Shown here: positions 1 to 64,000 of the stretch, piece after piece | Layout: every line of letters starts with the position of its first letter | Numbering within the stretch: the stretch's first letter is position 1 | Origin: Terriglobia bacterium | GTDB lineage: Bacteria; Acidobacteriota; Terriglobia; 20CM-2-55-15 | Direction of reading: 5' to 3' | DNA: 64,000 nucleotides | Assembly (NCBI GenBank): GCA_965218585.1 | Contig: CBDCLE010000003.1 | Location: forward strand, 32,001 to 96,000 | Translations under genes and position numbers: made by a program | Notes under the pieces: generated by a model | What the model saw: the letters and a program-made list of their open reading frames with translations, nothing else | Told to the model about the DNA's origin: nothing | The model's database searches: none

Positions 1-2
1 CT

Positions 3-839
3 GCCCAGGAATGGGGTGCCGAGCGCTCCATAAATCAATTGACCGAGCACGTGTATCGCTGGGGTGCCGACGGGCAGAATGGAATGTTCGTAGTTACATC
101 AGAGGGGATCATTCTGGCAGATGGTCAGTACTGCGACAGGGGTCACGTCTCCTGGCTCAAATCAGAGCTCGAAAGCCGCTTTGGCGTGCCCGTCAAGTAT
201 GTCGTCCTGAGCCACGACCATCAGAGCCACATTTGCGAAACTGGAATGTTTGCCGACACAGCGGTTGCGATTGGTCACAGAAACATCGTGCCGCATATCA
301 TCAGGGAGGGCCGAAACGCCCTGGTACCTGAGATCACCTTCGAGGAGTCAATGGACATTGAGTTGGGCGGCGTGAAGGTGGTCTTGCTCTACCTTGGCCC
401 GCTCCACAGCGACAACTTGATTCAGGTCCATGTGCCGGAGGAGGGCGTGTTGTTCGGGCCCGACTTTGCCCGGGGGACCAATATCTTTCCCGATTTTCGT
501 GATATGGACGTCGACAATATGCTGAAGGCGCTCATTACTGCAGGCTACATGCCCGATGTAGAGATCGTTCTGCCAGGGCACGGCCAGCTCAAGACCCAGG
601 AGAATTTCATCGTGTACCGGCGCTACCTCGAGGCTATCAGAGAGCGGGTGCTCGAGCACCTGGTGGCTGGCAGATCTCTCGAACAGATTCATTCGCTGGT
701 CACGATGGAGGATTTCCGGGGGGAGTACAACATCACCGACCAGAGCCTGAGAAACAACGTCGACTCGATGTACGACTACTTGTATCGTTATCGGGAACCC
801 AACAATCCGGGCGGGTTTCCCGTAAGGGCGGTCAACTAG
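3..839 (+). CDS. MBL-fold metallo-hydrolase (5' partial, degenerate HxHxDH)
   Basis: Frame is open from the window edge (AQEWGAERSINQLTEHVY). Motifs SHDHQSH, GPLHSDN, LPGHG. Confidence 0.8.
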   Translation, partial: AQEWGAERSINQLTEHVYRWGADGQNGMFVVTSEGIILADGQYCDRGHVSWLKSELESRFGVPVKYVVLSHDHQSHICETGMFADTAVAIGHRNIVPHIIREGRNALVPEITFEESMDIELGGVKVVLLYLGPLHSDNLIQVHVPEEGVLFGPDFARGTNIFPDFRDMDVDNMLKALITAGYMPDVEIVLPGHGQLKTQENFIVYRRYLEAIRERVLEHLVAGRSLEQIHSLVTMEDFRGEYNITDQSLRNNVDSMYDYLYRYREPNNPGGFPVRAVN

Positions 840-850
840 TAAACGTGACG

Positions 851-2004
851 ATGCCCGACAGTTTCAGGGACATACAGACGAAGGTCATCCGAAGCGGGGA
901 ACCCAGCCCTCGGATCGGCGGCGCGATCACGATGCCGATCTTCCAAACAGCCATGTTTGAGTATGGCGGTGAGGCTGGATACGATGAGATTCCCTATATC
1001 CGGCTCAACAACATGCCGAACCAGCAGGTGGTTGCAGAGAAGATCGCTCGACTGGAGAACGCTGAAGCGGCCGTTGTGACGTCGAGCGGCATGGCCGCCA
1101 TTTCGACTGCCCTGCTTACGTTCCTTTCCGCAGGAGATCACCTGCTGGTCCAGGACAGCCTCTATGGAGGTACCCACTATCTAATTACGGAAGATTTTCC
1201 GTCCTTCGGCATCGATTTCGATTTCGTCGACGGATCCGATCCGAAGTCCTGGTCCGATAAGCTGCGGCCGAGTACACGAGCGATCTACCTGGAAACGATA
1301 TCCAATCCTTTGCTTCGCGTTCCCGATATCCGAGCCGCTGCAGAGTTTGCAAGCTCCAACGGGCTGGTGTCGATGATTGACAACACCTTCGCCAGCCCAG
1401 TCAACTTCCGTCCCTCCGAAGTGGGCGTCGACCTGTCGCTCCACAGCGCAACGAAATATCTGAATGGACACTCCGATATCGTCGCGGGAGTGTGCATCGG
1501 ACGCGCTGATCTGGTAAAACGGATCACCGTAGGCTCAATCATCTCGGCGGCTCACTTGATCCTCATGCCGCTTTCCTCTTGCACTGCGGCGTCAAGACAT
1601 TGGTGGTACGTGTGGAACGCCAGAACGCGACGGCTTTGAGCCTCGCGCGGCTGCTGGAAGGGCACTCCAAGGTTGCACGTGTCCATTACCCCGGACTGGA
1701 AACCCATCCAGGATATTCGATCGCGACCGATCTCTTTGAAGGATCGGGAGGCATGCTGAGCTTCGAACTGACAGGCGGAGCAAGTGCCGCAGAGCAATTC
1801 GTGGAAAGGGTCCAACTACCAATCAACGCAATCAGCCTGGGAGGGGTGGAGACGCTTATCACGCGACCTGCGATCACGACGCATTCTGCGATGACTGCCC
1901 AGGAGCGTCAACAGTTGGGTTTCCCCGACGGCCTGCTGCGGGTGTCCGTCGGCATCGAATCTGAGGCGGAACTAGTTGACGACTTCGAGCAAGCGCTCGG
2001 TTAG
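851..2004 (+). pseudogene. Cys/Met metabolism PLP enzyme (cystathionine gamma-lyase/synthase family), 1-bp frameshift near 1528
   Basis: SSGMAAI, IDNTFASP, HSATKYLNGHSD (PLP Lys), SLGGVETL, LLRVSVGIE. Adding one C near 1528 joins 851-1530 to RLNHLGGSLDP...-2004. Confidence 0.85.
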
Positions 2005-2114
2005 CGCTTTGAGCCCTGTTCTGAAATATTCGTCCCGGGGAGTACGGGAAATAGCTGCTGGTTCCCGGTTCCCCTGATTTACACGCTGCCAGTCAGCATG
2101 GGAGGAAACGCATC

Positions 2115-3155
2115 ATGAAAACAGTACTCATCATGAGAACGGTGTTCTTCGGTTTTGTCCTGTTCGGATTCCTCGGCTCGGCCAATGCCCATCACTCGTT
2201 TGGCTATCACTTCGATCCCGACAGGGTAGTGAGCTTTTCGGGGACTGTCAGAGAATTCAGGTTCATCAACCCGCACGCCCAGGTCGTCGTGGATGTGAGG
2301 GGTGCGAACGGCCAGATGGAAACGTGGAATTGTGAGTTCAGAGGCGCCAATGGCCTGGCCAGGACCGGGTGGAGAGCGGACACGTTCCAACCGGACCAGG
2401 CGGTCGAGATCACCGGCTTCGGTGCAAGACGAAACCCGAGACAATGCTATTTCGACTTCGCGCTCCTGGCGGACGGCACTCGTATCACTCACGACGACCC
2501 GATCGGGAGCGATCCGTTTTCCGACGGCGAAGCTGTTCGAGTTGCAACGAGAGAGGGTGATGTGCCGAATTTCGACGGAGTCTGGGGAAGACCGGCGGGT
2601 GGTGGCCGCGGCCCTGCGCCCGGAATGCCCAACCGGTTCGCACGTGTGCTGTCGGGGGCGGGCCAGCGAGCGCTCGAAGGGTATGACCCCATCGTCGACG
2701 ATCCGTCTATTCAGTGCAACCCGGTCAGTCTTATGCGTCTTTGGGGCACGGGCAACCCGACCCAAATCACCCAGGAAGGCGATGTGTTCACGATTCATCA
2801 CGAGTGGATGGACGCAGAGCGTCCGGTGTATATGGGGATGTCCGAGCATCCCGAAGGCATAGCCGATCGTGTCCTGGGACATTCGATCGGCCGGTACGAA
2901 GGTTCGACGCTCGTCATCGACACGGTGGCTTATGAGCCGGGCGTGCTGTTTCAGTTCCCGGGTCTTCCTCACAGCAACCAGTTGCATACGGTGGAGCGCT
3001 TAACTCTCGCCCAGGATGGCCGGACCTTCCAGGTCAGCTGGACCGCAGAGGATTCGGAATACTTCACTGAACAGATATCGGGCTCGTCGCGTCCCTTACA
3101 ACGCCTGAATACGTCCCTGCGACCTTACGACTGTACCCATCCGGAGGTCGATTAA
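2115..3155 (+). CDS. DUF6152-family secreted protein with C-terminal partner domain
   Basis: Signal peptide then AHHSF, NPH motif; C-terminal GHSIGRYEGSTLVIDT and YDC. RBS GGAGG. Confidence 0.75.
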   Translation: MKTVLIMRTVFFGFVLFGFLGSANAHHSFGYHFDPDRVVSFSGTVREFRFINPHAQVVVDVRGANGQMETWNCEFRGANGLARTGWRADTFQPDQAVEITGFGARRNPRQCYFDFALLADGTRITHDDPIGSDPFSDGEAVRVATREGDVPNFDGVWGRPAGGGRGPAPGMPNRFARVLSGAGQRALEGYDPIVDDPSIQCNPVSLMRLWGTGNPTQITQEGDVFTIHHEWMDAERPVYMGMSEHPEGIADRVLGHSIGRYEGSTLVIDTVAYEPGVLFQFPGLPHSNQLHTVERLTLAQDGRTFQVSWTAEDSEYFTEQISGSSRPLQRLNTSLRPYDCTHPEVD

Positions 3156-3176
3156 ACATCAGGAGGTTTTGGGTTC

Positions 3177-3608
3177 ATGCACAGCACTTTGACTCGTGGG
3201 TCAGCAATGGCCCTTGGTCTTATTTTGATGTCGGCATCCGCCCTCGCACATCATGGAGATGCCGGCCGCTATGAGGACACCCTGACCACGGTTTCGGGGA
3301 CCCTCCTGGAGCTTCAGCTCATCAATCCCCATTCATTCCTTTTGCTCGAGGTCACCGAACCCAACGGAAACATCGTCCGGTGGAAGGGAGAACTGGGCCG
3401 TCCTAACGCTTTGAGAAGCTGGTGCTGGGACGAGGATGTTATCAAAGCGGGAGATCGGCTCACTATCGTCGGCCGGCGTCGCAAGAACGGCCAACCGTAC
3501 GTGAGCCTCTCGGAAGAAGCCCGGGTGATCGATGCGAATGGAAAGGAGATCTTCCGCGGCAACGAACCGGGCCAACGCCGCGAACCCGGCCCATGCGCGG
3601 GGCAGTAG
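3177..3608 (+). CDS. Single-domain DUF6152-family protein
   Basis: Signal peptide ALA-HHG, INPHS, W-x-x-E; RBS AGGAGG. Confidence 0.75.
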   Translation: MHSTLTRGSAMALGLILMSASALAHHGDAGRYEDTLTTVSGTLLELQLINPHSFLLLEVTEPNGNIVRWKGELGRPNALRSWCWDEDVIKAGDRLTIVGRRRKNGQPYVSLSEEARVIDANGKEIFRGNEPGQRREPGPCAGQ

Positions 3609-3640
3609 ACCCCAAGGTGCGACCCGGTGCCGCAGGGTTG

Positions 3641-5176
3641 ATGAGTAGGGGAAAAGTTTTGGCCGCCGCACTGCTTGTGGTGGCAGCCTACGCCGACGAG
3701 GGCGGAACCGAAGCAGGAACGTCCCTGGCGCAGACCTCCGCGCCCGCGTGGACCGAGGTGGGCTACATCAAAGCTTCGAGCCCGGGTGCGGGAGACGAAT
3801 TCGGATACGCGATTGCCCTCAGCGATGACGGCACGACGCTCGCCGTCGGCGCTCCGATGGATCCCAGTTCGGCCATCGGCGTCCATGAGGACGATCCCGA
3901 CCCGACCGATGACTCCGCTTACAGTTCGGGCGCCGTGTACGTTTACGGGCGCTCGGGCGACGGTTGGTCCGCCCAGGCCTTCATCAAAGCCTCCAACGCC
4001 GGCTCGAACGACCAGTTCGGTTCCGCCCTCGCCCTGAGTGCGGACGGCAACACGCTGGCCGTGTCCGCGGTCTTCGAGGACAGCAGCGCTACCGGTATCA
4101 ACGGGGATCAGGACGACAACTCACTGAACCAGTCTGGCGCCGTATACGTCTTTACGCGTGTGGGGACCACCTGGTCCGAGGACGCCTACGTTAAAGCCTC
4201 GAACACGGGTGAAACTGGAGAAGGAGACACGTTCGGCTACACGATCGCTCTGGGCGACAATGGCCGCACGCTCGCGGTGGGAGCCCCGGGTGAAGACAGT
4301 GCAGCCAGCGGAATCAATGGCAACGAGTCGGACAACTCGGCTATCGCCGCCGGGGCCGTGTACGTGTTTGGCCGACGTAGCGATGGGACGTGGTCGCAGC
4401 AGGCTTATATCAAGAGCTCTAACCCGGGTGAGTACGTTCTGTTCGGCTACTCAGTCGCACTCAACGGGGGCGGCGGCACTTTGGCCGCGGGGGCGTACGA
4501 CGAAGACGGAGGGAGAGGGGCGGTCTACATCTTTATGCGGAGTGGTGATCGGTGGTCCGAGCAGGCCCGCCTCGAGGCCTCGAACGCGGAGCGTGGAGAC
4601 GCGATGGGAGCGTGGGTTGCCATCAGCGATGACGGCAACAACGTGGCCGCAGGGTCAGCTGACGAAGACAGTTTTCTCACCGGAGTCAATCCAGGCGATC
4701 AGGGCGGCGGGGATCAGACGACGAATACCTCCGCCGGGGCCGCTTACGTGTTCGCCCATACGGGGAACAGGTGGTCGCAACAAGCTTTTGTCAAAGCCTC
4801 GAACGCCGGACATGAAGACTGGTTCGGTGTCCGCCTGGCCCTGAGCGGCGATGGCAACACGCTGGCTGTCGGTGCGCCCAACGAAGACAGCGTGGCTACT
4901 GGCCTCACCGGGAATCAGGACGACGACTCGGCACAGGAAGCCGGCGCGGTTTACGTCTATACGCGTAACGGTGGCGCCTGGGCCCATCAGGTTTACCTCA
5001 AGGGCTCAAACACGGAGCAATTCGACGAGTTCGGCAGTTCCCTCGCTCTCAACCGGGACGGCACGATGCTTGCGGTGGGAGCGCGATTCGAAGACAGTAC
5101 CGCTGGAGAGGTCAACCTCAACGAGCCCGACAACTCGGCTCCCGACTCCGGCGCAGCCTACATTTTCGTGCGGTAG
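3641..5176 (+). CDS. FG-GAP / integrin-alpha-like beta-propeller repeat protein
   Basis: Repeated units YIKASN..D.FG..ALS.DG.TLAVGA..ED....GAVYVF; ATG at 3641 gives a signal peptide. Confidence 0.85.
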   Translation: MSRGKVLAAALLVVAAYADEGGTEAGTSLAQTSAPAWTEVGYIKASSPGAGDEFGYAIALSDDGTTLAVGAPMDPSSAIGVHEDDPDPTDDSAYSSGAVYVYGRSGDGWSAQAFIKASNAGSNDQFGSALALSADGNTLAVSAVFEDSSATGINGDQDDNSLNQSGAVYVFTRVGTTWSEDAYVKASNTGETGEGDTFGYTIALGDNGRTLAVGAPGEDSAASGINGNESDNSAIAAGAVYVFGRRSDGTWSQQAYIKSSNPGEYVLFGYSVALNGGGGTLAAGAYDEDGGRGAVYIFMRSGDRWSEQARLEASNAERGDAMGAWVAISDDGNNVAAGSADEDSFLTGVNPGDQGGGDQTTNTSAGAAYVFAHTGNRWSQQAFVKASNAGHEDWFGVRLALSGDGNTLAVGAPNEDSVATGLTGNQDDDSAQEAGAVYVYTRNGGAWAHQVYLKGSNTEQFDEFGSSLALNRDGTMLAVGARFEDSTAGEVNLNEPDNSAPDSGAAYIFVR

Positions 5177-5264
5177 CAACATTGGACAGTTCGCTCGTTC
5201 CCTCGCCGAGGGCGACGAACTGGAAAGGCAATAGGGTGGACTCTCTCCAAGATTGATCGATCTA

Positions 5265-6326
5265 TCAATCGGTCAGGAAGTGATACATTCCAAGAACGTT
5301 CAGGCCGACCCACCCGAAATCGGCCCAGTGACTGTACTCCTCCATCTTGATATTTCGCTGCATCTCCTCCAAAGACTGACCTGCGGCGATTCCAACCGCA
5401 ACCTGGTCTCGCAGCTTTTCCATGTATTCCCGCCACGCTCGGACGTCTTCCCGGGTACCGACCGGCCCGTGGCCTGTCGCAACGAAATCAAAGCCTGTGG
5501 CCAGCTGTTCCGCTTCTATGATCGCGGCCATCCACTCTTCGAACATCCCGAGTTCGTAGTCCATTTCCCTGTTCGGAACGCGCCCGAACGTGACGTAGTC
5601 GACAATAAACATCACATCGTCGTCGGGAAACGTGATCATGCTTGAATCCGTTGAGTGATTCATCTCGCCAACCCATGTCATGTTCACCCGTTTGCCGCCC
5701 AAGCTGATCTGAATCTTGTCTGTATAGGTGATGTCCGGGGTGCGGACGAAGCTCACGGGTCCGCGCCGAACCTCCGCGCCACTGAGCACGCCGTCTTCGT
5801 TCGCATCGAATCCGGCAAACTGACTTACATCCGAGCCAGGGAAGCGACGAAAATCCTCCCCCACCTCGCTCTCCTCGACGGTGCCGTTGCCGTTGGTATC
5901 CATCGCCGCCACGGGTGCATACTGTCCGACTACCTGGGACAAGGTGGTCAGAGCCGGTGGCATCGCCAGGTGCGACAGCATGTTGGTATGACCTACAAAC
6001 CGGGCGGTTTCTCCGAAGACCTCTCCACCAGAGGCGTGGTCCCAGTGGTAGTGGCTGTAGATTACGTATCTGACCGGGACCCCGAAGCGGCCGTCGAATT
6101 CCTGCTTCAGCCACGTCGCGAAATCAGTATTGATCGGGTCCGCAAGAATAATGCCCTCCTCGGTGACCAAAAAAACGGTGCCGTGGTTGTTGTTCATGGC
6201 CCTGTAGACGCCACCGGAAATGTGACTGATGGACCAATCCGGTGCCGATTGGCTAAGGCCCTCGGACCGAAGTACTACGGCCGCGACTAAGCTCAACAAA
6301 ACCATTTTTGTCGTGCTGCTACGCAT
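5265..6326 (-). CDS. Secreted MBL-fold metallo-hydrolase with paired EF-hand insertion
   Basis: SHYHWDH and TGHG; EF-hand-like loops DTNGNGTVEESE and DANEDGVLSGAE. Confidence 0.8.
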   Translation of the reverse strand: MRSSTTKMVLLSLVAAVVLRSEGLSQSAPDWSISHISGGVYRAMNNNHGTVFLVTEEGIILADPINTDFATWLKQEFDGRFGVPVRYVIYSHYHWDHASGGEVFGETARFVGHTNMLSHLAMPPALTTLSQVVGQYAPVAAMDTNGNGTVEESEVGEDFRRFPGSDVSQFAGFDANEDGVLSGAEVRRGPVSFVRTPDITYTDKIQISLGGKRVNMTWVGEMNHSTDSSMITFPDDDVMFIVDYVTFGRVPNREMDYELGMFEEWMAAIIEAEQLATGFDFVATGHGPVGTREDVRAWREYMEKLRDQVAVGIAAGQSLEEMQRNIKMEEYSHWADFGWVGLNVLGMYHFLTD

Positions 6327-6389
6327 CTGGGTCTCTTCACTGGTTAGCAAGACCGCGCTATGCGGCTCTTTCTACTTCGCTCGAACTCG

Positions 6390-7418
6390 TTAACCGGGGA
6401 CGGTACATTCGTAAGGCTCTACTTGTACATCAGGGAGCCACAGCCATTGCTTGTCCAGCACTACCGGCTCTGTAAAATTTGCCGCGTCTCGAATCGTCAT
6501 TGTCAAATCCAGGCGGCTGCCATCCGGGCTGGGAGTGAAGCGCTCCTCGATCTGGGCGGCCTCACTCTGCGGTATGCCGTCGTTGTGGCTGAAGTAAGGC
6601 CAACTGATCCCCGTTGTCGTTACAACCAGCGTCGGGCCCTCCCAGTGCCCGATGGAGTACCCCAAATCAGTGGGCGGGGGTTGGTCCCGGCCCGGTTCAG
6701 CGTCCAGGGGTATTCGGCGAACGATGTCGTATTCCTCCACGCGAAGCAAGATGACCTGATCCTGGGCGACAAACTCCATCGGATAGGGTTGCGACATGAT
6801 CGAGGGCATACCTTTCGGTGCGCAATCGAGAATCGGACTGTCGTCCACGGGATCGAACGCCTCGAGGGCAGCCCGTGCGGTGGCCGTTAAGGGATAACCC
6901 TCGTTCCAGAAACCATTTCCGCCGGATAACGAGGTGCTCCACACTCGGAAGATACCGCTCTCCGGATCCGACGTGTCGCCCACCTCGGCGAGCCAGGTTT
7001 CCGACGTCCCGATTGTTTCGCCTTCCCATCTCAGTGCCGATCCGGGACTCAACAACACTTCCTGCGTGTCCGGCAACAGCATATTTCGGGCAAATAGTTG
7101 GTTCCCCCGGCGCCTTGCCGGATTGCCGGCGATCCGGATCCTTTCGCCGACCCTGAGGACATCACGTGAGACATCCATCCGCCGTAGAATACTCACGGAG
7201 TTCGTTTCAATTCTCCAAAGTTCTGTCTCGCCGCTATCTGTTGTCACCGCGACTATGAAAAGCACGTGAGGGTTTTGCCAGCTGATCTGGGTGACTTCTC
7301 CTTCGACCTCGATGATGTTACTTACGTCGAAGTTTGCGCCAACGCTGTGGTGCGCATAGGTCGTACCAGGGATGCAAAGAAGTCCCCAAAGAAGTAAAGT
7401 GCCTGCTCTACGTATCAT
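6390..7418 (-). CDS. DUF6152-family secreted protein with C-terminal partner domain
   Basis: AHHSVGANFD, WQNPH, CAPKGMP, GYSIGHWEGPTLVV, PYEC. Confidence 0.8.
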   Translation of the reverse strand: MIRRAGTLLLWGLLCIPGTTYAHHSVGANFDVSNIIEVEGEVTQISWQNPHVLFIVAVTTDSGETELWRIETNSVSILRRMDVSRDVLRVGERIRIAGNPARRRGNQLFARNMLLPDTQEVLLSPGSALRWEGETIGTSETWLAEVGDTSDPESGIFRVWSTSLSGGNGFWNEGYPLTATARAALEAFDPVDDSPILDCAPKGMPSIMSQPYPMEFVAQDQVILLRVEEYDIVRRIPLDAEPGRDQPPPTDLGYSIGHWEGPTLVVTTTGISWPYFSHNDGIPQSEAAQIEERFTPSPDGSRLDLTMTIRDAANFTEPVVLDKQWLWLPDVQVEPYECTVPG

Positions 7419-7581
7419 CAATCCCCCCTTTTTAAAGCCAGGACACACCTTGGACTAACCGACAACCGCTCCCAATTCTAAGAAGAAGGTTGGTCGCGAG
7501 GGCCACTGCCGACAGCCTTGCCCAAGCCCAGAACGAGATCGTCTTTTCCTGATCCATCCATACTGCACGAAGCCGCCGCCT

Positions 7582-7610
7582 ATTACGAGATGTTTGCGTA
7601 GGATGGGCAA
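7582..7610 (-). promoter_or_regulatory. sigma70-like promoter TTGCCC-N17-CGTAAT (copy 1 of a duplicated element)
   Basis: Minus strand reads TTGCCC atcctacgcaaacatct CGTAAT, about 165 bp upstream of the 7418 start; near-identical copy at 13411-13439. Confidence 0.5.
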
Positions 7611-8125
7611 GTCCGTCGGAAGATTGAGCTCCGGGTCTTTTCGAACTTCCTGGTAAACGTAAGAGGATTGATCGTCGCCCTACTTTTTGATCAAAATCAG
7701 ACCTCTACTGGTAGGCCGTTGCGTGCCCACTCGGCGTAGGATCCATCATACAGACGGATATCGTAGCCGCAGTGCTGCAGGGCCAAGTAGCCCACAGATG
7801 CCCGTAATCCGGTTCGGCAATACCCTACGATCTTGTCTTCTCGTCTGATACCGGCAGCACTCAGCAGTTGCTCTACCTTCTCTTGCGGGGCAAGGACCTC
7901 TTGCTCTGCACCGACGAGGTCTTGCCACACAATATTTACTGCTTTGGGGATGTGGCCGGGTCTGTCGTCGGGGTCCAGCTTGCCGGAGTATTCGTCCTGG
8001 CTCCTAAAGTCGATGAGCTTTAACCCCGGCTCGGTCTGGACGTCGTCTAAAGTAGCCCTGATCTTCGGGTTCACGTTCGTCGTAAATTCTTGGACCGCAG
8101 ATGTGACAGGTTTGTAGAAAACCTC

Positions 8126-9490
8126 GAGGTCGTTCCAATCGGTGTGTAAAAAGAGAAGGCGGTGTACGCTTTCGGTGAATTCGAAACCGTAAGCAATCCC
8201 GGCAGCAATCGGGAGAAAGGTACACCACCCATGAAGAAGAAGAACATACCGGCATCAGTGGCGTCAACGAACGCGTATGAAGGTTTGGAGGACTGGGCGC
8301 GATCCCGGGTCCAAGTCTGGCTACAGGAGCTGCTCGAGGACGAAGTCACTCAATTTCTGGGTCGGGAAAAGTTGGAGCGGAGTCCGAATCGACGAGGATA
8401 CCGGAACGGTCACGGGAAACCGCGACGCTTCGCAATGATGAACGGTACGATGGAGGTTCGACGACCTCGGGTTTGAAACACCGCCGAGCGGTTCGAGAGT
8501 CAGATCCTGCCGTATTTTCGACGGAAATCGAAACAGCTGGGCGAGCTACTTCCCGATCTCTACCTCCACGGTCTGGCCACAGGGGACTTCGAGCAGGCCA
8601 TGCGCGGACTGCTTGGCGCTGGCGCTCCGTTGTCGCGAGCATCGATCCAACGACTGAAATCGACCTGGCAGTTGGAGTATGACGAGTGGGTCCAGCAGGA
8701 CCTGTCCGGCCTCGAGGTCGTGTACCAGTGGGCAGACGGCTTGTACGTGAAAGCGGGGATCGCGAAAGAGCGAGCGGCATTGCTGGTGATCATCGGAGCC
8801 TTGTCAGACGGGCGCAAAGTGGTGTTGGCCTGTGAGAGCGGGCAGCGGGAAAGCAAGGAGTCCTGGAGCCGCATTCTGCGCAATCTCCAGAGACGGGGCC
8901 TGAAGCTGGGACGGCTGACTGTCGCGGACGGTCACCTGGGCATCTGGTCCGCGCTGGCCGAGCAACAGCCCCAGGGCCAGGAACAACGCTGCTGGAACCA
9001 CAAGTCGATCAACGTGGTCGATCATCTGCCGAAGACCGAGCAGCCCGCGGCCAGACAGCTGCTTCATGGGATGGCCTTCGCGAACTCCCGCGCGGTCTGC
9101 GAACGAAAGCGGGATCAGTTCGTCCGCCGATATGAGAAGAACTATCCCAAAGCGGGTGAGACGCTGTTGCGGGACTGGGACCGGATGATTACTTTCTATG
9201 AGTTCCCGAAACAACACTGGGTGCATCTTAGAACGACCAACATCGTCGAATCGCCCTTCGACATGGTTCGCCTCCGCACCAACGCCGCTCGCCGATTCAA
9301 GCGTGTCGAGAATGCAACGGCAATAATCTGGAAGCTACTACGTGTCGCTGAGAAGGCTTGGTGACACTTAAAAGGATCCGAACTCTTACAAGAGGTCTAT
9401 GATGGTCAGCAATTCGCTGACGGCATCAGAGTCGTGATGAAATCGAAGGCCGCCGCCTGATGACTTTTACACACCTTTTGTAATGACCTC
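8126..9490 (+). mobile_element. IS256-family insertion sequence (1365 bp)
   Basis: Imperfect TIRs GAGGTCGTTCCAATCGGTGTGTAAAA / GAGGTCATTACAAAAGGTGTGTAAAA; 8-bp TSD AAAACCTC at 8118-8125 and 9491-9498. Confidence 0.92.
8231..9460 (+). pseudogene. IS256 transposase with two in-frame TGA stops (8474-8476, 9362-9364)
   Basis: GYRNGH, WADG, VADG, QRCWNH, LRTTNIVES motifs all in one frame, broken only by two TGAs. Confidence 0.85.
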
Positions 9491-9816
9491 AAAACCTCTC
9501 GTTTCTCTGCCACCCAGCGCTCGAAAAAAACGTCGAGTACGTGTATATCAGTACAACCGAGATACTCCAGAATCCAGGCAAGCATCGCGCCGTTACGGCC
9601 ATCGTACGAATCGTAAATTACCGGGGTGGTTTGGGTATCCAGGCCGGCAGCGCCAACCCATTGTTTGAGCTTGTCCCCCGGCAAGAGTTTGGCTTCTGTA
9701 TCAAGAGCCCTGAAAGCGGGGAGATTCACGGCGTTCTTAAGGTGACCCTGAAGGTACTTCATGGGCCTCCTGGGGTCCAGCAGCCGGATGGCTGATGAAT
9801 CAACCTGTTCTTCTAC

Positions 9817-11284
9817 TACTACTGTGTTACAAACGGTCTATTTTATGTTAGCATCCGGTCATGAGCGCCAAATCGAAGGCGCCAGGCACTCAGGAAAAAC
9901 GTTTTGCGGCCTATTTGGAACGCCTGGCGTCGGCCGCAGGACACGCCGATCGTCATGAACCGTTGAAGTCGTACTGCACCGGGTTGTTGCTGCCGATCAA
10001 ACGTAAGAGTGTGGAGCCGATGGCTGCACGATTGGCTCCGGATAATGTACGCCGAATGCACCAGTCGCTACATCATCTGGTCGCGGATGCGCCCTGGGAC
10101 GATGCGGCTCTGTTGGCAGAAGTTCGACAGTACGCGCTGGGGGCGATGGAAGCCAACGGTCCGATTGAAGCCTGGATTGTCGACGACACCGGATTCGTGA
10201 AAAAGGGGACCCACTCGGTGGGTGTGGCCCGGCAATACTGTGGACAGGTCGGCAAACCTGAGAACTGCCGGGTGGCGGTGAGCCTGTCGGTGGCGACAGC
10301 GAAATCCAGCTTGCCGGTGGCATGGCGACTCTACCTCCCCGAGACCTGGGCGAAGGATCCGGAACGTCGAAGCAAAGCCGCTATTCCCGAAGACGTTCGA
10401 TTTCAAACTAAACCTCAAATTGCTTTGGAACAAATCCGGCAGGCCGTCGATGACGGCATTGCTCCGGCACCGGTTCTGGGCGATACGGCCTACGGCAACA
10501 ACTACAAGTTCCGGCACGGCATCACCGAACTCGGACTTAGCTACGTCCTAGGGGTGCAAGGCACCACGACCGTGTGGAAACCGGGCCAGGGTCCCTTGCC
10601 GCCGAAATCCTTGACCGGCCGCGGACGGACACCGACCCGCATGCAGCGCAACAAGAAACATCAACCGGTTTCGGTCAAGCAACTGGCCCTCTCGTTGTCT
10701 CCCCAGCGTTGGAAGAACGTCTCCTGGCGCGAAGGCACCTCCGAGACCCTGCGTTCCCGTTTCGCCGCAGTTCGCATTCGTCCCGCTCATCTGGATCACG
10801 AGCGCCACTCGCCGCATCCGAAAGAGTGGTTGTTGGTCGAGTGGCCCAAGACCGCATCCGAACCGATCCGGTACTGGCTCTCCACTCTTGGGGCCCATAC
10901 CTCGCTTTCCGATCTGGCCGGTCAGGCCAAACAGCGCTGGATCATCGAACGCGACTATCAGGAACTCAAGCAGGAACTCGGTCTGGGACACTACGAAGGT
11001 CGCGGCTGGCGTGGATTTCACCATCATGGCACCTTATGTATTGCCTCTTATGGGTTCCTGGTCGCCGAGCGGAGCCGTTTTTCCCCCTCTGCATTTGTCG
11101 AGCATGTTGGACTATCCGTCCCCAAACTCCCCAAACACTTCAAACCCCGCGGAACCCCGGATCCGGCCCGAACGACATAACCCCTGCTCGATTGCCACGC
11201 TTCGCATTCGCATCGCCCGCTTCCTGATTCAGCAGCTTCCTCGTTGTCCGTTCTGTGGACCGCTTCGTTTGTAACACAGTAGTA
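9817..11284 (+). mobile_element. IS701-family insertion sequence, copy 1 (1468 bp)
   Basis: Perfect 19-bp TIR TACTACTGTGTTACAAACG; 4-bp TSD CTAC at 9813-9816 and 11285-11288. Confidence 0.95.
9861..11180 (+). CDS. IS701-family DDE transposase
   Basis: IVDDTGFVKKGTHSVGVARQYCG, GDTAYG, RWIIERDYQELKQELGLGHYEGRGW. Confidence 0.95.
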   Translation: MSAKSKAPGTQEKRFAAYLERLASAAGHADRHEPLKSYCTGLLLPIKRKSVEPMAARLAPDNVRRMHQSLHHLVADAPWDDAALLAEVRQYALGAMEANGPIEAWIVDDTGFVKKGTHSVGVARQYCGQVGKPENCRVAVSLSVATAKSSLPVAWRLYLPETWAKDPERRSKAAIPEDVRFQTKPQIALEQIRQAVDDGIAPAPVLGDTAYGNNYKFRHGITELGLSYVLGVQGTTTVWKPGQGPLPPKSLTGRGRTPTRMQRNKKHQPVSVKQLALSLSPQRWKNVSWREGTSETLRSRFAAVRIRPAHLDHERHSPHPKEWLLVEWPKTASEPIRYWLSTLGAHTSLSDLAGQAKQRWIIERDYQELKQELGLGHYEGRGWRGFHHHGTLCIASYGFLVAERSRFSPSAFVEHVGLSVPKLPKHFKPRGTPDPARTT

Positions 11285-11329
11285 CTACCCACTCCGCCGT
11301 AACAAAAATCGCCATTTATGTTTCTATCC

Positions 11330-11366
11330 GCCTCATCCCAGTCCTCTCACTCTCGAGGGGAGAGGA
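11330..11366. repeat. REP-like hairpin
   Basis: CCTCATCCCAGTCCTCTC...GAGAGGA resembles the common CCCTCACCCCNNCCCTCTCCC...GGGAGAGGG intergenic palindrome. Confidence 0.4.
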
Positions 11367-11500
11367 TTTTGGAGTAGGTGAATACGCCCCAATCGCGAGG
11401 GGAAGCCTCTTCTAACAGGAATATCTGATTCTGCATGGAATGCAGATAGGCACCAGAGGCAAAAACTGAAGTTTTCCGCTATTTTCCTCTGTCTCTGTCC

Positions 11501-12031
11501 CTAGAGGGCTTCGAATTCGGCAATGATCTCGGTCTCACGTGCCACGGTCTGCGTTACCGGAGACCCCTCGACCGCTGCCTTCCAGATCTCGCGTAGGGCC
11601 GCTTCGCTGGCATCGGCCTTGATAAACACTTTGGCTTTGATCGAAGGATAGCCAGGGTTACCTGTCGTGCTGTGGCCAGCCCACTTCAGGATATTGTCAA
11701 AATGACCTTCCAGGGCGATCTCCAGATCGTGAATCTTGATCCCACGCTTGGTGGCATTCAGAACAAACCCGACCGTCATGCAGCTGCCTACAGCCGACAG
11801 CACATGTTCATGGGCGCTGGCGGCCACATCGCTGGCATCCAGCCCCTCTGGTTCGTCCATTTCCACCGAGTGCTTTCTCATGTAGGCTGTGGCCCTGAAC
11901 CCTCCCTTCCATACCACCCGCGACGTCCACGGACCGGTCACGCCTTTCAGGACTTCCGGGTCATCCCGTATCGAGTCCAGGATGGCCTGGAGCTTCTCTG
12001 GACGCAAACCGTTCAGTTCTTTTTCTGCCAT
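11501..12031 (-). CDS. OsmC/Ohr-family protein
   Basis: MDEPEGL, LSAVGSCMTVG, GIKIHDLEI, GSPVTQT (second Cys position is Ser). RBS GGAGG before ATG 12031. Confidence 0.8.
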   Translation of the reverse strand: MAEKELNGLRPEKLQAILDSIRDDPEVLKGVTGPWTSRVVWKGGFRATAYMRKHSVEMDEPEGLDASDVAASAHEHVLSAVGSCMTVGFVLNATKRGIKIHDLEIALEGHFDNILKWAGHSTTGNPGYPSIKAKVFIKADASEAALREIWKAAVEGSPVTQTVARETEIIAEFEAL

Positions 12032-12059
12032 CTCGATCCCCTCCCTTCGTGCATATTGG

Positions 12060-13223
12060 CTAAGCAAACTCCCTGCGCAACCTCTTGGCGGCCTCACTTA
12101 CAGCCTTCAGCTTGAGGTAAGCCGTCTCCGGGGTGTTTACACACCGCTCGGCAAAAGTGCCAAAACCGCAGTCAGGATTCAGATAAATTTTTTCTGGATC
12201 AAAAAAGGCCAGCACTTCTTTAACTTTTCCCACAATGGCCTCCGGTTCTTCTACTTCCTCGGTGCGTGGATTCACCACTCCCAGGCCCAACTCCTTCTCG
12301 TTGCGATATTCCTTGAAGACTTCCAGCTCTCCGGCCCGCGGCGTAGCCATTTCCAACACCAGCTGATCAACGTTCATTTGCATGAGATAAGGCAGTAATG
12401 GTCCGTAGTTACCGCTGAGCAACACGTCTTCTTTCCGGCTCCAGTTTCCCCGGCACACGTGCACGCCTAGTTTAATCCCTTCGATACCCTCCACCGTTTC
12501 GTTCATCAGGCGCACCGCAAACTCTAACTCTTCAGTCGGATCCCTTCGTGAGCCCAGCGCCGCGCACATGAACGTTTCCCCGGCCTCATCGCCATAGACC
12601 ACCTGTGAGAGAGAGGGCTCGTCAAACTGAATGAAGTCCACCCCCAGTTCTGTAAGCGCGGCCACCTCCTGCCGCAGAATCTTGACCACGTCCGTAGCCA
12701 ACTCGTCCTGCGTGGCATACGCCTCGTCCGATAAGCCCTCAAACCAGCTCGAGCGCGTCAGCAAGTAGGGGCCGGGCAGGGTTATCTTCGTCTGACGCGT
12801 TGTATGCTGCTTCAGGTAATCTAGCTCATCCAGCGTCAGGCCTTCCCGTTCGCCGATTTTGTCTACGGCGATCGGGCTTTTGATGGCAAAGGCCGGCACG
12901 TCCAGAGCCCGCAGCACTTCCTCAAAGCTGGCCCTGTCCTTCATGTAGTCCATGAGGTCCGAGAGCTTCATCAGCTTCATGCCTGACACCTTTTCCACCA
13001 CAAAGGAGTAGAAGTTGTCCCGTCTCATCTCGCCGTCAGTGATGATATCCACGTCGGCATCTTCTTGGTATTTGATGGCGGCCAACACTGCTTCGTCGGC
13101 GATGCGGTTAAACTCAGCGCTGGACAGCTCTCGCGCCTGCCGTTGGCGCAAAGCCTGCACCAGCCAAGCTGGCCTAGACCAGCTTCCGACTACCGTGACT
13201 GGAAATAACTTTGTGCGGGTCAC
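12060..13223 (-). CDS. Cobalamin-independent methionine synthase II (core MetE-like) family protein
   Basis: TVVGSWSRP, ITDGEMRR, IQFDEP, zinc ligands HVCRGN and NPDCGFGTF; GAGGAG RBS before GTG. Confidence 0.88.
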   Translation of the reverse strand: MTRTKLFPVTVVGSWSRPAWLVQALRQRQARELSSAEFNRIADEAVLAAIKYQEDADVDIITDGEMRRDNFYSFVVEKVSGMKLMKLSDLMDYMKDRASFEEVLRALDVPAFAIKSPIAVDKIGEREGLTLDELDYLKQHTTRQTKITLPGPYLLTRSSWFEGLSDEAYATQDELATDVVKILRQEVAALTELGVDFIQFDEPSLSQVVYGDEAGETFMCAALGSRRDPTEELEFAVRLMNETVEGIEGIKLGVHVCRGNWSRKEDVLLSGNYGPLLPYLMQMNVDQLVLEMATPRAGELEVFKEYRNEKELGLGVVNPRTEEVEEPEAIVGKVKEVLAFFDPEKIYLNPDCGFGTFAERCVNTPETAYLKLKAVSEAAKRLRREFA

Positions 13224-13410
13224 AAGCAACTCCTCATTTCTACAAAAGTCAGATCAAGAGTCTACACGACAACTCAATGTAGCAAAGGCTTCCAGCTAGC
13301 CTACGGTATGTCTCTTGTTCGGGATGTCCTTCAAGATCCTCCTGCGAGCCGTGATCGGCTAGCAATCGCCTGTGACTATCTCACATTGCGTCATGGACCC
13401 CACGCCAAAC

Positions 13411-13439
13411 ATTGCGAGATGTTTGCGTAGGGTGGGCAA
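13411..13439 (-). promoter_or_regulatory. sigma70-like promoter TTGCCC-N17-CGCAAT (copy 2 of a duplicated element)
   Basis: Minus strand TTGCCC accctacgcaaacatct CGCAAT, about 190 bp upstream of the MetE-like start. Confidence 0.45.
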
Positions 13440-13655
13440 GTTGCTCTGATAAGAAGATCGAGCTCCGGCTTTTTTCTTTAACTTGCCGTTTTGATTGACC
13501 TCAAATCCTACCTGTAGTCTGATTTACCCGATGAAACGCACAGCCGGGACACTACGAAATCATCACACTCCCGGTTAATGACGGTAGGCGCGAAGTCTGG
13601 GCGTCCGAGGGATACCGAACTCGGGCGTCGAGAAAATGCCACAGGAGAACGAGAC

Positions 13656-14610
13656 ATGAGCTCAATGTTTCACCACCTTGTTAGAGCGGGCCGAATAATA
13701 ATATGTGTCGCGGTGTTGTTCACGCTCGTCCCTTTATCCACCAACGCACAGGAAACTGAAGCGCCCGATGAAGGCATCATAAAAGTCACTCTGCTCGGTG
13801 TTGGCGGCGGACCCGAAGGTGGCCTTTTCGGACCCACTGATCTCGGCATCAATATTTCCACGTTGGTTGAGATTGAGGATGTTGCTTTCCTGTTCGATGC
13901 GGGTCGCGGCGCCGCCGAGCAGATAGCCAAGCTTGGCAAGAGTTATTTCGAGAAGGTCGACAAGGTCTATCTCACGCACCTGCATGGCGACCATAATGTG
14001 GGTGTTCCCGACTTGTGGTTGTTCCCGGTTCGAACGAACCAGAGGACAGTACCCCTGCAAGTATTTGGCCCGGCGGGCACCAAAGACATGTCCGATCATA
14101 TATTTGCGGCGTTCGAATACAATATGCTCTATAACAGCAATTTATCCGCCGAAGCTTCGCGTCTCATAGGCACAGACATCACACAAGGTGTCGTGTATAA
14201 CCAGGACGGCATCACGATTACCGCCTTTGACGTGGACCACACTCCTCCCCGTGATCGTGACAATCATGAACAATTTCCGGCCCTGGGGTTCCGCGTAGAC
14301 TACAGTGGCCGTTCCGTTGTCATTTCCGGTGACACACGCTTTTCAGAGAACCTCATCGAATATTCTCAGGGTGTCGACGTGCTCATTCATGAGGTTGGCG
14401 GCGGCGGTGGTGGTGGCCGAGGCGGCTGAGCTGTTTAACCGCGTGCAACCAAAACTGGCGGTCTATTCCCATATTTTCATTGGCCAAGATCAACGTCTGA
14501 CGGACCAAACTCGGAACGCCAATTATGAAGGCCCTCTCTTGGTTGGCCATGAAATGGATGTCATCATGATTGGTGAAGACGTCACCACAACACGCTTGGG
14601 GGACAATTGA
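13656..14610 (+). pseudogene. Secreted MBL-fold hydrolase (RNase Z/arylsulfatase-like), frameshift or deletion at the Gly repeat near 14400-14425
   Basis: VTLLG, FDAGRG, THLHGDH, FDVDH, ISGDT, LIHEV; continues in another frame as AEAAELFNRVQPKLAVYSH. Confidence 0.8.
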
Positions 14611-15650
14611 TCTTGGGTCACTTTTTCAGGAGACATGGTCTTTGCGTGGGAATGTGGTTGCTGCTATCGCCGGCCGTCACGTTCGCGCACCATTCAATAG
14701 ATGCGTTTTTCGATCGAGCCACAGTTTCGGAGCTGGAGGGCACGATAACGCAGATCGTCTGGCGGAATCCACACGTCGGCTTTGTGCTTCTAACGGGTAG
14801 CGGAGCCAGTGGCGAGCAATGGGCGCTCCACGGTGCGGCGATAAATAGGTTGGAGCGGGGCGGTATTGCTCAAGAAGTTTTTGGTGTCGGTGACCGAGTT
14901 CGCGTAGCGGGCTGGCCCGACAAGCGCGGCAGGAACGCGATGTTCGTGACGAACATGCTTTTACCCGGCGGTAACGAGTTACGGATGTATCCTGGCCGTG
15001 GGCAGCCGGCGAGGTGGACCGAAGACAGGGAGTCCGGGGAGATCGACATCGTTGACCTATCAGATTCCGAGAGTCGCGGCCGAGGTATCTTCCGGGTCTG
15101 GACTCTGGATGGACCCTTTCGAAACAGTACCCGGGAGCCACTGGTACTTACGGAGGCAGCTGTAACCGCAAGAGAGGCTTGGGATCCTCTGACTGACGAT
15201 CCTTCGCTTCGCTGTGTTCCGCCCGGTCTGCCGAACGCCATGCTCAGTCCCTTTCCTTTCGAGTTTATCGACAGGGGAGACACCATTCGCATGCGCGTTG
15301 AAGAATGGGACGCAATACGCACCATACATATGACATCAGAGCAAGACCCTGAAGATGTGATGCCCAGCCCCATGGGTCATTCAGTTGGAAGATGGGAAGG
15401 GCGCACACTGGTTGTAGACACGAGCCGCATCAATTGGCCGCTTCTCGACGGCGATGGAACCCCGCAGAGCGAAGATGTAAAGATAGTAGAGAGATTCACG
15501 CTGAGCGAAGACGAAAGCCACTTAAGCTTCGAAATCACAGCAACCGATCCTCGGTACATGGCGGAACCCGCAATCTGGGATCTGCGTTACGTTTGGAATC
15601 CGAACGTCGACATCAAGCCTTTCGATTGCGCATTCGAACCGGCAAACTAA
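14607..15650 (+). CDS. DUF6152-family secreted protein with C-terminal partner domain
   Basis: FAHHSIDAFFD, WRNPH, CVPPGLP, GHSVGRWEGRTLVVDT, PFDC. Confidence 0.8.
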   Translation: MILGHFFRRHGLCVGMWLLLSPAVTFAHHSIDAFFDRATVSELEGTITQIVWRNPHVGFVLLTGSGASGEQWALHGAAINRLERGGIAQEVFGVGDRVRVAGWPDKRGRNAMFVTNMLLPGGNELRMYPGRGQPARWTEDRESGEIDIVDLSDSESRGRGIFRVWTLDGPFRNSTREPLVLTEAAVTAREAWDPLTDDPSLRCVPPGLPNAMLSPFPFEFIDRGDTIRMRVEEWDAIRTIHMTSEQDPEDVMPSPMGHSVGRWEGRTLVVDTSRINWPLLDGDGTPQSEDVKIVERFTLSEDESHLSFEITATDPRYMAEPAIWDLRYVWNPNVDIKPFDCAFEPAN

Positions 15651-15679
15651 CGCGCCTTGAAAAGCGGGCTAAGGGGAGT

Positions 15680-16117
15680 TCACTGCGATGACGTGTCGGG
15701 GAGTCCGCGCATACGCGCCACCACACGGTCGAGACTCAGCATACCCGACCCCCTGGAAGCCACGTACAGGAAGAAGAAGCAGTTGAAGATTGCAGACTCG
15801 CCGAGGATGATCGGCGGTCGGTAGATGGGCAGGATCGCGAACGGGTACTGCCGCAGGAAGTATGCAGCGGCCATGTGCCCGCTGCAGATGAACGCGGCCG
15901 AACTCGCATAGAGGCCAGTCATGATCATGAAACCGCCGATCGTCTCGATGACTCCGGAGACGCCCAGTAGCGAAAGCGGTTCGACCGGTCCTCCACCGCG
16001 CGCGCCTGGCGGCCACCCGAACAGTTTCGTAGTCCCGTGCATCCAGTACATCATCCCGACGACGATGCGCGTCGTGGCGTAGATCAGTTCCGAGTACCTG
16101 TTGAGGAATCTATCCAC
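15680..16117 (-). CDS. DoxX-family membrane protein
   Basis: RIVVGMMYWMHGTTKLFG, SGHMAAAYF, GSGMLSLD; four hydrophobic segments. Confidence 0.85.
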   Translation of the reverse strand: MDRFLNRYSELIYATTRIVVGMMYWMHGTTKLFGWPPGARGGGPVEPLSLLGVSGVIETIGGFMIMTGLYASSAAFICSGHMAAAYFLRQYPFAILPIYRPPIILGESAIFNCFFFLYVASRGSGMLSLDRVVARMRGLPDTSSQ

Positions 16118-16240
16118 AGGCGAAGGTATGGTGTACCAAGTGATGGCTCGTTAAGTTTATTCGTTTTCCGAACGACGTTCTCGGATGCGTTCGACCTCGT
16201 TATCGTATAACTCGCCCGGCAGGGAGCGAACTGGGGCCCT

Positions 16241-17515
16241 CTACCAGACTCCCGGCCACGGCTTGCCCACCAGGAATTCCGGATCGGCGCCTTCCCGGGG
16301 CCGGAACTTCTGGATCCGGCCGTTGTTCACAGAGGCCGTGTAAAAATTGCCCTCCTGGTCGGTGGACATTCCGTGCACGCCCCACATACCGCCCGGATAC
16401 TCACCCCAGCTGCCCCAGGAGTATACGAAGTGCCCCTCCAGGTCATAGCCCAAAATCTTGTGCGTACCCTGATCCGCCGCCCACAGCTTCTGGTCGCTGG
16501 TGACGATGAAGCTGTGAATGTCCATCGGCGGGCGCGGGCCGAAATTCCACTCGTCCAGGTAATTACCGTCCTCGTCGAAGACCTGGACCCGACTGTTGTC
16601 GCGATCGTTGACGTACACCCGCCGCGTCGTGGGGTCAACGGCGATGCCGTGCACGTTGTTCCAGTAGCCGGGCCGGGTCTCGTTCGGCGGGTCGCTGCCC
16701 CGCTCGCCCCACTGCCCAAGGATGTTGCCGTCCATGTCGTACTTGATGACCCGCGTGTTGTCGTACCCGTCGGCCAGGTACATCGTGTTCTTATCCATAA
16801 ACGTCAGAAACGTCGGACGGCGGAGATGATTGTCGTCTTCGCCCGGCTCGCCCGGGACGCCCAGCGTGAGGACCAACTCGCTGCCATCGTTGGTGAATTT
16901 GTGAACCGCATGCCCGTCCGCGTCCACAATCCACACGTGCTTTTCCGGATCGTAAGGGCTGATCTCCACGTCGTGCGGCCGGTACCAGATATCGTCCCAT
17001 TGCGTCCACTCTTCCACGATGTTACCTTCGGCATCCACGACGAGGACACTGTGCTCCCACCGCCAGTCAATGCCCGGTCTGCCCACACCTTCCGCCTCCA
17101 GCCGGTCCCCGTTCGGGATAGAGAGGCCGGCCTGCCGCAGCGGCAGCCGGAAGACGGGGAATTGCAGACCTGCTCCGATCTCGGGTAGCCATACGCTCTG
17201 CGGCCTCTCGTCAAAGAGTGGCAATTCGCCTTTCTGCACCATGAACACCCGGTCCGGGCTTTCGGCAAAGACGTCCATGACAACCGAATAGGTCCAGCCC
17301 TCGTGCCCGGGAAGGCTCTCCGACATCGGTTTCGGCCAGTTCTCGACGACTTCGTACGGCCCGAACATGTCCTGACCGCCTTTCAGTCCCGGAACTGCTG
17401 CGAATCCGGTACCCGCCGGCTGTTGCGCCTCGGCGTCGCCCATTCGGTTGCCCAGCAGGACGATCACCAGGAGACCGCCAAAGATTGCCGCGATCGTTAG
17501 AATACGTTTGTTCAT
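16241..17515 (-). CDS. NHL-repeat beta-propeller, peptidyl-alpha-hydroxyglycine lyase (PAL)-like
   Basis: RPHDVEI, LADGYDNTRVIKYD, VHGIAVD, VNDRDNSRVQVFD; N-terminal signal. Confidence 0.8.
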   Translation of the reverse strand: MNKRILTIAAIFGGLLVIVLLGNRMGDAEAQQPAGTGFAAVPGLKGGQDMFGPYEVVENWPKPMSESLPGHEGWTYSVVMDVFAESPDRVFMVQKGELPLFDERPQSVWLPEIGAGLQFPVFRLPLRQAGLSIPNGDRLEAEGVGRPGIDWRWEHSVLVVDAEGNIVEEWTQWDDIWYRPHDVEISPYDPEKHVWIVDADGHAVHKFTNDGSELVLTLGVPGEPGEDDNHLRRPTFLTFMDKNTMYLADGYDNTRVIKYDMDGNILGQWGERGSDPPNETRPGYWNNVHGIAVDPTTRRVYVNDRDNSRVQVFDEDGNYLDEWNFGPRPPMDIHSFIVTSDQKLWAADQGTHKILGYDLEGHFVYSWGSWGEYPGGMWGVHGMSTDQEGNFYTASVNNGRIQKFRPREGADPEFLVGKPWPGVW

Positions 17516-17941
17516 GATTTGCCTCCGCTAAACACTCCCCGTTTGAAGCGAACTCGGGATAGATCGGTCGATGTAGATTCTTATTCTTCTTCCGGGTGCT
17601 GCATCTCATCGCTCATCGAATGACAGCGCTCGGCCGAAACCAAGCGGTATAAGAAGCATTCGCGATGGAGAAGGGGTAAGTGTATGGCGATTTCGGGGGC
17701 CCCAGCAAGAGGAATGCGATCCACCGCATCAACTGAAGAGTCAAGAGTGCCTCAGGTAGCAGGGAGATCGGCGGCTTGTAATACGCTCACTCTGCTATGG
17801 GTCGCCTCAACTTGACAATGCCCGTACAGCGCTTCAATATCGTCACAAATTAGCAGCGACAGTCATGAGAGAGTCCGTTGCCCGGAGTCGTGGCCGACGG
17901 ACTCGATCGCAAACCCTAACCTTCGCAGAAGAGGTCGTATC

Positions 17942-19237
17942 ATGAGGGGAAATTCGACGATTTGGACCGTGCTCGCCCTGATGGCCTGCACGGCGTTCAC
18001 AATCTCGTGTTCGAACAGTGAAGCCCAGGCGCAAACCGAGCCCAGCTACCTTTTCGATCCTACCTGGCCGCAGCCGCTTCCGGACAACTGGAAGATGGGC
18101 GGCGTCACCGGTCTTGCCGTCGACAGCAACGGTGACGTCTGGGCGCTGACCCGCCCGAACGACCTGACTTCCATCGAATTGCAGGCCGAACTCACGCCTC
18201 CGATATCGGCGTGCTGCGTGCGGTCTCCGACGATGATTCATTTCGACAAAGAAGGTCGTGTCATCGGCTCCTTCAATGCGCCGCAGGGTCACGGAATGGA
18301 TGTGGACGATGAGGGATTCGTCTACATCGGGCAGGACACGGTCCGCAAATACGATCCGCAGACCGGCCAGGTCGTTGCCGAAGTAGCGCGGACACCGGAA
18401 CGGGAGAACGGCGCCCCTGTTGGGCTTCGCCCGCTGCCCGAACCTGTGCCGGGTCAAGGATCGGCCGGTGCCGTCTATAGGTTCCTGCCACCGCCCGCAA
18501 GGCCGGCTCCGCCCCGCGACCCTGAAGCTGCCCGAAGGGCAGGGGAGGCGCGCGCCGCGTTTCGCGAAGAGTATCCACCGGAGACTCCGATGATCGTGGG
18601 TGGCCTCGAAGAAATCAGGATCATCGAAGCCGACAACGAGATGTACGTCGCAGACAATTATTTGGGTGGGCGGGTGCTCGTCTTTGCTCTGGATACATTC
18701 GAGTTCAAACGAGGATGGGGCGCCTATGGTAAACCGCTGGCCGAGATCAGCACCGACGACGCCGATCATGCCTATACGCCCAACGGCCCGACGCCGCAGG
18801 ACTTCGCGGGCCATCTGACGCTGAATGTTTCCAATGACGGGCTCGTGTACGCGGCAGACCGGAACGCCAACCGCATTCACGTCACTACCAAAGAAGGCGA
18901 ATTTCTCGAAGAGTTTATGGTCGCACCCGGCACGGGCGCTGGCGGCTCCACCGGCGGCGTGGCGTTCTCGCCCGACCCCGAGCAGCAGTTTCTTTACATC
19001 TCAGATCTCACGAACAATAAGATCTGGTTCTTGAACCGCGAGGACGGTACCGTCGTGGGCGAAATGGGCGGCATGGGAGAGAACGGCGGCCAGTTCTTCG
19101 GTCTGCACATGATCGCTGTGGACCCGGACGGCAACATCTACACCGGTGAGGTTTTCGCCGGCGAACGCGTGCAACGATTCGTGCCGGGCGATAGCCCGAG
19201 GGGAGAATTGCTCCAGCAATTGTCCGAGATGCAGTAG
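17942..19237 (+). CDS. NHL-repeat beta-propeller lipoprotein-like protein
   Basis: DPTWPQPLPDNW, GLAVD, GHGMDVD, ADRNANRI, LHMIAVDPDGNIYTGEV. Confidence 0.8.
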   Translation: MRGNSTIWTVLALMACTAFTISCSNSEAQAQTEPSYLFDPTWPQPLPDNWKMGGVTGLAVDSNGDVWALTRPNDLTSIELQAELTPPISACCVRSPTMIHFDKEGRVIGSFNAPQGHGMDVDDEGFVYIGQDTVRKYDPQTGQVVAEVARTPERENGAPVGLRPLPEPVPGQGSAGAVYRFLPPPARPAPPRDPEAARRAGEARAAFREEYPPETPMIVGGLEEIRIIEADNEMYVADNYLGGRVLVFALDTFEFKRGWGAYGKPLAEISTDDADHAYTPNGPTPQDFAGHLTLNVSNDGLVYAADRNANRIHVTTKEGEFLEEFMVAPGTGAGGSTGGVAFSPDPEQQFLYISDLTNNKIWFLNREDGTVVGEMGGMGENGGQFFGLHMIAVDPDGNIYTGEVFAGERVQRFVPGDSPRGELLQQLSEMQ

Positions 19238-19280
19238 CGCACCGTCTGGGCGTCGTTCCCTCGATCAGGTCGCCGCTGGA

Positions 19281-20312
19281 CTAGGGACCCGTCAAGAGTT
19301 GGTAGGCCTCCGCGATCAGGTTAACTCTACGCTCCTCATAAAGGAGCCAGTTTTCGTGGTCGGGAAAAGAGAGGTTCTCGCGCATATCTTCCAGGCTTCT
19401 TCCTTCGGCGATCCCGCTGGCAACGGCCGCCTCGAGCGCTCGAAGAAAATCAAGATAGAGCATCAAATCGGCTTTTTCTCCAACGATATTGCCGTGGCCC
19501 GCAACGAGAATGTCAAAATCCAGCTCCTGAACCCTGGCATTTGCGTCCACGTACCGATCGACAGGATAACCGTTTAAGCTCACTGGAAAGCGTTGCACGT
19601 GAAGGAGATCTACGCCGAAGACCGTCCGCTCCTCAGGGAATAGCAAGACGGTCATGTCGTCGGAGTGAGCGGGATCCGGGTGTATCAAATCCACCCTGCT
19701 GCCCCCCAGTGTGATGCTCATCCGGGTCGAGTACACGATGTCCGGTCTGGGTGTATCGGCATTGATTTCCACACCCGTGATGCTGTCGTCCTCATCCCTG
19801 TCGTACTTGTCGAAGTTGCCGGGGTATCCCGGGTCCGTTGCCTCAGCCCTTTCGATTCTTCCGTTTCCGTTCCGGTCCATCTGGCCTGCATTGCTGGGGA
19901 AGGGAGCATCCAGAGCAGTCACCACGTTTTCGTGCGCAACGAACGTGGCCGTGTCGGCAAACACGTTGCCGCCTGTGGAGTGTTCCGGGTGATGGTGACT
20001 ATAGATCACATACGTCACGGTGGAACCGAAGCGGTCTCGAAGCTCCGTCTTGAGCCACTCGGCGAACTCGACGCCGATAGGGTCGGCCAGGATGACGCCT
20101 TCAGGTGTTACCAGGAACACCGTGTTGTGGATGGCATCCCGTCCTTCATAGAGGTTGCCGGCGATGTTGATGATTTCGCCTGGGGGGTCTACTTCTTCGA
20201 CTGGATTCACCGGGGTATCGACTTGCGGGGCGCAAGCGGACGCTATTAACGCAACGCACGGAACTCTCACCCAGCGGATCAGTCTATCGAACATGACCTT
20301 TCCCGATGACAT
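19281..20312 (-). CDS. MBL-fold hydrolase lipoprotein with paired EF-hand insertion
   Basis: ASAC lipobox-like, SHHHPEH, AHSDD, VAGHG; loops DRNGNGRIERAE and DRDEDDSITGVE. Confidence 0.8.
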   Translation of the reverse strand: MSSGKVMFDRLIRWVRVPCVALIASACAPQVDTPVNPVEEVDPPGEIINIAGNLYEGRDAIHNTVFLVTPEGVILADPIGVEFAEWLKTELRDRFGSTVTYVIYSHHHPEHSTGGNVFADTATFVAHENVVTALDAPFPSNAGQMDRNGNGRIERAEATDPGYPGNFDKYDRDEDDSITGVEINADTPRPDIVYSTRMSITLGGSRVDLIHPDPAHSDDMTVLLFPEERTVFGVDLLHVQRFPVSLNGYPVDRYVDANARVQELDFDILVAGHGNIVGEKADLMLYLDFLRALEAAVASGIAEGRSLEDMRENLSFPDHENWLLYEERRVNLIAEAYQLLTGP

Positions 20313-20801
20313 CTAGCGAGTTGGCACCCAGGTCCGCATCGCCTCCATATGGAGCGAGTCGGGACCGATCTCGACGAGCTCGATTCTCGCACCGCCGGGA
20401 CCGAAGACGTTCGTGAGAAGCGCGTTTGTTGAACCGGAACGCGGCTGCTCGGCCTCCAGGCCCTCCGACCCGAGCCTCCGGACCGTTGCTTCCAGATCGT
20501 CGACTTGTATACCGACGTGCGTGAACCCGGCCGGACGATCCGGATTGGCAGGCTGGATTTCCAGGAACGTGTCACGATTTATGTGGAGATAAGTGAGGCG
20601 TGGAGTGCCATCGGGCGCGCTGATGGCGAATGCTTCGCGAAAGCCCATTGTCTCCGTGTAGAAGTTGATCGCTTCGTCGAAGTTGTCGACGCTGATCCCG
20701 ACGTGATTCAATGCCTGATCGCCCTGCTGCTGTGCAGCAGTGGGTTGTATCACCAGGATGCCGACGAGCACCCCCATTAGAAATAGCGCTAAGCCACGCA
20801 T
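20313..20801 (-). CDS. Secreted VOC/glyoxalase-family protein
   Basis: LNHVGISV, FYTETMGF, FLEI, THVGIQVDD, GARIELVE. Confidence 0.85.
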   Translation of the reverse strand: MRGLALFLMGVLVGILVIQPTAAQQQGDQALNHVGISVDNFDEAINFYTETMGFREAFAISAPDGTPRLTYLHINRDTFLEIQPANPDRPAGFTHVGIQVDDLEATVRRLGSEGLEAEQPRSGSTNALLTNVFGPGGARIELVEIGPDSLHMEAMRTWVPTR

Positions 20802-20827
20802 CTGAACCTCCTAAAAGCTTGTAAGTG

Positions 20828-21847
20828 TTATCCGCGGACGATGCATTCGTAAGGCTCTACTTGTACATCCGGGAGCCACAGCCAGGACTTTTCCATTACG
20901 ACCGGCTCGGTAAAATTCGCCGCATCGGTAACCGTCATTGTCAAATCCAAGCGGCTGCCGTCCGTACTGGGAGTGAAGCGTTCCTCGACCCGGGCGGCTT
21001 CACTAAGGGGTATGCCAAGGACGTGGTGGAAGTAATCCCAACTGATCCGGTTCGTCATTACAACGAGCGTTCTGTCCTCCCACCGGCCGACGGAGTAACC
21101 CAACTCTGTGCGGGCTTGGGCTCGGCCCGGTTCGGCGTCCAGGTAAATTGTGCGAACGATGTCGTACTCCTCTATTCGGAGCAGAACGGTCTCATCCTGC
21201 TCGACAAACTCCATCGGATAGGGCTGTTCCATGATCGTGGGCATGCCTTTGGCCGTGCAATTGAGAATCGGACTGTCGGCCACGGGATCGAACGCGTCGG
21301 CTGCAGCCTGTGCGGTGGCCGTTAAGGGATAGCTCTCGTTCCAGAGTCGACTCTGCCTGAAACTGGTGCTCCAGACTCGGAAGATACCCCTGGCCGGATC
21401 CGAACTGTCGCCCGCCTCGGCGAGCCATGTTTCCGATGTGCCGATCGTTTCGCCTTCCCACCTCAGTGCCGATCCGGGACTCAACAGGACTTCCTGCGTT
21501 CCCGGCAACAGCATATTTCGGGCAAACAGTCCGTTTCCCCCTCTTCTTGCCGGATTACCGGCGATCCGGACCCTTTCGCCAACCGTCAGGACATCGCTTG
21601 AGACATCCATCCGCCTCAAAATACTGACAGAGTTCGTTTCAATACCCCAAAGTTCTTCTTCGCCGTTGTCCGCCCCCACCGAAATTACTAAACGCACATG
21701 GGGGTTTCGCCAGCTGATCTGGGTGAGGTTTCCCTCGATCTCGACGATGGTACCCACATCGAAGTTTGCGCCAACACTGTGGTGAGCATAGGCCACAGGG
21801 AGACAAAGAAGCCCGAAAAGAAGCCAAACGCCAGCTCTAGGTATCAT
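20828..21847 (-). CDS. DUF6152-family secreted protein (close paralog of 6390-7418)
   Basis: AHHSVGANFD, WRNPH, shared IETNSVSILRRMDVS and WLWLPDVQVEPYEC. Confidence 0.8.
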   Translation of the reverse strand: MIPRAGVWLLFGLLCLPVAYAHHSVGANFDVGTIVEIEGNLTQISWRNPHVRLVISVGADNGEEELWGIETNSVSILRRMDVSSDVLTVGERVRIAGNPARRGGNGLFARNMLLPGTQEVLLSPGSALRWEGETIGTSETWLAEAGDSSDPARGIFRVWSTSFRQSRLWNESYPLTATAQAAADAFDPVADSPILNCTAKGMPTIMEQPYPMEFVEQDETVLLRIEEYDIVRTIYLDAEPGRAQARTELGYSVGRWEDRTLVVMTNRISWDYFHHVLGIPLSEAARVEERFTPSTDGSRLDLTMTVTDAANFTEPVVMEKSWLWLPDVQVEPYECIVRG

Positions 21848-22015
21848 CACACTCTCCTCGAAGAAGTTCGGCGACGGCCATAGCCGAGGGCCTCGCCGTA
21901 GCACAGAAAGCCCTGTGCCAGTAAGAATAACTGAGACCGGTTTTCCCAATCCATACTGCAGCAACGCGCTGCTCATTGCCATATTTTTCGCCCATAATCA
22001 GGTGTCGATCCCGGG

Positions 22016-23173
22016 TTAATTGTATCGGCTGACTGTCAGCCGGACACCGCCCGGTTGCGGCGTATCTCGATCGTTGGCGTAGTAGGCGGTCAACCGCAGT
22101 CGGGTGCCTTCGGGAAGGAGCAACGGTTCGGTGAGAATGTAGGGTGTCGGCCAATCCGTCGGAATGTCCCTGGCGAACAGCAGGACCTGGGTACCTCCAT
22201 CCGGCCGTCTCGCCGACACCTCGATGGACGTGATGCCTTCGGTGACTTCCGGTCGCAAGGACCAGACGTAAGTGTCCGATTCCAGTTCCGCCTCTGCACG
22301 GAACTTTTCTGTAGTGCCACCCGCGGAAACCTCGCCTCTGGCCTCGAGTACCAGGTCCGATGGCGACTCGGGCGCCCCGTCGGTGTAGACCAGTCCCAGC
22401 GTGCCCCGTTCAACGACCTCCTCGCTCGTGCCCCGGTAATGAACCTCGGCAACAATGCCCGACCCTGCCGGCAACCTGTACGCCACTGGGTCGGGAAGCT
22501 CCACGAAACCATGCCAGGGTGTCCAGCTCCCCAGCCACTGACCGGTCTCCTCGAGTGTAAAGAACGCCGCCCGGACAACGCGCCGGTCGCCCGGCTTGTA
22601 TTCGAGTCCTCGGACCCAGCGCTCCCGGTCGAGTTCGAGATCGATCACCTTCCGCTCGATCCTGTCCGCTGCTCCCTCCTCGATCGTGGTTGGGGCAAAA
22701 CGCCGTGTCAAGCTGGGTGGCCCAAGTTCCCATTCGTCGAAATCCGGGTTTGCGGCAACCGCCTCGGGTGGGCGCGCGCCGGCACCCAGGACGTTCAGGA
22801 ACACCTCTCCAGCGTTACGAGGGCCCAGGCCCTCCACCCACGAGATGACGAACTGTGTCTCCCTCAGAGTCAGACTGTTGTTGTTTGAGAAGTCTCCGTA
22901 TCCCGGGACTGCCGCCCAGGGTGGCATGTGACGGGCCAGTACCCGGGTGAGAATCGGTTCCCGCTCGAGCCACGTCTCTTCGTAGCTGACCAGTGGGAAC
23001 GACAACGCGTTCTCTGAATGACACATAACGCAATGGGCATTCAGTATCCGTACGATCTCCCGGTCGAAGAGCACGGTGTTCGTGGTCGTGACGTGAGACA
23101 GACTCGTCTTCGGCCCGAGTAGCCCACAGGTGAGTGCCGCGAAGGCGACGATCCCGAAGAGGGTCTTCTTCAT
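22016..23173 (-). CDS. Heme c (CxxCH) domain plus copper monooxygenase (PHM)-like beta-sandwich, His ligands degenerate
   Basis: CVMCH...MPPW, ISWVEG; WELGPP, LEYKPGDRRVVR, EVHY. Confidence 0.6.
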   Translation of the reverse strand: MKKTLFGIVAFAALTCGLLGPKTSLSHVTTTNTVLFDREIVRILNAHCVMCHSENALSFPLVSYEETWLEREPILTRVLARHMPPWAAVPGYGDFSNNNSLTLRETQFVISWVEGLGPRNAGEVFLNVLGAGARPPEAVAANPDFDEWELGPPSLTRRFAPTTIEEGAADRIERKVIDLELDRERWVRGLEYKPGDRRVVRAAFFTLEETGQWLGSWTPWHGFVELPDPVAYRLPAGSGIVAEVHYRGTSEEVVERGTLGLVYTDGAPESPSDLVLEARGEVSAGGTTEKFRAEAELESDTYVWSLRPEVTEGITSIEVSARRPDGGTQVLLFARDIPTDWPTPYILTEPLLLPEGTRLRLTAYYANDRDTPQPGGVRLTVSRYN

Positions 23174-23176
23174 ACG

Positions 23177-24208
23177 CTACTCCGAAGCCGCCACGTCGAA
23201 GGTGAATTGAAACGTGTAGATCTCGTCGTTGCGTTGAAACTGAGTCCATGCGCGATAGTTACCCGGTTTCGGCATTAACCCTTCGAAGGTAACTTCCGGG
23301 CCTCCCCTGAGCGAGGAATTGTCCACTCCCATCGGCAGCATCAAAGGCAGCGGTCCGGTCTCGTCATCAGAGTTTTCCAGATCGAGCGGGTGAGAGTGGA
23401 CATAGTCCACCATGTCCTCGCTCATGATGAGCATGTGCCCGAACGACGCCAGGTACGGTTGAAGGTCGGTTACGGGAAGCCCTGTTTCCGTATCGTTCAG
23501 CCGGAACATCAGATGGCCGTACAGACCGGCAACAAATCTTTCAGGGTCGTACGACAGCGTTGCCGTAACGTCGTCGATGGTTTTCGTCAGGACCGAATCG
23601 GGCACCAGATGGGCGCTGTCCCCGGCCAGATCGCCGTCGTAGCCCTCGGTGACGAGGCTTCGCGCGATGAACTGAGACGAACCGCCGTTGGGAACGAAAT
23701 CCGACAGGACTTTGTAATAACCCTCTTTCGGGAGCGTCACTTCGATGGACCACGTTCCGTCCGGACCCTGTTCCGGGTGGATATGTTCGAAGTGCTCCAT
23801 GTCCTGGCTGATGACGAACAGGTGATAGCGCTTGTCGTGCACCACCGGGAAGTCCCGTATCTGCTCGCCGGTGGTGGGATGGAAGATCCTGAAGAGCAAC
23901 GTGGCTTTCTCCGCGGCCTTCACAACCCGAGGCATGGTCTCGAAGTCCAGCCGGTAGTCTCTGACCGCGTATGGATTGGCCTCGACCAACGTCATGCCGT
24001 CGCGCGGACACGTTCCGCCAACACGGGCCGTGTAGTCCGGGTGCATTGGACAAACCCAGGCGATTTCCTCTTCGGGATCCAGGATCGGCGGCGGCATCCT
24101 TTCCATGTTCATTTGCTGCATGAAAGCAAATGCCGTCGAGGCGGCCAGGAACAGAAGGAACAGTAAAGATATGGGCAGGCGGGAATTCGCTCGAATCGTT
24201 CGAACCAT
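23177..24208 (-). CDS. Heavy-metal-binding-domain secreted protein
   Basis: VCPMHP...GTCPRDGMTL; His-rich HLFVISQDMEHFEHIHP, YLASFGH, YVHSHP. Start is approximate. Confidence 0.7.
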   Translation of the reverse strand: MVRTIRANSRLPISLLFLLFLAASTAFAFMQQMNMERMPPPILDPEEEIAWVCPMHPDYTARVGGTCPRDGMTLVEANPYAVRDYRLDFETMPRVVKAAEKATLLFRIFHPTTGEQIRDFPVVHDKRYHLFVISQDMEHFEHIHPEQGPDGTWSIEVTLPKEGYYKVLSDFVPNGGSSQFIARSLVTEGYDGDLAGDSAHLVPDSVLTKTIDDVTATLSYDPERFVAGLYGHLMFRLNDTETGLPVTDLQPYLASFGHMLIMSEDMVDYVHSHPLDLENSDDETGPLPLMLPMGVDNSSLRGGPEVTFEGLMPKPGNYRAWTQFQRNDEIYTFQFTFDVAASE

Positions 24209-24263
24209 CGATTTCAAGAACCACCCCATTTTCAGATTCGGCCCGGTTGTTGCTGATTTTCCT

Positions 24264-26216
24264 CTACCGGTGCGGGCTCGTTGCGTTGCTTTCGTATGTT
24301 CCCGATCCGGGCCCGGGCAGTTCCTCACTCCGCAGCCCTGTGTACTTCGCGACGTGTAGTCCGGTGTCGCTGTCACTCCAGTAGATCAGTCCGTCTTTGA
24401 AAAGGGGGTAGCTTCGGGTCACTCCGTGGGGAATCGTCAGCGCATGCCCCACCTCGCGCGGAGTGTACGGCCGGGAGATGTCGATCGCTCTCAGTCCGTG
24501 CCCGTACCAGCTCGTGAAGACGAGATTCCTGAAGACCGTGGGGTTGTGGTTCTGCTGAGGTACCCTGCGCCGGGGTTCACCGTTGGGTTCGGTGTTGGCT
24601 TGATCGAAACACTCGTCGACGCGGCTATCAGGAATCCCGAACGCTCCGACCATTACCGGTGTCGCCTCTGACTCAACCGACACCATCCGGGCGTACATGA
24701 GCGGGCAACCGAAGTTCTCGTCGCTCAACCATACGAAGGCGGGTCGAGCCTTGGTGTTATCACGCACCTGGGCGGGCCGGCCCGGTACGAACACCGCGCT
24801 GTGGATGCCCGTCGGGAGCGAGCCGTACGGGGGATGAACATCGAGCCGTGAGCGAGTCAGCAAGACCAGATAGCGCGCCGCCTTCGCAGCGTCCGACGCC
24901 TCGGATGCCAGAAATGCCTGAAGACCCGGGTCATCACTGACGACCATGTGAAGGCAGTCGTTGGCGATCTCCCCTAGCCTGGAAGCGTCGACGAAGCCAT
25001 TGACCGACACGATCGTGGACCTCGGGTTACAGCTCGCCGTTCCATCTGCGAGTTGGGCGTTACTGTTGCCTGCGATCGCTTCCGAATTCAGGACATAGAA
25101 TCCCGCATTGCCCCCCGCGACGTAGACGCGCTCACCGTCATCGGACACCGACAACGAATGCATCATGTTGTTCTGACGGTCCTGGAAGTTTCCACCTCTG
25201 CCGGACCGATTCGTCAGGTGGCTGAAATCAGCGAAGCGGCCGTCGCCAAAAAGGCCGGTCGCGTCGGCTCTTTCGTTGATCGGCGGACCTCCGACTTCTT
25301 GCAGGCTAAAGCCGGCGAGCACCTGCGGGCGCTCTAGAACCTCGCCCGTGTCCTCGTCTGTGACTGCCAGGACGATGCCGTCGGGAATCCGTAGTCCCGG
25401 ATTTTCAGGATCCGGAAGTCCGCCGCCGGAAAACATCGCCACGTAAACCAGAACGCGATTCGAGTTGGCCGGATCGTGCCAGAGAAAGAACTCGTGCGAC
25501 GGTCCATTGAAATCGTAGGTTTCGCTCTGGCTGACGGGTAGGCAGGTGTTCATATCGGCCCTGTACGTCTCGATCCGGCCGATGTTATTCGTCCCTGCGT
25601 TCCGAACCACGATCAACCGGTCTTCTCCGCTGGAGGTCTCGTATACGAGCGCACGAAGCTCACGGTCATCAAATCCCTGGTTGCCGACCGTCATCGGAGA
25701 GATCTCTCCGACCTGGACCGGCGCCGTCGTTTCGGGATCGGGTTGGATCTTGAAGATGTTGATGGAATGCGTCTGGCCAGGACCGTTCCTATGACCGACA
25801 TATATGCAGTCGCCGGCGATACCGAGGCCTCGAGCGTCACCTCCGCCGTCGAGGTCGCCCCCGCGCCATTGGCCCGTGCCGGGATCTTGCTCGGAGGGTA
25901 CCGTGATCACCCAGTGCAGGTGTTCAAAGTTCCGGAACAGGTTGAGTTCGTCCTCCAGCCGAAGGGCGCCCACCTTCGCATCTTCTTCCGAGGAGAAAGG
26001 ATCCAGTTCCCCTTCGCGGTTGACCCGGACTGAGGGCATCTGCCCGATGGGAGTGTCGAACGTGCTGGGCTGGCAACCGGCCGGATCGTTAGAAAAGTCG
26101 ACGCATTCCTGAACAGCTCCTGCCGCAGGCAGGGTGAAGGAAAGACAGAAGGAAAGAGGAGCGATAACCATGAAGGCCCGCCAGGTGGCCGGCCATGTGT
26201 GCTTGGGCGTGTTCAT
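24264..26216 (-). CDS. Secreted beta-propeller (LVIVD-repeat-like) protein
   Basis: Signal peptide, MHSLSVSDDGERVYVA, HNPTV, SWYGHGLRAIDISRPYTPREVG. Confidence 0.6.
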   Translation of the reverse strand: MNTPKHTWPATWRAFMVIAPLSFCLSFTLPAAGAVQECVDFSNDPAGCQPSTFDTPIGQMPSVRVNREGELDPFSSEEDAKVGALRLEDELNLFRNFEHLHWVITVPSEQDPGTGQWRGGDLDGGGDARGLGIAGDCIYVGHRNGPGQTHSINIFKIQPDPETTAPVQVGEISPMTVGNQGFDDRELRALVYETSSGEDRLIVVRNAGTNNIGRIETYRADMNTCLPVSQSETYDFNGPSHEFFLWHDPANSNRVLVYVAMFSGGGLPDPENPGLRIPDGIVLAVTDEDTGEVLERPQVLAGFSLQEVGGPPINERADATGLFGDGRFADFSHLTNRSGRGGNFQDRQNNMMHSLSVSDDGERVYVAGGNAGFYVLNSEAIAGNSNAQLADGTASCNPRSTIVSVNGFVDASRLGEIANDCLHMVVSDDPGLQAFLASEASDAAKAARYLVLLTRSRLDVHPPYGSLPTGIHSAVFVPGRPAQVRDNTKARPAFVWLSDENFGCPLMYARMVSVESEATPVMVGAFGIPDSRVDECFDQANTEPNGEPRRRVPQQNHNPTVFRNLVFTSWYGHGLRAIDISRPYTPREVGHALTIPHGVTRSYPLFKDGLIYWSDSDTGLHVAKYTGLRSEELPGPGSGTYESNATSPHR

Positions 26217-26264
26217 CCTGTCTCTCCTGAACAATGAGTAACTCTTCCAGTTACTCTTCGAAAA

Positions 26265-28028
26265 CTATTCCATCACGCAGCGAGACTCACTCTCGGTGCG
26301 ATACCAGACTCCATCATCGTCGGAATCCTCGCAACTGATCAGATTGCCGTCGGAGTACACGATGTCACCATCGACGATCGTTAGGACGGACGAGAGATCG
26401 CGCAGATCTTCCAGGCGGTCCGAGGCCTCCAACTCGAGGATGTCGGTAGATAGCACAGCCAGATCCGCAAGCTTACCCGGTTCGAGAGATCCCAGCTTTT
26501 CTTCATCGAACGAGAACCACGCGCTACCGATCGTGTACAGTCGAAGCGCCTCGGCCACCGTGACCGTCTCATTCGGAGGAAGCACTCGTGTACCGGCAGC
26601 ATTCATGCCGGTTGTCATGAAATACAAGGACAGCCAGGGGTTGATGGTCACGATATTGCCGCCATCGGTGCCCGCGCCCACCGGTACACCGTGATCGAGT
26701 GCGGTTCGGTATGGCGGACCCGCGGGCATGCCGAAGTTACGGCCGCCACCATCGCCACGGCCCGCCCCGCCCCGGCCCCCGCGGCCCCGGCCTCGGGGAG
26801 CGGCCTGACCCATGGAATAGAGGTGACTCTCAATCGCCAGCCCGCCGCCCAGCGCTTCGAGACGGTCCATCGCCTCGACGTCCATATTCAGGACATGCGT
26901 CAACTGCCAGCGAAGTCCGGTGATGGGTTGCTCTTCATTCACCGCCTCCCATACATCGAGGAATCGCTTGGTCTCCTCAACCGGAATCGAATGCTGGTGA
27001 TAATTCAATCCGTTTTCGGCGACTAGAGACACTGCATCGGCATAGTCATCCGGAAAAGGATCTTGACCCGAGGTGTCCGTGGCTATGATGAATTCTCCGA
27101 CACCCACAATTCGATACATGTCGTGCTCTGGAGCGGGGGCGGGGAAATTGTCCGCGATGACCGCGTTTAGTCGATCCATGCTCTGAGAACCGATTCCGGC
27201 ACGCACGCGTGTGAAGGAGATCCCCTCATCAGCAAGGGCTCTGACCGTGTCATGAGGATCGAAGCCACCTTGATTGAAAACTGTGGTCAAGCCGAGTCCA
27301 GCGGACCAGGCCATCAGATCGAGCGTGCCGCGCCTCAAGTCTTCAGAATCATGTTGCGAAGCGAGGGCATCACGACCGCCCGCACCTACCTGACCGTCCT
27401 CTGAAATCTGTATTGCACGTGCCTGGAAAAAACCGATACCGGCCGAATTGGTTTGGCCGGAGCCACCAAACCCTACAGAGAGATAAACAGGCCGCGGGAC
27501 CTGGTCCAGCTCTTCAAGGTTCGGCAGTCGACCCTCAGCGAACTGCAGCGTCGAATAACCGCCAATCGCAGTTACGAAATTGTCCGTAGTGACTTCGCCA
27601 TCCACCCGAGGAACAGTCTCTGCCTTCTTCTGCAGGATCGCGATGGCCTCGGCAACCGAGAAGGCGTTGTCCATCTCCGCGGTATTGTGCCCGGGACGGG
27701 ACGCACGTCCGATCCAGTGGACGTGGGAGTCGATCAGACCGGGGATGACAGTGCGTCCGTCCAGATCGATGGTCTCAGTGCACGCAGTCACATCTGCCTG
27801 GTCACCATCGACCGCGTCGATGGTATTGTCTCTGATCCTAAGGGATGTCGCGATGGAGTCGTCCGCGTCCACGGTCAGTATCTTGCCGTTCGTCAGCAAG
27901 ATGTCGTTTACGCCGACACATGGATCGGCTTCCTGCGCGAATGACGGACTCGCGAACCCAACGACGCAGGCGAGAATAGATACTATCGACCACTTATTTA
28001 GTGGGCTGTTCGAGGTCACTGGTTTCAT
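26265..28028 (-). CDS. Secreted amidohydrolase (YtcJ/Amidohydro_3-like)
   Basis: IDLDGRTVIPGLIDSHVH, GAGTDG, GSLEPGKLADLAVLS. Confidence 0.85.
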   Translation of the reverse strand: MKPVTSNSPLNKWSIVSILACVVGFASPSFAQEADPCVGVNDILLTNGKILTVDADDSIATSLRIRDNTIDAVDGDQADVTACTETIDLDGRTVIPGLIDSHVHWIGRASRPGHNTAEMDNAFSVAEAIAILQKKAETVPRVDGEVTTDNFVTAIGGYSTLQFAEGRLPNLEELDQVPRPVYLSVGFGGSGQTNSAGIGFFQARAIQISEDGQVGAGGRDALASQHDSEDLRRGTLDLMAWSAGLGLTTVFNQGGFDPHDTVRALADEGISFTRVRAGIGSQSMDRLNAVIADNFPAPAPEHDMYRIVGVGEFIIATDTSGQDPFPDDYADAVSLVAENGLNYHQHSIPVEETKRFLDVWEAVNEEQPITGLRWQLTHVLNMDVEAMDRLEALGGGLAIESHLYSMGQAAPRGRGRGGRGGAGRGDGGGRNFGMPAGPPYRTALDHGVPVGAGTDGGNIVTINPWLSLYFMTTGMNAAGTRVLPPNETVTVAEALRLYTIGSAWFSFDEEKLGSLEPGKLADLAVLSTDILELEASDRLEDLRDLSSVLTIVDGDIVYSDGNLISCEDSDDDGVWYRTESESRCVME

Positions 28029-28057
28029 AACTGTCTCCCCAATTGAAAAGAACGCTC

Positions 28058-29581
28058 TTATTCCTGATTCAACGTTGGACCGAGATACTGTCTCTCGAAT
28101 GGTTCCCCGGGAATGAACTTGCCTGAGCCCGGCTCTGCGATTACCTGACCGTTGTCATAAACGACCTCTCCTCGGCGAATGGTCGTTCTGGGAAATCCGG
28201 TGACCTCCCATCCTGCGTAAGTCGAATACTTCACGTTGGAGAATTGGTCCTCATCGCGAATCGTCTTGGTCATGGTCGGATCCCAGATCACAATGTCGGC
28301 ATCCGATCCGACCTGGATCGTACCCTTGCGCGGATACATGCCGAACAGTCTGGCGGCGTTCGTTGACGTCACCGCGACGAACTGCTCGAGCGTAATGCGC
28401 TCCTTTAGAACACCTTCGGAAAACATCATCGGCAGATACTCCTGCAGGTTGCTCAACCCCATCCGCCTGTCGGCGATGGTCTGTGTCGGATCCAGCTTCG
28501 CCTCTTTCGAGTAGCCGGTGTGATCGGTTCCGATCGTGTGGATTGTCCCTTTCCGAATGCCTTCCCACAGCATGTCCTGGTCCCACTTCTCGCGGAGCGG
28601 TGGGCCTCCCAGGTACAATCCCGCGTCCGGTTGCTGGTACACCTCCTGTGTCAGGTGCAGGTACATGGGCCGGGTCTCGACGTACACCGGCAGACCGCGA
28701 GCCATCGCGTCTTCCGCCACTTTCAGTGCACGTCCGGAAGACGTGTGGAGGATGTAGACGGGCGAACCGGTCGCCTCAGCGATCGCCACACCCCGCTGGA
28801 CGGCAACCACCTCTGCGATGACCGGGGCACTCTGGGCAAAGTTGTGAATCGAGCCGCGCCCTTCGGCCATGAGTCGCTCCTGGGCCTCGGCCAGGATTGA
28901 ATAGTCTTCCGCATGCAGCATGCTCAGCACGCCTGCGGGCCCGGAGTCCCTGAAGGTCTTGAACCAGGTCAGAGCGTTGGTGTCGAAAGATTCCCTGGCG
29001 AGAAAGTCCTCCCCCGTGCTGACAAAACCGCGTTCGGCCAACTCGCCAAGCATGTCTCCCGTAAAGGGTGTGGGATCGTTTCCGATCGTGACATGTATGA
29101 AGAAGTCGGCCATCGCAGATCTTTCGATTGCACTGATGACCCGGGCTGCGTAGGCGTTGACGTCCTCGTTCGGTAGCAGGGGGATGAAGTTGGAGATCGT
29201 GGTCGCGCCACCGGCGAATGCAGCCGACGACCCGCTGACGTAATCGTCCTGGTTGCCTTGGGGTCTGGGGGGGTCAGGCATCTCGGGGTTAAGATGCGTG
29301 TGCGTATCGACCGCGCCCGGCAGAAGGAGCATGCCACGGGCATCGATCTCGGTCCCGCCAGTGCTTGATGTAAGGTCCGGCCCGATTTCGGCGATCGTTT
29401 CACCTCGAATCCTGACGTCGGCTTCCATTCGGCCTTCTTCTGTCACGATCAAGCCATTGCGAATAATGAGCTCCGCGTCCTGGGCCACGAGATGGCCTGC
29501 CGGCGCAACGGCGATGACCGTGATACAGACCAGGAGCCAATTCCATGAACAAAAGGTACGCACTCCATTCGACGAAACCAT
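28058..29581 (-). CDS. Dihydropyrimidinase/hydantoinase-like cyclic amidohydrolase with signal peptide
   Basis: PGAVDTHTH, GGATT, MLHAED, YILHTS, PPLR, GTDH, KGTIQVGSDADIVIWDP. Confidence 0.85.
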   Translation of the reverse strand: MVSSNGVRTFCSWNWLLVCITVIAVAPAGHLVAQDAELIIRNGLIVTEEGRMEADVRIRGETIAEIGPDLTSSTGGTEIDARGMLLLPGAVDTHTHLNPEMPDPPRPQGNQDDYVSGSSAAFAGGATTISNFIPLLPNEDVNAYAARVISAIERSAMADFFIHVTIGNDPTPFTGDMLGELAERGFVSTGEDFLARESFDTNALTWFKTFRDSGPAGVLSMLHAEDYSILAEAQERLMAEGRGSIHNFAQSAPVIAEVVAVQRGVAIAEATGSPVYILHTSSGRALKVAEDAMARGLPVYVETRPMYLHLTQEVYQQPDAGLYLGGPPLREKWDQDMLWEGIRKGTIHTIGTDHTGYSKEAKLDPTQTIADRRMGLSNLQEYLPMMFSEGVLKERITLEQFVAVTSTNAARLFGMYPRKGTIQVGSDADIVIWDPTMTKTIRDEDQFSNVKYSTYAGWEVTGFPRTTIRRGEVVYDNGQVIAEPGSGKFIPGEPFERQYLGPTLNQE

Positions 29582-29617
29582 CTTCACTCCTTTCCTCCCG
29601 CAACGATGAGGATTGCC

Positions 29618-30589
29618 TTAGTCGTTCTCTCTGCTGATCTTCCGCACACCTCCGGTGCCGGAGACATAGATGACATCTTCAGATTCGATCGCCACATCGT
29701 GAACCGCCGTCATACCGGCAGTATCTGCGGAGAGGAGAATTTCCACCTCACCTTCGGAGTTCAGGAAAGCTGCCGGACTCTCTTCTCGATAGCCCACAAC
29801 CCACACGCCTCCGAAGGGTGACGGCGCAACATTGGCCACGCGTCCCACCACGGGGTCCAGGGCCCACTCGGCTTCAAAGTGCCCGTCAGGGTCAAAAACC
29901 TGGACGCGGGAGTTCTCCCGATCGGCTACCCAGACCCGGCCATCAGTGTCGAGGTCCACTCCGTGTGGAATTTCGAACATGCCGGGATCCGTGCCGGCAG
30001 CACCCCACTCTTGGAGGAAGGCCCCGGTCGGAGAAAACTTTGCTATGCGGGAATTTCTGTAGTCATCGGCGACAAAGAAGGAACCGTCAGGCTGCACGGC
30101 AACCTCGGTGGGCGCGTTAAAGTGGGTCTGGTTCCAACCGGGAACGCTGAGCTCGCCCAGAGTCAGCAGCAATTCACCGTCGTGAGAAAACTTGAAGACC
30201 CGGTGACCTATGGCATCGGTGAGCCAGACATTGTCCTCGTGGTCTATCGTGAGCCCGTGCGGCACGAGGAAGGTGTCCGCGCCCCACATGGCTAGCAGGG
30301 CACCACTTTCTCTGTCTAACATGACAACCGGATCGTCCTGGAGCAGGTCCGTGACCTCCCAATCGAACTGGCGTCCGGCCCGACGGAATGCGAAGACGTG
30401 ACCATGTGAATCGACGTCTACAGCGGACACATACCCGGTCACGAATCCCTCCGGAAAGACAGGCCAACCCTCAACCCTGGCGTACGAGGCGGGGGCCTGG
30501 GCCTCCAGATCCTCGACAAACGAAGGCGTCAGAGCAAGGACCGCCAGGCAACCCATAACTCCAATCCAAACGATCATGATTCGACGCAT
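29618..30589 (-). CDS. NHL-repeat PAL-like protein
   Basis: VPHGLTIDHEDNVWLTD, FNAPTEVAV, YRNSRIAKFS, PHGVDLD, ADRENSRVQVFD. Confidence 0.85.
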   Translation of the reverse strand: MRRIMIVWIGVMGCLAVLALTPSFVEDLEAQAPASYARVEGWPVFPEGFVTGYVSAVDVDSHGHVFAFRRAGRQFDWEVTDLLQDDPVVMLDRESGALLAMWGADTFLVPHGLTIDHEDNVWLTDAIGHRVFKFSHDGELLLTLGELSVPGWNQTHFNAPTEVAVQPDGSFFVADDYRNSRIAKFSPTGAFLQEWGAAGTDPGMFEIPHGVDLDTDGRVWVADRENSRVQVFDPDGHFEAEWALDPVVGRVANVAPSPFGGVWVVGYREESPAAFLNSEGEVEILLSADTAGMTAVHDVAIESEDVIYVSGTGGVRKISREND

Positions 30590-30764
30590 GTGTACCAACC
30601 TCTCGAAGGACAGGGACCGGTCCTCGTCCGGTTAACAGTTGTGACGTGTAAGAAACTGGGGGAAAGTCTATATAACGAGTGGGTTGGAAGCAACGAAATG
30701 TCAGCTTCGCTGGATGGACTTGTCGTTTCGTCAGATCGATGATGAGAGGCGAGGCGGGTTTTCT

Positions 30765-30794
30765 TTGACAGGATTTCGGGCCGGCGAGTAACAT
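30765..30794 (+). promoter_or_regulatory. Putative sigma70 promoter TTGACA-N18-TAACAT for the deiodinase-like gene
   Basis: Exact -35 hexamer and near-consensus -10, 56 bp upstream of ATG 30851 (RBS GGAGGT). Confidence 0.4.
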
Positions 30795-30850
30795 CAGCCC
30801 AATGGCCGACCTGCATTGAGGTCAGCTACAAACCGGAGGTAATTTTGAAC

Positions 30851-31889
30851 ATGAAATCGTTCATAGCCATCTTGCTGCTGTTGACCGGCCTCACGGCGTG
30901 TTCAGCACCAGGCCCCGAACCCACCGATTCTTCAGAAGACGCCCGGAATGCTGTAGCGCCCGAGTTTCGACCGGCTCCCTTTGGGGCGCAGGCGCCTCCA
31001 CTGACGGATCCAGTCGACATCGAAGCCATCGATCAGTTGAGCAGAGACTGGATTGCGACGTTCGAGGGAGGAAATCCCGAGCCTGTGGAGTTCATGTTTG
31101 CACGTGAAGCGATCTTTCTCACCACAGAGCACGAAGCCCTGTTGGCCGAGGGGGCCGCATCGGCTAAGGTTCTGTTCGAGAATTCACTGCCCGGTTAGCA
31201 TTAACGGACGCGGTGAATCAAGACGAGGGCCAGAATTGGGCTTCGTACAAGGCGCTTTTCGAGCTCGGGCTCACGCCAAAGAGCGGTGGCGAATGATCCA
31301 ATTCGACGGTAACTTTTTTGTCCGGTTTCACCGGGAGCCGGACGGCACCTTCGAAGTGATGCACGGTCCCCTCGAAGGCGAACCCGCGTCCGACTTCACG
31401 TTGAACTACATGAAGGGGAACGGTTCATCGGTCCAACTCTCCAGCTTGCGGGATAAGCCGACAGTTCTTGTTTTCGGCAGTTACACGTGAGGACCCTTCC
31501 GTTCCGGTGTCGGTGACATCGAAGATTGGTACCAAGCTTATAAGAATCAGGCTCACTTTCTCTTCGTCTACATCGAAGAAGCCCACTCGCTCCAGGGTTG
31601 GGTGACCGAGGGCAACGAAGCAGCAGGCATCCAGATCAACGACCACACAAGCTATGAAGAGAGGGAAGCGGTTGCAGAACTCTGCACGACGGCTCTGGAC
31701 CTAACCGTGCCAGCCATAATCGACAAGTTCGACAACGCCGTGGAGATCGCCTATGGGGGGTTCCCGGATCGCATCTACGTTGTCGACTCTGATGGGATCG
31801 TGCGGTACAAGACCAAGCAAGGACCCTTCGGGTGGGACATTCCGGAGGCGACCTCAGCCCTGGACGGCGTCCTCGAAGGCGGTTCTTGA
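30851..31889 (+). CDS. Lipoprotein: SnoaL/NTF2-like domain fused to iodothyronine deiodinase-like selenoprotein domain (UGA=Sec at 31488-31490; two 1-bp frameshifts near 31181 and 31273)
   Basis: LTAC lipobox; KPTVLVFGSYT-TGA-GPFR continues in frame to FLFVYIEEAH..GW, YGGFPDRIYVV, GPFGW, which are deiodinase signatures. Confidence 0.85.
31491..31525 (+). promoter_or_regulatory. Bacterial SECIS-like hairpin
   Basis: CGGTGTC-GGT-GACATCG stem (31505-31521) with a G-led apical loop 21 nt after the UGA. Confidence 0.65.
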
Positions 31890-31934
31890 CCGTATGGTGG
31901 AAGTCAGAAGCGCGGGATGGGCAGTTGTTGTTCT

Positions 31935-32932
31935 TTAACGGTCCTCAAACCCGTTCGTCATCGGGCGGTCCCTTGTGGGAGGAGGCGTTTCGCACGGCGA
32001 GGGCATCCATTTGGAGCCGTCCGGTTCTTTCTTGAAGTGTGAAGTGGTGACGAACGGAACAGCGAGGTAGATGGGGTCTTCGACGATCGTGGTCACGACG
32101 AACCATTCCTCCCATTCGCCTCCGTGAAACGATCGAAGTATTCGGTCATGATGGCGTTCTCGCTATAGGGCACGCCATTGGCCCGCAGGTATCCTGCCTT
32201 CAGGTTGGTCGTCATCGCCAACAGATTACCGCCCCGTGTCCCTCCCCCTTGACCTCGACCCTCAGGTGCAGGATTTTCAACACCTTCGGCCGCGCCCCTC
32301 GGAAGCCCTTCGTCGTCGGCCGGTGGCCGATCGGTGTCAGCCGGTGGTCCGCCACCGCGCCTGAATCCGCGGCGACCGCCACCACGCGCGGCCATGTTCT
32401 CCCACTGCCCAACCGAATACCCCTGCCAGGCAGCCTCTTGCTGTGGGCGTGCTGCGATCATCGCGATCAGGGACTGCGGCTGGTTCTCGGGAGCAAAGTG
32501 GATCCGGCGTGTTTGCGTTCCGTTATCGGTGTCGATTTTCAGCGTGAGGTCGTTCTCCCACGTGATGCGGAGGCGTGTCGGCGTCCGCATGATCGCTGCC
32601 GCGCCAAACGCCCGGCACTGATTGCCCGCGGCGTTGTCTGCCGCGAGGTCCCACGTGTCGGCGACCCGAGTGCCCTCCGGGTTGAGCGGCATGCTGTCAT
32701 AGTCACCCTTGGGCGGCGTCAGCATCCGCCAGCGCCAGTCCTCGCTCACAATGGACACCCAGTTTCCCGTGAGATCGATCAGAGCTCCTGCCTGGCCTGG
32801 TCTGATGGGAGGAGGGGCCCCCCTTCCGCGCTGGGCGGCGAGTTCGATGGTGTTGAGGCTCAATATTGCCAATACCGCAGTAGCGGCGATGACGAGGCGA
32901 GGGGTGCGTTCTCGGGTCAGTGTCCCTTGCAT
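31935..32932 (-). pseudogene. Secreted protein related to the DUF6152 partner domain, frameshift near 32112
   Basis: DLTGNWV, QCRAFG, QGYSVGQWE; adding one G gives EWFVVTTIVEDPIYL...SPC to the stop at 31935. Confidence 0.7.
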
Positions 32933-32956
32933 TGGTGTTCCTCCAAACTCGGGCCG

Positions 32957-33943
32957 TCAGCGGGCAGGATTGGAACGCGCGGCGTTCCGGAGATCCGTGT
33001 ATACCGTCTCGATAAACATCGTCGTCGTCCACGGTCCTGTGTCCCTTCCGTATATTCCGTCATATTCGAGCGTCGGTTTCGCCGCCATGACGTCGTCCAA
33101 CGTCATTTCCTGGTCCAACATGATCTGGATGCGGTCGCGCACGATCGTCAGCATGTCGCGAACCTGGACGACGTCCGCCTCATTGCTGATTCGGCCGTGT
33201 CCCGGAATTACGAGTGTGCCTCCCTGCTGATTGCGCTCGGGAATAGTGATGTCGATGATCTCGTTCAGTGCATCGATGGAGCCCTGGACGCTGCCGCCCT
33301 GCCGAAGGTTGATCAGTGGGTAGGTCGAGGTCACGTACAGATCACCGGTGCTGATGACATCCGAGCGGCGGAAGTAGACCAGGATGTCGGCGTCGGTATA
33401 CGCCTCCGGTTGATGCAGCATCTCGATCGACTCGCCGTTAAAGTACATTGTCCTTTTGGCGCCAAAAAAAGTCTGGGACGGCCACATCTCGAAGGGTACT
33501 TCTTCGGGCGTTCCGAGCAGCTGACCCAGCCTGATCAAGCCGTTCTCGTGTCCGATGATCGGCAGCTCCTCGACATTCCGGCCCGATAGCGTCTCACCGA
33601 CCTCTGCGAACTCTTCATTTGCCCCGATGTGATCGGGGTCCACGTTGGTGTTTACAAGGTACCGAATCGGTTCGTCCGTCAGGCGCCCGATCTGGGCAAG
33701 GACTTTATCGCTGATGGCCGCCAGACTCGGGTCAACGACCATGACTCCGTCGTCCCCGACGTAGAGCGTGATATTGGCGCCGGCATTGGCCACCATGTAG
33801 ACGTTGCCCTGCACGGGCAGCACCTCGATTTCGGTACTGTCGGGATCTCTGGGGTCAGGTCGCTGCGCGTATGCGACAAGACCCGCTCCAGTCGGAAATG
33901 TCCAGAGTGCTGACAGCGCCACCAGGAGCGATGCGGCGCATAG
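32957..33943 (-). CDS. MBL-fold (cyclase-like) hydrolase; 5' end abuts IS701 copy 2
   Basis: VQGNVYMV.NAGANI, NTNVDPDHIGAN, AYTDAD, STGD, IPGHG. The ORF-track start lies inside the IS. Confidence 0.75.
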   Translation of the reverse strand, partial: LCAASLLVALSALWTFPTGAGLVAYAQRPDPRDPDSTEIEVLPVQGNVYMVANAGANITLYVGDDGVMVVDPSLAAISDKVLAQIGRLTDEPIRYLVNTNVDPDHIGANEEFAEVGETLSGRNVEELPIIGHENGLIRLGQLLGTPEEVPFEMWPSQTFFGAKRTMYFNGESIEMLHQPEAYTDADILVYFRRSDVISTGDLYVTSTYPLINLRQGGSVQGSIDALNEIIDITIPERNQQGGTLVIPGHGRISNEADVVQVRDMLTIVRDRIQIMLDQEMTLDDVMAAKPTLEYDGIYGRDTGPWTTTMFIETVYTDLRNAARSNPAR

Positions 33944-35411
33944 TACTACTATGTTACAAACGAAGCGGTCCACAGAACGGACAACGAGGAAGCTGCTGAA
34001 TCAGGAAGCGGGCGATGCGAATGCGAAGCGTGGCAATCGAGCAGGGGTTATGTCGTTCGGGCCGGATCCGGGGTTCCGCGGGGTTTGAAGTGTTTGGGGA
34101 GTTTGGGGACGGATAGTCCAACATGCTCGACAAATGCAGAGGGGGAAAAACGGCTCCGCTCGGCGACCAGGAACCCATAAGAGGCAATACATAAGGTGCC
34201 ATGATGGTGAAATCCACGCCAGCCGCGACCTTCGTAGTGTCCCAGACCGAGTTCCTGCTTGAGTTCCTGATAGTCGCGTTCGATGATCCAGCGCTGTTTG
34301 GCCTGACCGGCCAGATCGGAAAGCGAGGTATGGGCCCCAAGAGTGGAGAGCCAGTACCGGATCGGTTCGGATGCGGTCTTGGGCCACTCGACCAACAACC
34401 ACTCTTTCGGATGCGGCGAGTGGCGCTCGTGATCCAGATGAGCGGGACGAATGCGAACTGCGGCGAAACGGGAACGCAGGGTCTCGGAGGTGCCTTCGCG
34501 CCAGGAGACGTTCTTCCAACGCTGGGGAGACAACGAGAGGGCCAGTTGCTTGACCGAAACCGGTTGATGTTTCTTGTTGCGCTGCATGCGGGTCGGTGTC
34601 CGTCCGCGGCCGGTCAAGGATTTCGGCGGCAAGGGACCCTGGCCCGGTTTCCACACGGTCGTGGTGCCTTGCACCCCTAGGACGTAGCTAAGTCCGAGTT
34701 CGGTGATGCCGTGCCGGAACTTGTAGTTGTTGCCGTAGGCCGTATCGCCCAGAACCGGTGCCGGAGCAATGCCGTCATCGACGGCCTGCCGGATTTGTTC
34801 CAAAGCAATTTGAGGTTTAGTTTGAAATCGAACGTCTTCGGGAATAGCGGCTTTGCTTCGACGTTCCGGATCCTTCGCCCAGGTCTCGGGGAGGTAGAGT
34901 CGCCATGCCACCGGCAAGCTGGATTTCGCTGTCGCCACCGACAGGCTCACCGCCACCCGGCAGTTCTCAGGTTTGCCGACCTGTCCACAGTATTGCCGGG
35001 CCACACCCACCGAGTGGGTCCCCTTTTTCACGAATCCGGTGTCGTCGACAATCCAGGCTTCAATCGGACCGTTGGCTTCCATCGCCCCCAGCGCGTACTG
35101 TCGAACTTCTGCCAACAGAGCCGCATCGTCCCAGGGCGCATCCGCGACCAGATGATGTAGCGACTGGTGCATTCGGCGTACATTATCCGGAGCCAATCGT
35201 GCAGCCATCGGCTCCACACTCTTACGTTTGATCGGCAGCAACAACCCGGTGCAGTACGACTTCAACGGTTCATGACGATCGGCGTGTCCTGCGGCCGACG
35301 CCAGGCGTTCCAAATAGGCCGCAAAACGTTTTTCCTGAGTGCCTGGCGCCTTCGATTTGGCGCTCATGACCGGATGCTAACATAAAATAGACCGTTTGTA
35401 ACATAGTAGTA
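33944..35411 (-). mobile_element. IS701-family insertion sequence, copy 2 (1468 bp, inverted relative to copy 1)
   Basis: 19-bp TIR TACTACTATGTTACAAACG at both ends; flanks ATAG / GTAG are not identical. Confidence 0.95.
34048..35367 (-). CDS. IS701-family transposase (same protein as 9861-11180)
   Basis: Identical 439-aa translation. Confidence 0.95.
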   Translation of the reverse strand: MSAKSKAPGTQEKRFAAYLERLASAAGHADRHEPLKSYCTGLLLPIKRKSVEPMAARLAPDNVRRMHQSLHHLVADAPWDDAALLAEVRQYALGAMEANGPIEAWIVDDTGFVKKGTHSVGVARQYCGQVGKPENCRVAVSLSVATAKSSLPVAWRLYLPETWAKDPERRSKAAIPEDVRFQTKPQIALEQIRQAVDDGIAPAPVLGDTAYGNNYKFRHGITELGLSYVLGVQGTTTVWKPGQGPLPPKSLTGRGRTPTRMQRNKKHQPVSVKQLALSLSPQRWKNVSWREGTSETLRSRFAAVRIRPAHLDHERHSPHPKEWLLVEWPKTASEPIRYWLSTLGAHTSLSDLAGQAKQRWIIERDYQELKQELGLGHYEGRGWRGFHHHGTLCIASYGFLVAERSRFSPSAFVEHVGLSVPKLPKHFKPRGTPDPARTT

Positions 35412-35883
35412 GTAGTCAGCATAAAGAATCCCATCCGTTCGAATCGTCTGATGTGCCCGGCGATTTCAGTGCTTCTAAAGGCTTCTGTTTTTTTGCGCAC
35501 GTCAGGGCCAGTTGACAGCACGCCGAAACTAATTCTACACCAACGCTTCTTTGCTAATTGACCCTGTGCCGACACCCCCAGCTGGCAAGCCTTCGATTAG
35601 ATTGAGTTAAGAATAAGAAGGGGTCGCGAGGGGCCTCCTGTAGATCCCGGCGAGATCACGATCGGAGATCTAATCTATCTGAACGGTGGCGAGGCAGGTT
35701 TGCCGGCTTCTCTTCCCAGGCTCATCGTCCCTGTTCGAGGTTTTCGACTTGGTTCCGAACGCGCCTCCTCACACGTGCTCCTAACTATCCCCATTAAGCT
35801 CCCCCTGGGTTATAATTCCAAGGAATCCCCTTTTCTGACCCCTTTGTTGCAGACACTTTTCCAAGCTTCTCCGGGAGGAATCC

Positions 35884-36318
35884 ATGGGACGGAAGTATAA
35901 ACAGCAGGGTTATCAGGAAGTTGGCCAGGAGCGGAGCGGAGGACAACAGAAGCCGCAACCGAAGCGGTCTTCCGATGGCCCCCGGTCGCCCCGCATGCCG
36001 GGATTCCAGGAAGTGATGCGTTGTGCGATGTGCGGCAACATAGTGCCGGCCTTCACTGAAGTCAATGCCGAGAGCCAGTGCTCGAAATGCGGCAGCGATC
36101 TTCAGAGTTGTAAGCACTGCAGACATTTCGATACGGGTGCTTTGCTTGAATGCACCCAGGCGATTCCTGAGCGAATTGTCGCGAAGGATAAGAGAAACGA
36201 CTGTGAGTTTTTTGAAGCACGTACGTCAGTGGAAAAACAAACTTCGTCTCCCAGTAGTGTCACCAGTCCCAGTACGCCTAAGGACGCGCGTAGCGCCTTC
36301 GACGATTTGTTCCGCTAG
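35884..36318 (+). CDS. Cys-rich zinc-ribbon hypothetical protein
   Basis: CAMCG, CSKCG, CKHC, further Cys, C-terminal ARSAFDDLF; RBS GGAGG. Confidence 0.7.
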   Translation: MGRKYKQQGYQEVGQERSGGQQKPQPKRSSDGPRSPRMPGFQEVMRCAMCGNIVPAFTEVNAESQCSKCGSDLQSCKHCRHFDTGALLECTQAIPERIVAKDKRNDCEFFEARTSVEKQTSSPSSVTSPSTPKDARSAFDDLFR

Positions 36319-36479
36319 AATTTGTTAAGCGGCATCGAAGGACGCCCGTCGTTGGCCTAGTCTCCTCCCATGCACTAAGCTTTTGTTAACAGTTATTTCA
36401 CACCATCTGCCCGACTCCTGCCCTGCCATTGCAGAGGCTCGAGTTTTGATAAGAAGATGGCAGATGACGAGGAGAGAAT

Positions 36480-37865
36480 TTGCCTGAAGATCGTTTAAAA
36501 ATAGCTGTGTTTGTGGACTTCGACAATATTGAGATCGGAGTCCGAAACACACTGAATAGAAATTTTGATATCGCCGCGGTGCTTGAAGCAATCAAGGAAC
36601 GCGGTGAGATCGCAACCAAGATCGCATACGGAGACTGGAAACGCTCCGGTGATTACGGCCGGGCCATGGGCCAGCACGCCATTCACATGGTCCAGCGGAA
36701 TCCCACCCCGGGCGGAGACAAGAACGGCGCGGACATCAACCTGGCCCTAGATGCACTGGAAATGGCGTTTACGCGTGACCATATCAACGCCTTTGTCATC
36801 GTAAGTGGTGACAGTGATTTCATCACCCTGGTTGAAAAACTGAAGCAGTACGACAAGAAGGTATTTGTCGTCGGCGGACGTGGATTCACCAGCGGCATCA
36901 TGCAGCGAAACTGTCACGAGTTCATCGCTTACGAGAATCTCATCCGCTCGCAGACTTCGGGACGGAGGCCGACTGGCAGGTCGAGATCGACAGCTAGCGA
37001 AACGCCCGTCGATAAGTCTGTACCGTTGATCCGAAGAGCCCTCAAAGTTCTCAGTGATCGCGAGGTTTCTCCGCAACTCGGATTGTTGAAGAGCACCCTG
37101 CTCCAACTCGATTCTACTTTTTCCGAGCGCGACTACGGTGCAACCACGTTTCGGGATTTTATTGAGAAACTGGCCCGAACCGGGGTCGTGAGCCTGAAAC
37201 AGGTCGATCGCAGCCTGCTTGTCGAGTTGCGTGAAGGCGGAGGCGGAGAACCATTGGACGACGGGAGGAACGGCAAGAGTCTGCCCAGCCGGCGCGCTAC
37301 GTCAACCAAATCTGAAGAGTCATCGGGTAACGGTTCCCCAAGAACGGATGAAGGTATCCAACTGATCCGGTCTGTGTTCGAAAAGGCCGAGGCACCGCTG
37401 AAGTGGCCGATGTATGTCCGTGGTGTTAAGCAGTTCATCAAAGCTGCTGAACCGGATTTCGACGAAAAAGCGTACGGTTTTTCTGGCCTCTTAGATGCGC
37501 TACGACAGGTCCAGAAGGCCGGCGTGTTGCGTCTTGAGCGGACGCGCCAGGGAGTGCTTCGGATTTTCCCCGGTGAAGAGATAGAGAAGTCGATCGCCAG
37601 TGGCGGATCATTATCGGGGGAAGCCGAGAAATCTGAGGGAGCAACTTCAGACGAGCCCGCTACCGGAGATGACATAGCCCCTGCTGAGGAAGCGAAAACA
37701 ACTAAGACTACGAAGAAGGCCACGACAAAGAAGAAGGCGACTAAGAAGAAGACCGTGACCAAGAAGAAGGCCACGAAGAAGAAAGCTACAGCCAAGAAGA
37801 CGACGAAGAAGAAGGCTGTTGCGAAGAAGGAAGAGGAAGAAGCTAAGGTTGGAAGTGAGGAGTGA
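36480..37865 (+). CDS. NYN-domain protein with two LOTUS/OST-HTH domains and Lys-rich tail
   Basis: IAVFVDFDNI, KNGADINLALDA, VSGDSDF, CHEFIAY; FSERDYG and FDEKAYGF; KKATKKK repeats. Confidence 0.88.
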   Translation: MPEDRLKIAVFVDFDNIEIGVRNTLNRNFDIAAVLEAIKERGEIATKIAYGDWKRSGDYGRAMGQHAIHMVQRNPTPGGDKNGADINLALDALEMAFTRDHINAFVIVSGDSDFITLVEKLKQYDKKVFVVGGRGFTSGIMQRNCHEFIAYENLIRSQTSGRRPTGRSRSTASETPVDKSVPLIRRALKVLSDREVSPQLGLLKSTLLQLDSTFSERDYGATTFRDFIEKLARTGVVSLKQVDRSLLVELREGGGGEPLDDGRNGKSLPSRRATSTKSEESSGNGSPRTDEGIQLIRSVFEKAEAPLKWPMYVRGVKQFIKAAEPDFDEKAYGFSGLLDALRQVQKAGVLRLERTRQGVLRIFPGEEIEKSIASGGSLSGEAEKSEGATSDEPATGDDIAPAEEAKTTKTTKKATTKKKATKKKTVTKKKATKKKATAKKTTKKKAVAKKEEEEAKVGSEE

Positions 37866-37876
37866 CAAGCCCAGAA

Positions 37877-37911
37877 ACGGGATGCTTGACCTAACGTAGG
37901 CAATCATCCCG
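37877..37911. terminator. Hairpin between convergent genes
   Basis: CGGGATG..TTG.CCTA-ACG-TAGG.CAA.CATCCCG stem-loop; no clear U-tract. Confidence 0.4.
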
Positions 37912-37960
37912 CTTCCGAAGTGACTGAGTGCTGATGGCCGACAGCGTGCTTGATCGGGCG

Positions 37961-38554
37961 CTAATGCACCCCGAACTTGATCGCTTCCAGAACCGCCTCC
38001 ACCACTTCGGGATCAAACTGAGTGCCCTTGCCCAGGATCAGTTCCTCAGCAGCCTCCCGAGTGGTTAGTGCACGCCGATAGGGCCGATCATTCGTCATCG
38101 CGTCGTAAGCGTCCAGAACTGCAATCACGCGGGAACCGAAAGGTATTTCATCGCCTGCGAAGCCGTTTGGATATCCCGAGCCGTCGTACCACTCGTGATG
38201 GTGCAACACGACATCGGCCACCTGCCTGAAGTTTTCTGTCTGCTGTAGGGCATCGTACCCAAACTGGGCGTGACCCTGCATGATTTGGCGCTCCTCCACG
38301 GTTAGAGGTCCCCGTTTGTGAAGGATGGGATCTGGGATTGCGATCGTACCCAGATCGTGGAGATGTGATGCGGTTTCAACGAGTTGCGTTTCTCTGGACG
38401 AGAGCTCAAAGCGCTTGGCCACCTCCCTGGCGAGGGAGCAGATCCGCTCGCTGTGCATGCCGACACTGCGGTCCCGCATGCGTAGCAGATTGGCGAATGC
38501 CCCGGTTTGTGACTGAATTCCTTCGATTTCCAGCTCTTCAAGTATCGTCGACAT
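37961..38554 (-). CDS. Stand-alone HD-GYP domain protein
   Basis: HSERI, LHDLG, HHHEWYDGSGYP, DAYDAMTNDRPYR, GTQFDP. Confidence 0.9.
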   Translation of the reverse strand: MSTILEELEIEGIQSQTGAFANLLRMRDRSVGMHSERICSLAREVAKRFELSSRETQLVETASHLHDLGTIAIPDPILHKRGPLTVEERQIMQGHAQFGYDALQQTENFRQVADVVLHHHEWYDGSGYPNGFAGDEIPFGSRVIAVLDAYDAMTNDRPYRRALTTREAAEELILGKGTQFDPEVVEAVLEAIKFGVH

Positions 38555-38669
38555 TTGTTTCTCCAGTGATCTGGTCGTTAGTCGGACTTCCCGCCTTCAC
38601 TCAGTTTTATCGGCAGGAACAGCAGAAAGCTTAGTTTTTTTTACGCGGTTCTATGGAAGGGGCTGTCAA

Positions 38670-39035
38670 GAGAAACACGTCCCCGCCGAGCGGACCACCG
38701 GACCCAACACTGTCGTGGCAGCCAGCCCCTGTCTCCGTTGAGACGAACTGTTGATCCGGCATCGCAGAGAAGTCGATCACTCATCACAACGTGGTGTGGT
38801 TTCGAGAAACTGAAAAGCGCAAAGGGGTCGTGATTGCCGACCACGGTTCTATCTGAGCCTCGAGGGCTATCGCTTTTCCAGGTCGTGCGAGGGGGGATAG
38901 AGTATTACATGGGCCTTCAGCAAGCGCTGTGTGCCAACCGCGTATCGGATCCTCACCCTCGACCCTACCGTTCCGACGCCTCACCGACGACGAGCGGTCG
39001 AATGCCTCGCGCTGTCGGCAGAAGTCTGGAAACGG
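38670..39035 (-). ncRNA. Candidate bridge/seek RNA of the IS110 element (boundaries approximate)
   Basis: Structured 3' noncoding region holding a 9-nt copy of the element end (38844-52) and a 7-nt copy of the reconstructed target (38939-45). Confidence 0.55.
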
Positions 39036-40097
39036 CTATGTCGCCAAGTTCAGTTTCTTTGCGTTAAACGTGTCTCCTTTCTTCCACATCTTCAGTGCGG
39101 TCGCTGCAATCTTCCTCGCCAGTGTCAGCCGAGCCATCTCCTTACGCTTGCCGTCTTTCTGGAGCCCCTCCAGGTAGCTTTTCCAAGGTTCGGCCCCCAT
39201 GCCTCCGGTCGCCGCCCCGATGAACACATCTTTCAAACGTCGGTTGCCGTTGCGGTTCAGTCCCCGCGTGGCGATCGGCTTTCGACGACGTACCACACGA
39301 CTCCCTTCCTGCTCATACTCCGCACTCATGTGCATTGCCACGGCCAGACCGCTGTAGTTCCAGAGCTGGCGTTTGGTTCGAAATCGATGCGGGGTGTCCC
39401 CCGTCGCTACAATCAAGGCGCAACGTATCGGTCCCAACTGGGGAATCGTCTGCAATATCCCCACCGCACGATGCTTGCAGCTCTCGGTTAACATCGCCAG
39501 CTTCGCTTTTTTTCTTAACCCTCTCAGATGATCCAGCTCCTCATACAACCATCCGGTACGCCGCCGTGCACCGGTATTGGCGAGCTGTTCGATCCAGTGT
39601 TCCCGCTGCGATGGGAGGTAGACGCCGTGGCCCGGCGTCCGGATCCCACGTCCTCGATACATTGCCTTGATCCGAACCATCGTCCGCTGCGTATCCAGGG
39701 TCAAGGTCTCATATCCGCGGACCAGTTCTTTCAACGTCCGCGTCGCATCGTGCCCGTGGTAGACCGACCGCAGCCATCCGGCCCGGAGCAGCTCGGCCAG
39801 TTTCAGGGCATCCACCCGGTCGGTCTTGGACCCGTCACTGAGCAGTTTGTTCCGTCTGGGATCACACACGATCACTTCGCTCACATATCCCCGGACCACG
39901 TTGTAGAGCCATTCGGCCTGCGTGGTTTCTTCAAACGTCACGTGCAGCTCACCACTCAGACTCTCCAGCAAATCAATGATTGGCCCGGCCTGGGTCTCTA
40001 CGATCTTTTCCCAGACCAGTTTGCCGTCTGCGTTTAAGACCATCACCACCGTCGTTGCCTGGTGCACATCCATGCCGATATACTTGGCCTGTTTCAT
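39036..40097 (-). CDS. IS110-family DEDD transposase/recombinase
   Basis: YIGMDVHQ, VTFEE, KTDRVDA, LQTIPQLG, YSGL..MS, GNRRLK, LARK. Confidence 0.92.
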   Translation of the reverse strand: MKQAKYIGMDVHQATTVVMVLNADGKLVWEKIVETQAGPIIDLLESLSGELHVTFEETTQAEWLYNVVRGYVSEVIVCDPRRNKLLSDGSKTDRVDALKLAELLRAGWLRSVYHGHDATRTLKELVRGYETLTLDTQRTMVRIKAMYRGRGIRTPGHGVYLPSQREHWIEQLANTGARRRTGWLYEELDHLRGLRKKAKLAMLTESCKHRAVGILQTIPQLGPIRCALIVATGDTPHRFRTKRQLWNYSGLAVAMHMSAEYEQEGSRVVRRRKPIATRGLNRNGNRRLKDVFIGAATGGMGAEPWKSYLEGLQKDGKRKEMARLTLARKIAATALKMWKKGDTFNAKKLNLAT

Positions 40098-40205
40098 TTA
40101 CGTGCTCCTTTGTCTTTGAATTCAACGCAGCTACGTTGAATGGGTTGTTGTCGGGAGATTTTCCTCCTGGCAACAGCCGACAAAGGGGCGTCCTTCCTTA
40201 TAGCG

Positions 40206-40625
40206 TATTCCGGAATCGAAATGAAACTCGACGTGAGCGTTAATGAAAATCTCTGGGTGAACCTGGCCCTGGATGCCGTCGACACCGAACTCAAAACCAC
40301 TGCCGAAACACTGCCTCGGATTCCGCCGCTACGAGGAACGATCGGCCTCGATATCCGATACGGCGGCTTGAGCGTAAAGCCGGAGCTCGTGCTGGCGGAC
40401 CGGAGAGACGACGTCTTCAGCACCGAAACGGAAACGGCCGGTTACGGATTGGTCAACCTGACAGCCTCGTATACTGTCCCGCAACCCCACTTCTCACACC
40501 ACCTGTCCCTCAGCTGGTTCAACGCGACAAACACGCTGTACCGCAACCACCTCAGCTTCATCAAAGATCTCGCGCCGGAGATTGGTAGTGGCGTGCGGAT
40601 GTCCTATTCCGTGAAGTTCTTCTAA
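40206..40625 (+). pseudogene. C-terminal remnant of a TonB-dependent receptor
   Basis: LPRIPPLR, ETETAGYGLVNL, NATNTLYRNHLSFIKDLAPEIG, terminal Phe; N-terminal part absent. Confidence 0.8.
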
Positions 40626-40638
40626 GAATGGAAGGTGG

Positions 40639-42372
40639 CTAAGACTCGAACGCTTCGGCGATGGCCTCGCGTAGCCGGTCCAAGCCCTCGGTCAGGTTTC
40701 CTTCGATGTGCGCACGTAGCACCCGACGGCCGCGTTCGGAGAGCACGGTCATGTCGCCGCTGGCCTGGGCTGCCTTGACGACGCCGAAAGAATAGCTGCG
40801 TCCGGGAACGGGAAGGTCGGTTCCGTCATCACAGGTGATCTGGAGAAAGACGCCTGTAGGGGGACCGCCCTTGTGCAACTGGCCTGTCGAGTGGAGAAAG
40901 CGTGGGCCAAACCCTAAGCAGGTCGCCACGTGTTTCCGGTCTCTGACAAGGTCCCGCATCTGGGAAAGGACAGCCTCGTGGTCCCGGCTCATTTCGACGT
41001 AGGCCTGGATGCAGAAGTAATCGCCTTCGGCGAGAGTTCCCAGATGGCTGCCCAAGTGGCGGGCCAGGGAAGGTTCGGTAGTCGTCCGAACCGGACCGAG
41101 AACCGGACCTGTATCGGCACTTGAAAATAGTTTGATACCGGCCGCCTCGAAAATGGGGACGGCCCCAGCAAGTTCACCGCTCTCTTCAAATTCGCTGGTC
41201 ACGCGTCGGGCAGCCACTTTGCTCGCATCGACATCGGGCTGAACGAACGGATTGAGGCGAAGCAACGAACCCGCAACAGCGGTGGCCATTTCCCAACGGA
41301 AAAACTCCTGTCCGATCGAGTACACATCCTCAAGCTCGATGCGCACGACGGGCTGGCCTGCCTCTTCGAGAGGACCGATCGCCGCATCTTCGGCAGAGTT
41401 CTCGTCGGAACTGAGTTTCAAATAGACGAAGACACGGTCAGCCCCATAAACCTCGGGCGACCCCAATGTTTCCCCATCGACAGGAACGATGCCCTTCCCG
41501 TCTTGCCCTGTGGACTCCGCCACCAACTGTTCGAGCCAGGCACCCAGACCGGCAATTTTGCGGGAGGTAACGATCGTCATCTTGTCTCGACCCGCCCCAG
41601 CCAATCGACCCAGAGCGATGCCCAGGAGTACTCCGGGATTTTCGAGAGTGGAAACGTCGGGACCGCATCCCGAGACCATCTCGTCGGTGGCCGCGAGAAG
41701 TCGAGCAACATCGAGCCCCATCACCGCTGCAGGCACCATACCGAAATCAGACAGCGCGGAGAAACGGCCTCCGACATCAGCTTGACCCGCAAATACGCTT
41801 CGCAGATGGCGTTGGTTGGCAAGACTCTCAAGCCTCGAACCGGGGTCGGTAATAGCCACGAAACGCCGGCCGGCTTCAACAGGGCTGAGGATTTTCGCGA
41901 CGCGGTCGAAGAAATATTCAAAGAGTAGGGACGATTCCAGCGTTGTACCGGACTTGCTGGAAACGATGAAGAGTGTTCGCTCCAGTTCCACGGAACTTTC
42001 GGTGGCGCGAATCTGGGCCGGGTCCGTTGAGTCCAGGACGTGAAGCGCCGGAAAGGATGGATCGTTTTCGAAGGTCAATCGAAGCACTTCCGGACACAGG
42101 CTCGAACCTCCCATTCCAAGCAACAAGGCCTCGGTGAAGCCCTCCGCGCGGACATCCTCGGCAATCTGTAAGAAAGCGTTCCGTCTCTCGAGTTGGCTGG
42201 GGACGATGTCGAGCCAGCCCAGCCACCGATCCTCGTTCGATCCGGTCCACAGCGAGGCGTCGCGATTCCAGATCCGGCGAACGGTATCTTCTGTGGTCCA
42301 CTCCTGAAGCGTCGATTCCACAGCGCGGGTGACCTCGAAGGGCAGGCTGAGGGACTGAGGGTTTACTGCCAT
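40639..42372 (-). CDS. pgi: Glucose-6-phosphate isomerase (PGI type usually fused to transaldolase)
   Basis: LGMGGSSL, LDSTDP, SSKSGTTLE, AITDPGS, VGGRFSALS, EQLVAESTG, HSTGQLHKGG. Confidence 0.85.
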   Translation of the reverse strand: MAVNPQSLSLPFEVTRAVESTLQEWTTEDTVRRIWNRDASLWTGSNEDRWLGWLDIVPSQLERRNAFLQIAEDVRAEGFTEALLLGMGGSSLCPEVLRLTFENDPSFPALHVLDSTDPAQIRATESSVELERTLFIVSSKSGTTLESSLLFEYFFDRVAKILSPVEAGRRFVAITDPGSRLESLANQRHLRSVFAGQADVGGRFSALSDFGMVPAAVMGLDVARLLAATDEMVSGCGPDVSTLENPGVLLGIALGRLAGAGRDKMTIVTSRKIAGLGAWLEQLVAESTGQDGKGIVPVDGETLGSPEVYGADRVFVYLKLSSDENSAEDAAIGPLEEAGQPVVRIELEDVYSIGQEFFRWEMATAVAGSLLRLNPFVQPDVDASKVAARRVTSEFEESGELAGAVPIFEAAGIKLFSSADTGPVLGPVRTTTEPSLARHLGSHLGTLAEGDYFCIQAYVEMSRDHEAVLSQMRDLVRDRKHVATCLGFGPRFLHSTGQLHKGGPPTGVFLQITCDDGTDLPVPGRSYSFGVVKAAQASGDMTVLSERGRRVLRAHIEGNLTEGLDRLREAIAEAFES

Positions 42373-42524
42373 TGCTGGATCAGATCATATCAGCAGTAGC
42401 GAGTCGTCAACCCCGACCGAGGCACACTCCGGCCGATCGCTACCGACGTCGGCGTGAAGTTATTTAAATTGAATAGATAAGCACCCCCTCCATACGACGC
42501 GCATGCGTCGCTAAGGACAGGACG

Positions 42525-42725
42525 CTAGTTCTGCTGGGGCTGCGGCTGGTGTTGCCGCTTATGCTCCAACAGCAGATGCAGTCGCCTTCGGTGAGAGGGG
42601 TTTGCGTCCTCGAAATCGGCACCGCAAACGTTACATCGATACCAATGGATCCGGAAGGTCGTCGATTCGTTTTCGGCCAGCACGACTTCTTCGAGTTCTG
42701 GCCTCATGGCTTTCTGGGTACTCAT
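42525..42725 (-). CDS. Small hypothetical protein with C2H2-like motif
   Basis: YRCNVCGADF...LHLLLEH; short ORF, start uncertain. Confidence 0.4.
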   Translation of the reverse strand: MSTQKAMRPELEEVVLAENESTTFRIHWYRCNVCGADFEDANPSHRRRLHLLLEHKRQHQPQPQQN

Positions 42726-43598
42726 TAAATCAGGGGATCCGCCCTTACAAGGTGGGATCCTCAGCTCCTTCCAGCGACCTTTTCTCATCAGAGATGCTCA
42801 CTTAGACTAAAGAGCCCTCTGTTATGAGTTCATCCGTGTCGCCGATCCTCCATTCTAAGCCAACGCGGCCGTTTCACCAACGAGAATCAGACGATACCAT
42901 CGTCTTTCCTACTGGGTAGCCCGTGATTAGTGGTCCTGGCGGCGGCGGTTTTGGTCCCGGTAATCACTTGGAATTATAGCTATTTAGCTCCTCCGATACC
43001 GGGAAGACTTCCAGTTTTGGAAATCCACTACGTTCCTAAGTAACTCGAACGGTTCATCGCTCGATTTCAGGAGGCCCAGGAAAAGTTAGGGTACCACTCC
43101 TCGATCAGATCGCAGATGTCGCCAGCAGTCTCGGCGAAGTGGAAGGCGTCGACGTGGCTCGATCCGTTCGGCGGTGGCTGCTTCACTCCATCTGTATCGT
43201 CTGGCGGGGAGCGTCTCGGTCCCCATCTTAATATCCTCGCTCTGTGAGCCTTTAACCGGCGATCTCGTCAGAAACGCACTCTATCTTAACAATCCAACGC
43301 TCAATGGAGCCGCCCGAAGGGATGCGCTACATTTGCGTGTGTTAGAATGGCCCCTGCAGACACGGAAAAGCCAACACGCCCGGCCCGAGATCCCTTAAAC
43401 GGAACCGTTGCCTCACCATGGACTGATCCCGAGCCGCGTGGCACCGTTCTCGCTAGTGTCCGAACGACGCTCAGCGCCCGGCCAACCTTTAGCCCGGAAT
43501 CGACTGAGCGAAAAAGCGCTGATAAATAATAACTTACGGGTTTAACAGTGGGTACTGTCGATCCAACGGAATGTTTTTTTCAACTTGGGGGGGAGCTC

Positions 43599-44990
43599 AT
43601 GAACAAACCGCTGGCTGAGCCGAGCCGATATCTTGCCTACACTGACAAGAATATCGACACGATCCCGCAATTCAAGGCCCTGACCTCCGAGCAGCGCACA
43701 GCTATCCGAACGGTTTCCCGAGTACTCCCGTTCCGTGTAAACAATTACGTTATTAATGAGTTGATCGATTGGGATGACATACCTCGCGACCCGATATTTC
43801 AGCTGACCTTTCCTCAGGAAGGCATGCTGACACCGGAGGACTTCGACTGCATACGCAGCCTGGTGGAAGAGGAGACGCCGGAAGAAAGGGTCTGGGAAGC
43901 TGTGCACAAGATCCGACTCAGGCTCAATCCGCACCCGGCGGGCCAGATGGACCTCAACGTCCCAGTGCTTGACGGCGAACCGCAAGCAGGAATGCAACAC
44001 AAGTATCGCGAAACGGTTCTGTTCTTCCCCAGTCAGGGTCAGACCTGCCACGCCTACTGTACCTATTGTTTCCGCTGGGCCCAGTTTGTCGGAATGGATG
44101 AATTCAAGTTCAGCAACAACGAGGCTGCTTCGCTGGTGCGCTATCTGGAACAACACTCCGAGGTTCGGGATGTATTGATCACCGGTGGCGATCCAATGAT
44201 CATGCGGACGAGCGTTCTGGAAAGCTACATCGAACCACTCCTCAAGATTGAGTCGCTCCGCAGTATTCGGATCGGCACAAAGGCTCTGTCATGGTGGCCG
44301 TATCGCTTCGTTACCGAGAACGACGCCGACGGTCTGCTCAAACTTTTCGAAAAGGTCGTCAAATCGGGCAAGCACCTTGCGTTGATGGCTCATTACAGTC
44401 ACCCGCGCGAAATGTCGACACCAGTTTCAGACCTCGCCATCGGGAGAATTCAAAAGACGGGAGCGACGATCCGTTCTCAAGCCCCCCTCATCCGCAACGT
44501 CAATGATTACTCCGATGTATGGGCTGCCATGTGGCAGAAGCAGGTGGATCTGGGCGTGATTCCTTACTACATGTTTGTAGAGCGCGATACAGGACCGAAA
44601 CAATACTTCGATGTCCCGCTTCACCGTGCGCTGGACATATTCGCCAGGGGAATTCGTCAGGTGTCGGGGCTGGGACGGACGGTTCGCGGCCCATCAATGT
44701 CGTGTACGCCAGGCAAGGTACTTGTCGACGGAGTTGCCGAGATCGATGGAGAAAAGGTCTTCGTTTTGAAGTTCTTACAGGGAAGGGATCCCAACTGGAC
44801 GAACCGGGTGTTTTTCGCCCACTACGACGAAGCGGCGTCATGGATCGACGACCTGAAGCCTGCTTTCTCTGAACAGTTCTTTTTCGCCGATCAGCTCCCC
44901 GCAAATCGGCGCTGGAAAAACTTCACCGTGTATTCCGGGGCCCGTTCGAGAGCCGCGAAACACGGCGGGAATCGGAGATCCTTTACTTAG
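43599..44990 (+). CDS. KamA-family radical SAM aminomutase (lysine 2,3-aminomutase-like)
   Basis: GMQHKYRETVL, CHAYCTYCFR, VLITGGDPM, IRIGTK, HYSHPRE, PYYMF, PGKV. Confidence 0.88.
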   Translation: MNKPLAEPSRYLAYTDKNIDTIPQFKALTSEQRTAIRTVSRVLPFRVNNYVINELIDWDDIPRDPIFQLTFPQEGMLTPEDFDCIRSLVEEETPEERVWEAVHKIRLRLNPHPAGQMDLNVPVLDGEPQAGMQHKYRETVLFFPSQGQTCHAYCTYCFRWAQFVGMDEFKFSNNEAASLVRYLEQHSEVRDVLITGGDPMIMRTSVLESYIEPLLKIESLRSIRIGTKALSWWPYRFVTENDADGLLKLFEKVVKSGKHLALMAHYSHPREMSTPVSDLAIGRIQKTGATIRSQAPLIRNVNDYSDVWAAMWQKQVDLGVIPYYMFVERDTGPKQYFDVPLHRALDIFARGIRQVSGLGRTVRGPSMSCTPGKVLVDGVAEIDGEKVFVLKFLQGRDPNWTNRVFFAHYDEAASWIDDLKPAFSEQFFFADQLPANRRWKNFTVYSGARSRAAKHGGNRRSFT

Positions 44991-45009
44991 CCGACGATCC
45001 GCAGGAAAT

Positions 45010-45043
45010 AAAAAAAGGGCGGCCCGTTGGCCGCCCCTTTTTT
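45010..45043. terminator. Bidirectional intrinsic terminator
   Basis: AAAAAAA-GGGCGGCC-CGTT-GGCCGCCC-CTTTTTT between convergent genes. Confidence 0.9.
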
Positions 45044-45062
45044 CTGCTGGCTCTCCTCTGCC

Positions 45063-45392
45063 TCAAGCCGCGTAACGATCTAACAGCGAGGCAATGCTCT
45101 GTTTCGGTTGGGCGCCCACCAGGCGTTCCTTCTCCTCTCCATCCTTGAAGAGAATCAGCGTGGGTATCGCACGAACTCCATAGCGCGCCGCTGCTTCAGG
45201 ATTCTCGTCGACATTCAATTTCGCGATGCCGGCGCGACTGGCGAACTCCTCGCCCAACTCCTCCAGGCTCGGGGCCAGCGCCCGGCAAGGCCCGCACCAC
45301 TCGGCCCAGAAATCTACGAGCAGTGGCTCGGTGGATTGAACAATACTGTCTTCCAGGTCGCTGTCCGTCAGCTGTTTTAATCGATCACTCAT
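45063..45392 (-). CDS. trxA: Thioredoxin
   Basis: VDFWAEWCGPC, KLNVDENP, IPTLILFKDG. Confidence 0.95.
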   Translation of the reverse strand: MSDRLKQLTDSDLEDSIVQSTEPLLVDFWAEWCGPCRALAPSLEELGEEFASRAGIAKLNVDENPEAAARYGVRAIPTLILFKDGEEKERLVGAQPKQSIASLLDRYAA

Positions 45393-45428
45393 AATCTTGA
45401 CCTCCTTTAACCCTGTGCTTCAGGCTTT

Positions 45429-46004
45429 TCATCTGATTTCGAGTACGCGTTTCATTTCGCTCGCAACCGCGTCCAGAGGCTCCCTCGAGCGGTACGCCCG
45501 GCTGAGCACCAGAGCACCTTCAATCATCGTCAGTACAGTCAGAGCCCGCCTTCCGGCATCCTTTGCGAGATGGCCTTCTGCGACCAGACGCTGGGTAAAC
45601 AGCTCACTCCAGGTCTCGAGGGCTTGGCAGCAGGTCCTCTGCAACGGCTCTGAAGTGGCCGCCGTTTCAAGGACAACGGTCGCGATCGGACAGCCTTCGC
45701 TGAAATTCGACTCCTCCAGCTGATCACGGGCCGTTCCAATCAGCGTCACCAGGGCTTCGACGGCTGTCGACGTTTGCTTGAAAGCCCTCTGGATCACCTT
45801 GACCTGGGCGTCACATGCATACCCGATCGCCGCCACGGCGAGCTGCTCCTTCCCTCCCGGGAAGTGGAAATAGAGCGAGCCCCTGGGAGCTCCACTCTCC
45901 TCAATAATCTGCTTCAATCCTGTGCCGCTGTAGCCCTGTCTCTGTAGCAGTTCTGCAGTCTTTAGAATGATGCGTTCTTTGCCGTTGGATGCCCTTGCCG
46001 TCAT
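45429..46004 (-). CDS. TetR-family regulator (LmrA/YxaF-like)
   Basis: QGYSGTGLKQIIEESGAPRGSLYFHFPGGKEQL, GCPIATVVLE. Confidence 0.9.
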   Translation of the reverse strand: MTARASNGKERIILKTAELLQRQGYSGTGLKQIIEESGAPRGSLYFHFPGGKEQLAVAAIGYACDAQVKVIQRAFKQTSTAVEALVTLIGTARDQLEESNFSEGCPIATVVLETAATSEPLQRTCCQALETWSELFTQRLVAEGHLAKDAGRRALTVLTMIEGALVLSRAYRSREPLDAVASEMKRVLEIR

Positions 46005-46025
46005 TGATCCCTCACAACAAGAGCT

Positions 46026-46054
46026 ACTATACCGATCGGTCTATATATTGTCAA
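46026..46054 (-). promoter_or_regulatory. sigma70 promoter TTGACA-N17-TATAGT with overlapping palindromic operator
   Basis: Minus strand TTGACA atatatagaccgatcgg TATAGT; palindrome TAGACCGATCGGTATA. Confidence 0.8.
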
Positions 46055-46186
46055 CTCGCCATTTCTGACCGAAGAGGGGCGAGGAAAGAGAATGCTGGCA
46101 CGCCGATTGCCCATGTATAGGGACTGAACGTCCCCATTTTTGGGGCAGCCCTTTTGAATTCAAGGGTTTGAATAGAGGTATCGACG

Positions 46187-47539
46187 ATGGATAAGAGCCA
46201 GAACCCCGGCGCAGGTGTCGGATTCTTGTCAGATTCCGGTCTCTCGAATTTCCTGGATAACCTTCCAGGTATGGCCTACCGGTGCGCGTGGGACGGTGAC
46301 TGGGCAATGGAGTTCGTCAGTAGTGGAGGTCTTCAACTCACTGGGCATGACCCGGAGGACCTCGTTCGGAATTCCGCAGTCTCATGGAGTGGACTGATCC
46401 ATTCCGATGATCTGGCAAAGGTCACGAAAAGGGTCCGCCGGGCCGTCAAGGACCGCAAACCTTTTCAGGTCGAATATCGCCTGCACACCAGCGGCGGGAT
46501 GAAATGGGTCCTCGAGGAAGGACGCGTGGTGTCGGAACCCAACGACTAACCATACTCCATCGAGGGTTACATCGTCGACATCTCGGAACAGAAAGCACAC
46601 GAAGCCGACCTCACGTACCAACAGGGTCAGACCCTTCTCGCGATTGAAAAGGCCCGGGACGCGTTCCTTGCAGTCGACTCTGAAGGCAAGATCCAGGATT
46701 GGAATCGCCAGTCAGAGCAGACTTTCGGTTGGACGCGCGAGGAAGTTCTGGGGCGGGGAGTGGCCGACACTATCGTGCCGCCGGAGCGGCGGGACGAATA
46801 CCTTGAAAGCTTCAGAAGCTTCATGGAAACCCAGGTAGGCCAGGTTACCTTTCAGAGGCCGAACCTGACCGCCCGCAGGCGCAATGGTGAAGAGTTTCCG
46901 ATAGAGCTCACGATCTGGCCCAGCGACTCCTCTAGCGGACAACTATTCAATAGCTACGTCCACGACTTAACCGAACATCACGCTTTGGAGGGTCAGTTGG
47001 CCAAGGCTGAGGACTCCCTCGAGCGTCTGATGCGAGAGGATTCCCTCACCGGCCTACCCAATCGCAAGGCTCTCGAAGGCGACTTGACACGCTCCATGTC
47101 GTTCGCGCGGAGATGGAAGCAGCCGCTGTCACTGATCATGGCAAATCTCGATACGCTGAAGAGTGTTAACGATGAACTTGGCCGATCCAAGGGGGACGCT
47201 CTCCTTGTGACGTTCGCCGATGCACTGCAGGCTTCGTCCCGTCTCGAAGATTTGACGGCACGGCTTGAAGGTTCAAAGTTCGCCCTCCTGTTGCCCAATA
47301 CCGATCTGGCCAACGCCCGCGTCGTTGCCGATCGCTTGCAGAAGAAACTGCGGGAAGAGGAAATGCCCTCCCAGACGACTATTTCAGCGACGGTGGGAAT
47401 AGCCGAGTTCGATGCCCAGGACACGATCGACACCTTTGTGAGCCGCGCGACGCAGGCGCTGAATCAAGCCAAAGACGGCGGAACAGACTCGGTGGAAGCG
47501 CCCGAAGCGGGGATCGAACAGGTCGGGGAACCCGGATAG
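46187..47539 (+). pseudogene. PAS-PAS-GGDEF protein with degenerate active site (EGSKF) and in-frame TAA at 46547-46549
   Basis: ORFs 46187-46549 and 46760-47539 share a frame, open between them after the TAA; DSLTGLPNR, RLEGSKF. Confidence 0.8.
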
Positions 47540-47577
47540 GAACCTGGCGGTACCGAACGATTGGACACCACTGACTT

Positions 47578-48531
47578 ATGGGAAACGGTTTAACACTGGC
47601 GACGAACCAGACCACTCGCACGAACGGCTTCGATATCACGGAGCTCGTGCAGAACCTTCCTGGTGTCGCTTACAGATGTCGATGGACCGACGCCTGGACC
47701 ATGGAGTTCGTCAGCAACGGGTGCCACCGTGTGACGGGGTACGAACCCGCCGAGATGCTTGGGACGTCCGCCCTGCCCTGGCAGCAGCTTCTCCACCCGG
47801 ACGATTTGCCTCAGATCGCTACCGAGATCACGCTCGCGGCCGAGCAGCGCGAGTCTTTCCAAGTGGCTTATCGCATCTTCACGAAAGAGGGTGCGGAACG
47901 CTGGTTGATGGAAGAAGGCCGTGTCGTCTCGGAGCCGGACGAAGACTGGGTGCGTTTGGAGGGATTCATCTCCGACATCACGTCGCGGAAACAAACCGAG
48001 ATGTCACTTCGGGAAGCCAACGAAACCATTGGTCGCCTGATTCGAGAGGATCCGCTGACCGGGTTGGCCAACAGAAGGGCTCTCGAGGAAAACATGGCAC
48101 GCGCGATATCGTTCGCCCACAGGTGGAAGCACCCGCTCTCGATGATCATGGCGGATATCGACTATTTCAAAACCGTCAACGATCGCTACGGTCATCTGAC
48201 CGGCGACCAGGTCTTGGTTTCGTTCTCTCAATTGCTGAAAACCTCGTCCCGCGTTGAGGACATCGTGGCGCGTTTCGGCGGAGAGGAGTTCATCCTGCTC
48301 ATACCGAACACCGGCCTCGATCAGGCCACACAATTGGCCGAGCGACTCCGAGCCGACACCGAGGAAGCGACCATGCCGATCCCGACGAATATCACTGCAA
48401 GTTTCGGGGTCACACGACTGTTAGCCCAGGACACACAGGAAAGCCTGATCGCCCGGGCCGACCGGGCGCTCTACGGCGCCAAGGACGCAGGCCGGAATCG
48501 TGTTATAACGTTAAAAGACGAGCCGGCTTAG
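47578..48531 (+). CDS. PAS-GGDEF diguanylate cyclase
   Basis: LHPDD PAS, DPLTGLANRR, DIDYFKTVND, RFGGEEF, AKDAGRN. Confidence 0.92.
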   Translation: MGNGLTLATNQTTRTNGFDITELVQNLPGVAYRCRWTDAWTMEFVSNGCHRVTGYEPAEMLGTSALPWQQLLHPDDLPQIATEITLAAEQRESFQVAYRIFTKEGAERWLMEEGRVVSEPDEDWVRLEGFISDITSRKQTEMSLREANETIGRLIREDPLTGLANRRALEENMARAISFAHRWKHPLSMIMADIDYFKTVNDRYGHLTGDQVLVSFSQLLKTSSRVEDIVARFGGEEFILLIPNTGLDQATQLAERLRADTEEATMPIPTNITASFGVTRLLAQDTQESLIARADRALYGAKDAGRNRVITLKDEPA

Positions 48532-48543
48532 CCAATCTCTAAA

Positions 48544-49878
48544 CTACCTCCCCGACCGGATCAAGACCACCAGGCCAAGAACGCTAGCGATTACTGAAGC
48601 CCCGAAGATACCTATTTTCATCATGGCCACCCGGGCCGGTTCCTGGAATGCGAGCCCTCCGATGAAGAGAGACATCGTAAAGCCGATTCCTGCCAGACAG
48701 CTGACCCCATAGACATGAATCCAGCGAACGTTGGAAGGTAACTGTGCCAGGCCCAGACGAACGGCGATCCACGTAAAAAGGGTGACGCCGACCTGTTTAC
48801 CGACGACCAACCCAAGCACAATCCCCAGCGTCATCGGATGACCGATATTTGAAACGGCATCGAGGTCTAAGACGACGCCGGCGTTTGCCAGCGCGAATAT
48901 CGGCAGGATCACGACGCTCACCCAGGGGTGGAGAGCCGTCTCCAGGCGCTGCAGAGGTGTGAGCGAATAGTCGGTTACCATGTCGAGATCCAAGAGTGCG
49001 TCGTGCCGCGTACGGTTAGCCAGAACATGGTGCTCGTGGGGGCCGGCCTGGTCGAACCGGTCGATCATCGCGCGGCTTCGGGAGACAAACTTCCCGGGAT
49101 CCAGACGGATGTTTGCCGGAATCAGCATCGCCATCAACACGCCGGCAACCGTGGGGTGAACTCCTGAGAATAGAAACGCCGACCAGACGCCTCCGACACC
49201 GAAAATGCCATAGACGAGAGGGTTTCTGACGCCGAGCCGATTGAGCAGGGCTACAAACGCAAAGACCCCCGCACCCACGCCGAGGCTGAGATAGGAAATC
49301 TCGGAGGTATAAAAGAGCGCGATCGCGATGACGGCACCCAGGTCATCCGCGATTGCCAGCGATGCCAGGAAAATCTTCAAGGCCGAAGGAACGCGATCTC
49401 CCAGGAGATGAAGAATCCCCATCGAAAAAGCAATGTCGGTCGCGATCGGGATGCCCCACCCCACCGCTTCGGGCGTACCGGCGTTGAAAGCGGCATAGAT
49501 CAAGGCTGGCACGACCATGCCACCGGCAGCAGCGACCAGTGGCAGCGCCGCCAGGCGCGGCGACGACAGTTCTCCGGCCAGCAACTCCCGTTTAATCTCC
49601 AGACCAACGACAAAGAAGAAAATGGCCATCAACCCGTCATTGATCCAGAGCAGCAGCGACTCGCTGACCTCGAAACTGCCCAACTGCAGGGATAAATGCG
49701 TCTCCCAGAGCGCAGTGTAGAGGTCTGTCCAGGGAGAATTCGCCCAGACAAGAGCAACCGCTGCCGAGAGGATCAACAGGATGCCGGAAGAGACTTCAGC
49801 CCGGATGAACATCCGAAAAGGCAGGAGTAGCTTCTCGATCGGGGGGTTTTCTTTGATAAAGAAACTGTCTCGTTTCAT
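48544..49878 (-). CDS. nhaA: Na+/H+ antiporter NhaA
   Basis: WINDGLMAIFFFVVGLEIKRE, ATDIAF, LAIADDLGA, AGIGFTMSLFI. Confidence 0.95.
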   Translation of the reverse strand: MKRDSFFIKENPPIEKLLLPFRMFIRAEVSSGILLILSAAVALVWANSPWTDLYTALWETHLSLQLGSFEVSESLLLWINDGLMAIFFFVVGLEIKRELLAGELSSPRLAALPLVAAAGGMVVPALIYAAFNAGTPEAVGWGIPIATDIAFSMGILHLLGDRVPSALKIFLASLAIADDLGAVIAIALFYTSEISYLSLGVGAGVFAFVALLNRLGVRNPLVYGIFGVGGVWSAFLFSGVHPTVAGVLMAMLIPANIRLDPGKFVSRSRAMIDRFDQAGPHEHHVLANRTRHDALLDLDMVTDYSLTPLQRLETALHPWVSVVILPIFALANAGVVLDLDAVSNIGHPMTLGIVLGLVVGKQVGVTLFTWIAVRLGLAQLPSNVRWIHVYGVSCLAGIGFTMSLFIGGLAFQEPARVAMMKIGIFGASVIASVLGLVVLIRSGR

Positions 49879-50114
49879 GTCGCTTGGCCAATCGCTTTAG
49901 GACTATAGCTTATCCGGATGCTTCGGCGCATACCCGTTTACCGTCTCACGTTTCGCTTTTTTCCTACTGCGGCGAGAAAGTCCCACCAAATGCACCCCAA
50001 AAAAGCAGGATCGACTACATTTTTTGCTAAAGTTTCTTCAAGAATTGTCGACGGGGTCGGGCTGGGAACCGTAAGCCGATGAAACATATAGAACGGCCAC
50101 TGACGGCTAAACTT

Positions 50115-50130
50115 TGGCAAGCTCATTGCA
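50115..50130 (+). promoter_or_regulatory. sigma54 (-24/-12) promoter
   Basis: TGGCAAGCTCATTGCA: GG-N10-GC spacing, close to TGGCAC-N5-TTGCA. Confidence 0.7.
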
Positions 50131-50140
50131 ATATATAAAA

Positions 50141-50352
50141 TCGTAACGCGGCAGATTATTAGCCCGTTCGGACCTAGTAGCTTTTAAGGCAAGTCCGGCC
50201 AGGGACGGTAGTCGCAAACGATGAAGTCAGGATGAGCTGCGGGGGCGGAGCCCACGTCGAAAGGATTTCGGAGAGCAGCGACGAGACGTGGGCGATGAAG
50301 GACACTAGGACCAAAACCTGACGACGAACGGATTCGCCATCAGGTTTTTTTA
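50141..50352 (+). ncRNA. Candidate CsrB/Rsm-like GGA-rich small RNA
   Basis: Nine GGA motifs in 50170-50332, several in hairpin loops, between a sigma54 promoter and an intrinsic terminator; no plus-strand ORF. Confidence 0.55.
50313..50352 (+). terminator. Intrinsic terminator of the candidate sRNA
   Basis: AAAACCTGA..CGAA-CGGA-TTCG..TCAGG-TTTTTTT. Confidence 0.75.
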
Positions 50353-50357
50353 GTTCT

Positions 50358-50443
50358 AAAAGCGGGGACAGGGCACTCTTTTTGCACGTAACCCGACCAC
50401 CGTCTCCCGATATGGGCAAAAAGAGTGCCCTGTCCCCACTTTT
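50358..50443. repeat. 28-bp inverted repeat (REP/MITE-like)
   Basis: AAAAGCGGGGACAGGGCACTCTTTTTGC and its reverse complement (27/28 match) 30 nt apart. Confidence 0.8.
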
Positions 50444-50830
50444 TCAGCTCGACTTCGTTATCGTGAAGTCGCCGTTCACGTTGTCGTGACTCCAACTCCC
50501 CTTGATCGTATCCCCGTCGAGAGTCCCTTCTATGGTGTAGTGGATCTCTCCGCGGAAGCTCTGGGCATCGGCTTCCATCTTCACCATTCCTGTCGCAGGG
50601 TCAAATGAAGCGTTGCTCAACTCGATCGCATTCGGTCCGGGGTTCACGACCCCCTTGAGAGAGCTTCCATCCCATGTCAGCTCGACGACAACGTCGTTAC
50701 GGTCATATTGGCTGGGACCCCAGTCTCCATACCAGGTTCCTGTAACGGGATCGGACTGTGCCAGGGAACCGGGAACCGCCAGTGAAACAACCAAAATAAA
50801 ACAGACCAGACTCAGAGCACTCGCTCTCAT
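50444..50830 (-). CDS. Small secreted beta-barrel-like hypothetical protein
   Basis: Signal peptide, DPVTGTWYG, IEGTLDGDTIKGSW; RBS GGAGG. Confidence 0.7.
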   Translation of the reverse strand: MRASALSLVCFILVVSLAVPGSLAQSDPVTGTWYGDWGPSQYDRNDVVVELTWDGSSLKGVVNPGPNAIELSNASFDPATGMVKMEADAQSFRGEIHYTIEGTLDGDTIKGSWSHDNVNGDFTITKSS

Positions 50831-51115
50831 GAAACCTCCATACCAAAAAAACAAGAATCAGCGGCCCCTGATGACTTGAAGGCGGGGGCGACTGTTCAAA
50901 AATTGTAGCACTGTCAGTCAGGGAGCCGGGCAGAGTAGTGTACTCCAAGCTTTTGCCCTCGACGTCCTCAAGGACGTACCCAGCACACACACCCGCGATT
51001 TCTAGGTTCCGTACCTAGCGCGATTTGCAGCCTTAATACATTTGATCCGCTCACCCCGACGGGCCTAGAATAGTCACTCCTTTATCTTTGCATGGCTATA
51101 TTCGGAGGTTTGAGG

Positions 51116-52933
51116 ATGCTTCGGAAACTGAGATGGGTGGCCCCGATCCTTCTTGTCACTTCGATCGGAGTGGCCGCAGGTTTCGGCCAACAGGCTGGAC
51201 CCGCCACCTGGGAAGACGATCTCACTCCAATCGGCCCTGAGGAATGGAACTACGACCTCGCCGCTCACCTGCTGGAACGCGCCGGTTTCGGCGGTACACC
51301 GGCCCAGATCGAGGTGCTGGCCGGGATGACACCCGAACAGGCAATCCGACGACTCGTCTACTTCGAGGGCACCGACAACGGCCACTTACCTGAGTTTGAG
51401 CACTCCGGAACGCACGATCCCGGACTCGAACCTTTCCCTCCAAGTCGGCCGGCGACGACTGATCTGGCGAAGGAAACGGGTGAAGCGTTGGGAATCAAGG
51501 TTAAACCGGCCGGAAACCGGCGCCTTCAGCCCGTCGTCAACAAGTTCTTTTACTGGCTACGTGCGAGCGTATTGGAAACCAACCGTGTGGCTTACTGGTG
51601 GGCGAATCGAATGGTAGCCAGCAACCGGCCACTCCAGGAAAAGATGGCTCTGTTCTGGCATGGCCACTATGCCGTCAGCGAAGGCAAGGTACGCGACTAT
51701 AGGAAGCTACTGGGCCAACTCGAACTCTTCTACTCGCATGGAACAGGCAACTTCCGGGATCTGATGGTCGCCATGGCGCAAGACCCGGGAATGCTCTCCT
51801 TTCTGGACGCCGACGTCAACGTCCGGGGCGCTCCCAACGAAAACTTCGCCCGCGAGATCATGGAACTATTCACGATGGGCGTCGGGAACTACTCGGAAAG
51901 AGATATCCGTGAGGCAGCCCGAGCATTCACTGGCTGGAATTACGTAGACCTCGATTTCGTTGTCAACGACGACCGGCACGACGATGGCGAAAAGACCTTC
52001 CTCGGTCGAACGGGCGACTTCGACGGTGTCGAGATTATCGACATCATTATGGACCAGCCTGTCACCGCCACCTACATCGCCGGTAAGATTTATCGCTACT
52101 TTGTACGCGAGGAGCTTTCAGCCGAACTCCAGGAAGAGCTGGGTATGGTGTTACGAGGTGCCACCTACGAAGTTGCACCGCTCCTGGAAGCGATCTTCCT
52201 CTCTCGAGACTTCTACAGCGAACCTTCGGTGGGAACTCACATAAAGAGCCCCGTCCAACTGGCAGTGTCCACGTACCGAAAACTCGGCCTCCAGAACGCT
52301 CCGGGCGTTCCGGATTTCAACTCGGCCACCAGCGCACTGGGCCAGCGACTGTTTCAACCACCTACCGTCGCCGGTTGGGCCCAGGGCCGGAGTTGGGTGA
52401 CTCCAGGTCTGTTGCTCGAGCGTGGCAATTTCGCCCGTGACGTCCTTTTCCCGGACATCAACTTCGTCCCGCCGGACCGACGCAACGGCAACCCCGAGAT
52501 TCGGAGCGTTGCAGACAGGATTCGACAAGGAATGGACATAACGTCGGCAACGATGCCCAGCTCGGGAGAAATCATGGCAGAGTCGAACATGCTGGCCGAT
52601 CGCGACGAGGACTTCAACACGCGATACGGAAGCTTCCGCGGCTGGCAGATGGCGATTCAAAGGGTGATACCGATCCCGCGACACGCAGCCCAAGTCGACC
52701 TGTCCCGAATGGTTCTGGATGAGGACTTAGCGACCACGGCCGAGGTCGTCGATTATTTCGTTGACCGTTTCATGCGAGTGAGTCCCAGCGCCGAAGTGCG
52801 TGAGATGCTTGTGGATTTCCTCGACAACGAACTGGGTACGTCCGATATTTCTGTTGCCGAAACCTACCTGGAGGATCCACTACGGCTGGTTCTGCACCTG
52901 ATCATGAGCCAACCCGAGTACCAACTCGGTTGA
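51116..52933 (+). CDS. DUF1800-family protein
   Basis: AAHLLERAGFG, LQEKMALFWHGH, PNENFAREIMELFTMG, PPTVAGW, PEYQL. Confidence 0.88.
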   Translation: MLRKLRWVAPILLVTSIGVAAGFGQQAGPATWEDDLTPIGPEEWNYDLAAHLLERAGFGGTPAQIEVLAGMTPEQAIRRLVYFEGTDNGHLPEFEHSGTHDPGLEPFPPSRPATTDLAKETGEALGIKVKPAGNRRLQPVVNKFFYWLRASVLETNRVAYWWANRMVASNRPLQEKMALFWHGHYAVSEGKVRDYRKLLGQLELFYSHGTGNFRDLMVAMAQDPGMLSFLDADVNVRGAPNENFAREIMELFTMGVGNYSERDIREAARAFTGWNYVDLDFVVNDDRHDDGEKTFLGRTGDFDGVEIIDIIMDQPVTATYIAGKIYRYFVREELSAELQEELGMVLRGATYEVAPLLEAIFLSRDFYSEPSVGTHIKSPVQLAVSTYRKLGLQNAPGVPDFNSATSALGQRLFQPPTVAGWAQGRSWVTPGLLLERGNFARDVLFPDINFVPPDRRNGNPEIRSVADRIRQGMDITSATMPSSGEIMAESNMLADRDEDFNTRYGSFRGWQMAIQRVIPIPRHAAQVDLSRMVLDEDLATTAEVVDYFVDRFMRVSPSAEVREMLVDFLDNELGTSDISVAETYLEDPLRLVLHLIMSQPEYQLG

Positions 52934-52943
52934 GGAATCACTT

Positions 52944-54191
52944 ATGAAAAAACACGATTCACGATTAAGCAATCTGACTCGAAGGGATCTGCTGCGTGCC
53001 GGCCTGTACGGTATCGGTGTGGGGGCGGCAACATCGATGGGAGCGCCGGCACTGTTTGGCCGCGCAGCTGAGGCAATCGCCTCTCAGGCTGCCGACGATG
53101 GCCCCATCCTCGTGGTCTTGGAGCTGAGCGGCGGAAACGACGGCCTCAATACGTTAATTCCTTATGGTGACGACGCTTACTACCGGCACCGGCCCGAGAT
53201 CGGCATCCCCGAAGCCGAAATCCGAAAGATCGACGACCACTTCGGCTTCAACCGCGGCATGGCCGGCTTTGAACGCCTGTACAAGGATGGCAAGATGGCC
53301 GTTGTTCACGGGTGCGGTTATGAAAACCCTTCGTTTTCACATTTCACCTCGATGGCCTACTGGCACACGGCGGCTCCCAATAGCGGCGCCGAGTATGGCT
53401 GGGTCGGCCACCTTGCAGATTCGATGGCGCCGAATGCGCCTTCGAATTTTCTGGTCAATATCGACTCCCGCCAGTCTCTGGCGGTTCGCAGCCGCGCACA
53501 CGTGCCGGTCGTATTTGACGCTCCCGATAGGTTTGCAAGGGAGAGCTTCTACCAGGAGCGTGAAGTTTTTGACCGTGTAGCGGACAACGGCGAGGTCAGC
53601 AACCCTTCGCGGGGATTCCTGCTCGACATCGCTCGAAGCGCACGAGACGCATCTGCCCTCGTTCAGGGAGCGTGGGAAAACTACGATTCGCCGGTAGATT
53701 ATGGGGTCACCGGACTCGACCTGCCCAAAGTCGTTGCGTTGATCGATGCGGGCATGCCGACCCGTCTCTACTACACGTCTTACCGAAACAATGCATTCGA
53801 TACACACGTGTTCCAGAACGACCTGCACCAGCGACTCTTGACCTACACTTCCGACGCCGTCTCCGCATTCATCCTGGATCTGGAAAGGATCGGCCGCGCG
53901 GATGATGTCACAGTGCTGATCTTCTCCGAGTTCGGCCGCCGAGTACCTGAAAACGTCAGCCTGGGAACCGATCACGGGGCAGCAAACCTCATGTTTGTCG
54001 TCGGCAACAACGTACAGGGGGGACACTACGGAGATCTGCCGAGTCTGACCGATCTGGACGAAGGCGACAACCTCGAGTACACGACCGACTTCCGCCGCGT
54101 ATATGCAACGATGATCGAAGGCTGGTTGGGACATCCAGATGCGGGAGAAATCCTGAAAGGCAACTTCGAATCGTTCGATATGTTTGTCTGA
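52944..54191 (+). CDS. DUF1501-family protein with Tat signal
   Basis: TRRDLL, LSGGNDGLNT, FDTH, SEFGRR, GTDHG, DFRRVYA. Confidence 0.9.
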   Translation: MKKHDSRLSNLTRRDLLRAGLYGIGVGAATSMGAPALFGRAAEAIASQAADDGPILVVLELSGGNDGLNTLIPYGDDAYYRHRPEIGIPEAEIRKIDDHFGFNRGMAGFERLYKDGKMAVVHGCGYENPSFSHFTSMAYWHTAAPNSGAEYGWVGHLADSMAPNAPSNFLVNIDSRQSLAVRSRAHVPVVFDAPDRFARESFYQEREVFDRVADNGEVSNPSRGFLLDIARSARDASALVQGAWENYDSPVDYGVTGLDLPKVVALIDAGMPTRLYYTSYRNNAFDTHVFQNDLHQRLLTYTSDAVSAFILDLERIGRADDVTVLIFSEFGRRVPENVSLGTDHGAANLMFVVGNNVQGGHYGDLPSLTDLDEGDNLEYTTDFRRVYATMIEGWLGHPDAGEILKGNFESFDMFV

Positions 54192-54321
54192 CGATTGATA
54201 CCGGAGGCACCGAGACACGACTCTCGAGTTCTGTGCACTCCGAACCCAACGTGCACAATCGCCACCGGCCAGCCGATATTCGCTGGGACAGCAGCCGTAG
54301 GCTTCGATAGGCCTGCCGACC

Positions 54322-54633
54322 TCAATCCGAAGTCCCGTCGAGGGTAACGACGGGTTCGTCGCCTATGACTTCGGCGCTGTGGACCGTACCGCTGGGAATC
54401 GTCAACGAATCGCCCGCTTCCAGAACGAAACTCTCACCCAACACGCTTATCCGAAAGCGCCCGGACAAGACGCCATCGATCTTATTGGTGTCGTGCGTGT
54501 GATCCGGGAAGTAAGTACCTGGCGGATAAACGTAGCGAGTTACGGAGTAGCCCTGATACTCGAACCTGCCACGCATAGATTCTTCAGTCAGGCGCCCGTC
54601 CTGATCGGCATCCCATTTCTCGATTCGTATCAT
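54322..54633 (-). CDS. Cupin-domain protein
   Basis: YPPGTYFPDHTH, LEAGD, PSGTVHSA. Confidence 0.85.
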   Translation of the reverse strand: MIRIEKWDADQDGRLTEESMRGRFEYQGYSVTRYVYPPGTYFPDHTHDTNKIDGVLSGRFRISVLGESFVLEAGDSLTIPSGTVHSAEVIGDEPVVTLDGTSD

Positions 54634-54642
54634 GAATTGGAA

Positions 54643-56745
54643 TCAGGGCCTGTACTCGAGCAGCTCTGATCGTTCGAGGTTGGCTTCGACTTCTTCGCGG
54701 GTCCGCCACGGTGCACGGAGCTCCTTCTCGGCCAGCAACTCCAGTTGATCGCCACGGTGGGGCGATCCAGGCTGGGACGCATTGCCGTAACTCAAAAGAA
54801 CCTCAGCACGAACGGGATCCGAGAACTCAACGGCTGCAACAAACGTGTCTCCGTGGATCGTGCGGAATCGATCGCCGTCTGGTTCGAACGACATGACCCG
54901 AAACGCACCCAGCGCGCCCGGACCGCCGTTTGCGGCCAAGTCATAACCTTCAATCCGGAACCGGTACACGTCACCCCACGGAACGTCCAAGGCACTGTGT
55001 GTCTCTTCGATGCGCCCAGCTGCGACCTCCAATGCGGTAACAGCGCCCTGTGGGTCCGCCAGACCATCGGGCGTCGTGCGAGGATTCTCCTCGTCCCAGG
55101 GCGTGCCAAAGACGTCCGGACCCACTCCCAACTCCCGAGCCCAGGCTTCGAACAACACCGTTCCCTGGCTGTCAGCATCGGCCTCACGGTTCCAGGCATC
55201 CAGGACATCGGCCGCTCTTGCCGCCAAACCGCCGCGGCGCCGCGCGACAGGAATCAGATCGTCCAGGATTCGGTCGGCCAGTTCCATGCGCGTGGAATGT
55301 TTGTATTCGACCATTTCCTCGAAAGTGATCGAATCGTCTTCGTCGAGCATTCGAACTGAACGCTGGGGGCGAAAGCCCATCTCTTCGGGTGCCAGGTAAT
55401 CGGGGTAGTTGTAGGCTTCGAGCTCCTTCGGAAACGTAGCGCTCCAGGGCGGATCGTTGGCATTCTGGACCCAACCGCTCTCGGGATCCACGATGCGCGG
55501 CAATTCGAAATATCCATGAGCCCGGTCCCAGAGCGTTGCAGGATGGTTGCCGGGAATAGTTGCTTGCCAGAAAGTCCAGTCCCCGGCTCCACGAATCGGG
55601 TTGCGCCCTCCGAACACATACATGATCCGTCCGTCGCGATCTGCGTAAATCACGTTGAAAAAGGGATTCTGCAGACGCCGCAACGCGGCTTCAAAAGTCT
55701 CGAGATCGGTCGCCCGCATCATGTCCCAGTACTGTTCGACAAAATGGGGTTCATCGAGACCAGCGAGCCGCGCAACCAATACGCTGGCAGCGTTTTCGGC
55801 GATGACCGGACCGTGATCCGTACTTCGGATAACCAGTTCCCGCTCCTCCAACGAACCGTCCGAACGCCTCACGAAATAACTTTCGGTTTCTGATTCGAAC
55901 TCCCTTTCGTAGTCGGGACCGAAATCGACGGGTGGCCAGGCATACCCTTCTCCCATTCGAAAGATTTCATACAGGTCCGCACCATCCATCGTGTTGACCG
56001 TATGTGTCCAACCCAGATTGTCGTTGAACGCGATAGCGAGAGTCGGAAAACCGACCAACGTTGCTCCGTACGCGTTCAAATCGGGAGCTACGAGATGAGC
56101 CTCAAACCACGTGTAAAATCCCGACCACGGCAGGTGCGGATTCGCCAGCAACATCGCGTTTCCACTCTCGGACCGGGATGGCCCGATGGCCCAACCGTTT
56201 GAACCTGGGACAGCTCCATCTGCAGCCGGACGCAAAGATTCACCCAGGAACTCCAGATGAATCACCCGTTGAATATGAGCGAGGACATCCGACGCTCTCA
56301 CCGGCAGGACAACCTCAACACGATCATCGATGTTTTCCCGGTTCGACTCGGCGTAGTCGTTGAGCCCGGCAGCGAACGCTTCCAGGTAGGCCCGTATGGC
56401 GGGGTTCTGGAACTCAAGCCACTCCTCGGCCCGCGCTGGCACACCCATACGCCGTATATAGACATCAGAGTCGACGTATTCCTCTCCCCAGTACTCGGCC
56501 GCCCGGCCTCGGGCCTCACCATAGAGTTGAAGAATCAGGTCCCCGTGGCTCTCCGCCTGCGCAGAACCGAACGAATGGAAGAGTCCTTCCCAACTGTCGG
56601 CATACACATGCGGCACGCCCCATGTGTCCCAGAGGATTTCGGTCTGGATAGGGGGCTCGGAAGAGCAGGAACCGATCACCATCAATAGAGGAAGCAACAC
56701 GACAAGTGGCTTGGGCGAACGAAATTGGAAGTTATTGATACTCAT
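54643..56745 (-). CDS. Penicillin acylase family (Ntn hydrolase) lipoprotein
   Basis: WDTWGVPHV, GSNGWAIGP (catalytic Ser), LLANPHLPW, QNAN; IGSC lipobox-like. Confidence 0.92.
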   Translation of the reverse strand: MSINNFQFRSPKPLVVLLPLLMVIGSCSSEPPIQTEILWDTWGVPHVYADSWEGLFHSFGSAQAESHGDLILQLYGEARGRAAEYWGEEYVDSDVYIRRMGVPARAEEWLEFQNPAIRAYLEAFAAGLNDYAESNRENIDDRVEVVLPVRASDVLAHIQRVIHLEFLGESLRPAADGAVPGSNGWAIGPSRSESGNAMLLANPHLPWSGFYTWFEAHLVAPDLNAYGATLVGFPTLAIAFNDNLGWTHTVNTMDGADLYEIFRMGEGYAWPPVDFGPDYEREFESETESYFVRRSDGSLEERELVIRSTDHGPVIAENAASVLVARLAGLDEPHFVEQYWDMMRATDLETFEAALRRLQNPFFNVIYADRDGRIMYVFGGRNPIRGAGDWTFWQATIPGNHPATLWDRAHGYFELPRIVDPESGWVQNANDPPWSATFPKELEAYNYPDYLAPEEMGFRPQRSVRMLDEDDSITFEEMVEYKHSTRMELADRILDDLIPVARRRGGLAARAADVLDAWNREADADSQGTVLFEAWARELGVGPDVFGTPWDEENPRTTPDGLADPQGAVTALEVAAGRIEETHSALDVPWGDVYRFRIEGYDLAANGGPGALGAFRVMSFEPDGDRFRTIHGDTFVAAVEFSDPVRAEVLLSYGNASQPGSPHRGDQLELLAEKELRAPWRTREEVEANLERSELLEYRP

Positions 56746-56783
56746 TGTCTCCATTTTGTCAGATGAAGTCTCCTTACGACGAC

Positions 56784-58172
56784 TCAGTTGTACGAAGCCG
56801 CAATCGCTTCAAGGCGTTCCTGAATACTCGATTCCGGCAACCATTCTCCGCGAACCATGACCCCAGCCCGGTCCCGAATGTTTGCGATATCCTCCAAAGG
56901 ATCCGCGTTGACCAGAAGCAAATCGGCCCGGTTGCCCACTTCGATGGTTCCAAAGTCGTCCTGGTTGCTAAAGTAGCGACCGACGTTGGCCGTTCCCGAT
57001 CGAAGAATTTCGTAAGGTGACATACCCGCCTCAGACATTACTGCCAGCTCCCGGTGTATCGAGAAACCGGGAACACTGAACTGCTGCGGCGCATCGGTCC
57101 CCATCAAAACCGGAACACCCCCATCCTGCAATGCGGCGAGCACTCGCATGCGGTTATCAATCAGCTGCCTGGCGGCCTCGGGATCGAAATCGGGGGCTGA
57201 AACTCTTGATTGATAGCTAGCCCTCCACCCTTCGACGTCTCCAGGGGGCATGTAACGCAACTCTTCATATCGTGTCAGTGCGTCCAACTCGCGGGTCCCG
57301 ACTAGAGCTTCCCAGAGCGCCATCGTGGGTACGACCCACGCTCCGGCGTTTCGAGTCCTCTCGACAATATCTACCAGCTGGGACTCTTCGATCGGATCCG
57401 CAGTAGCGTCCAGATGTTCGAGGTAACCATCGAGATGATCGAAGGTCTCCTGTCCCATATCGAGCGCGTGGGGAAGTCCGACTTCAGCGGGCACATGACC
57501 GCCGAAGCGCATACCCAATTCGTTGGCTGTCTCAGCCATCGCGTCGTATTCGGATCGGGTCAAACCCGGATGAACCTTCAACAGATCCCAGCCTTCTCCG
57601 GCCTGGCTGCGAACTCGGGCAACGGCTTCCTCCGGTGAATCGATAGAACCTCCGCTAAAGCTGGGGCCGGCCAGGTACAGGTTGGGCCCGATGAGATCTC
57701 CCCGCCGAACTCTTTCGCGCAATTCGAGTTGCCCGGGGGCACCGAGCATGCCCCGCACGGTCGTGATCCCATTCGCGACATACATGAACAGAACGGCTTC
57801 GACGAATTCTTCCGGATCGCTTGGTGGTGGGATGTGCCCGTGCATCTCGGCCAGCCCCGGCAGGAGATACCTTCCGTTCCCATCCACCAGTACGGCAGGG
57901 TCTGGAACGTTTGCGTCCACAGCGTCCGTGATCTGGGCAACAATCCCGTCCTGAACGATAACCGTCTGATCTTCGAGAACGCGTTCCGAGTCCATGGGAA
58001 TTACGGTGACGCCGACGAACGCTACCGGCAATGACTCCCCTCCTGGGAATTCCGGAACGTCGATTTCGGTCGTTGTCTGAGTCGCCTGTGAATTGCAGCC
58101 CACAGCGACGAGCAGGAACAAGAAACACGAAAACGTCTGTCTGAATAACCTTAGGGACATTCTTAGACCCAT
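56784..58172 (-). CDS. Amidohydrolase-family lipoprotein
   Basis: LLPGLAEMHGH, NGITTVR, GTDAP, GTIEVGNRADLLLV. Confidence 0.85.
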   Translation of the reverse strand: MGLRMSLRLFRQTFSCFLFLLVAVGCNSQATQTTTEIDVPEFPGGESLPVAFVGVTVIPMDSERVLEDQTVIVQDGIVAQITDAVDANVPDPAVLVDGNGRYLLPGLAEMHGHIPPPSDPEEFVEAVLFMYVANGITTVRGMLGAPGQLELRERVRRGDLIGPNLYLAGPSFSGGSIDSPEEAVARVRSQAGEGWDLLKVHPGLTRSEYDAMAETANELGMRFGGHVPAEVGLPHALDMGQETFDHLDGYLEHLDATADPIEESQLVDIVERTRNAGAWVVPTMALWEALVGTRELDALTRYEELRYMPPGDVEGWRASYQSRVSAPDFDPEAARQLIDNRMRVLAALQDGGVPVLMGTDAPQQFSVPGFSIHRELAVMSEAGMSPYEILRSGTANVGRYFSNQDDFGTIEVGNRADLLLVNADPLEDIANIRDRAGVMVRGEWLPESSIQERLEAIAASYN

Positions 58173-58216
58173 GTGCCACCTCCAATTTCGGTCCCCATAT
58201 ATTACAACCGGATGCC

Positions 58217-59095
58217 TCACCGCTCACGCTTCATCCGAGTGAGCCGACAGGTCCAGCGGACAAACGATCGCGAAGCGAGGGGAAAGAGCGATCCCATCGC
58301 CAGATGATAGACAGCAAACAACTCCAACGAGAACGGGACGTAGCCACCATATCCGAGAATTGGCATCTCGAAAACGTGAAGAAAATCTACGAAGGGGATT
58401 CTGTATGTCCATTTCGGATAGGACAGGTAGTTCCACATCTCCCAAAAGAAACCGCACACCAGACATCCGAGACCCAGCGCCACGACGGGCCGCCAATTCC
58501 CTGCCGCGATCGCCCGAAACAGGGACCGGTGTCCCAAAGCATCGTTGATCGGATCGACAATAAAGAACAAGGATAACCAGACCAGGGGAAAGAAGTAACG
58601 AGGCCATGCGAGCACGAGGGCCAGCATCGCGACTCCGCCCACGACCAGTCCGGCCCGCATCCCGCTTCGCATTCCGATTCGACCAGCTCTGGGAAGGGCC
58701 TGAGCGATCTTGAACGTGCTGAACCACTCTGCTGTGCCGAAGACAGCCGGGATGACGGTCGAAAAACAGAGAGAAGCCCAAAAGAAGTATTCGAGATCGC
58801 TGAAGGCGGCGCGTCCTTCATAGATCCAGTTGCCGGTCCGCGAGTTGATGGCTTCGAACAGCCACCAGGTTGGGGCCGAGACCAGAAACAAACCGGCGTA
58901 GTGACCATGACTGCGGGTCCAGAGCGAAGTTCCGCTTCGCCTGCAGGTCCAGGCATCAACGGTCAAGCAATAACCCAACCACAACGGAAAGAACCCCCAG
59001 TGAGTTCTCAATCCGTCGAGCGACTAGTTCAGTGTCCAAAAAACGGCGACCAGAACCAGGCCGATTGTCCCCCGCAGAGGCCAGCTATTGATCAT
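58217..59095 (-). pseudogene. Conserved integral membrane protein; N-terminus has a frameshift near 59070 and an in-frame TAG at 59024-59026
   Basis: WWLFEAIN, GFFWEMWN, FEMPILGYGGY; upstream IGLVLVAVFWTLN*SLDGLRTHW is in frame. Confidence 0.6.
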
Positions 59096-59455
59096 CTTGG
59101 TGAATAGTACTCCCGGTCAGAGACCTTAGAAGCTCGTTCCTGTTCCACCGATCACGAACCGAGAGCGAGGTTCACTGCCATGGGACAGAAAATAGCTTGC
59201 TCACACCTGTCGGCCAATGACGTCCAATTGCTGATTGTGCCTGTGGGTTTGGTAACTTTTACCATCTTCCGGACGTATTTAAGTAGTTTAGGGCTAGTTG
59301 TTTGAGGCCCCGCTTCGCTGAGGTGACAAGGCAGACATAAAGCGTTGATTTCGAAAGCGTAAGAGTCAAACGTGGCCGTCCCAAATCCCTCAGTTCGATA
59401 TAATTGTAAGTTTGCTATCGCCCTACATAACGAAACAGGACCTGCTGACCTCGAT

Positions 59456-61754
59456 ATGAAAAGAATCCGACCGATCGCTCTTCTTCTACTACCCGTAATT
59501 CTCGTATTTCTTGGACAAACCGTGCCACAGGCCGCAGCGCAGGAAGGTCTCGCAGGCTTTGAAGACCGCCGTGTCATGGCTGCAGCCCGACTCGGGCCCG
59601 GAGAAAGCATCGACCTAGACGGCCGACTAGACGAAGTTGCATGGGGACGGGCTGAACCGGCGACCGACTTCATCCAGATCGACCCGGACAACGGAGCAGC
59701 GGCGACCGAACCCACAGAGGTGTACATCCTGTTCAGCGAAAACAGCATGTACATGGGAGTCGTCCTCTACGACTCCGAACCGGACCAGCTCAGAGGCAAC
59801 ACCATGCAGCGCGACGCAGGCCTGGGAGCCGACGACCGTTTTATGTGGGTATTCGACACGTATCTGGACGAACGGACCGGATATTACTTCGAAATGAACC
59901 CATCGGGAGCCATGGGGGACCAGTTGGTCAGCGGTGGCGGCGGTGGATTCGGCGGTGGCGGTGGCGGATTCAGAGGCGGCGGTGGATTCGGCGGTGGCGG
60001 CCGTGCCTGGGACGCCATCTGGGACGCCCAGGTCCGCCGGAGCGAAATCGGATGGGTCCTCGAAATCGAAATGCCGTTCCGCACGCTGAACTTCGACCCG
60101 AACGGGCAAGCCTGGGGCATCAATTTCCAGCGGACAGTACGCCGAAAGAATGAGGAGACCATCTGGAACGGCTACCAACGTAATAGTGGGGGCCTCAGGA
60201 GGATGTCCAATGCCGGCCTGATCGTCGGTATGTCGGAGATCAGCCAGGGGGTCGGCCTGGATGTCATTCCGTACACAACCGGTCGTGCCAAGTCATTTCG
60301 TCCTCCCGGGTCACCCCCCGGAAGCGACCTCCACACGAATTATACGGGAGACCCCGGCGTCGATTTTGTCTATAACGTGACGCCGAGCCTCAGAGCCAAC
60401 TTCACCGTAAACACGGACTTTGCGGAAACCGAAGTGGATGACCGGCAGGTCAATTTGACCCGATTCTCTCTTCGTTTCCCTGAAAAACGGGATTTCTTCC
60501 TCGAAGGCAGCAACTTTTTCTCCCTCTCCGGTTTCGGTGACGCATTCTTCAGCCGCCGGATCGGCCTGACGGAAGGTTTACCTCAACGGATCGACTACGG
60601 CGTCAAGCTGACCGGGCAGGCCGGAGCGCAGGACATCGGTGTCCTGCAGGTGCGTACAGGGGAAGACGGGGGCCGTCCTGGGGAGGACTTTACGGTTTTC
60701 AGGGGCGCGCGCCGCTTCTTGAGCGAATCTCACGTTGGCATGCTCTACACGCGGCGGAGCGCGCGCGCGGGCCAGGTAGCGGACCCGACGGCAATCGGGC
60801 CTGCACTTCAAACGCTAGGATTCGATCTTAGTTTGAGAACGCAGCGCTTCATGGGCGACAAGAACCTCTCCTTTACCGGACACTACGTCACGACAACGAA
60901 TCCGGACGATACAGGGGATAATGCGCGTTACGGGGGCTCGTTCGGTTACTTCAACGATCTCTGGTCGGGAATCCTCGGCATGACGGAAACTCAGGCAAAC
61001 TTCGATCCCGCTGTCGGTTTCGTCAACCGGCGCGGTATCAAAGAATACAATACGTTCGTTCGGTTCTCACCGCGGCCGCGAAACCACCCCTTGATCCGCC
61101 AGTTCCAGTGGAGCGCCAGCTTCAACCAGACGGACGACAGCCGAAACGTCATGTTGTCCCAAAGACTCAGCTTCGGCCTGTTCCAGATGAACACCCATGC
61201 CGGAGACCACTTTGGTTTCAGCATCAGTCGCGAGTTTGAAAGGCTCCAGAGAGATTTCAGGATGGGCCCGAACCGTTCCGTTGTCCTGGAGGCCGGAAAC
61301 CAGTACCGCTACAACAGATATAACGTCAACTGGAACATGAGCAACCAGAGGCCTGTGTCTCTTGGCGGACAGTTCCGATGGGGGCGACTACTTCAGTGGC
61401 ACTCGCCGCGACTTCGAGCCACGTCTCTCTATCCGTCCCCGCAACGGACTGAGCATCAGACTGGAAAACGAATGGACGCGTATCGAACTGCCCGAGGGCA
61501 GCTTCTCCGTCAGCATTTTCGCGGCCGACGTGAGTGTTCAACTCAGCCCATGGATCTCGCTCGCCAGCAATGTTCAGTACGACAACGACAGTCGGAACCT
61601 GGGCTGGCAGGCCCGGTTCCGCTGGATTCTGAACCCCGGCAACGACCTCTTTCTGGTGTACAACCACAACTGGCTGAGCGATCCTGCAGGCGGCGGTTTT
61701 AGTACTGTAGACCGTCAACTGGCTTCCAAGCTGGTTTACACCCATCGCTTCTAA
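59456..61754 (+). pseudogene. DUF5916/CBM9-like outer-membrane protein, +1 frameshift in a G-run near 61380
   Basis: LDGRLDE, WGINF.R, NTDFAETEVD, NLTRF..FPEKRDFFLE, FFSRRIG; C-terminal KLVYTHRF in the next frame. Confidence 0.8.
59932..60001 (+). repeat. Gly-coding tandem repeat
   Basis: GGCGGTGGATTC-like units encoding GGGGGFGGGGGGFRGGGGFGGGG. Confidence 0.75.
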
Positions 61755-61868
61755 AATTCCTTAAGTCAGAACATAACCTGGTCTTCCAGTGTGGGTCGAA
61801 GTCCGTTCCAGGATAGACTCTGTAGTTGGACGCTCAATGGACACGCATTCCGTTGGTGAGGCCAAGTC

Positions 61869-62264
61869 ATGAAAAAGATCGAAAAGACCGAGGAAGAAGG
61901 GCAACAGGAACTGACAGACGAGCAATACCACGTCTGCCGTCAAAAAGGGACCGAACCCCCCTTTACCGGCAAGTATCACGACTCGAAAGACACCGGAATC
62001 TATCGCTGCGTCTGCTGTGGGAGCGAATTGTTTGAGTCGGAAACAAAATTCGACTCGGGCACAGGGTGGCCCAGCTTCTATCAGCCGATCTCAGAAGAGA
62101 CAGTCGGGACGGAAGAAGACTCGAGTTACGGCATGCGCAGGACAGAAGTCGTCTGTAAAGCCTGCGGGGCGCATCTGGGTCACGTCTTTCCCGACGGGCC
62201 ACAGCCGACCGGACTCCGATACTGCATCAACTCCGCTTCTCTGGATCTGGATAGCAAAGATTAA
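61869..62264 (+). CDS. msrB: Peptide methionine-R-sulfoxide reductase
   Basis: [35 protein letters not shown]. Confidence 0.95.
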
Positions 62265-62269
62265 GAATC

Positions 62270-62327
62270 AACGCAGAGACGCAGAGGGCGCGGAGACGCA
62301 GGATTTTTCTTCGCGTTTCTCCGCGCC
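62270..62327. repeat. REP-like imperfect palindrome
   Basis: ACGCAGAGACGCAGAGGGCGCGGAGACGC...GCGTTTCTCCGCGCC between convergent genes. Confidence 0.45.
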
Positions 62328-62334
62328 CGGCCAT

Positions 62335-62910
62335 CTAATCTTCGTCCACTTCGCTTCCAGCTTGTTCCAATTCGAGGCTGTCGGCGGTGGCGGGTTGGCC
62401 CAGTTCCCAGCGAATAATCCCGGTTGAGTCGACAAAAAACGATCTCTTGCTATCGATTCGGGTTGAGGGTTGCGCTGTCAGGCTGTAAGTGTCGGCGTTC
62501 GGGCTTCCCCGCATTCGGATCTGGTAGCCACTATCGGCAAGCGACGGATCTTCGCCCAAAGTCAGTTCCTGAACCAATTCCCCTAGGGTGAGGGCGTATC
62601 TCCTGTTGAGGTTCACGAAATTGGTCTGGGCTTCACTAACATCCCGGACGGCCTGTAGTGCCTGAGCCTCACTGGCAGCGCTTACCTCACCCAGCAGCGC
62701 CTCGGCTTCGACTGCACTGGGAGTCGTGGCGAACCTTCTGACGATGTCTTCCAGAAGGCCTTCGCTTTCCCCGAACTGACCGGCCTGGTTCGCGGCAACC
62801 GCCTGACCGAACAATTCGGCCGACTCATCGGCAGGATCAGGTGCCCCACCGCCACCCGCGCATCCGAGCAAAACACTACAAAGCAAGACTGCAACTGTGA
62901 GTTTTCTCAT
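62335..62910 (-). CDS. Lipoprotein with TPR-like helix pair and pilin-like C-terminal domain
   Basis: LLGC lipobox; AQTNF...YALTLGEL...YSLTAQP...RSFFVDSTGIIR. Confidence 0.6.
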   Translation of the reverse strand: MRKLTVAVLLCSVLLGCAGGGGAPDPADESAELFGQAVAANQAGQFGESEGLLEDIVRRFATTPSAVEAEALLGEVSAASEAQALQAVRDVSEAQTNFVNLNRRYALTLGELVQELTLGEDPSLADSGYQIRMRGSPNADTYSLTAQPSTRIDSKRSFFVDSTGIIRWELGQPATADSLELEQAGSEVDED

Positions 62911-62939
62911 CAGGTTCCTCTTTCACCTCTGGAAAGCAT

Positions 62940-64000
62940 TCAGGACGGAATCGTAAAGCCGAGGACGATCGGATCGTGATCGGATAAGGGCGGCTCTTTT
63001 TCCGTCATACCCTCGAGGATTGCGGGAGCTTGCTCCGGATCGTTCGCGTCCACCCGAATCCCTTTTCCTGCAAACCAGTCGAGTTTCAACGAACAGCGCC
63101 CACCCTCCTTTTCCAAGGCCCAATTTATGAACGAAAAGCACCATTGGGGGATCCATTCGCCCATGTTCTTGTTCGCAGCCAGGTCATGGATCGAGTAATG
63201 CAAAGTGCATCCACCCGGCACATTCAGATCTCTGTAGTTGTAACCCCGGCTCTCAAGTTCACGGAACAGATGCCGTTCGAACCATCGATCCGGGTGCGGG
63301 TAGTGTCGTCTGAGGACACCCCGAACCCCCATCAGCACCCGTCGAACGTAACCCAGAATGGAATACAGGGCACGCCGGGCGTTATGTGTTGTTGTGTTCC
63401 AGTCCCCGCCAATGAGGACTGGTAGCCGGGGCTCGAGACCTTCCAGATGATCCAGAAGCAGGCGCATCTGCCGATGCCTGTGGCGCTGGCTCGAATGGGC
63501 GTCCATATGCAACGCCACCACTCGGAACCTCCCGAGCGGATGTTCGACGTCTGCGATAATGGCGCGCTGCGACCCGAGCCGCTTTTCCCGGCCGACCATC
63601 TTGTCCTTTCCGTTCGGTAATGCCAGCGCGTGTGCGTCCACAAGCGGGTACCTCGACATGATCGTATTCCCGTGTAGGGCCAGCGTGTTTTCCCCCTCCG
63701 CCTCCGCTTCGACTCCTGCTCCCTTATTAAGGGCAAGGTAACACGGCGCAAATACGTAGTGGACGCCCAGGTGGGTCGCAATCTCTCGAGCGACATGGCG
63801 ATTCGATGTTCGCGCCATCCCGTAGTCGACTTCGGTGAGCAGCCAAACATCGCTTGAAGCCAATGTCGGATCGGTGCGAAGAGCCTCAAGGATGCCGTCG
63901 AGTTGAATCCCGCGCTCAATGTTCCAGGCTGCGATCCGGATTGGGCGGCGCGGCGGCGGCGGTGTAACCGGCGGAAAGCTGCCGAGCTCGAGCCCACCCA
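62940..64000 (-). CDS. Endonuclease/exonuclease/phosphatase family protein (5' partial)
   Basis: AAWNIERG, LTEVD, GGDWN, KLDW, LSDHDP; frame is open past the window edge. Confidence 0.88.
   Translation of the reverse strand, partial: GGLELGSFPPVTPPPPRRPIRIAAWNIERGIQLDGILEALRTDPTLASSDVWLLTEVDYGMARTSNRHVAREIATHLGVHYVFAPCYLALNKGAGVEAEAEGENTLALHGNTIMSRYPLVDAHALALPNGKDKMVGREKRLGSQRAIIADVEHPLGRFRVVALHMDAHSSQRHRHRQMRLLLDHLEGLEPRLPVLIGGDWNTTTHNARRALYSILGYVRRVLMGVRGVLRRHYPHPDRWFERHLFRELESRGYNYRDLNVPGGCTLHYSIHDLAANKNMGEWIPQWCFSFINWALEKEGGRCSLKLDWFAGKGIRVDANDPEQAPAILEGMTEKEPPLSDHDPIVLGFTIPS

What the first reader, a model, noticed from the sequence alone, without database searches (positions are those of the whole stretch)
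31380..31889. Hidden selenoprotein: deiodinase-like domain read through an in-frame UGA with a SECIS-like hairpin
Seen: the ORF track stops at VLVFGSYT* (TGA 31488-90), but the frame continues GPFRSGVGDIEDWYQAYKNQAHFLFVYIEEAHSLQGW...YGGFPDRIYVV...GPFGW. A 7-bp stem CGGTGTC/GACATCG with a GGT loop sits 21 nt after the UGA. Known: iodothyronine deiodinases have FGSCTUPxF and FLxVYIxEAH, and bacterial SECIS elements lie just 3' of the UGA with G in the apical loop. Inference: UGA is Sec and the product is a deiodinase-like reductive dehalogenase or redox enzyme.
Basis: partly seen in the sequence, partly recalled or inferred. Interest (0 to 1): 0.9.

Follow-up and report, generated by a model that had tools for sequence, protein, structure and literature searches.

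The report
Deiodinase-like selenoprotein gene, broken upstream
The in-frame TGA is a genuine selenocysteine codon of a bacterial deiodinase-like redox enzyme, a family known since 2005, but this copy is the tail of a longer lipoprotein gene that two single-base deletions have broken in this strain.

Summary
The frame reads ...FGSYT-TGA(31488-90)-GPFR... and stays open to 31889. A 7-bp hairpin with a GGU loop lies at 31505-31521.

The read-through product is a deiodinase-family domain. It scores 94 bits on Pfam PF00837, matches mouse Dio3 and Dio2 by sequence at E about 1e-18, and those two are the top fold hits. The TGA falls in the same column in 31 of 32 aligned homologues; the other has Cys. 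The genome holds selA, selB, selD and tRNA-Sec, and three such paralogues, each with one TGA.

This family was described as "deiodinase-like protein" in 2005 (PMC1088965), so the kind is not new.

Same-family relatives (record titles name Acidobacteria/Terriglobia MAGs) encode one ORF of about 335 aa: lipoprotein signal, DUF4440/NTF2-like domain, then the Sec domain. The window copy lacks one base after 31184 and one after 31294. Contigs from a second study carry both deletions, and a roughly 94%-identical co-occurring strain carries the two missing bases. The copy is therefore either a recent pseudogene or a truncated stand-alone domain. selA is also frameshifted in the assembly; this was not checked against reads.

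The parts
30765..30794 (+). Sigma-70-like promoter match (TTGACA, 18 nt, TAACAT), about 50 nt upstream of the start of the fusion gene
   Evidence: 1 site found, 0.4 expected from shuffles. This is a consensus match only.
30845..31198 (+). First piece of the broken gene (117 codons): lipoprotein-type signal peptide ending in Cys, then the N-terminal half of the DUF4440/NTF2-like domain. It runs into TAG 31196-98 because one base is missing after 31184.
   Evidence: Relatives match at E 6e-6 to 9e-4 within single ORFs of 211-214 codons that end at the Sec TGA. An 'A' is put in behind 31184 in the variant contig. The lipobox was read by eye; Pfam LPAM_1 gives only E 0.27.
31185..31294 (+). Middle piece of the DUF4440/NTF2-like domain, now in the next frame (...NWASYKALFELGLTPKSGGE). 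It ends at TGA 31294-96 because one base is missing after 31294.
   Evidence: translation lines up with the orthologues' ...WVSYYADYTLTLTPRDGGD.... A 'C' is put in behind 31294 in the variant contig. All 7 listed strain differences here fall on third codon positions of this frame (my count from table 3).
31293..31889 (+). Open frame of 198 codons plus stop. The first ~22 codons are the last strands of the NTF2-like domain; the rest is the deiodinase-like thioredoxin-fold domain with Sec at codon 66. The second deletion creates the ATG at 31293 and it overlaps the previous frame's TGA (ATGA).
   Evidence: PF00837, 94 bits; NF038285, 180 bits, below its 250 cut-off.
31488..31490 (+). Sec codon TGA in the motif GSYT-U-GPF
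   Evidence: Same column is TGA in 31 of 32 aligned loci and Cys in 1. Seven Cys-form database homologues have Cys there and one has Gly. The TGA is unchanged in every contig that covers it (X1, X2 record 2, X3 record 9).
31505..31521 (+). Bacterial SECIS-type hairpin: 7-bp stem, GGU apical loop, loop 21 nt after the UGA
   Evidence: -8.1 kcal/mol with flanking bases, -6.6 bare. The orthologues keep the hairpin with a G-C to A-U double change at the sixth pair from the loop (31506 with 31520).
31887..31889 (+). Terminating TGA of the gene, with no hairpin claimed after it

Best explanation
Window 30845-31889 (+) is one ancestral gene for an exported, probably lipid-anchored, selenoprotein. It consists of a signal peptide with a lipobox Cys, a DUF4440/NTF2-like domain, and a deiodinase-family thioredoxin-fold domain whose nucleophile is selenocysteine, encoded by TGA 31488-90. 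SelB and tRNA-Sec would decode that TGA with the help of the hairpin at 31505-31521. By analogy with Dio2/Dio3 and 1-Cys peroxiredoxins, the selenolate attacks an electrophilic atom of a small substrate, either a peroxide oxygen or a halogen on an aromatic ring. Most of the conserved Ser-Thr-Tyr-Glu-His proton relay assists. An external thioredoxin-like CxxC partner would reduce the oxidised selenium, since no resolving Cys is conserved in the domain. In this strain the gene has lost one base after 31184 and one after 31294. The signal peptide and the NTF2-like domain are therefore cut off from the Sec domain. What remains is an intact 198-codon Sec-domain frame behind an ATG that the second deletion created. 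The copy is most likely a recent pseudogene. Shown: domain identity, Sec column, SECIS conservation, Sec machinery genes, the fusion architecture in relatives, and the reality of the deletions. Inferred: export, chemistry, reductant, and loss of function.
For: Family and fold:
- PF00837 scores 94 bits against a cut-off of 27.
- Mouse Dio3 4tr3 matches at E 3.7e-18 and Dio2 9h48 at 1.1e-17 by sequence.
- The AlphaFold model has pLDDT 92.1. Its best Foldseek hits are 9h48 (9.8e-15) and 4tr3 (6.4e-14); the next best is 1.9e-9.

Sec codon:
- 33 of 36 family matches in 301 genomes of the phylum carry exactly one TGA, and 3 carry none. Three of the 33 are from unpublished genomes.
- 31 U and 1 C fall at one column in 32 aligned loci. 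Without the unpublished rows it is 28 U and 1 C of 29.
- Three paralogues in this genome each have TGA in GSYT-U-xPF.

SECIS:
- The window hairpin meets all four rules quoted in PMC13188914.
- 29 of 31 homologues have such a hairpin. There are 22 distinct hairpin sequences among those 29.
- Orthologues show a compensatory G-C to A-U change that costs two amino-acid changes.

Machinery:
- selB 376 bits, selA 484 bits, selD 356 bits (itself with one TGA), tRNA-Sec 73 bits with anticodon TCA.

Fusion:
- Orthologues L061, L064 and L065 are single ORFs.
- The L061 product (334 aa) has DUF4440 at 53-163 and T4_deiodinase at 173-331.
- 33 of the 35 best database clusters end exactly at FGS[YF]T, so gene callers cut them at the UGA.
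- P0024 carries an extra TlpA-like WCAPC thioredoxin domain.

Deletions:
- The X3 variant contig has the two missing bases. X2 record 2 (another study) and X4 record 13 match the window exactly across both sites.
- rpoB and rpoC are unbroken, so the assembly is not riddled with indels.

Catalytic residues:
- Ser, Tyr, Glu, His and Phe are kept in 29 of 29 rows and Thr in 28 of 29. Their roles are as described in PMC11592359.
Against: - The hairpin alone is not significant: z = 0.32 for the 76-nt fold. The bare 17-mer is -6.6 kcal/mol, above the -7.5 rule; it passes only with flanking bases. Two of 31 homologues had no hairpin under my strict rules.
- No Rfam family matched.
- One homologue cluster (P0017) has Gly at the Sec column.
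- NF038285 is matched below its cut-off (180 against 250 bits), and only over its C-terminal half.
- selA is frameshifted in the assembly near model position 410, whereas 5 of 5 family relatives have it in one piece. If real, Sec insertion may be impaired in this strain.
- Against 'pseudogene': the 198-codon frame has no stop other than the Sec codon, 23 of the 27 listed differences from the sister strain in this frame lie at third codon positions (my count), and the new ATG overlaps the upstream TGA as in coupled genes. A stand-alone product is therefore possible.
- There is no expression or protein evidence. All runs laid were contigs at depth 2-4.
Confidence: 0.8

Rival explanations
1. The Sec domain is still made in this strain as a stand-alone, cytoplasmic 198-residue selenoprotein. 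It would start at the ATG (31293) that the second deletion created, and would resemble the genome's two short paralogues, which have no signal peptide.
For: The frame is intact except for the Sec codon. The ATG overlaps the preceding TGA as ATGA. Most differences from the sister strain are at third codon positions (23 of 27 listed). Short forms of 210 and 255 codons without signal peptides exist at C2 and C7. The model of the 198-residue product folds with pLDDT 92.
Against: The third-position bias is also what a very recent pseudogene would show. By eye I saw no clear Shine-Dalgarno sequence at useful spacing, and there is no promoter-like site between 30795 and 31293. The upstream frame that would couple translation is not itself reached by ribosomes from 30845, because they stop at TAG 31196-98. 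The first ~22 residues are orphan strands of the lost NTF2-like domain (pLDDT 64-84). A conserved Pro of the (A/D)P(D/N)F motif is Ser in this strain, while the sister strain and the orthologues keep Pro. selA may be defective.
Confidence: 0.3
2. The two frameshifts are assembly or sequencing errors, and the strain really has the intact ~345-codon fusion gene.
For: Depth is low: word depth is 2-4 in all four runs. X1 may be the source of the assembly. selA shows a further 1-nt frameshift, which could hint at indel errors.
Against: Contigs from a different study (X2 record 2, 734 nt, 0 differences; X4 record 13) carry both deletions. A variant contig from the same sample as X1 carries both extra bases, so the method can read these sites. 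Neither site is a homopolymer. rpoB and rpoC, about 8.5 kb together, are unbroken.
Confidence: 0.07
3. The TGA is an ordinary stop or a nonsense mutation, and the similarity downstream is a dead remnant. Alternatively TGA is read as another amino acid under a changed genetic code.
For: Gene callers treat it as a stop: 33 of 35 database relatives are cut there. The gene's own terminator is also TGA.
Against: The TGA is at the identical column in 31 of 32 loci across the phylum, with Cys in the other. A conserved hairpin follows it. The downstream sequence is conserved at protein level down to 31-45% identity. A full Sec machinery is present. TGA ends 12 of 39 long open frames in the window, so it is a normal stop elsewhere.
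Confidence: 0.02

Closest known systems
Prokaryotic 'deiodinase-like protein' selenoprotein family (Zhang, Fomenko and Gladyshev 2005, PMC1088965; GOS analysis PMC2398784; reviews PMC9312934 and PMC13188914). I read passages of all four.
   Same: The Pfam PF00837 domain, Sec and Cys forms side by side, a bacterial SECIS directly after the UGA with G in a small apical loop, and an untested, presumed redox function.
   Different: The two reviews list the motif as UxxC for their representative, whereas here it is U-(G/P)-P-F with no Cys at +3. The published cases are marine metagenome reads. These come from Acidobacteriota-type genomes (titles), with three paralogues in one genome. This one also sits in a lipoprotein-NTF2-like fusion that I did not find in print.
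Vertebrate iodothyronine deiodinases Dio2/Dio3 (PDB 9h48, 4tr3)
   Same: The thioredoxin/peroxiredoxin-like fold with the Dio insertion (TM 0.74-0.75). The FGS-x-T-U-x-P-F and (V/I)YI-x-EAH motifs. The Ser, Thr, Tyr, Glu and His relay residues.
   Different: There is no N-terminal membrane helix of the animal type. The Arg275 substrate clamp is Gln here and variable across the family. Cys239 is not conserved. The second relay His (His219) is kept in only 2 of 29 rows, though the window copy has it. Thyroid hormones are not an expected substrate (stated in PMC1088965).
NCBIfam NF038285 'deiodinase family protein' (347 positions)
   Same: The C-terminal 170 positions match at 152-203 bits.
   Different: No hit in 301 genomes of the phylum reaches the 250-bit cut-off, and none matches the model's N-terminal half. 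The N-terminal domain here is DUF4440-like instead. Many full-length Cys forms in the database carry EF-hand domains. That the NF038285 N-terminus is of that EF-hand kind is my guess and was not tested.
1-Cys peroxiredoxin AhpE and TlpA/ResA-type thiol-disulfide oxidoreductases
   Same: They are the next-best structural neighbours (E about 2e-9) and give weak Pfam AhpC-TSA/Redoxin hits. They share a single nucleophile recycled by an outside reductant.
   Different: They lack the Dio insertion, and their scores are five orders of magnitude weaker than the Dio2/Dio3 matches.

Membership tests
Iodothyronine deiodinase family (Pfam PF00837) | Profile match above the curated threshold | tested here: met
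   94 bits against a cut-off of 27, E 1.1e-26, residues 53-190. The orthologue scores 85.6 bits.
Iodothyronine deiodinase family (Pfam PF00837) | Thioredoxin fold carrying the Dio-specific insertion | tested here: met
   Model pLDDT 92.1. Top Foldseek hits are Dio2 9h48 and Dio3 4tr3, with TMq 0.74-0.75 over 178-188 columns. The sequence alignment runs through the insertion.
Iodothyronine deiodinase family (Pfam PF00837) | Sec (or Cys) nucleophile in G-S-x-T-U-x-P-F, plus the Tyr/Glu/His of YI-x-EAH | tested here: met
   Ser 29/29, Thr 28/29, U or C 29/29, Phe 29/29, Tyr, Glu and His 29/29.
Iodothyronine deiodinase family (Pfam PF00837) | Thyronine-binding residues (Dio3 Arg275 clamp) and deiodinase activity | tested here: not met
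   The Arg275 equivalent is Gln in the window and variable in the family, with no Arg in 29 rows. Activity cannot be tested here. So it belongs to the fold family but is not shown to be an iodothyronine deiodinase.
Bacterial selenoprotein gene (Sec-UGA with bSECIS) | In-frame UGA aligned with Cys or UGA in homologues | tested here: met
   (31 U, 1 C of 32). (36 C/U, 1 G of 37).
Bacterial selenoprotein gene (Sec-UGA with bSECIS) | bSECIS model: loop 3-9 nt, upper stem 4-16 bp, G in the first two loop positions, 16-37 nt from UGA to loop, MFE at or below -7.5 kcal/mol (PMC13188914 Fig. 2 legend) | tested here: met
   Loop GGU, 7 bp, spacing 21, -8.1 kcal/mol with flanking bases. The bare 17-mer is -6.6, so the energy rule is met only narrowly. 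bSECISearch itself was not available.
Bacterial selenoprotein gene (Sec-UGA with bSECIS) | selA, selB, selD and tRNA-Sec in the genome | tested here: inconclusive
   All four are found above cut-off, but selA is split across two frames in the assembly.
Bacterial selenoprotein gene (Sec-UGA with bSECIS) | Selenium actually incorporated | not testable with these tools
   Needs 75Se labelling or mass spectrometry.
NCBIfam NF038285 deiodinase_rel | Full-length match above 250 bits | tested here: not met
   180 bits over positions 173-340 only. The orthologue scores 152 bits. Not filed as a member.
DUF4440 / NTF2-like (PF14534) N-terminal domain | Profile match above threshold | tested here: inconclusive
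   The intact orthologue scores 25.4 bits against a cut-off of 25.2. The window's broken pieces give no hit. JGI names several relatives 'ketosteroid isomerase-like'.

The most novel reading that the evidence does not exclude
Two things may be new. First, the NTF2-like-deiodinase-like lipoprotein, seen in at least 33 database clusters that are all miscalled as ~200-aa hypothetical proteins, and in one case fused to a TlpA-like thioredoxin, may be an undescribed cell-envelope selenoenzyme. Its hydrophobic-ligand domain would hand a small aromatic or lipid substrate, such as a halogenated phenolic or a lipid hydroperoxide, to a Sec active site. Second, this strain carries 1-nt deletions in both this gene and selA while its sister strain and relatives are intact. 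It may therefore be caught early in the loss of selenocysteine use.
Probability: 0.2. Interest if true: 0.6.

Novelty: new member of a known kind. Interest (0 to 1): 0.33.

Why it matters
It confirms that the scan can find real selenoprotein genes that gene callers cut at the UGA. Thirty-three of the 35 closest database entries stop at the Sec codon and are labelled hypothetical or 'ketosteroid isomerase-like'. The Sec/Cys deiodinase-like family still has no assayed bacterial member that I could find. An exported version fused to a ligand-binding NTF2-like domain, and in one case to its likely thioredoxin reductant, gives concrete hints for choosing substrates and partners. The broken copy, with an intact sister allele in the same sample, is a small natural experiment on gene decay. 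Together with the selA frameshift, it may bear on loss of the Sec trait. For the kind of element, though, this is an ordinary and already described family.

Tried and rejected
- Rfam scan of 31300-31700 at E up to 10: only a chance snoRNA hit, and no SECIS family.
- Single-sequence fold significance of the SECIS stretch: z = 0.32, not informative.
- Fixed-column covariation test across all homologues: given up. The hairpin sits in registers that differ by 1-5 nt between subfamilies. I used a per-sequence geometric scan with other codon positions as background instead. The sequences are related, so 17/31 against 6.4% is not a formal probability.
- Programmed frameshifting at 31184 or 31294: rejected. 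Orthologues and the sister strain have no shift, and I saw no slippery heptamer by eye.
- Polarising the four non-third-position strain differences against the orthologues: only one was informative (Pro to Ser in the window lineage at 31389). That is too little to tell a pseudogene from a live gene.
- Conserved unitigs of higher depth over 31504-31540 in X2 and X3: not used as evidence. A second such unitig lies at 31788-31822, and 31 identical bases are expected fairly often at 6% divergence.
- Gene neighbourhood: the window has an amidohydrolase, an NHL-repeat protein, an unknown secreted protein, an MBL-fold hydrolase and a DDE_5 transposase. I only listed ORF coordinates around two orthologues and did not compare them, so I make no claim about conserved partners.
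- Supplementary files of papers were not opened. The tables of deiodinase-like sequences in the supplements of PMC1088965 or PMC2398784 might already include NTF2-like fusions.
- The claim 'no bacterial member assayed' rests on the searches (listings) and on passages of PMC13188914.
- The claim that the fusion is not in print rests on the searches, which returned 0 papers each.
- Not run: complex prediction, the search of protein representatives and the protein-atlas search.
Full report
**1. The observation**

The sequence is as described. The ORF list ends an open frame at ...VLVFGSYT with TGA 31488-31490. Translating 31293-31889 with TGA read as U gives 198 residues with a single internal TGA. 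No TAA or TAG occurs before the terminal TGA at 31887-31889.

The hairpin is at 31505-31511 / 31515-31521 with loop GGT 31512-31514. The stem starts 14 nt after the TGA and the loop 21 nt after it. Taken alone the stretch does not fold better than shuffles (z = 0.32). The case for the hairpin has to come from comparison with homologues.

**2. What the domain is**

- The read-through protein hits Pfam T4_deiodinase at 94 bits (cut-off 27). AhpC-TSA and Redoxin score far lower.
- It hits NCBIfam NF038285 'deiodinase family protein' at 180 bits. That is below the 250-bit cut-off, and only over model positions 173-340 of 347.
- Against PDB sequences the best matches are mouse Dio3 (4tr3, E 3.7e-18) and Dio2 (9h48, 1.1e-17). 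The alignments run through FGS-x-T-C/U-x-PF and YIEEAH.
- An AlphaFold model built on a 37-sequence alignment has mean pLDDT 92.1 and pTM 0.89.
- Foldseek ranks 9h48 (9.8e-15) and 4tr3 (6.4e-14) first. The next hits (Geobacter thioredoxin-like 3kcm, AhpE, ResA) are around 2e-9.

The domain therefore belongs to the deiodinase fold family.

**3. Is the TGA selenocysteine?**

Paralogues in this genome:
- The genome (4.55 Mb, 26 contigs) holds three paralogues, each with exactly one in-frame TGA.
- All three read GSYT-U-xPF.

Sample of the phylum:
- In a sample of 301 genomes of the phylum, 34 had a match at E <= 1e-20.
- Of the 36 matches, 33 had exactly one TGA and 3 had none. Three of the 33 are from genomes flagged unpublished.
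- I aligned the 32 matches that were given loci. 31 have U and one has Cys in the same column. Without the unpublished rows it is 28 U and 1 C of 29.
- Seven Cys-form proteins from the protein database have Cys there. One cluster (P0017) has Gly.

Sec machinery:
- selB scores 376 bits, selA 484 bits and selD 356 bits. selD itself has one TGA.
- tRNA-Sec scores 73 bits and ARAGORN gives anticodon TCA.
- TGA is an ordinary stop elsewhere in the window, ending 12 of 39 long frames.

**4. The SECIS element**

The bacterial SECIS rules quoted in the Fig. 2 legend of PMC13188914 are:
- an apical loop of 3-9 nt;
- an upper stem of 4-16 bp;
- a G in the first two loop positions;
- 16-37 nt between the UGA and the loop;
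- an MFE at or below -7.5 kcal/mol.

The window hairpin has a GGU loop, a 7-bp stem and a spacing of 21 nt. Its energy is -8.1 kcal/mol with flanking bases, and -6.6 as the bare 17-mer.

I scanned 31 homologous genes that carry a UGA: 28 from published loci, including the three own copies, plus three orthologues. Twenty-nine had a hairpin with this geometry. In 17 the bare stem was at or below -7.5 kcal/mol. Only 217 of 3369 (6.4%) other codon positions in the same genes reached that. The sequences are related, so this is a contrast and not a P-value.

The 29 hairpins comprise 22 different sequences, and every one of the first five pairs from the loop shows several Watson-Crick pair types. Between the window and its orthologues one pair changes from G-C to A-U. 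The price is Gly to Ser and Ile to Thr in the protein. This shows that the RNA pairing is kept.

Rfam has no matching family.

**5.

After it, a stretch in the next frame (31195-31295) still looks coding.

Searching that ORF in the class found weak matches in same-family genomes. There it is the start of a single ORF that runs straight into FGS(Y/F)T-TGA. Read through, those ORFs continue to full lengths of 334-337 residues. The intact orthologue has DUF4440 (25.4 bits, residues 53-163) followed by T4_deiodinase (85.6 bits, 173-331).

The window gene is therefore the same fusion, split over three frames:
- 30845-31184;
- 31185-31294;
- 31295-31889.

Laying public contigs on 30800-31900 gave these results:
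- A variant contig about 94% identical, from a run of the same sample as the best holder, has an A put in behind 31184 and a C put in behind 31294. These are exactly the two junctions. With them the frame reads ...LFENYTARLALTD... and ...KSGGESIQFDG..., which matches the orthologues.
- Contigs of a different study (X2 record 2, 30800-31533, no differences; X4 record 13, 31117-31353) carry the window's version with both bases missing.
- The TGA at 31488-90 is unchanged in all contigs that cover it.

Neither deletion site is a homopolymer. rpoB and rpoC (open frames of 1430 and 1401 codons) are unbroken. I conclude that the two deletions are real features of this lineage, although depth is only 2-4.

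The second deletion creates the ATG at 31293, which overlaps the TGA of the middle frame. A promoter-like site lies only upstream of 30845.

**6. Is this copy alive?**

The evidence is mixed.

*For a recent pseudogene:*
- Ribosomes starting at 30845 stop at TAG 31196-98.
- The NTF2-like domain is cut in three, and the signal peptide is separated from the catalytic domain.
- A conserved Pro is Ser in this lineage only.

*For a surviving stand-alone domain:*
- The 198-codon frame is clean.
- 23 of the 27 listed differences from the sister strain in that frame are at third codon positions (my count, which says 3 further differences are not shown).
- The genome's other two paralogues are short forms without a signal peptide.

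I put about 0.5 on pseudogene, 0.3 on an expressed remnant, and 0.07 on assembly error.

*A further complication:* selA is split between two frames near model position 410 in this assembly. The pattern looks like another 1-nt deletion. In 5 of 5 genomes of the same family selA matches in one piece.

**7. How the intact protein probably works**

*Shown:*
- Ser, Tyr, Glu and His of the Dio proton relay, and the Phe after Sec, are invariant in 29 rows; Thr is kept in 28 of 29. Their roles are described in passages of PMC11592359.
- The second relay His (Dio3 His219) is kept in 2 of 29 rows, one of which is the window copy.
- The equivalents of the Dio3 Arg275 carboxylate clamp and of Cys239 are not conserved. 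The residue numbering was checked against the 4tr3 chain. The role of Cys239 as resolving Cys is recalled, not read.
- A different Cys, in the helix after the insertion, is present in 14 of 29 rows.

*Inferred:*
- The enzyme uses a selenolate nucleophile and needs an outside thiol reductant.
- One relative (P0024) has a TlpA-like WCAPC thioredoxin domain fused in front, which names a plausible partner.
- The signal peptide with a lipobox-like Cys places the intact protein in the cell envelope. My crude pattern finds the lipobox in 18 of 35 top relatives.
- The NTF2-like domain suggests a small hydrophobic ligand.

I cannot decide between peroxide reduction and reductive dehalogenation. I would put roughly 0.35 on the first and 0.25 on the second, with the remainder on other thiol/selenol redox chemistry.

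**8. Comparison with what is known**

Prokaryotic deiodinase-like selenoproteins, with Cys homologues and bacterial SECIS elements, were reported from the Sargasso Sea in 2005 (PMC1088965, passages). They were counted again in the GOS data as 22 Sec and 21 Cys sequences (PMC2398784, passage). They are listed in the 2022 and 2026 reviews.

The kind is therefore known. What I did not find in print is the DUF4440/NTF2-like lipoprotein fusion, or its occurrence in Acidobacteriota (0 papers). Supplements were not available.

In the protein database the fusion is common but hidden. Thirty-three of the 35 best clusters end exactly at FGS(Y/F)T, and they are named hypothetical or 'ketosteroid isomerase-like'.

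The relatives' record titles read 'Acidobacteria bacterium' and 'Terriglobia bacterium' MAGs.

**9. Verdict**

- It is not novel as a kind.
- It misses that this copy is the tail of a frameshift-broken fusion gene.
- Interest is moderate to low (0.33). The hidden fusion family and the possible decay of Sec use in this strain are the parts worth a follow-up.

Noticed in passing
own genome C2:238246-239591 (-), outside the window (locus L014): selA is split over two frames near model position 410, which looks like a 1-nt deletion in ...GVALS|GEDLSASELEKRL.... Five of 5 genomes of the same family have selA in one piece. If real, Sec synthesis may be impaired in this strain.
   Followed up: partly
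own genome C2:181463-181987 (-) and C7:42059-42574 (-) (loci L001, L003): Two more deiodinase-like paralogues. They are short forms without a signal peptide, each with one TGA in GSYT-U-PPF followed by a 5-bp hairpin whose first pair differs by a compensatory G-C to C-G change.
   Followed up: partly
own genome C4:113004-113927 (-) (locus L018): selD itself carries one in-frame TGA, so selenophosphate synthetase is probably a selenoprotein here.
   Followed up: no
window 34048-35367 (-): A DDE_5-family transposase (286 bits) lies 2 kb downstream of the broken gene. The sister-strain contig departs from the window right after the stop codon at 31889 (loose end), so this neighbourhood seems rearranged between strains.
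   Followed up: no
protein P0017 (database cluster, 290 aa): A relative of the fusion has Gly at the Sec/Cys column (GSYT-G-GGF), so it cannot do Sec or Cys redox chemistry. It may be a pseudo-enzyme or a sequencing artefact.
   Followed up: no
protein P0024 (database cluster, 362 aa, cut at the UGA): A four-part version: lipoprotein signal, TlpA-like thioredoxin domain (WCAPC), NTF2-like domain and deiodinase-like domain. This is a hint at the physiological reductant.
   Followed up: no
window 32093-32932 (-): A 279-codon ORF with a signal-like N-terminus, an Arg/Gly-rich low-complexity stretch and no Pfam hit.
   Followed up: no

Follow-up and report, generated by a model that had tools for sequence, protein, structure and literature searches.

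A 16-copy IS110-family insertion sequence of IS1111-type layout with a predicted target-selecting RNA in its 3' end in a Terriglobia bacterium

What kind of mobile element occupies positions 38648..40206 of this DNA, and what selects the sites at which it inserts, are the questions raised by this locus. The window, i.e. the whole stretch analysed, comprises 64,000 nt of the Terriglobia bacterium assembly GCA_965218585.1 (contig CBDCLE010000003.1, positions 32,001-96,000 of the forward strand). We conclude, with a probability of about 0.9, that the locus is an active insertion sequence of the IS110 family with an IS1111-type layout, and that an RNA from its own 3' end chooses the insertion site. 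Support comes from observations in this genome and in those of relatives: the copies and their ends, the consensus of the targets, the complementarity and covariation, and the conservation of the fold.

The insertion sequence lies on the minus strand and, including both 2-nt core copies, spans 38648..40206, as delimited by junctions aligned across copies; the element proper (38650-40204) plus one core is 1557 bp long. In total, 16 full-length copies with identities of 99.7-100% are present in the genome, and assembly unitigs from two DNA runs break at 38650 and 40206. The element belongs to the IS110/IS1111 kind and has been active recently. In transposase orientation, it consists of the core AC, a 107-nt left end, the transposase gene, a 70-nt spacer, an RNA region of ~161 nt, and a last segment of ~155 nt that ends in TTGACA and 14 further nt finishing with CATAGA, followed by the core AC. 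Non-coding DNA thus amounts to 386 nt on the 3' side, counted from the stop codon, versus 107 nt on the 5' side; the long 3' stretch had been recognized in the original prediction, with its length underestimated at ~375 nt. The left end (40192..40204) begins with GCTA, followed by the subterminal repeat TAAGGAAGG (40192-40200), and contains a -10-like TATAAG at 40197-40202, while the right end (38650..38669) contains a -35-like TTGACA (38664-38669), the other subterminal repeat (38652-38660) and the last bases CATAGA (38650-38655). The 9-bp repeats of the two ends match at eight of nine positions here and at all nine in relatives with a TC core. Outside the repeats, the left end extends by 4 nt and the right end by 2 nt before the 2-nt core is reached; the extensions are 6 and 2 or 4 and 4 when the core is counted, depending on the end to which it is assigned. 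The earlier description of an intact-looking element was borne out for a multi-copy member of the IS110 family that has the IS1111-type layout, with a long 3' non-coding region and subterminal inverted repeats. Moreover, all 16 copies share the same ends, and their flanks share one consensus, rather than differing in ends or targets.

The transposase/recombinase gene (39036..40097, minus strand) encodes a DEDD protein of 353 aa and is open in all 16 copies. Its product matches PF01548 (DEDD_Tnp_IS110, the N-terminal RuvC-like domain; 3.7e-17, 63 bits against a cut-off of 29) and PF02371 (Transposase_20, the C-terminal domain; 4e-9, 37 bits against a cut-off of 21.3). This domain pair and a site- and orientation-specific insertion that generates no duplication beyond the short core place the element in the IS110 family. 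In an alignment of 11 sequences, the C-terminal motif was GL-V----[S/T][A/S], in which GL is invariant, V is present in 10 sequences (I in L130) and the last four residues are variable; the motif of this element reads GL-V----S-A. Distant matches to PDB entries were obtained for ISCro4 (1.3e-9) and IS621 (3.3e-7), and no IS name was given by any source for the 120 best homologues. A pattern search of genome contigs with the protein yielded 18 matches, none of which was confirmed, and the relatives described below were then taken from a genome search.

The core that is repeated at the two junctions is AC. Its left copy (40205..40206; GT on the plus strand) is AC in all 16 copies, which read LT-AC-GCTATAAGG at this junction, whereas the right copy (38648..38649; likewise GT on the plus strand) is AC here and in 10 copies altogether, AA in five and GC in one, so that the right junction reads CATAGA-(AC, AA or GC)-RT (LT and RT, left and right target). 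A core of CG or CGC, as originally proposed, was rejected because the ends of the families are homologous, because >20 empty REP-like sites of the relative in G023 each have a single TC, and because the orthologous site of G025, which carries no insertion, has the sequence GAAT-AC-CGCG, in which AC is present only once.

The consensus of the 16 target sites is GTAAT-AC-CGCGTAT. Among these sites, the majority bases of the left flank are G (11), T (9), A (13), A (8) and T (10), and those of the right flank are C (15), G (13), C (14), G (14), T (13), A (10) and T (11); both series are equal at every position to the loop sequences of the RNA described below. Only four free places in the 4.55-Mb genome score at least 12 of 14 against the target derived from these loops, and two reconstructed original sites score 13 and 12. 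Matching to the left target is loose (3 to 7 of 7 positions per site), and right-flank matches are poor in three copies (L008, L013 and L016).

The two flanks of the window copy derive from two different loci. In three relatives, the segment at 40207..40625 (plus strand) directly adjoins the sequence that forms the 3' flank of copy L002, and it represents the original target (site A); from its translated open reading frame, it appears to be the C-terminal fragment of a TonB-dependent-receptor-like gene that is now apart from its other half. An inversion has exchanged flanks between the window copy and a second copy at a distance of ~55 kb, which accounts for the split of the receptor gene. Because the flanks were swapped, the empty site that had been rebuilt by joining them does not correspond to a real site.

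The predicted bridge/seek RNA (38807..38967, minus strand, ~161 nt) was delineated from its fold, from the consensus of relatives and with an RNA model. It comprises two domains and ends in a stem followed by UUUUCAGUUU. According to both the individual and the consensus fold, the target-binding domain (38888..38961) is formed by an outer stem, a large internal loop and a distal hairpin, and the donor-binding domain (38810..38881) by a closing stem and a three-way junction that bears two hairpins. The consensus fold of 17 relatives retains both structures of the original prediction, namely the hairpin GGTCG/CGACC and the outer stem (38811-38881). This consensus contains 35 pairs, six of which show compensatory changes, including an A-U to C-G change in the closing stem of the donor domain (9 versus 8 sequences). 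In register, 97.5% of the cells were paired, compared with 39-52.5% when the alignment was slid, and the covariation score was 0.123, a level reached by none of 500 shuffles, versus 0.077; the relatives are kin, and therefore the shuffle statistics overstate their independence. The scaffold between the loops is near-invariant across the relatives, and the loops correspond to the variable columns. No thermodynamic signal was detected relative to shuffled sequence, either for the 161 nt (z = -0.09) or for the whole non-coding region (z = +2.1), and a search of positions 38300-40500 against Rfam 15 gave no match at E values up to 1. The RNA model R1 produced one match per copy, exactly at the equivalent of 38807-38967, i.e. 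16 matches for 16 elements and no solo copies in the genome. All 16 RNA regions are intact, with one 1-nt deletion within a stem of a single copy. Among 10 distant matches to the model that were examined, nine are located ~70-160 nt 3' of a transposase homologue (41-51% identity).

Three segments within this fold match the target or the end of the element, in line with the earlier suggestion that the non-coding region carries guides for both. On the 5' side of the internal loop of the target domain, the right-target guide GAUACGCGGU (38937..38946) is complementary to the top strand of AC-CGCGTATC and includes the CGCGTAT previously noted at 38939-45, which is indeed present. On the 3' side of the same loop, the left-target guide GUAAUAC (38902..38908) has the same sense as the left flank plus core and would pair with the bottom strand. 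In the three-way junction, the left-donor guide AUAGAAC (38846..38852) has the sequence of the terminal 5 nt of the right end followed by the core; all three guides are read from the minus strand. The 9-mer CGGTTCTAT, in which the donor match was first seen, has only two matches in the 64-kb window (38646-54 and 38844-52); shuffled sequences contain 0.30 matches on average, and as many as two were obtained in one of 100 shuffles. Its proposed identity with the element end plus core holds for 7 nt (38846-38852); its last 2 nt, down to 38844, match the flank and not the circle junction.

The proposed check on covariation between guides and targets gave a positive result. The relatives display ~12 target specificities and five donor states, and their target loops and donor guide vary in step with the flanks and ends of the same element. 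The mean longest exact complement between the 5' loop and the 3' flank was 6.6 for cognate pairs (n=46) versus 3.4 for non-cognate pairs (n=414), and 6.5 (n=16) versus 3.3 (n=238) in a comparison with distant members; for the 3' loop and the 5' flank, the values were 4.9 (n=39) and 3.2 (n=195), respectively. Covariation extends to a single base, with GAUACGCG / CGCGTATC in this element versus GAUAAGCG / CGCTTATC in the G019/G018 type. The donor guide occurs as ATAGAAC, ATAGATC, ATAGGAC, ATGGAAG or ATAGACG, each identical to its own right end, which is situated ~14 nt after TTGAC. Several candidates for further contacts were considered and not retained. As a right-donor guide, AUAGC would pair with GCTAT in this element, but it stays the same where the left ends of the relatives differ and is partly contained in a conserved stem; GCGA and the junction strand CCUUUG do not covary with the left end. 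Regarding handshake-type contacts, the U after the right-target guide could pair with the last A of the right end here, a pairing that TC-core relatives lack, and a match of the flank to the CG that follows the donor guide is limited to families with a flank starting in CG, which represent one lineage. Pairing of AGGGGCUG (element positions 1476-83) with the right end likewise showed no covariation.

Transcription, binding of the RNA by the protein, the circular intermediate and the chemistry can be proposed by analogy with IS621, ISEc11 and ISPa11. The element would be excised as a circle joining ..CATAGA-AC-GCTATAAGG.., with the predicted junction ..CCTTCCATAGA-AC-GCTATAAGG..; the junction originally predicted was one C too long. 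Circularization would create a promoter, TTGACA-18 nt-TATAAG (the AC core shortens the spacer from the 19 nt first proposed), reading through the recombinase gene into the RNA. The RNA would be bound by the recombinase and select the target GTAAT-AC-CGCGTAT, and the circle would then be inserted by strand exchange at the core, with the conserved Ser/Thr as the probable nucleophile. Within the linear form of the element, a promoter scan of the minus strand gave no sigma-70-like site. According to the account in PMC13626964, expression in this family is expected only after circularization or by read-through. Four of the 22 listed sequencing runs were examined, in the form of contigs, and no circle-type joint was listed among the contigs of these runs, in which the only joint was a 165-nt skip (one contig, depth 2). 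Two runs from RNA libraries gave contigs of relatives with 90-99% identity over parts of the gene and the non-coding region, a type of data that cannot show a transcript.

Two alternatives would deprive the RNA of a present role. The matches of the non-coding region to ends and flanks could be fortuitous, or relics of a nested or duplicated end, with the protein alone picking the target. The 7-mer is indeed weak when taken alone, as the frequency of ACCGCGTAT with up to one mismatch is no higher than that in shuffles (10 in the window, 11.3 in shuffles), and the fold has no thermodynamic signal. However, loops and flanks covary in ~12 specificities and the donor guide in five states, a near-invariant scaffold separates the varying loops, and the genome contains 25 free ACCGCGTAT sites that have poor left arms and carry no insertion, all of which makes this explanation extremely improbable. 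The element could also be a recent fossil, i.e. a burst of copies that are now silent and no longer produce the RNA. Neither a transcript nor a circle was seen among the contigs (those from RNA libraries being unable to show a transcript), and the promoter scan found none internally, as such a fossil would have it; yet frames and RNA regions are intact in 16 of 16 copies apart from the 1-nt stem deletion, identity is at least 99.7%, and silence outside circularization or read-through is what PMC13626964 describes as expected. We regard the fossil explanation as quite improbable.

A third alternative retains the mechanism and concerns only the class: the element may belong not to IS1111 in the strict sense but to a branch of the IS110 group with a long downstream non-coding region, or to an unnamed sister group. 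IS1111 elements are described in PMC11187229 as having subterminal inverted repeats of 11-13 bp, left-hand and right-hand extensions of 7 (or 6) and 3 bp, respectively, the motif GL-P----S(t)G and transposases of 330-350 aa. Here, the repeat is shorter (9 bp, 8/9 matching), the extensions are 4 and 2 nt plus the core, the motif is GL-V----S-A and the 353 aa slightly exceed the quoted range; IS110-type groups with a 3' non-coding region are also noted in that account. Nevertheless, subterminal repeats exist and fall within the 7-17 bp given in PMC11208160, the non-coding region is downstream of the gene, and the occasional occurrence of 'TA' instead of SG has been reported for IS1111. The bottom-strand match is preceded by the top-strand match, an order found in all tested IS1111 seekRNAs and described for the IS1111 type (PMC11187229; PMC11208160), and donor nucleotides occupy a multi-loop, a feature noted in numerous IS1111 orthologues (PMC11208160). 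Placement outside strict IS1111 is possible but unlikely. More doubtful still is a distinct IS1111-like subgroup in which the RNA would read both target arms and the right end, the fourth arm (the left-end donor side) would be read by the protein via the subterminal repeat, core exchange would be asymmetric (left always AC; right AA or GC in 6 of 16 copies), and RNA genes could persist alone, as in G024, perhaps acting in trans or being co-opted.

Under the preferred reading, an IS110-family element of IS1111-type layout, the mechanism itself is not new, because RNA-guided IS110/IS1111 recombination has been known since 2024; the element is a further case of it, and its close relatives may already be among the ISfinder-wide predictions or the ISPa11 structure of the 2024 papers. 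As described by Siddiquee et al. 2024 (PMC11187229), ISEc11, ISKpn4, ISPst6 and ISPa11 resemble it in the DEDD transposase with a long downstream non-coding region, the subterminal inverted repeats, the segments with an overlap at the insertion point, the one for the top strand being 5' of the other, natural redirection by replacement of only those segments, and the circle-junction promoter, which is a prediction here. Compared by description rather than by protein similarity, this element, which is known from its sequence alone, differs from those four in its 9-bp repeats, its shorter extensions, V for P and A for G in the motif, and its target, GTAAT-AC-CGCGTAT. With the IS621 bridge RNA, as presented by Durrant et al. 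2024 (PMC11208160) and Hiraizumi et al. 2024 (PMC11208158), it shares two domains with a target and a donor loop, a 2-nt core within each guide, the pairing of left guides with the bottom and right guides with the top strand and, by expectation, DEDD plus Ser chemistry. In contrast to the situation in IS621, the RNA is encoded in the right end (left in IS621), the guides follow each other in the opposite order in the loop, a three-way junction takes the place of the internal loop on the donor side, the core, CT in IS621, is AC here and TC, CG or AG in relatives, and no right-donor guide was found among the candidates AUAGC, GCGA and CCUUUG; protein similarity to IS621 is only E 3e-7 and confined to the N-terminal domain.

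These related genomes constitute a natural data set for the less studied IS1111-type layout, with a near-constant scaffold of ~160 nt, about a dozen target-guide pairs and five donor/core states, for which ends, cores and some empty sites are defined to the base. The scaffold rules that emerge are testable (guide lengths of 8-10 nt for the right target and of 5+2 nt for both the left target and the donor, with AC, TC, CG or AG as core), and the 353-aa recombinase is a compact candidate for reprogramming. ISPpu9 of Pseudomonas putida, as described in PMC12288879, is also an IS110-family element with an RNA gene (Ssr9) downstream of the transposase, extra copies of which are located elsewhere in the genome, unlike the one-to-one correspondence of 16 RNA matches and 16 elements in the genome of the window. 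A solo RNA-like copy, comparable to those of Ssr9, is located just 3' of a host gene in the relative G024.

The sole long reading frame within window 38645-40205 encodes a protein of 353 amino acids (39036-40097, minus strand) that contains both domains of the IS110-family DEDD transposases (PF01548, 3.7e-17; PF02371, 4e-9). Along the orientation of the gene, with window 40205 as position 1 of the element, the noncoding sequence measures 107 nt ahead of the start codon and 386 nt after the stop codon. Sixteen full-length copies sharing 99.7-100% identity were identified in the genome itself (26 contigs, 4.55 Mb), and the frame is open in all of them. Their alignment contains few variable columns, none of which falls within the guide segments described below. 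When the copies were aligned with their flanks, the left junction read flank-AC-GCTATAAGGAAGG in all 16, and the right junction read ..TTGACAGCCCCTTCCATAGA followed by AC (10 copies), AA (5) or GC (1) and then the flank. The right-junction core thus differs from AC in 6 of the 16 copies, namely L009, L012, L014, L015 and L016 (AA) and L011 (GC), and the AA copies form no clean clade by the remaining SNPs; such cores could stem from where the strands are exchanged, from mismatches tolerated in the target or from variant donors. A separate C/A polymorphism (RNA sense) is present in 6 of 16 copies at window 38701 (element position 1505), in a conserved stretch between the predicted RNA and the right end. 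It also occurs in two sequencing runs and is found in all four combinations with the AA and AC cores.

The bases shared by the element and its target had been taken as CG or CGC in the original prediction, and as CG in our own first reading, but three results overturned this assignment in favour of AC. Elements related to this one within the same bacterial family have ends homologous to one another, in which the right end is always ..CATAGA plus two bases (AC or TC), and the left end always begins with GC, 11 nt ahead of GGACGCCCC. The relative found in genome G023 (L088-L117) is inserted in a palindromic, REP-like repeat, TCAAGTCCTGAnAAA-TC-ATCTTGTCGGACGTTGAGAAT, of which more than 20 uninterrupted copies read ..GATAAA-TC-ATCTTG.., with one TC only. 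Finally, in an orthologous, uninterrupted gene of genome G025 (..GAAT-AC-CGCGCG..), the sequence that flanks the window copy on its 5' side meets the 3' flank of L002, a second copy, across a single AC without any additional base; the length of this site agrees with the AC model (15 nt) and disagrees with the CG model (14 nt). Because the core is AC, its two copies are the GT dinucleotides at window 38648-49 and 40205-06.

Over the 16 copies, the majority bases are G (11), T (9), A (13), A (8) and T (10) to the left of the core and C (15), G (13), C (14), G (14), T (13), A (10) and T (11) to its right, and the target is therefore given as GTAAT-AC-CGCGTAT. The 43 genomic occurrences of ACCGCGTAT comprise 16 in guide-encoding DNA, 2 at occupied junctions and 25 at free sites, and in all 25 free sites the left arm matches at three or fewer of its five bases. 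Measured against the 14 positions of the full target, scores of 12 or more are reached at just four free places in the genome, and the two original sites as reconstructed reach 13 and 12. The DNA for the right-target guide also provides, on its opposite strand (38937-38945, plus strand), a perfect core-plus-right-target site, ACCGCGTAT; the left arm of this site does not fit the target, and this may guard the element from self-insertion. In copy L016 (G000:C26:24067-25626), the left arm fits at 7 of 7 positions, and the right flank (TGGTCGCA..) fits the right-target guide at only 3 of 7, being similar instead to the RNA stretch after the donor guide (..UGGUCGGCA).

The minus strand of window 38965-38805 is predicted to fold as an RNA of two domains. 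Domain 1 would consist of a stem that closes a large internal loop and, distally, of a hairpin; the 5' strand of the loop bears GAUACGCGGU, the reverse complement of AC-CGCGTATC, and the 3' strand bears GUAAUAC, with the same sense as GTAAT-AC. In domain 2, an outer stem that had already been recognized is predicted to close a three-way junction with two hairpins, and the strand linking the hairpins contains AUAGAAC, which repeats the five terminal bases of the right end together with the core. The 9-mer CGGTTCTAT, originally read here as element end plus core, occurs in the window at only the two places noted (38646-54 and 38844-52), against 0.30 matches expected; the end-plus-core identity holds for AUAGAAC, but the terminal CG matches the flank of the integrated state and not the circle junction. 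The search of the RNA for a guide to the donor's left-end side found none. The fold showed no excess stability over shuffled sequence (z = -0.09). The consensus fold contains 35 pairs, 6 of them changed on both sides, with 97.5% of cells paired versus at most 52.5% when partners were slid, and none of 500 shuffles reached its covariation score, although these figures overstate independence because the sequences are kin.

Transposase relatives (52-82% identity) were identified in 10 of the 34 other genomes in a search of 35 family genomes. Full copies were collected from G013 (8), G026 (9) and G023 (7), single or remnant copies from G019, G018, G016, G008, G012 and G025, and one solo RNA-like segment from G024. 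In the alignment of the 3' regions, the scaffold is nearly invariant, and two variable blocks lie exactly at both sides of the domain-1 loop. The 5' block is complementary to the element's own 3' flank in each family, i.e. GAUACGCG and CGCGTATC in this genome, GAUAAGCG and CGCTTATC in G019/G018, ACAAGAUG and C-ATCTTGT in G023, GUAUAGGCG and C-GCCTATAC in G013, and CCCAAGUUG and C-AACTTGG in G026. Its longest exact complement averages 6.6 for cognate loop-site pairs (n = 46) versus 3.4 for non-cognate pairs (n = 414), the few non-cognate values of 7 arising between families with nearly identical guides. The corresponding means for the 3' block and the 5' flank are 4.9 (n = 39) and 3.2 (n = 195).

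Seventeen distinct sequences were used to build a covariance model (R1), which matched each copy in the element's own genome exactly once. Among the 34 other genomes of the family it had matches in 12, and among 150 further genomes sampled from the phylum it had weaker matches in 7. Nine of 10 such distant matches lie approximately 70-160 nt downstream of a same-strand transposase homologue (41-51% identity), and the guide-flank means among distant members are 6.5 for cognate pairs (n = 16, including two mispaired rows from a tandemly duplicated locus) and 3.3 for non-cognate pairs (n = 238). With these members, the donor guide has five states (ATAGAAC, ATAGATC, ATAGGAC, ATGGAAG and ATAGACG), each of which recurs unchanged at the end of the element that encodes it, approximately 14 nt past TTGAC. 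Both the loop blocks and the donor guide covary in relatives. The observation was real, and the central reading of the original prediction, that the noncoding end carries guides matching the element's own donor and target junctions, is right; its assignments of core, empty site, circle junction and promoter spacer needed correcting.

The empty site had been rebuilt from the two flanks of the window copy, which stem from two loci. The 5' flank of the window copy is contiguous with the 3' flank of L002 in G025, G023 and G026, and the 5' flank of L002 is contiguous with the 3' flank of the window copy in G023, G024 and G026. The two copies lie approximately 55 kb apart on contig C3 in opposite orientations with swapped flanks, and the intervening segment has therefore been inverted. 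The inversion comprises window 40207-64000 and beyond (C3:72.2-127.5 kb), with the second copy at C3:127.5-129.1 kb, and each copy now bears one flank from the other's original site. The original target gene, TonB-receptor-like, is divided between both copies; by our own reading of the ORF, the 5' flank of the window copy is probably a fragment of it. Since the flanks derive from different sites, the rebuilt site never existed. The CGCGTAT match at 38939-45 nevertheless stands, this heptamer being common to the 3' flanks of most copies.

Excerpts of PMC11187229 describe IS1111-type elements as having a long downstream noncoding region, subterminal repeats and a seekRNA of 70-100 nt in which the top-strand complement lies 5' of the bottom-strand match, and as circularizing and thereby creating a promoter. 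Those of PMC11208160 report bridge RNAs predicted for 93% of IS1111 elements, located in the right end, with donor-binding nucleotides often within a multi-loop; the chemistry of IS621 and the role of the handshake bases are treated in the corresponding parts of PMC11208158 and PMC13626964. Judged from sequence, the window element appears to agree on all of the published layout points, but its repeat is short (9 bp, 8 of 9 matching), its terminal extensions are shorter, and it has GL-V----S-A instead of GL-P----S(t)G, the Ser/Thr position of this C-terminal motif being kept in 11 of 11 aligned proteins. The transposase is only distantly similar to the solved IS110-group proteins, and 'IS1111-type' is used here as a label for the layout and not as a claim about strict group membership. 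Homologues in public data number approximately 8000 at an E-value of 1e-20 or lower, and none of the best 120 (69-100% identity) carries an IS name. The element is a new, well-defined example of an already known type, and its most useful product is the family-wide set of naturally reprogrammed guides.

The predicted circle junction would place TTGACA 18 nt, not 19 nt, from TATAAG. A scan of the linear element's minus strand gave no promoter-like site, which would fit expression from this junction promoter or read-through. Contigs of the DNA runs contained no circle joint; many different flanks start at 38642-38647 and 40206-40208, as expected of a repeat. Two RNA-library runs yielded contigs of 90-99% relatives covering parts of the gene and the noncoding region.

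The solo RNA copy in G024 (L126:834-995; G024:C21:284133-284294, minus strand) is 162 nt long, scores 170 bits with R1 and is 86% identical to the RNA of the window element. No transposase homologue was found within approximately 800 nt of it, or at 1e-20 in that genome. A gene on the same strand has its stop codon approximately 45 nt ahead of the copy, whose homology extends precisely to the RNA borders and no further; another such case may be L140 (G165). A tandem partial duplication at L139:1212-1684 (G074) consists, in order, of a full RNA, a sequence resembling a right end that is joined to a second donor domain, and the real right end, and the target loop of the first RNA matches the flank beyond the last end.
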